Part shown: positions 1-64,000 of the stretch, one piece after another | How the letters are laid out: each line of letters opens with the position of its first letter | Position numbering within the stretch: the first letter of the stretch is position 1 | Source: Promethearchaeati archaeon SRVP18_Atabeyarchaeia-1 | GTDB lineage: Archaea > Asgardarchaeota > Atabeyarchaeia > Atabeyarchaeales > Atabeyarchaeaceae | Reading direction: 5' to 3' | Assembly (NCBI GenBank): GCA_037308085.1 | Contig: CP147779.1 | Location: 640,001-704,000, forward strand | Length of the DNA: 64,000 nucleotides | Program-made: the position numbers and the translations under genes | Notes under the pieces: generated by a model | Told to the model about the DNA's origin: nothing | What the model saw: the letters and a program-made list of their open reading frames with translations, nothing else | Database searches by the model: none

Positions 1-9520: not shown

Positions 9521-10096
9521 TTACTGATCTACCTGATGGACTTCTTGATAAGCTTCCTCTGCCCCTTTCAGGTTCCGCTTCCCCACTTCGCCCTTCCAGC
9601 CTTCAAGAATTGCCCTTCCCACGTTCTTCATGTCCACAAGTTTTGTTGCCTTAGAAAACGCTCCAAGAATTGGGGTGTTCACCACAGGTTGCCCCGCGAC
9701 CACGAGGCCCAGCTTGAGCGCTATCGCGGTTGCATCCACAGCGAAAATCTGGAGCTTCTGTCGAGTATCCGCCTCAACGCGCTCTTTCGTCGTGTTCACC
9801 ACTAGAAAAGCGTTCTCTCTAACCCCTTCCAGTACGTTGGTGATTCTTAACAAAGTCGAATCTAGGACCACCAAGACATCAGGGTTGTATATCTGACTGT
9901 GAACAAGTATCGGGTTCCTTGATATTCTAGTGAAGGCCCGGATTGGAGCCCCTCTCCTTTCAGCTCCGAAGAAAGGAAAGGCTTGCGTGCCTTTGAAACC
10001 GGCATACATTGCAGCCTTAGCCAGCAAAGTAGCTGCAGTCACCGCGCCCTGACCACCGCGGCCGTGCCACCTTATTTCCCAGATTTTCTCGGGCAT
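9521..10096 (-). CDS. porG: 2-oxoacid:ferredoxin oxidoreductase gamma subunit
   Basis: EIRWHGRGGQGAVT, FGAERRGAP. Confidence 0.93.
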   Translation of the reverse strand: MPEKIWEIRWHGRGGQGAVTAATLLAKAAMYAGFKGTQAFPFFGAERRGAPIRAFTRISRNPILVHSQIYNPDVLVVLDSTLLRITNVLEGVRENAFLVVNTTKERVEADTRQKLQIFAVDATAIALKLGLVVAGQPVVNTPILGAFSKATKLVDMKNVGRAILEGWKGEVGKRNLKGAEEAYQEVHQVDQ

Positions 10097-10716
10097 GAAA
10101 ATTGACTCCCTAGAAACGCTTTAGACTCATCGGCGAAGTGCCTGTCATCCAAGCGCCGCCGAAGTTTGCCCCTCTTGGCGAGGAGTAGATCTCACAGTGA
10201 TATCAAAGGTTAAACTCTCTCGCCGACACTCATTAGAAAGCGCTACTACAAAATAAATTAGTCTATGTTTGTTCGGTTTATTCGAATGGACGGAAACTCA
10301 CGGAAATGCAGAGGAGAAACCCCAAATCCTCCAGGTACGAGAAGAATCTTCTGCATGGAATACGCATATCGGACTAACGAAACCGTAGGTGTTGGCTTTC
10401 TGCATATCACCAAGTGTCATTCGAGACTTGGTGACGTAGCAGCCGCTTGCCCACCTGTCCTGCCAGGCGCCGGCTCAACTCCATTGCCGGCAGCAGTCGG
10501 ATTCCCACCTGGAGGAACTATGCCAAAGTTGAACCCAAAAAAGAGGTTTGGTGGGTTTTGTAACGTCACAGAGTTGTTGAAAGTAACTTTTTATAAATAA
10601 GGCAAATTAATAGTAAGGCTGACTTGCGCCGTCACGCTTTGACAAAATCATGCTAATAAGGATTCGTCATAGCGACCAGCGACGGGTGAACTGAGTTTCT
10701 TTGAGGGAGAGAGTAG

Positions 10717-12549
10717 TTGTCGAAAGAGGAAACGGTTTCGAGAATGTACAGCAGGCTTTTCAAATTGCCTCGGCTTTCTGGGATACTTGTGCTTGGGATC
10801 GGTTTCAGTGCCCTGCTGGATATTCTTGTCGTGAACGCATTCCTTCCTCTCCTGGCAGAAGCCATCTTCCAGCTTACACTCTTTGCCGTGCTGCTCATTG
10901 GGTTTGCCTTCTTGCTGAGCTCCTTTCTGCTTTCTTCGTTTCTATCCAGCCGGGTCTTCTTGCACAGAGTTTCGGGGGTCATGAACTTAAGGAGGAGCCT
11001 TGGTGTCTCGCTATTCTCGCTGATTTCGACGAGCGGCATATTTCTCGTGGGCTGGATCCTCCTTGTGCTGTCGCCTCTGTCCCTGTTGAGGGAATTTGCT
11101 GTTTTTGGACTGGCGATTGGTTTCGTTATTAGATTACTTGTGGATTCAGTCATGCTACAGGGCCACCTCGGCCGCACCCTAGCAGATTCCCTGAGTCAGC
11201 CTATACTCTGCTCCATATGGTTTCTCTGGCTTCTCGGGCTTTCTTGGTATATAGATTTCATCCTCCGTTTTATTGGTGTGACAGTTCTTTTCGCTGTCTC
11301 GACTTTGCTGTATGTCAAGGCCATAGGTTCGCAGCTGAAGAAATTCACGGGCATTGACGGTCGATCTTTCTTCAGTTCCTTCCTGAGCGAGTGGGGGGCT
11401 GGCCTCGGAGAAGAGCTTGAGAAGATCATAGACAAGAATTCGGTGAAGAGGGATCTGAAGGTGGCGATACTTTCATTCATAGATATGAAAGGGAAAACGA
11501 GGTCAGTCCTCATTGTTCCCACAATTCATCCAGGTCCCTTCAGGGGGGTCGGTTCGAGTGATCTTCCAGCCTACCTGATGCGCAGCCTGGGAGACAAGCT
11601 AGGATGCCCGGTAGTGTGCGCTCATGGTCCCAGTACGCACGGGGAAAACTTGGTTAGATCCAACCAGCGCGAAGAGGTCTATAGGCAGCTAGCGAAACTC
11701 CTTGGAGAGTCCCCCACGTATGATCGTTCAAGCCCACTGGCTAAGGCAACTAGCGCTGGCGTTTCTGTTGGATGCCAAATATTCGGGGACTTTGCCCTTT
11801 TGACAGGGGGTTCCTCGTCCTCGGTTCCGATAGATGACGTCAGCCTTGATGTGGGTGAGGCTGCAGTAGGTGCAGCTAGGAAATACGCTAAGGAAGCATT
11901 TTTCATCGATTCTCATAGTTGCATAGACGCCTCAAGCGATTATGTCTGGTCAGGGTCGAAGATCAGTGAAGCCTTTGTTAAGGCGTCTGAGAAGGCTACT
12001 GAACGCGCTTCTGGTCTAGCGAAATCGGCCTTCAGAGTTGGGGCGGCCAAAACAAGATCTACGGGTATCTCCCTTAACGAGGGAATGGGAGAAGAGGGTG
12101 CGTCAGCGCTGGTTATGAAGATCGCCGACCAGAAGATTGCATACGTCTTCTTCGATTCAAATAACCTTGTATCTAACATAAGTGAACAGATCGCGACGGA
12201 GTTAAAGAAGAGGGGCTTCAGTGAAGTCGAGGTCCTTACTAGTGACACACACACCACCAGCGCTTTAACTCCTGGGAAGATGGGGTATAACCCGCTGGGT
12301 TACTCCACTCCTTACGCCAAGCTGCTTGAGATTGTCTTATCTACCGTAACTACAGCCGAGCAGAACATGGAGGACGCAGTTGTATGTGCAGGGGTTCATA
12401 CACTCAAAGACGTGAAGGTCGCTGGTGAAGAGAATATGCAGAATATTCTAAAGGGGACAAGGGGTTCCCTACGTGCTGCGAAGAATCTCGCTCCTTTGGC
12501 TTTTGGTCTACCCACGCTATTAAGTATTATCATGCTTCTCTTAGTGTAG
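10717..12549 (+). CDS. DUF2070 family membrane protein
   Basis: N-terminal TM helices; HPGPFRGVGSS, HGPSTH, DSHSC, TSDTH motifs. Confidence 0.85.
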   Translation: MSKEETVSRMYSRLFKLPRLSGILVLGIGFSALLDILVVNAFLPLLAEAIFQLTLFAVLLIGFAFLLSSFLLSSFLSSRVFLHRVSGVMNLRRSLGVSLFSLISTSGIFLVGWILLVLSPLSLLREFAVFGLAIGFVIRLLVDSVMLQGHLGRTLADSLSQPILCSIWFLWLLGLSWYIDFILRFIGVTVLFAVSTLLYVKAIGSQLKKFTGIDGRSFFSSFLSEWGAGLGEELEKIIDKNSVKRDLKVAILSFIDMKGKTRSVLIVPTIHPGPFRGVGSSDLPAYLMRSLGDKLGCPVVCAHGPSTHGENLVRSNQREEVYRQLAKLLGESPTYDRSSPLAKATSAGVSVGCQIFGDFALLTGGSSSSVPIDDVSLDVGEAAVGAARKYAKEAFFIDSHSCIDASSDYVWSGSKISEAFVKASEKATERASGLAKSAFRVGAAKTRSTGISLNEGMGEEGASALVMKIADQKIAYVFFDSNNLVSNISEQIATELKKRGFSEVEVLTSDTHTTSALTPGKMGYNPLGYSTPYAKLLEIVLSTVTTAEQNMEDAVVCAGVHTLKDVKVAGEENMQNILKGTRGSLRAAKNLAPLAFGLPTLLSIIMLLLV

Positions 12550-12585
12550 CAGATCCTGCCTATATTAGTAAAGGGTGTCTGAGGC

Positions 12586-13083
12586 TTGCCCAAGAAGTCT
12601 GGTACCTGCCCGTATTGCATGTCTCGCTCGTTTGAGTTACGAGAGGCTGAAACCGTGCTACCCCATTTTGGCAGGGTCCTGATCATGACTTCTCTTTGCA
12701 GGACTTGCGGGTATAGACACAGCGATGTGACCTCTCTAGAGGATCATGGACCCAAGAGGTACGAGGTCAAAATATCGAGGCGAGAAGACCTTAGGATCAA
12801 GATTGCAAGAGCAGGCTCTGCCTCGGTAGAGATCCCGGAATTTGGGCTACGGTTAGATCCAGGTGACGATAGCCAATCGTTCATAACGAACATCGAGGGT
12901 ATACTGCAGAGATTCGAGGAGGCAATACTGCGACTCAAAACCTTGGATTCCAGCAAGACAGCTGAGCTTGACAATGAATTGCATAGAATTGCGGTTGCTA
13001 AGGAAGGGAAGATCCCCTTTACGGTAATAGTTGAGGACCCTCTGGGGAATACCACGGTAATTGATGACTACTTAGTCTCGTAG
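12586..13083 (+). CDS. ZPR1 zinc-finger protein
   Basis: CPYC...PHFG...CRTCGYRHSD, ITNIEG, EDPLGN. Confidence 0.9.
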   Translation: MPKKSGTCPYCMSRSFELREAETVLPHFGRVLIMTSLCRTCGYRHSDVTSLEDHGPKRYEVKISRREDLRIKIARAGSASVEIPEFGLRLDPGDDSQSFITNIEGILQRFEEAILRLKTLDSSKTAELDNELHRIAVAKEGKIPFTVIVEDPLGNTTVIDDYLVS

Positions 13084-13153
13084 TGCCAGGTTGCGACCGT
13101 TCTTGGAGAGCGTCTTCAGGCGAAGGCAACGGAGATAAATTTATCTGTTTGCG

Positions 13154-13453
13154 TTGGGGTACGTGACTCGGGTCTTGAGATTGGAGGAGGCAAAGCCAAG
13201 GTTATCGGCCATAGGCGTCCTTAGCGAATGCGTGGGCAGAAGGATCAGGGTTATTGTACAGGACAGCTTTGGCTATGAAGGGACTCTTTCTGCGGTGTCT
13301 CAGTCCCCTCCATGTCTATTTCTCTCTGACGCCGAGGCTATCGTAATCAGGACAACCATAGCTGATCCAGTGCCGAGAATCGTCAGCAAGGAAAGAAGAA
13401 GCTCGATATTCGTAAACCTGGATTCCATCCTAAGAATTGAGATACCGGACTGA
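13154..13453 (+). CDS. Divergent Sm/LSm-fold protein (putative)
   Basis: GRRIRVIVQDSFGYEGTL...LFLSDA...IFVNLDSILRI resembles Sm1/Sm2 patterns. Confidence 0.5.
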   Translation: MGYVTRVLRLEEAKPRLSAIGVLSECVGRRIRVIVQDSFGYEGTLSAVSQSPPCLFLSDAEAIVIRTTIADPVPRIVSKERRSSIFVNLDSILRIEIPD

Positions 13454-13496
13454 CGATATTTAACTAAGAATGCAGTTGCGCCCAGCCCTTCACTCT

Positions 13497-13670
13497 CTAC
13501 AAAATTCCCAGATGCGCCAGAACCACGAGCACAATCAGGCCGACGGACATCATGGTGACCACTACGGGGCTGAACTTGACACCCTTCATCTCATCCTGAA
13601 AGAATCTCATCAAGCCGGCACCAGTGGCTGGCATGACTCCCTCTTCCCGTCTTCTTGCCCTTTTCGACAT
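13497..13670 (-). CDS. secG: Sec61beta/SecG translocon subunit
   Basis: Manual translation MSKRARRREEGVMPATGAGLMRFFQDEMKGVKFSPVVV...LAHLGIL; AGLMRFF..E...VK.SP signature; below the ORF-track length cutoff. Confidence 0.9.
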   Translation of the reverse strand: MSKRARRREEGVMPATGAGLMRFFQDEMKGVKFSPVVVTMMSVGLIVLVVLAHLGIL

Positions 13671-13838
13671 TCCGCAGCTCCTCCAGAGCTTCTTTCACTA
13701 GTGCATATTGAATCAATGGAATGGTTATTAAGGTTATTGTTCAAGAGGTGCGCTAGTTTCAGCGAAGAAAGATTAAATTATGTATTTGAAATCTATCTCA
13801 TGTAGGCTAGAAAAAGAATTCCCGGAGGATGCGAAAGT

Positions 13839-15205
13839 TTGGAAATTGATTCTGCCAAGCGAACGTATACGAAGATTAGGGATTTGTTGCGTGAACACCA
13901 TGAATGGTTTGATGCTAGTATACCTTTGATAGCTAGCGAGAATGTTCCGAGTCCTGCAGTTCGTGCAGCGGTCGCTTCAGATTTTGGCAACCGGTATGCG
14001 GAAGGCTGGCCTGGAGAGTAAGTGCTCGGCTCCAACTCTGAGCATTTTCCAGAAAGCGGGTCTATGCCGGTTGCAAATATATCGATCAGGTTGAGCTGAT
14101 TTGTAGCGACTTAGCTAGGAAGCTCTTCAAAGCCGAGTTTGCCGATGTTAGGCCCATCTCTGGTGTTGTAGCCAATCTGGCTGTTTACACAGCCTTCTCC
14201 GAGCCGGGAGACCGAATGATGGCGTTACCGATCCCCGACGGCGGACACATAAGCCACGCAAAGAGGTCTTTAGGCGGGACGGCGGGATCCGTTCACGGGC
14301 TTAGAGTCAGGTACTTCGAGTATGACGAGAACGAGCTCAACATCGATGTTGACAGAAGCATAAAGCGGATAAAGAAGACGATAAGCAAGGGCAAAGCCAT
14401 CACTCTGTTCATGTTTGGTGCTAGCGTCTTTCCCTTTCCGCACCCTGTCAAAGAGTTCCGGGAGATCGCTGATGAGATGGGCTCATTCATAGCATACGAC
14501 GGGGCCCATGTGTCAGGGTTAATTGCCGGTGGGTGCTTCCAAGATCCCCTGAGAGAAGGGGCTGACGTATTCTCCATGAGTACACACAAGACTATGCCTG
14601 GTCCGCAGGGAGGCCTCGTAGTTTCTTGGGAGAAGTACGCTGAGCGAATAAAGAAAGCTACATTTCCTGGCCTCACGAGCAACCATCATCTCAACACGGT
14701 TGCTGGAAAAGCGATAGCATTTGCCGAGATGATGGCATTCGGCAAGGAGTACGCTAGGCAGATTATTGCAAATGCCAAAGCTCTCGCTCAGGCCCTACAC
14801 GAGGAAGGCTTCAACGTGCTGGCAGAGCGTAAGGGGTTCACCGAATCCCACACTATATTGGTTGACATAACGGGCACTCCCCTCAAAGATGGTCGTGCCT
14901 GCGAGCAGGCCCTGGAATCATCAAACATAATCATCAACAGAAATCTCCTGCCTTGGGACATTCGGAAAGGTCGCAACTACCTTGCACCTGGGGGCATACG
15001 CTTGGGGACGAGCGAGGTAACAAAGTTAGGCATGAGAGAATCCGAGATGAGAGAAATAGCATCCCTCATTAGGCGCGTCATCATCGATCGCAAGAATCCC
15101 AATGACATGAGCCGGGTCGTAAAGGAATTTAGGCAGCCATTCAAGAAGGTCAAGTTCTGCTTTGAATCACAGGCTGACGCCTACGAGTACTTCGACATAA
15201 AATAG
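13839..15205 (+). CDS. glyA: Serine hydroxymethyltransferase, split by a 38-nt intron (exons 13839-14016, 14055-15205)
   Basis: LIASEN, RYAEGWPGE|RVYAGC, GGHISH, STHKT (PLP Lys), GIRLGT; in-frame TAA at 14019 lies inside the insertion. Confidence 0.93.
14017..14054 (+). other. BHB-type mRNA intron in glyA
   Basis: CTGG/CCAG 4-bp helix, AGA and AAA bulges, inner stem AAGTGCTC/GAGCATTT; canonical cuts restore the frame and GWPGERVY. Confidence 0.82.
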
Positions 15206-15231
15206 CACTATGCGATTGGCACTGTAGCTTT

Positions 15232-16523
15232 GGTTCTGTCAAGTCCTCGGTTGATGACCGTTTGAGCTGACTTCTCCGCTTTGGCTCACCGCCTTGTTTA
15301 AGGGTCGGATCACTGCTACACGTGCGGAGCGATCTAGGGTGAACCGCACCCTTTCATCTTGGATTTTGAGCATGTTCAAGCAGGCATTCACGTGGCGGTT
15401 TGTTCCGCAGCATTCTAGAGTTTTCGCTTTCGGGTCTTGCATCACGCACCCACACACCGCGCATACCCTAGAAGTGTTCCTCGGGTTTACCTTGATGGTT
15501 TGGACTCCTTCCCAGAGAGCTTTGTACTCGATGAAGCCTTGCAGCTTGCGGAAGCTCCACGAGTTCAGCCTCCGCTTCAGCCTCTTGGAGTGTATGCTAA
15601 TCCTTTGAATTCTCCCATTGAAGTTGTTGGCGCTTAAGACCTTGCGGTTGACTGCCTTGCGGATGTATGTGAGGTCTTCGAGGATAATGCCTTGCTCTCT
15701 ATTTTTCGCTTGCCTAACTATGGCTGAACTCACTTGATGCAGAACCGTGTTGACCTTGTTGTCCTGATTGGTGTACCAGTTTCTCTGAATCCTCTTCGCC
15801 ACCCGCCTGTCCTTAGCGTACTTGGCTTGAGCCCTTCGAACACGTTCGAAGTACCCGTGCCTAACCTCTGAAACCGCCGATAAATCATGGCTCTCGATAG
15901 TCAGTTCTCCACTTTCTTCTAGGCTAGCTCCATCAATTGAGCGCTCGTTCGTGTCGTACGCAACGTAGCTCTTGGGCTCGGTAACCTCAGCGATCTTCGA
16001 GAAAACCACTGTAACCGTGCAAGCAGTCAATGTGACCGAGCCTAACTTCAGCGAGGCGTCCGACAGGAACTGTACCGCCCTCTTATGAAAGGGGATGTAG
16101 AAGTACTCTCGCGGCTTGGTGGGTATCCTCAGCCTGCCGTCAACAACCCTATAACCCTGATTCCCAAGTTTAGCCGTGAGTTTCGTGGCCCTCGGCACTC
16201 GAATGCTCTGTCGCCTTCTCTTCGCTTTCCGGTGATTCTTCAGGATGGCAGTGGCAGCCTCGATGGCTGAGAGGCTGTACCAAGTGTGGAGACCGAAATC
16301 GCCTAGCCGGCGGTACACCTCGCTCTGCAGGCTGAACCTTGAACTAATGTTCTTCTCCAGACCTACACGGATGCAATAGTTAACCATGCTCTTGAAGGTC
16401 TCAAGGAGACCAAGGACACTGCTCGTAGGCTCGTATGGCATCTGCACCGCTTTGATTGCCTGCATAAAGTCATGTAAGCTAAACCACTCATTTAAACCCA
16501 CTAACCGAAGACTTGACAAAACG
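15232..16523 (-). mobile_element. tnpB-only element with 20-bp TIRs and perfect 8-bp TSD (copy 2)
   Basis: GTTCTGTCAAGTCCTCGGTT (15233-15252) / AACCGAAGACTTGACAAAAC (16503-16522), 18/20; GTAGCTTT duplicated at 15224-15231 and 16524-16531. Confidence 0.88.
15239..16465 (-). CDS. tnpB: TnpB RNA-guided nuclease family protein (intact ORF)
   Basis: RuvC-I YVAYDTN, Ruv[37 protein letters not shown]; ATG about 26 nt after TTTAAA TATA box inside the left end. Confidence 0.93.
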
Positions 16524-16630
16524 GTAGCTTTTAAGTAGTTTCAGACTTTATGTATAGTACCAGACATGGTTCTTTTCGGCTTCGGAGCGGGAGACTGCCT
16601 GGAAGTGTGCTGAGCTAACTACTGGGAGGT

Positions 16631-17476
16631 TTGCCAATGACCAAGATTCAGGAAGTAATGTCGACAAATAACCTTGCGGTCGAGATACCGGGAAGAAGAA
16701 AGGACGCAATGGATATCATGGTCAAGAACGGCTTGACTTGGCTACCAGTCGTGAAGAAAGGTACCAATACTCTAGTGGGCGCAGTATCCCGTTATGACCT
16801 AATGAGCAAGCCTGAGGAAGACCAGCTGGCGCTTCTCATGAGAAGGGACCCAATCACCGTGTCAGCAAATGATGACGTCAAAGATGCGGTTAAGCTTATG
16901 CTTGGTGCCAATATTGCTAGGCTTCCAGTCGTTTCCTCCAAAATGGAGCTGATTGGGGCGCTCACAGTCACCGATGTTGTCCAGAAAGTCGTCGTTGAAG
17001 TCGACAAATCGAAGATCGTCAAGTCCTACGTCGAGCGAGATATCACATGTATCTGGGAAGGTACGCCACTCCCTGTTGCACATCGCATAATGAGACTTTC
17101 GAATGAACAGGCTTTACCCGTGCTAAACGATGATGGCGAATTGGTGGGAATAATAGGTGAGCCCGATTTCCTCTCGGTGAGTGAAGAAGTCGATGAGGAG
17201 AAAGCTGCAAAGACCACTGCTGATAGCGAGGGTACGGATTGGGATTGGGATACGTCAAATAGGATCATTATCGCCAAGAGAAAACTGCGAATACCAAACA
17301 AGCCGGTAAAGGACGTCATGATCAGAAACGTCGAGACAACCGTGGAACAAGCAAGTGTGGCAGAATGCGCAATGATGATGAAGAAATATGGGATAGACCA
17401 ACTGCCGGTTCTTAACGCCAAGGGCTCGTTAAGTGGCGTCGTCAGAGATACAGACTTGCTGAGGGCGCTGATATAG
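16631..17476 (+). CDS. Tandem CBS-domain protein
   Basis: Four CBS repeats (LPVV...LVG motifs). Confidence 0.88.
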   Translation: MPMTKIQEVMSTNNLAVEIPGRRKDAMDIMVKNGLTWLPVVKKGTNTLVGAVSRYDLMSKPEEDQLALLMRRDPITVSANDDVKDAVKLMLGANIARLPVVSSKMELIGALTVTDVVQKVVVEVDKSKIVKSYVERDITCIWEGTPLPVAHRIMRLSNEQALPVLNDDGELVGIIGEPDFLSVSEEVDEEKAAKTTADSEGTDWDWDTSNRIIIAKRKLRIPNKPVKDVMIRNVETTVEQASVAECAMMMKKYGIDQLPVLNAKGSLSGVVRDTDLLRALI

Positions 17477-17492
17477 TGCTTCTGGACCTTGC

Positions 17493-64000: not shown

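What the first reader, a model, noticed from the sequence alone, without database searches (positions are those of the whole stretch)
14001..14066. Protein-coding gene glyA is interrupted by a BHB intron
Seen: SHMT stops at TAA 14019 immediately after YAEGWPGE and resumes in another frame as RVYAGC. The insert folds as central helix CTGG(14011-14)/CCAG(14049-52), bulges AGA and AAA, inner stem AAGTGCTC/GAGCATTT and a short imperfect outer helix. Canonical cuts remove 14017-14054 (38 nt) and give GGA GAG CGG, i.e. GWPGERVY with no residue gained or lost. The rest of the gene is intact, including the PLP lysine. Established: mRNA BHB introns are known mainly from crenarchaeal cbf5. Inference: a central one-carbon enzyme needs EndA/RtcB splicing, possibly as a regulatory link; annotation pipelines would miscall it a pseudogene.
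Basis: partly seen in the sequence, partly recalled or inferred. Interest (0 to 1): 0.88.

Follow-up and report, generated by a model that had tools for sequence, protein, structure and literature searches.

The report
Splicing-type intron inside archaeal glyA
The serine hydroxymethyltransferase gene of this Asgard archaeon is split by a 38-base insert shaped like a tRNA-type (bulge-helix-bulge) intron; apart from one 5'-leader case in Haloferax, the literature I could search reports such introns in only one archaeal protein gene (cbf5), and this genome has at least five more.

Summary
SHMT (glyA) runs 13839-14016, is broken by 38 nt (14017-14054) with a TAA at 14019, and resumes at 14055 in another frame. 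Removing exactly those 38 nt gives a 442-aa SHMT reading GWPGERVYAGC, collinear with Pfam SHMT and PDB 4bhd.

The insert sits at the same site in all three genomes of its GTDB class and in nine further metagenomic contigs. It is 38-41 nt long, covering every length class modulo 3. Both exons are under strong purifying selection (pN about 0.10, pS about 0.76). The stems are conserved, with four compensatory pairs, while the loop is free.

RNAalifold independently returns outer helix, CUGG/CCAG helix, 3-nt 3' bulge and a 10-bp inner stem. The 5' bulge is relaxed. An intronless copy nested in the clade reads exactly as the predicted ligation product.

The genome has a catalytic EndA, a second EndA paralog and RtcB. 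Similar inserts break cbf5, gatE, pcm, MTAP, a RuBisCO-like gene and valS.

No spliced read was seen; one RNA contig starts exactly at 14055. Best reading: an EndA/RtcB-spliced pre-mRNA intron (about 0.87), a new member of the cbf5-type kind. The regulatory idea is untested.

The parts
13839..14016 (+). glyA exon 1 (TTG start, 59 codons plus the first base of the Glu codon)
   Evidence: ORF list and translation. Pfam SHMT profile 6-55. PDB 4bhd_A residues 9-55. pN 0.10-0.14 against pS 0.58-0.68 between the three genomes.
14017..14054 (+). 38-nt intron as defined by canonical BHB cuts (after the 2nd base of each bulge)
   Evidence: Excision restores the ORF. Same site in 12 sequences, lengths 38/39/40/41 nt. 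No other copy in the genome.
14055..15205 (+). glyA exon 2 (last two bases of the Glu codon, 382 codons, TAG stop 15203-15205); PLP lysine codon at 14588-14590
   Evidence: Translation. Pfam SHMT profile 56-399, 224 bits. No ATG/GTG/TTG for the first 53 conserved codons, and the frame is closed by TGA 14039-14041.
14003..14010 (+). Outer helix, 5' strand (exon 1; G14008 unpaired)
   Evidence: Pairs with 14056-14063. 97% of cells paired in 11 distinct sequences. Also drawn by RNAalifold.
14011..14014 (+). Central 4-bp helix, 5' strand (CUGG)
   Evidence: Pairs with CCAG 14049-14052. Invariant in all 12 copies, including the synonymous third base of CCU.
14015..14017 (+). 5' bulge AGA; predicted 5' cut between 14016 and 14017
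   Evidence: Sequence. The cut rule 'between second and third bulge residue' is from PMC2738675. Relaxed on the inner side: G14018.U14048 pair, then unpaired U14019.
14019..14021 (+). In-frame TAA that ends the unspliced exon-1 frame one codon after the 5' splice site
   Evidence: A stop at this place in 9 of 12 copies.
14020..14029 (+). Inner stem, 5' strand
   Evidence: 10 bp with 14038-14047. Compensatory changes at four pairs (A-U/G-C/G.U, C-G/U-A, U-A/C-G, G-C/U-A).
14030..14037 (+). Loop, free to vary in sequence and length (8-11 nt among copies)
   Evidence: Alignment A2.
14038..14047 (+). Inner stem, 3' strand
14049..14052 (+). Central helix, 3' strand (CCAG)
   Evidence: Invariant in 12 copies.
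14053..14055 (+). 3' bulge AAA (AUA or AGA in relatives); predicted 3' cut between 14054 and 14055
   Evidence: Unpaired 3-nt bulge in the MFE of G000 and most other copies and in the consensus fold. The only RNA contig on exon 2 begins exactly at 14055.
14056..14063 (+). Outer helix, 3' strand (exon 2; G14058 unpaired)
   Evidence: G14056 and C14057 (synonymous choices GAG and CGN) are invariant in intron-bearing copies but changed to GAA AGA in the intronless L188.

Best explanation
The 38 nt at 14017-14054 are an archaeal endonuclease-type (bulge-helix-bulge) intron inside the glyA pre-mRNA.

Proposed mechanism:
1. The transcript folds so that exon bases 14003-14010 pair with 14056-14063.
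2. CUGG (14011-14014) pairs with CCAG (14049-14052).
3. A 10-bp intron stem closes the structure.
4. This presents a 3-nt bulge on each strand, four base pairs apart.
5. The splicing endonuclease, here apparently a heteromer of a catalytic and a second EndA paralog, cuts after the second base of each bulge.
6. RtcB joins the 2',3'-cyclic phosphate end of exon 1 to the 5'-OH of exon 2.
7. The ligated mRNA reads GGA GAG CGG and is translated into a complete 442-aa SHMT.

Unspliced RNA yields only a 60-aa peptide, because TAA follows the 5' site.

Shown here: the anatomy, its conservation and covariation, selection on both exons, the presence of the enzymes, and the exactness of the in-silico product.

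Inferred: cleavage and ligation in vivo.

The intron arose once at the base of the class that the genome's size and habitat suggest is Atabeyarchaeia, and it was precisely lost once.
For: Exact restoration of the protein
- Pfam profile positions 6-55 and 56-399 and PDB 4bhd residues 55/57 abut across the break.
- The 27-nt predicted junction occurs uninterrupted in four intronless SHMT genes of other archaea.

Conservation and length
- The insert is at the same site in 3 of 3 genomes of the class and in 9 further ENA/JGI/Logan contigs.
- It is missing from the 22 full-length copies checked in the other genomes of the phylum.
- Intron lengths of 38, 39, 40 and 41 nt make any fixed frameshift scheme impossible.

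Structure
- 96.7% of cells are paired, four pairs show compensatory changes, and the covariation score was reached by 0 of 500 shuffles.
- RNAalifold finds the same architecture unaided.
- The stems are nearly invariant while the flanking synonymous sites are saturated and the loop is scrambled.

Selection on the exons
- pN is about 0.10 against pS of about 0.76, with no other lesion.
- The exon-2 frame has no start codon for 18-53 conserved codons in all 12 copies.

Synonymous exon sites inside the helices
- The choices CCU, GAG and CGN are invariant in the 12 intron-bearing copies.
- All three are changed (CCC, GAA, AGA) in the one intronless gene nested in the clade.

Machinery
- The genome has a 209-aa EndA most like crenarchaeal heterotetramer subunits, a second 241-aa paralog, and RtcB.
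- The genome is most likely one whose tRNA genes are 92-95% intron-bearing (PMC11291895).

The same cut rule works elsewhere
- It restores cbf5, gatE, pcm and MTAP in this genome and its relatives. For MTAP it yields a conserved Met that I had not assumed. It also restores a RuBisCO-like gene in this genome, which I did not check in relatives.

The DNA is real
- An independent metagenome study carries the same sequence.

Weak RNA hint
- The RNA contig on exon 2 starts exactly at 14055.
Against: - No read or contig spans the 14016|14055 junction, and no circular intron was seen. The one RNA run held only two 183-nt contigs (13767-13949 and 14055-14237). Their equal length suggests read-limited pieces, so the start at 14055 could be coincidence.
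- No near-identical full-length protein from a spliced transcript is in the 5.8-billion-protein collection.
- The 5' side is not a textbook bulge. Only one G.U (or G-C) pair precedes an unpaired U before the inner stem, and two copies lack that G altogether.
- In U-rich copies the MFE prefers a 7-bp helix.
- The single-sequence fold is not significant (z = -1.6).
- A second SHMT-family gene exists, so glyA function is not strictly forced onto this copy.
Confidence: 0.87

Rival explanations
1. The gene is a pseudogene. A 38-nt insertion killed glyA in an ancestor, and the second SHMT-family paralog does the work.
For: An intact 396-aa SHMT-family paralog sits at C1:84132-85322. Gene callers treat the locus as two fragments.
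Against: - Both exons are under strong purifying selection although synonymous sites are saturated.
- None of the 12 diverged copies has a further stop or frameshift in the coding sequence, and all keep a 382-codon exon 2.
- The insert's stems co-vary and are conserved more than synonymous sites.
- The paralog is only 42% identical and lacks the YAEGxPGxR motif.
Confidence: 0.03
2. The insert is skipped by the ribosome (translational bypassing as in T4 gene 60 or mitochondrial byp elements) or crossed by programmed frameshifts, not removed from the RNA.
For: A stop codon directly follows the last exon-1 codon, and a stable hairpin follows it. This resembles the gene 60 take-off site (my own knowledge of that system).
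Against: - There is no matched take-off and landing codon. The codon before CGN is AAG in G000 and UAG in most copies. It matches the take-off codon GAG in none; the one copy where it reads GAG has GUG at take-off.
- The exon-1 frame ends at 14019, before the exon-2 frame opens at 14042. One frameshift therefore cannot link them, and two would insert about 13 foreign residues in the most conserved motif.
- Bypassing does not explain the invariant 4-bp helix, the 3-nt 3' bulge four pairs from the 5' bulge, or the exon-exon outer helix.
- It also does not explain why the same geometry restores four or five other genes.
Confidence: 0.05
3. The gene is naturally split. A 60-aa N-terminal peptide and a separately initiated C-terminal protein assemble into SHMT.
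For: Two ORFs are callable, and both hit Pfam SHMT.
Against: - The exon-2 frame has no ATG/GTG/TTG for 53 codons in G000, and for 18-53 in the other copies.
- Those codons (RVYAGCKYIDQVE...) are among the best conserved.
- No ribosome-binding or start signal is conserved at 14055.
- The break falls inside a codon.
Confidence: 0.03
4. The insert is an assembly or sequencing artefact.
For: None found.
Against: - A DNA contig of an independent wetland study covers 13925-14500 without a difference.
- The same insert, with diverged sequence, is in 11 other assemblies from ENA, JGI, Logan and GTDB genomes.
Confidence: 0.005

Closest known systems
cbf5 pre-mRNA intron of Crenarchaeota (Aeropyrum, Sulfolobales, Desulfurococcales; Watanabe 2002, Yoshinari 2006, Yokobori 2009 = PMC2738675)
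   Same: - A short intron inside a protein-coding frame, bounded by an often 'unconventional' BHB.
- Cuts between the 2nd and 3rd bulge residues, and the break falls inside a codon.
- The host has a hetero-oligomeric EndA.
- Lineage-wide presence with secondary precise loss.
- Gene callers miss it.
   Different: - The host gene is a central metabolic enzyme (SHMT), not an RNA-modification enzyme.
- The host is an Asgard archaeon, not a crenarchaeon.
- Splicing of glyA has not been shown experimentally, whereas cbf5 cDNAs and in-vitro cleavage exist.
[quoted passage not shown] That is the same place as in Crenarchaeota.
tRNA BHB introns of Atabeyarchaeia/Freyarchaeia (PMC11291895; bioRxiv 10.64898/2026.10.13.758758)
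   Same: The same presumed enzymes act on a similar size range. Many sit at non-canonical positions with relaxed motifs. They occur in the same lineages, which are unusually intron-rich.
   Different: The glyA intron lies in an mRNA, with no tRNA body to guide the enzyme. It must be removed before or in competition with translation. Those papers do not mention introns in protein genes.
BHB intron in the 5' UTR of HVO_1309 mRNA, Haloferax volcanii (PMC7714728)
   Same: An mRNA substrate of the archaeal splicing endonuclease.
   Different: That intron is in the untranslated leader and does not interrupt the reading frame. The host has a homodimeric-type EndA.
IRE1/RtcB unconventional splicing of HAC1/XBP1 mRNA in eukaryotes
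   Same: This is an analogy only. A protein endonuclease cuts two small stem-loop sites in an mRNA, an RtcB-type (or Trl1) ligase joins the exons, and the excision changes the reading frame (RtcB role: PMC8718801 abstract; the rest is my own knowledge).
   Different: The nuclease and its recognition motif are unrelated, and that system is regulated by stress. No regulation is shown for glyA.

Membership tests
Archaeal BHB (EndA/RtcB-spliced) intron | Two 3-nt bulges on opposite strands separated by a 4-bp helix | tested here: met
   The central helix is CUGG/CCAG. The 3' bulge is A-W/G-A, unpaired in the consensus fold and in most single-sequence MFEs. The 5' bulge AGA is followed by a single G.U or G-C pair and an unpaired U, so the motif is relaxed on that side. 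RNAalifold shows a 5x1 loop.
Archaeal BHB (EndA/RtcB-spliced) intron | Flanking helices (outer exon-exon helix, inner intron helix) | tested here: met
   The outer helix has 7 pairs with one mismatch, 97% of cells paired. The inner stem has 10-11 pairs, 95% paired, four of them with compensatory changes.
Archaeal BHB (EndA/RtcB-spliced) intron | Cuts after the 2nd base of each bulge give a functional ligated RNA | tested here: met
   In silico only. The result is a 442-aa ORF collinear with the Pfam profile and PDB 4bhd, and its junction is identical to uninterrupted homologs.
Archaeal BHB (EndA/RtcB-spliced) intron | Splicing endonuclease present, of a type that accepts relaxed motifs outside tRNA | tested here: met
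   There are two EndA paralogs (209 aa and 241 aa). The first best matches the crenarchaeal heterotetramer chains 3p1z_B, 3ajv_B and 2zyz_B. The subunit composition is inferred, not shown.
Archaeal BHB (EndA/RtcB-spliced) intron | RtcB-type RNA ligase present | tested here: met
   PF01139 match of 583 bits at C1:1025457-1026764.
Archaeal BHB (EndA/RtcB-spliced) intron | Spliced RNA or circular intron observed | tested here: inconclusive
   One RNA run gave two contigs and no junction. One contig starts exactly at 14055. No spliced-form protein is in the collection.
Pseudogene | Relaxed selection and accumulating lesions | tested here: not met
   pN is about 0.10 against pS of about 0.76 in both exons, with no further lesion in 12 copies.
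Translational bypass element (gene 60 / byp type) | Matching take-off and landing codons flanking the gap | tested here: not met
   No copy has matching take-off and landing codons. Take-off is GAG (or GGA) and landing is AAG or UAG in 11 of 12 copies; in the twelfth they are GUG and GAG.
Group I / group II self-splicing intron | Ribozyme core of hundreds of nucleotides | tested here: not met
   The insert is 38 nt. Rfam finds nothing at gathering score in the region.

The most novel reading that the evidence does not exclude
glyA is one of a whole set of endonuclease-type introns in protein-coding genes of these Asgard archaea.

- This genome alone has at least seven interrupted genes: glyA, cbf5, gatE, pcm, MTAP, a RuBisCO-like gene and valS.
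- gatE and cbf5 carry an insert at the same site in the Freyarchaeia-like genome G037. pcm does so in G037 and in G029.
- The cbf5 intron sits at the very codon position known from Crenarchaeota.

If these are spliced, pre-mRNA splicing would be a routine step of gene expression in close relatives of eukaryotes. That would require translation to wait for, or be kept apart from, RNA processing.
Probability: 0.6. Interest if true: 0.92.

Novelty: new member of a known kind. Interest (0 to 1): 0.8.

Why it matters
As far as the searchable literature shows, cbf5 of Crenarchaeota is the only archaeal protein-coding frame reported to be interrupted by a BHB intron. The one other mRNA case is a 5'-UTR intron in Haloferax (PMC2738675, PMC7714728). 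A conserved, selected BHB intron in a core one-carbon enzyme shows that this route is not a cbf5 curiosity, and this genome has at least five more.

- **Eukaryote origins.** These genomes belong to Asgard archaea, so the finding bears on how interrupted genes and the separation of RNA processing from translation could arise before eukaryotes.
- **Annotation.** Such genes are called as fragments or pseudogenes, so metabolic reconstructions of these lineages lose enzymes such as SHMT, GatE, ValRS, PIMT and MTAP.
- **Intron turnover.** The nested intronless copy gives a clean case of precise intron loss, with release of structure-imposed constraint on synonymous sites.

Tried and rejected
1. Homology-free genome scan for BHB geometry plus ORF joining. 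It gave thousands of hits and no excess over a mirror-pairing control, and it even missed cbf5. Dropped.

2. Pattern scan of JGI metagenome contigs for the intron's 5' half. It found 0 hits, although a known JGI copy should match, so that collection is simply incomplete.

3. Junction pattern scan. The four hits were intronless distant SHMTs (63-66% identity), not cDNA. They are useful only as proof that the ligated sequence is natural.

4. Search for a spliced-form protein with exon 1 against longer proteins. Nothing was above 81% identity. The window's own records may be hidden, so this is no evidence against splicing.

5. RNA coverage gap at 13950-14054 in run X5. The run is too thin to interpret.

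6. Split-gene candidates rejected:
   - C1:938368-938475 is a pair of separate nuoC-like and nuoD-like genes with their own stop and start.
   - C1:455956-456313 is the known spurious ORF inside rRNA.
   - C1:2395695-2396050 is a DUF86 pseudogene with an in-frame stop.
   - C1:857221-857272 and C1:923511-923576 are separate HdrA-like and MvhD-like genes that are fused in a paralog.

7. Alternative junction 14015|14054, which would give GKR (my own idea from the bacterial SHMT consensus). It has no BHB support, and the relatives read GER.

8. valS. The consensus fold has a CGGA/UCCG helix with UAA and GAA bulges, but canonical cuts there would create UAA. I could not place the cut sites.

9. 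Copies of the intron elsewhere in the genome. None were found, so it is not a repeated mobile element now.
Full report
**What is in the sequence**

On the + strand an ORF starts at TTG 13839 and encodes the N-terminus of serine hydroxymethyltransferase up to ...NRYAEGWPGE. It then meets TAA at 14019-14021. From 14057 a different frame encodes RVYAGCKYIDQVE... through STHKT (the PLP lysine, AAG 14588-14590) to a TAG at 15203-15205.

Pfam SHMT matches profile positions 6-55 in the first piece and 56-399 in the second. In the solved SHMT 4bhd_A, exon-1 residues 13-59 align to chain residues 9-55, and the first exon-2 residue aligns to chain residue 57.

Deleting 14017-14054 gives a 442-codon ORF with GGA GAG CGG at the joint and no residue gained or lost.

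**The fold**

On its own the 81-nt region folds no better than shuffles (z = -1.6). Its MFE lets AGA pair with the U-run, giving a 7-bp helix instead of the 4-bp one. The strict picture is therefore:

- outer helix 14003-14010 with 14056-14063, with one G/G mismatch;
- central helix CUGG/CCAG;
- a clean 3-nt 3' bulge (14053-14055);
- a 5' bulge AGA followed by one G.U pair (14018-14048) and an unpaired U14019;
- a 10-bp stem (14020-14029 with 14038-14047) and an 8-nt loop.

This is a relaxed BHB, of the sort reported for cbf5 introns ('unconventional BHB', PMC2738675).

**Which organism**

The window lies in a single-contig genome of 2,808,651 bp. Its relatives in the genome collection include contigs titled Odin- and Hermodarchaeota, so the phylum is Asgard.

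Size, completeness and habitat (wetland and freshwater sediment runs) fit 'Atabeyarchaeia-1', a 2.81-Mbp complete genome from wetland soil (PMC11291895). That identification is an inference. The paper reports introns in 92-95% of tRNA genes, many at non-canonical positions. It says nothing about introns in protein genes or about glyA. A 2026 preprint on Asgard tRNA introns does not either.

**Comparative evidence for glyA**

*Distribution.* The class holds three genomes in the collection, and all three have an insert at exactly this site: 38, 41 and 41 nt. The 22 full-length SHMT copies checked in the other genomes of the phylum are uninterrupted there (open frames of 438-468 aa), and the six I aligned read GGN GAG/GAA CGN/AGA.

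Truncated gene calls in the large protein collection led to nine more interrupted copies on ENA, JGI and Logan contigs. They have the same neighbours: Sec61-beta upstream, then a CBS-domain gene and the DP2 polymerase downstream.

*Length and frames.* Intron length is 38, 39, 40 or 41 nt, covering every class modulo 3. In all 12 copies the exon-2 frame is closed by a stop within or at the end of the insert. It also has no start codon for 18-53 highly conserved codons. In 9 of 12 copies the exon-1 frame stops one codon after the 5' site.

*Selection.* Between the three genomes synonymous sites are saturated (pS 0.75-0.79) while pN is 0.10, in both exons.

*Structure.* The intron's helix bases are almost invariant and its loop is unalignable. 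On the 12-sequence alignment my BHB structure has 96.7% of cells paired, against 21-49% when partners are slid. Four pairs carry compensatory changes, and the covariation score was reached by 0 of 500 shuffles. RNAalifold, given no structure, returns the same outer helix, 4-bp helix, 3-nt 3' bulge and 10-bp stem.

**A natural control: the intronless copy**

One contig (L188) carries the same gene order and an uninterrupted 442-aa SHMT that is 80% identical. Its protein is labelled Njordarchaeota in nr.

In a maximum-likelihood tree the 12 intron-bearing genes and L188 form one clade (100/100). L188 is nested inside it (99/96 and 95/83). An AU test rejects holding the intron-bearing genes together without it (p = 0.011). 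This is a single-gene tree rooted at the midpoint. The simplest history is one gain and one precise loss, as described for cbf5 (PMC2738675).

L188 reads CCC GGA GAA AGA GTC. This is the amino-acid sequence predicted for the spliced product. The three synonymous choices that are invariant in all intron-bearing copies are all changed:

- CCU, which pairs in the central helix;
- GAG and CGN, which close the outer helix.

That is what release from an RNA-structure constraint looks like. The exact 27-nt predicted junction also occurs uninterrupted in four more distant SHMT genes.

**Machinery**

The genome encodes a 209-aa EndA with both Pfam domains. Its best matches among solved structures are subunits of the crenarchaeal heterotetrameric enzymes (3p1z_B, 3ajv_B, 2zyz_B). 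It also encodes a second, 241-aa EndA paralog and RtcB.

Hetero-oligomeric EndA is the type linked to cleavage of relaxed motifs and of the cbf5 pre-mRNA (PMC5829648 abstract; PMC2738675). That the two paralogs form such an enzyme is inferred.

**The same thing in other genes**

The CBF5 model hits this genome in two pieces, profile positions 6-71 and 70-320. The 41-nt insert between them folds as a textbook hBHBh'. [quoted passage not shown] This is the position reported for Crenarchaeota.

I then used all ORFs of an intron-poor relative (a 1.418-Mb Odinarchaeum-like genome) as tblastn queries against this genome. I looked for adjacent, collinear hits in different frames. Besides glyA and cbf5 this found:

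| Gene | Insert in G000 | BHB geometry | Junction restored |
|---|---|---|---|
| pcm (PIMT) | 28 nt | CGCC/GGCG | ISAP-H-MV |
| gatE | 41 nt | AGGC/GCCU, bulges AGA/AGA, 9-bp inner stem | LLEA-D-EEPP |
| MTAP | 35 nt | 3 of 4 central pairs | DVVG-M-TAYPE |
| RuBisCO-like gene | 28 nt, plus a second break | GCGG/CCGU | GSGGG-I-HAHPDG |
| valS-like synthetase | 31 nt | not canonical in my scan | IDRNG-IPIE |

Pfam profile coordinates abut or nearly abut across pcm, valS and MTAP; for gatE they leave a gap (positions 30 to 45), and the RuBisCO-like junction was not tested this way.

These inserts are conserved in the sister genomes:

- gatE, cbf5, valS and MTAP in both G001 and G002; pcm in G002 (no pcm match in G001 with this query);
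- gatE and cbf5 also in the Freyarchaeia-like genome G037;
- pcm also in G037 and G029;
- none of these five genes is interrupted in G006.

They show compensatory changes, for example CGCC/GGCG to CACC/GGUG in pcm. For MTAP the canonical cut rule predicted a Met that I had not assumed, and intronless homologs have Met there. valS has a BHB-like consensus fold, but canonical cuts would create a stop, so its cut sites remain unresolved.

The scan sees only genes with an Odin homolog and two sizeable exons, so seven is a lower bound.

**RNA evidence**

Only one RNA run held this locus, as two 183-nt contigs at 13767-13949 and 14055-14237.

The second begins exactly at the predicted first base of exon 2. 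An assembly graph would produce this if spliced and unspliced forms forked there, or if cleaved RNA were present. The equal lengths suggest read-limited pieces, however, and the first contig does not end at 14016. I count this as a weak hint only.

No junction-spanning contig and no spliced-form protein were found. The DNA itself is confirmed by an independent study's contig.

**Rivals**

- *Pseudogene.* Contradicted by selection on both exons and on the stems.
- *Ribosomal bypass or frameshifting.* No copy has matching take-off and landing codons. The variable length modulo 3 and the positions of the stops also argue against it. It would not explain BHB geometry shared by several genes.
- *A split two-polypeptide enzyme.* There is no start codon, and the break falls within a codon.
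- *Assembly artefact.* Excluded.

**Novelty**

In the literature I could search, cbf5 of Crenarchaeota is the only BHB intron interrupting an archaeal protein-coding frame that is backed by experiment; others have only been predicted, in Sulfolobus genomes and a rudivirus. There is also one 5'-UTR case in Haloferax (PMC7714728). Nothing was found for Asgard protein genes. Subscription journals are not covered.

So glyA is a new member of a known kind, in a new host gene class and a new lineage. The wider set of interrupted genes is the more striking result.

Noticed in passing
Outside the window: G000:C1:383581-384587 (L200): cbf5 is split by a 41-nt textbook hBHBh' insert. Canonical cuts fall between the 1st and 2nd letters of the catalytic Asp codon, the same place as the crenarchaeal cbf5 intron. 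The insert is also present in G001, G002 and the Freyarchaeia-like G037, and absent in G006 and G029.
   Followed up: partly
Outside the window: G000:C1:2218803-2220751 (L198), 305417-306110 (L195), 980040-980893 (L197), 2712322-2713601 (L199), 443687-446162 (L196): gatE (41 nt), pcm (28 nt), MTAP (35 nt), a RuBisCO-like gene (28 nt plus a second break) and valS (31 nt) are each broken by a short insert. Canonical BHB cuts restore the conserved protein in the first four. valS has a BHB-like fold, but its cut sites do not fit the rule. All but the RuBisCO-like gene, which I did not check, are conserved in sister genomes.
   Followed up: partly
L029 (G029:C6) and L031 (G019:C24), SHMT near residue 210 of exon 2: Another Asgard genus has its SHMT broken at a different site (VAG|KAV). 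The insert is about 29 nt with a 10-bp hairpin that shows a compensatory A-U to C-G change between the two genomes. The central helix seems to be only 3 bp.
   Followed up: partly
L188 (Logan contig, 5605 nt): An intronless glyA is nested within the intron-bearing clade (AU test p = 0.011). Synonymous changes have occurred at exactly the exon positions that pair in the BHB. This looks like precise intron loss with release of constraint.
   Followed up: yes
window 15239-16519 (-): A 426-aa ORF with a Cas12f1-like TNB domain (TnpB/IS605 OrfB type) lies directly downstream of glyA. In all related contigs a CBS-domain gene follows glyA instead, so this appears to be an insertion specific to this genome.
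   Followed up: no
window 52490-52578 (-): A tRNA gene of 89 nt matches the 71-position Rfam model. ARAGORN cannot name it and reports a 4-base anticodon. It is probably intron-bearing, in line with the reported intron load of tRNA genes in this lineage.
   Followed up: no
Outside the window: G000:C1:84132-85322 (L002); also G037:C1:608963-610039 and G028:C487: A second, divergent SHMT-family paralog (396 aa, 42% identity) lacks the YAEGxPGxR motif. The corresponding paralog in two Freyarchaeia-like genomes shows one internal TAA, which might be yet another interrupted gene.
   Followed up: no
window 14055 (RNA run X5): The only RNA contig on exon 2 starts at precisely the predicted 3' splice site. 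Both RNA contigs are 183 nt long, so this may be coincidence.
   Followed up: partly
Outside the window: G000:C1:2703067-2703189: There is a stray copy of the C-terminal 41 residues of the interrupted RuBisCO-like gene about 9 kb away. The gene region may be rearranged or decaying.
   Followed up: no

What the first reader, a model, noticed from the sequence alone, without database searches (positions are those of the whole stretch)
14001..14066. Protein-coding gene glyA is interrupted by a BHB intron
Seen: SHMT stops at TAA 14019 immediately after YAEGWPGE and resumes in another frame as RVYAGC. The insert folds as central helix CTGG(14011-14)/CCAG(14049-52), bulges AGA and AAA, inner stem AAGTGCTC/GAGCATTT and a short imperfect outer helix. 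Canonical cuts remove 14017-14054 (38 nt) and give GGA GAG CGG, i.e. GWPGERVY with no residue gained or lost. The rest of the gene is intact, including the PLP lysine. Established: mRNA BHB introns are known mainly from crenarchaeal cbf5. Inference: a central one-carbon enzyme needs EndA/RtcB splicing, possibly as a regulatory link; annotation pipelines would miscall it a pseudogene.
Basis: partly seen in the sequence, partly recalled or inferred. Interest (0 to 1): 0.88.

Follow-up and report, generated by a model that had tools for sequence, protein, structure and literature searches.

The report
Introns in Asgard archaeal protein genes
A core metabolic gene of an Asgard archaeon is split by a 38-base insert shaped like the target of the cell's tRNA-splicing enzyme, and at least eight other genes in the genome are split the same way, so these relatives of eukaryotes probably splice many messenger RNAs, although the spliced RNA itself has not been seen yet.

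Summary
[quoted passage not shown] Removing it gives a stop-free 442-aa SHMT that aligns without gaps to an intron-free 442-aa close relative. The genome matches a complete Atabeyarchaeia (Asgard) genome. The same site carries a 38-41-nt insert in 13 related loci, covering all three frames. The central helix is invariant, paired synonymous bases are frozen, and both exons are under strong purifying selection. Artefact, pseudogene and ribosomal recoding are unlikely. The insert is not glyA-specific: a motif-free screen found 10 such inserts in 9 genes. They include single-copy valS and gatE, and cbf5 at the codon position spliced in Sulfolobus. A two-subunit EndA and RtcB are present. Other archaea carry different BHB inserts in glyA. 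Direct proof is missing: no spliced junction was seen, only one RNA contig starting exactly at the predicted 3' cut. A regulatory role is unsupported; tolerated accumulation fits better. In the searched literature, archaeal mRNA splicing is limited to cbf5 and one 5'UTR.

The parts
13839..14016 (+). glyA exon 1 (TTG start; codons 1-59 plus the first base of Glu60; carries the Tyr55 and Glu57 equivalents of the PLP/folate site)
   Evidence: residue roles from PMC7916883; dN 0.04-0.12 against dS 0.8-2.0
14017..14054 (+). 38-nt BHB-bounded intron (phase 1)
   Evidence: same site in 13 loci
14055..15205 (+). glyA exon 2 (to TAG); PLP lysine codon at 14588-14590
14011..14014 (+). 5' strand of the 4-bp central helix (exonic)
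   Evidence: invariant in 11 of 11 distinct sequences
14049..14052 (+). 3' strand of the central helix (intronic)
   Evidence: invariant in 11 of 11
14015..14017 (+). 5' bulge; predicted cut 14016/14017
   Evidence: cut rule from PMC2738675
14053..14055 (+). 3' bulge; predicted cut 14054/14055; its middle base varies freely among relatives
   Evidence: RNA contig of run X7 starts at 14055 (weak)
14003..14010 (+). outer exon-exon helix, 5' strand (pairs with 14056-14063; 7 of 8 pairs)
   Evidence: 98.7% of cells paired
14056..14063 (+). outer exon-exon helix, 3' strand
14018..14048 (+). intron hairpin (stem 14018-27 with 14040-48, variable loop)
   Evidence: 94.9% paired, two compensatory pairs
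14019..14021 (+). in-frame TAA that ends translation of the unspliced mRNA after 60 codons

Best explanation
This is a BHB intron in an mRNA. The glyA precursor folds so that exon and intron bases form a 4-bp helix flanked by two 3-nt bulges. The two-subunit splicing endonuclease EndA cuts after the second base of each bulge (14016/17 and 14054/55), RtcB joins the exons, and the 442-aa SHMT is translated. Unspliced RNA stops after 60 codons. It is one of at least 10 such introns in 9 protein genes of this Atabeyarchaeia genome. They are most likely tolerated insertions that persist because a broad-specificity EndA already removes introns from over 90% of the tRNAs. Shown: sequence, fold, conservation, selection on both exons, presence of the enzymes. 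Inferred: cleavage, ligation, the identity of the ligase, and the neutral explanation.
For: Contiguous Pfam match across the cut. Gap-free alignment at 79.6% identity to an intron-free, syntenic 442-aa ortholog. Same site in 13 loci with lengths 38, 39, 40 and 41 nt, each breaking the reading frame by a shift or a stop. 97.3% of cells paired against 21-49% for slid controls; central helix invariant. RNAalifold recovers the outer, central and inner helices unprompted. Paired synonymous bases are frozen while unpaired ones vary. dN at most 0.12 with dS 0.8 to saturated in both exons. Motif-free screen: 5 of 10 frame-breaking inserts have a 4/4 central helix at the best-aligning boundary, against 1 of 71 ordinary in-frame indels (Fisher p = 5.6e-5). 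valS, gatE and cbf5 have no second copy. The cbf5 insert lies between bases 1 and 2 of the catalytic Asp codon, as in the spliced crenarchaeal intron. Two EndA genes and RtcB are present; the catalytic subunit best matches the A. pernix alpha chain and has a K-P-K loop like the specificity loop. One RNA contig begins exactly at 14055 (one run, weak hint).
Against: No spliced junction was observed; the only RNA run had two short contigs, neither covering the junction. The strict BHB is not the minimum-energy fold. Only two pairs show compensatory change, and the sequences are kin, so the shuffle counts overstate significance. Three of the ten genome-wide inserts have only 3 of 4 central pairs, and the gatE motif lies 4 nt from the best-scoring boundary. 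A de novo motif scan showed no clear excess over a mirror-image control.
Confidence: 0.88

Rival explanations
1. Regulated splicing: the intron is kept because EndA/RtcB activity is used to tune one-carbon and methyl-cycle enzymes. This adds to the best explanation rather than replacing it.
For: The insert is retained across relatives whose synonymous sites are near saturation. Many host genes touch SAM, one-carbon or nucleoside salvage (glyA, ahcY, mtaP, pcm, a RuBisCO-like gene, a radical SAM gene in G002). The glycine-cleavage T-like gene lies next to the EndA beta gene (named from my own knowledge). cbf5 was proposed to be regulated this way (PMC2738675).
Against: A close relative lacks the insert. 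ahcY and radical SAM inserts are each present in only one of two genomes. valS and gatE are not in that pathway. Only the first 150 listed matches of 297 Asgard genomes were seen, but nearly all have an uninterrupted glyA. Retention is also expected for a neutral insert in a catalytic motif, since only exact loss is viable. Pathway enrichment was not tested.
Confidence: 0.2
2. Translational recoding: the ribosome hops over or frameshifts through the insert, with no splicing.
For: A stop codon right after the last exon-1 codon inside a hairpin resembles T4 gene 60 bypassing (own knowledge).
Against: There is no matching landing codon (GAG against AAG or TAG). In G001 and L261 a TAG stop sits in the exon-2 frame directly before the resumed codon. 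Insert lengths fall in all three frames, so no single shift works. What is conserved is the pairing, not the codons.
Confidence: 0.04
3. Split enzyme, or cleavage without ligation: a 60-aa N-terminal peptide and a re-initiated C-terminal protein assemble, or EndA cleavage only triggers decay.
For: Gene callers list two products. The RNA contig starting at 14055 could be an unligated 3' fragment.
Against: The first ORF call in exon 2 starts at 14216 (residue 114), which would leave residues 61-113 untranslated, yet this stretch is 93% identical in L261 at dS near 2. valS and cbf5 are cut inside catalytic motifs with no second copy.
Confidence: 0.04
4. Pseudogene whose job is done by the second SHMT-like gene (G000:C1:84048-85322).
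For: An intact-looking paralog with the PLP lysine exists.
Against: There is no other lesion, and both exons are under purifying selection. The paralog is only 38% identical and lacks the Glu57-equivalent motif. A second distant SHMT-like match also occurs in Asgard genomes with an uninterrupted glyA.
Confidence: 0.02
5. Assembly or sequencing artefact.
For: The genome is metagenome-derived.
Against: An independent study's contig spans the insert with 0 differences. Diverged versions occur in 12 other assemblies.
Confidence: 0.005

Closest known systems
cbf5 pre-mRNA intron of Sulfolobales and Desulfurococcales (PMC2738675)
   Same: Short insert (16-44 bp there, 38 here) bounded by a relaxed BHB, inside a catalytic motif, between bases 1 and 2 of a codon, in a host with a hetero-oligomeric EndA. 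This genome's own cbf5 has a 41-nt insert at the same Asp codon position.
   Different: Different gene (a metabolic enzyme) and different phylum (Asgard). One of at least 10 per genome rather than one. Splicing was shown by cDNA there and is not shown here.
HVO_1309 intron of Haloferax volcanii (PMC7714728, PMC10485636)
   Same: BHB intron in an mRNA, processed by EndA.
   Different: It lies in the 5' UTR and does not break the frame; the enzyme is of the alpha2 type.
Non-canonical tRNA introns of Atabeyarchaeia and Freyarchaeia (PMC11291895; bioRxiv 10.64898/2026.10.13.758758)
   Same: Same genomes, BHB boundaries, repeated gains, same presumed enzyme, unknown route of arrival.
   Different: Term searches of those two papers found tRNA introns only. 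No sequence copy of the glyA intron was found elsewhere in the genome.
Archaeal rRNA BHB introns with homing endonucleases
   Same: BHB boundaries; insertion into highly conserved sequence.
   Different: Far too short to encode a protein; no sign of mobility.
IRE1/RtcB splicing of XBP1 mRNA in eukaryotes (own knowledge)
   Same: A short frame-changing intron removed by a protein endonuclease and joined by RtcB.
   Different: Different nuclease and recognition structure; regulated there, no regulation shown here. An analogy, not membership.

Membership tests
Archaeal BHB (EndA-spliced) mRNA intron, cbf5 type | 4-bp central helix with two 3-nt bulges at the exon-intron borders (relaxed forms allowed) | tested here: met
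   the 5' bulge competes with an alternative pairing about 3 kcal/mol lower
Archaeal BHB (EndA-spliced) mRNA intron, cbf5 type | Cuts after the second base of each bulge restore the exact conserved protein | tested here: met
Archaeal BHB (EndA-spliced) mRNA intron, cbf5 type | Structure conserved while intron length and loop vary | tested here: met
Archaeal BHB (EndA-spliced) mRNA intron, cbf5 type | Host encodes a hetero-oligomeric EndA with catalytic residues and specificity loop, plus a ligase | tested here: met
   sequence only, the subunit arrangement is inferred
Archaeal BHB (EndA-spliced) mRNA intron, cbf5 type | Spliced mRNA detected in vivo | tested here: inconclusive
   no joint; one RNA contig starts at the predicted 3' cut; junction not covered
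Archaeal BHB (EndA-spliced) mRNA intron, cbf5 type | Cleavage by the host EndA in vitro | not testable with these tools
   needs bench work
Group I/II self-splicing intron or homing-endonuclease intron | Ribozyme core or endonuclease ORF | tested here: not met
   38 nt single hairpin; no Rfam match at the site
Translational bypass element (T4 gene 60 type) | Matching take-off and landing codons with an open frame at landing | tested here: not met
Pseudogene | Relaxed selection or further lesions | tested here: not met

The most novel reading that the evidence does not exclude
EndA/RtcB splicing of many mRNAs is a regulated layer of gene expression in some Asgard archaea, gating methyl-cycle, one-carbon and translation genes together. 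That would make it a prokaryotic forerunner of non-spliceosomal regulated mRNA splicing. The multi-gene splicing alone, without regulation, is much more likely (about 0.85).
Probability: 0.17. Interest if true: 0.96.

Novelty: new variant of a known kind. Interest (0 to 1): 0.83.

Why it matters
A 2023 review counts two archaeal genes with mRNA splicing and expects more (PMC10485636). Here one Asgard genome appears to need splicing for at least nine proteins, including a tRNA synthetase, an amidotransferase and SHMT. Related inserts occur in another Asgard family and in Nitrososphaerota. If confirmed, coding-region introns are not rare in archaea, and they were tolerated in the prokaryotic group closest to eukaryotes without a spliceosome, which bears on how intron-containing genes arose. 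In practice these genes are annotated as fragments, so metabolic reconstructions and marker-gene sets for Asgard genomes can be wrong. The set also gives short natural substrates and dated gains and losses for the open question of how BHB introns arrive.

Tried and rejected
De novo genome-wide BHB plus ORF-join scan: about as many hits with mirror-image geometry (138 against 123 at the loosest cut, 6 against 6 at the strictest), so it was uninformative. Its best new candidate (G000:C1:1115909-963) had no support in the homology screen and by my recollection lies in a TldD-like C-terminus; it was dropped. A terminal-exon scan found no further protein-gene introns. The break at G000:C1:938450 has no BHB or consistent length and was read as a boundary between two hydrogenase subunit genes. 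Many 'stop' hits were antisense or rRNA artefacts. No significant second copy of any intron exists in the genome, so no source was found. A pattern search for a joined form in JGI contigs gave four intron-free hits, but they are distant (about 65% DNA identity; three group with Bathyarchaeia-labelled rows), so they are not spliced cDNA. The single read-laying run had only contigs and the RNA run did not cover the junction; the gap proves nothing. No joined form appeared in three DNA runs, which is weak evidence against DNA excision. Only 1.2 Mb of G002 and 180 kb of G029 were screened. The homology screen sees only genes with an Odinarchaeia or G002 homolog, so 10 is a lower bound. Ten literature searches of open-access papers and bioRxiv found no report of glyA or Asgard mRNA introns; subscription papers were not covered.

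Full report
Observation. The window is G000:C1:640001-704000. The glyA frame from TTG 13839 stops at TAA 14019 after 60 codons and resumes in another frame. The two halves match Pfam SHMT positions 6-55 and 56-399. The segment folds at z = -2.9, and a comparable motif occurs at 4e-5 of random sites. Caveats: three registers give the same product, and the strict BHB conformer is about 3.3 kcal/mol above the minimum-energy fold. The insert falls inside the stretch carrying the Tyr55, Glu57 and Tyr65 equivalents of the cofactor sites.

Organism. The relatives are Asgard lineages. In these genomes 92-95% of tRNA genes carry introns. ARAGORN finds only 22 tRNAs here, which fits.

It is real DNA and it is conserved. 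A contig from an independent study spans the insert with no difference. The same site is interrupted in G001, G002, L261 and L263-L271: 13 loci, 11 distinct junctions, 38-41 nt. All three length classes modulo 3 occur, and the 39-nt copy has an in-frame stop. Across the 11 sequences 97.3% of cells pair, against 21-49% when the partners are slid. The central helix never varies, two intron-stem pairs change on both sides, and the loop is free. RNAalifold finds the outer, central and inner helices unaided. Synonymous exon bases that pair are fixed (Pro, Gly, Glu and Val codons each single-valued in 11 of 11, but mixed in 65 intron-free genes), while unpaired third positions vary (kin are not independent). 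Both exons show dN 0.04-0.12 at dS from 0.8 to saturation.

The empty site exists. Proteins P0001 and P0002 (labelled Njordarchaeota in nr) are 442 aa, align gap-free at about 80% to the predicted spliced product, and P0001 sits in the same gene order. They group with intron-bearing L264 (96/91 support), which suggests exact loss, although the root was not tested. Among the 150 listed best matches from 400 Asgard genomes, only the three genomes of this family show an open frame under 100 codons for exon 1.

It is one of many. I aligned the proteome of an Odinarchaeia genome to G000, located frame breaks, and chose boundaries by protein alignment alone. Hairpin inserts of 22-54 nt break pcm, cbf5, valS, ahcY, glyA, gatE, a RuBisCO-like gene (twice), mtaP and a TIGR00375 gene (names). 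Five of ten frame-shifting inserts have a full central helix at the best boundary, against 1 of 71 ordinary in-frame indels (p = 5.6e-5; glyA itself is among the five). valS, mtaP and the first RuBisCO-like insert have 3 of 4 pairs and are less certain. Six sites are shared with G002 at the same exon position, with diverged intron sequence (48-68% identity against 78-92% in the flanks). ahcY is interrupted only in G000 and a radical SAM gene only in G002. valS, gatE and cbf5 have no second copy, so the cell must repair these messages. The cbf5 insert lies between the first and second base of the catalytic Asp codon, the position reported for the experimentally spliced crenarchaeal intron, which serves as an internal positive control.

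Beyond this family. Two genomes of Asgard family f14 carry three inserts in glyA at other positions (28, 26 and 29 nt), and one of them has a 32-nt perfect BHB in a gene I read as pyrG. Two Nitrososphaerota records carry 32- and 26-nt inserts four codons upstream of this site, on separate branches with intron-free sisters. cbf5 matches in two pieces in several Asgard families, but those sequences were not inspected.

Machinery. Two EndA genes and one RtcB are present. The catalytic subunit best matches the Aeropyrum alpha chain (E 5e-46), keeps the Tyr, His and Lys positions (triad assignment from my own knowledge), and has K-P-K where the crenarchaeal specificity loop has K44-P45-R46. The second subunit lacks that His. 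This is the enzyme type tied to relaxed substrates and to cbf5 splicing.

RNA evidence. One small metatranscriptome holds two 183-nt contigs. One begins exactly at 14055 with no loose end. That is what a cleaved 3' exon, or a branch between spliced and unspliced forms, would produce, but it is one run, contigs only, and no joint was seen. I count it as a weak hint.

Mechanism and rivals. The most likely mechanism is EndA cleavage at both bulges, RtcB ligation and translation of full SHMT (0.88). Ribosomal bypass or frameshifting fails on unmatched landing codons, a TAG in the landing frame of two relatives, and lengths in all frames. A split enzyme would leave conserved residues 61-113 untranslated. 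The pseudogene reading fails on selection, and the paralog lacks the Glu57-equivalent motif. For why the intron persists, tolerance is simplest: in a catalytic motif only exact loss is viable, and gains and losses are patchy. Regulation is not excluded, since host genes lean towards SAM and one-carbon metabolism, but this was not tested. Unexplained: 9 of 10 inserts are phase 1 (post hoc p = 3.6e-4), and no source sequence was found.

Novelty. The searched literature gives cbf5 and HVO_1309 as the only archaeal spliced mRNAs. Unconfirmed predictions of others are mentioned in PMC2738675. The Asgard papers treat tRNA introns only, as far as term searches show. The mechanism is known; the host gene, the lineage and the multi-gene scale are new as far as these searches reach. 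Verdict: new variant of a known kind, interest 0.83, pending junction reads.

Noticed in passing
G000:C1:305604-305631, 383798-383838, 443949-443979, 488226-488259, 2219068-2219108 (+); 2712781-2712760, 2712486-2712459, 980286-980252, 320569-320516 (-): Nine further BHB-bounded, frame-breaking inserts in pcm, cbf5, valS, ahcY, gatE, a RuBisCO-like gene (two), mtaP and a TIGR00375 gene.
   Followed up: yes
G002:C1:919059-919007 (-): 53-nt perfect BHB insert in an AmmeMemoRadiSam radical SAM gene, inside what I read as the cysteine motif; the G000 ortholog is intact.
   Followed up: partly
L026 and L028 (G029, G019; family f14); G029:C9:155043-155012 (-): glyA with three BHB-like inserts at other positions, and a perfect 32-nt BHB insert in a probable CTP synthase gene.
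   Followed up: partly
L095:1454-1485; L098:1460-1485: BHB-like inserts (32 and 26 nt) in glyA of two Nitrososphaerota records, at the same codon boundary as one f14 insert: a possible hot spot.
   Followed up: partly
e.g. G037:C1:1483287-1483666 and G013:C4:12525-12907: cbf5 matches in two pieces near residue 77 in families f18, f7, f17 and f15, and near residue 45 in genus g13; the sequences were not inspected.
   Followed up: no
G000:C1:450742-450774: 33-nt insert with BHB-like ends in what I read as the 16S rRNA 3' region, absent from G002.
   Followed up: partly
the ten G000 inserts: Nine of ten are phase 1 and all lie in strongly conserved motifs; inserts in the other lineages are phase 0 or 2.
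   Followed up: partly
G000:C1:84048-85322: Second SHMT-like gene (38% identity) with the PLP lysine but a three-residue gap at the Glu57 motif; function unclear.
   Followed up: partly
window 15239-16519 (-); window 4514-5788: TnpB (Cas12f1-like) gene directly downstream of glyA, absent at this place in G001 and G002; about a dozen related copies in the genome, one in three pieces at window 4514-5788.
   Followed up: partly
window 17493-22346 (-): DNA polymerase D large subunit with an intein carrying a LAGLIDADG-like domain; the ortholog in L263 is 1134 aa, about 480 aa shorter, apparently without it.
   Followed up: no
L131:1802-2950 (-), G000 near 624.6-625.7 kb: A gene resembling glycine cleavage T protein (by eye) converges on and overlaps the end of the EndA beta gene.
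   Followed up: no
window 58152-58493 (+); 52490-52578 (-); 13497-13670 (-); 12586-13083 (+): Archaeal SRP RNA, an intron-bearing tRNA, Sec61-beta and a ZPR1 zinc-finger gene; ordinary neighbours.
   Followed up: no
L068 near 1500: One-base frameshift in a Nitrososphaeraceae glyA with no hairpin; probably a sequencing error.
   Followed up: partly

Follow-up and report, generated by a model that had tools for sequence, protein, structure and literature searches.

TnpB genes and predicted guide-RNA scaffolds as cargo of putative non-autonomous IS6-type elements in an Asgard archaeon

Two tnpB genes in the stretch of DNA analysed here (the window: 64,000 nucleotides, from position 640001 to position 704000 of an archaeal genome that forms a single contig of 2.81 Mb) are each carried between inverted terminal repeats and flanked by short direct repeats, and it is very likely that the units so delimited are non-autonomous elements of the IS6 type. 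The overall explanation that we regard as probable is a full drive model, in which tnpB and a 3′ guide-RNA scaffold are the sole cargo of such elements.

Each unit in the window ends in 21-bp inverted repeats and lies between 8-bp direct repeats (Table 1). Copy 2, a 1,292-bp unit (15232-16523) with its tnpB on the minus strand, has an intact gene, whereas the tnpB of copy 1 is disrupted into three open frames. The copies align with each other at approximately 80% identity, and the boundaries of the homology are exactly the element ends. An initial annotation of the window had described 20-bp terminal repeats accompanied by a lone C, with ends reading C-GTT. Its coordinates were correct, but the repeat is 21 bp long; the consensus from 12 copies is GGTTCTGT...CGGTT. 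The true repeat begins with GG, and the C-GTT reading came from mutated tips on the tnpB 5′ side (IRL). The same annotation had pointed out that the centres of the repeats differ between the two copies. They do so as distinct end types, copy 2 bearing the second of these (GGTTCTGTCAAGTCYTCGGTT). Its 8-bp direct repeats were found at both copies, perfect at copy 2 and matching at 7/8 positions at copy 1, and no transposase gene is present within either copy, as had also been stated. A candidate archaeal TATA box lies just internal to the IRL of copy 2. Its position is kept in all copies of the tnpB family to which both window copies belong (family 1), and it is a putative promoter element.

Table 1. 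Coordinates and sequences of the elements and their parts. Positions are those of the window unless stated otherwise.
Feature	Position	Strand	Description
Copy 1	4510..5801	+	1,292 bp, end type A; IRL 4510-4530, IRR 5781-5801
Copy 1 candidate TAM	4498..4501	+	TCTA
Copy 1 target-site duplication	4502..4509	.	TCACCGCG
Copy 1 target-site duplication, second	5802..5809	.	TCAGCGCG; 7/8 vs TCACCGCG
Copy 2 target-site duplication, tnpB 3′ side	15224..15231	.	GTAGCTTT; predicted first 8 guide nt (minus-strand reading)
Copy 2 IRR, end type B	15232..15252	-	Contains the tnpB stop codon; 3′ arm of terminal hairpin
Copy 2 predicted omegaRNA scaffold	15232..15400	-	Overlaps the tnpB 3′ end; stops at the IRR tip
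Copy 2 tnpB	15239..16465	-	408 aa from ATG at 16465 (likely start); stop within the repeat
Copy 2 candidate archaeal TATA box	16489..16496	-	TTTAAATG; 23 nt ahead of the ATG, just internal to IRL
Copy 2 IRL	16503..16523	-	Tip mutated: CGTTT instead of GGTTC
Copy 2 target-site duplication, tnpB 5′ side	16524..16531	.	GTAGCTTT; perfect match to 15224-15231
Copy 2 candidate TAM	16532..16535	-	CTTA on the tnpB strand, immediately 5′ of the duplicated 8-mer
Miniature element, type-B ends	33143..33403	-	261 bp: IRL, TATA-like box, omegaRNA-like 3′ part, IRR; no ORF
Transposase-bearing element	genome 614149-618567		4.4 kb; both 21-bp ends identical to type A; duplication TGAAAAAA/TGAAAAAC
Transposase-bearing element	genome 549276-555829		6.55 kb; type-C-like ends (3 and 1 mismatches); perfect duplication TGGAGAAC
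Transposase-bearing element of G002	L084:7171-13329		Type-B-like ends GGTTCTGTCAAGTCTTCGATT and GGTTCTGTAAAGTCTTAGGTT; perfect duplication
End type A			GGTTCTGTTACCTCTGCGGTT
End type B			GGTTCTGTCAAGTCTTCGGTT; copy 2
End type C			GGTTCTGTTAACTCTTCGGGT; family 2

The sites of insertion were compared with those of two relatives, one of the same genus (G001) and one, G002, being Atabeyarchaeia-2, the Asgard archaeon 'Candidatus Atabeyarchaeum deiterrae', which is the nearest relative that bears a name. In both relatives the genes that flank copy 2, and likewise those that flank copy 1, are adjacent to each other and the element is missing. At the orthologous site, both genomes have a single occurrence of the 8-mer that is duplicated at copy 2, the G001 site reading ...ATAGCTTT-TAAA.... 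The G001 site for copy 1, TTTA-TCAGTGCG-TATACT, also contains its 8-mer only once. Empty alleles with a single 8-mer, which the initial annotation had proposed to look for, are thus present in G001 and G002. The empty sites also keep a T-rich motif, which in G001 is TTTA for copy 2 as well as for copy 1. The insertions of copies 1 and 2 were made by a DDE-type staggered cut. Two further copies are likewise missing from their orthologous sites, and all four insertions examined are younger than the split from the same-genus relative. Among wetland metagenome contigs, both junctions of copy 2 are bridged and none joins across the element, so that no empty allele was seen there. One RNA run yielded a single contig of 141 nt that belongs to a diverged copy, and it gave no sign of expression.

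Family 1 has 11 copies in the genome, with 69-100% protein identity, and a second tnpB family (family 2) has four copies, 34-39% identical to P0001. Read in the orientation of tnpB, every copy has the layout 8-mer, GGnnCTGT...CGGTT, ..., AACCG...ACAGAACC, 8-mer. Tabulation of the duplications over many copies, as had been advised, bore out those in the window: the flanking 8-mers match at 6-8 of 8 positions in 9/11 family-1 copies, the two others being an internally deleted copy and a heavily decayed pseudogene. In family 2 they match at 7-8 of 8 positions in three of the four copies; the fourth, a truncated copy, has unmatched flanks. The duplications at 9/11 copies, together with the uninterrupted sites of the relatives, exceed what chance would give. 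The right-end consensus GGTTCTGTTACC... is found in 11/12 copies, and positions of the tip that differ from GGTTC amount to 10/60 in IRL versus 1/60 in IRR. Positions 10-16 of the repeat read CCTCTGC, AGTCTTC or ACTCTTC, and the internal 'caaa' motif of IS6 is absent; in some metagenome relatives the region of this motif reads GGTTCTGTTGCA.

Similar ends are found more widely. Metagenome relatives with 62-77% identity have GGTTCTG-type ends and TT(T/A) upstream, three of them with exact 8-bp duplications. Metagenome homologues with 43-52% identity, each read at its right end from a single copy, all end in CAGAACC right after the stop codon. Among homologues of 27-37% identity in other archaeal genomes, a simple search of single copies detected no GGTTCTG-type ends.

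The TnpB of copy 2 matches the Pfam Cas12f1-like TNB domain with 53 bits. Its residues D189 (RuvC-I) and E281 (RuvC-II) are conserved among 49 homologues, and NRH replaces DRD at RuvC-III. Every family-1 copy with a readable frame has (D/G/N)RH at RuvC-III, with His for Asp, whereas family 2 has the canonical DRD. D-to-H branches of TnpB have been reported by Altae-Tran et al. (2023; PMC10691335), who argue for retained activity. The family-1 protein is probably this known variant and, as such, probably active.

Family-1 copies are mutually 77-86% identical, and their IRL tips are degraded, which speaks against present mobility. With 5/11 copies carrying stops or deletions, the family could be a fossil: old IS6-like insertions that are now immobile, tnpB having been kept, if at all, for some other role. 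We consider this unlikely. Six copies keep full open frames in which the catalytic D, E and H are conserved, four insertions postdate the split from the same-genus relative, and most duplications still match at 7-8 of 8 positions.

The transposase is never located beside a tnpB of these families; it resides in separate cargo transposons of 4.4-6.6 kb. Two loci in the genome match Pfam DDE_Tnp_IS240 with 64-65 bits (cut-off 27), and both proteins match the NCBIfam IS6 model over its full length with 121 and 116 bits, just below the cut-off of 125. SWIM and zinc-ribbon domains are present at the N-terminus of one of them; the transposase of the type-A element is without this 126-aa N-terminal zinc region. 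Transposases of 383 aa (genome 549899-551047) and 251 aa (L033:2004-2759) are among those encoded. The cargo of the 549276-555829 element includes a 995-aa Eco57I/MmeI-like restriction-modification protein. G001, G002 and a further genome, more distant than these, also encode one IS6-like transposase each. The initial annotation had suggested a search of the genome for an IS6 transposase with matching ends, and the 614149-618567 element contains one. End type B is common to copy 2, six miniature elements of approximately 260 bp in this genome and the transposase-bearing element of G002. No transposase-bearing element with type-B ends is present in this genome, so the cognate enzyme of copy 2 may be missing from it. 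From these correspondences we infer that the IS6-like DDE transposases act on the shared ends. The proposal that the tnpB units are non-autonomous IS6-type elements moved in trans is supported by the finding that transposases elsewhere share their ends, and mobilisation in trans by IS6-like enzymes appears likely.

The initial annotation had further proposed, from the two window copies, that insertions follow YYTA and that this is a candidate TAM. We tabulated the 4 nt that immediately precede the 8-mer on the tnpB 5′ side, including for family 2 the copies of G001 and G002. Family 1 has CTTA (four copies), TTTA (three), TCTA (two), and CTAC, TTTC and CTCA (one each); family 2 has CTTG (three), TTTG (two), and ATTG, CATG and TTGC (one each). 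The predicted YYTA recurred in 7/10 copies outside the original two (P=1.8e-12; background 1.06% in the genome and 1.5% in local flanks). In family 1, TTA is found at 7/12 copies on the tnpB 5′ side versus 1/12 on the opposite side, and in family 2, TTG is found at 6/8 versus 0/9. The last base of the motif, A versus G, separates family 1 from family 2 (Fisher 5e-5). Family-2 copies of G001 end in GGTTCTGTTACCTCTTCGGTT, as do some family-1 elements, and yet carry TTG, indicating that the motif tracks the nuclease and not the end type. On balance, we favour the view that the T-rich motif (YTTA for family 1 and YTTG for family 2) serves as a TAM and that the guide is derived from the flank.

A one-sided T-rich motif might instead stem from the way in which the IS6-like transposase chooses its targets, or from an overall bias towards AT-rich DNA, with tnpB as passive cargo. 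Two of the three transposase-bearing elements, which have no tnpB, do have ATTA or CTTG beside the duplication on one side, and in the metagenome relatives the motif is looser, TT(T/A). This explanation is nevertheless improbable. In both families the motif keeps strictly to one side as defined by the orientation of tnpB, whereas a symmetric preference would be expected of a DDE dimer at near-identical ends. Its last base follows the TnpB family despite identical end sequences, and local flanks are not enriched for it (TTA 1.0%). A more speculative suggestion, to which we give little credence, is that selection after insertion is not the sole reason why a family-specific TAM lies exactly one duplication length from the left end, and that TnpB has a part in the choice of target, docking at the TAM serving to position the IS6-like transposase. 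If true, target choice by TnpB would be a precursor, working without a guide, of the RNA-guided transposition associated with CRISPR, and miniature elements made up of a promoter and an omegaRNA would exploit TnpB and the transposase in trans.

The six miniature elements have type-B ends and no ORF. The one located in the window (33143-33403) has mismatched flanking 8-mers. The final ~130 nt of these elements share 72-80% identity with the 3′ ends found in family 2, and a TTTATATA box lies just internal to their IRL. An alignment of the miniature elements with eight family-2 ends gave a 31-pair consensus structure, which was compared with two controls. Paired cells amounted to 96.8%, versus 87.7% in shuffled alignments (0/500) and 26-45% when the partners were slid, and double-change cells numbered 39, the shuffled alignments giving 12.4 (0/500). 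In the final helix, which covaries with the end type, the right repeat is paired with the 12 nt internal to it. A homologous hairpin is present in family 1, where it shows a double GG/CC swap, and compensatory changes were seen in 6/35 pairs of that family. The sense strand is favoured by G-U pairs only; alifold energy did not separate the strands, and an Rfam search gave no family match for the scaffold at E up to 1. A structured omegaRNA is thereby predicted at the 3′ end of tnpB, reaching the end of the element.

Pairing of the two ends with each other, as RNA or as single-stranded DNA, was considered in place of a function as transposase binding sites. When the two window copies are compared, four positions are changed in both arms, and on the sense strand the three mismatches between the arms would form G-U pairs. 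In the wider set of 12 copies, however, mismatches between IRL and IRR include T versus C and other non-wobble types, and we rejected this pairing as highly improbable. The two versions of the repeat are end types A and B, each of which is found on other elements too, and the covariation is local, involving the right repeat and the 12 nt just inside it.

Elements of the IS200/IS605 and IS607 families have no inverted ends and make no duplication; they insert directly after a TAM, in IS200/IS605 immediately 3′ of a tetra- or pentanucleotide, and are excised by Y1 or serine enzymes. Genes for Y1 TnpA and for serine recombinases do occur in the genome, three of each. There is hardly any chance that the units are ordinary elements of these families with incidental inverted ends, since those genes adjoin other, distant tnpB genes (19-36 bits to P0001), the symmetric 21-bp repeats are common to DDE-bearing elements, and the duplication of an 8-mer that is single in the empty sites rules out insertion of either type. 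The initial annotation had named recognition of these ends by a Y1 or serine TnpA as evidence against its own proposal; on this point the position of the Y1 and serine genes of this genome beside other tnpB genes is in its favour.

In the drive model based on non-autonomous IS6-type elements, IS6-like transposases would bind the common ends and mobilise in trans not only the tnpB elements but also the RNA-only derivatives of ~260 bp. Transcription of the scaffold would continue past the right end and into the flanking DNA, and the guide would then consist of the duplicated 8-mer followed by the downstream flank. With the T-rich motif that immediately precedes the 8-mer on the tnpB 5′ side acting as TAM (YTTA for family 1, YTTG for family 2), an element-free allele would read TAM, 8-mer, flank, and would be a perfect target for TnpB. 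The occupied allele would not be a target because AACC precedes the DNA that matches the guide. TnpB would cut empty copies of the chromosome, repair would then copy the element in, and such a drive would favour insertions next to a TAM. The transposition of IS6 elements is replicative, and the published rationale of 'restorative homing' is therefore not directly applicable; drive acting on empty chromosome copies fits better.

The arrangement shares features with several known systems. With the IS200/IS605 and IS607 elements (ISDra2, IS608) it has in common a predicted right-end omegaRNA, a guide that would come from the flank, a candidate T-rich TAM on the 5′ side and an empty site that would be the target; it is unlike them in the 8-bp duplication between TAM and element and in a mover of the replicative DDE type. 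The 8-bp duplication, the GG tips, the cTGTt motif and the DDE_Tnp_IS240-type transposase are shared with IS6 elements such as IS26, IS257 and ISS1, and some IS6 members have an N-terminal zinc finger, as does one of the transposases here (PMC7986276). Classic IS6 members are 0.7-0.9 kb long and carry a transposase alone, and a review of the family (Varani et al., 2021; PMC7986276) lists two MITEs and a single member that carries a passenger gene. By contrast, the ends described here bound TnpB-only units of 1.29 kb, RNA-only units and cargo units of 4-6.6 kb, the internal 'caaa' motif is missing and the transposases score just under the NCBIfam IS6 cut-off.

TnpB has been found in DDE transposons before. 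Altae-Tran et al. (2023; PMC10691335) describe six DDE-associated branches (DDE-1 to DDE-6) with inverted terminal repeats, in which solo TnpBs share ends; among the DDE partners, their main text names IS630 alone. As described there, tnpB lies between inverted repeats with its 3′ end near the transposon end, and solo tnpB units share their ends with transposase-bearing units, as is the case here. Unlike in the branches as set out in that text, the transposase here resides in separate cargo transposons and never beside tnpB, and the TAM-8-mer-IRL geometry and RNA-only miniature elements seen here do not feature in its main text. A review of 2026 names ISL2, IS630 and IS1031, and not IS6, as partners of TnpB (PMC13565253). 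Fanzor is carried between the inverted ends of duplication-making DDE transposons of eukaryotes and viruses (Bao and Jurka, 2013, PMC3627910; Saito, 2023), and its 5′ duplication has been read as part of the TAM (PMC13565253). Here, unlike in Fanzor, the candidate TAM lies outside the duplication, which would itself form the first 8 bases of the guide. The initial annotation had called the elements a prokaryotic parallel to Fanzor capture. The parallel stands in so far as TnpB lies within DDE-type ends; it is not the first, other families having been published (PMC10691335). For Atabeyarchaeia, a paper on mobile elements lists five 'IS-like transposons' from 1.3 kb, with no detail given in the relevant passage (PMC11529989). 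A literature search for TnpB together with IS6 as whole words returned only papers on resistance plasmids. While TnpB within DDE transposons is known, the IS6 partner, the TAM-8-mer geometry and the RNA-only miniature elements appear to be unreported in the literature searched.

TnpB is the ancestor of Cas12, and its presence in IS200/IS605 and IS607 elements is usually explained as an aid to homing for elements that excise cleanly. In these Asgard archaea, TnpB instead rides a type of DDE transposon that copies itself and does not excise, and the geometry of candidate TAM, 8-bp duplication and flank supports a role for TnpB as a gene drive that is independent of excision. The two families provide a natural system for comparison, with YTTA and YTTG motifs, canonical and D-to-H active sites, and RNA-only miniature elements. 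The IS6 family, in turn, would gain archaeal members that carry cargo.

Genome-wide, about 40 tnpB-like matches were found in 2.8 Mb, and the genes are carried in at least three ways: between IS6-type ends, in association with Y1 and in association with serine recombinases. The IS6-type ends also bound two transposase-bearing units. One of 6.55 kb encodes a 383-aa SWIM/zinc-ribbon/DDE transposase together with a 995-aa Eco57I/MmeI-like type IIG restriction-modification protein, so that the cargo of this IS6-type unit includes a defence gene. The other, of 4.4 kb, encodes a 251-aa IS6-like transposase lacking the N-terminal zinc region; its small genes specify an HxlR-like winged helix, DUF5678, an aspartyl-protease-like protein and a 272-aa protein of unknown function.

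Elements and ends of the IS6-like type in the source genome (duplication, 8-bp target-site duplication).
Feature	Position	Characteristics
6.55-kb unit	genome 549276-555829 (L034:2277-8830)	IS6-like ends; perfect 8-bp duplication
4.4-kb unit	genome 614149-618567 (L033:650-5068)	perfect type-A ends
Miniature element, 261 bp	window 33143-33403	type-B IS6-like ends; TATA-like box; omegaRNA-like 3' part; no ORF
Another of the six miniature elements	genome 868840-869096	perfect duplication TCATGTGA
Further class of ends	genome 704572, 763237-763617, 2346131, 2365328, 2479689, 2685309	type-A-like, then GGCATGTTTTCA-like sequence

In family 1, the tnpB family of the two window copies, the two repeats have not changed equally. 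Over all copies, the first five nucleotides of the repeat at the tnpB-5' end (for example, window 16519-16523 and 4510-4514) were changed at 10 of 60 positions, whereas the 3'-end repeat had 1 changed position in 60. At about 10%, decay of the flanking duplications is considerably lower than change at these left tips. Immobilisation might account for the pattern, as might an RNA-derived constraint acting on the 3' end only. A 43% identical tnpB on a metagenome contig (L089) terminates in GCAGAACC and is flanked by 8-mers matching at 7/8 positions (AACCCTCA/AACCCTTA), while a search for its left repeat found no recognisable one. This element may be one-ended or decayed.

The ends followed by GGCATGTTTTCA-like sequence resemble the left ends of elements of a second tnpB family in a same-genus relative; most have TTG in the upstream 4-mer, and one of the class is a 381-bp miniature element. 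Elements of the kind represented by the 261-bp example number six in the genome, and they look like guide-RNA-only hitch-hikers on transposase and TnpB alike.
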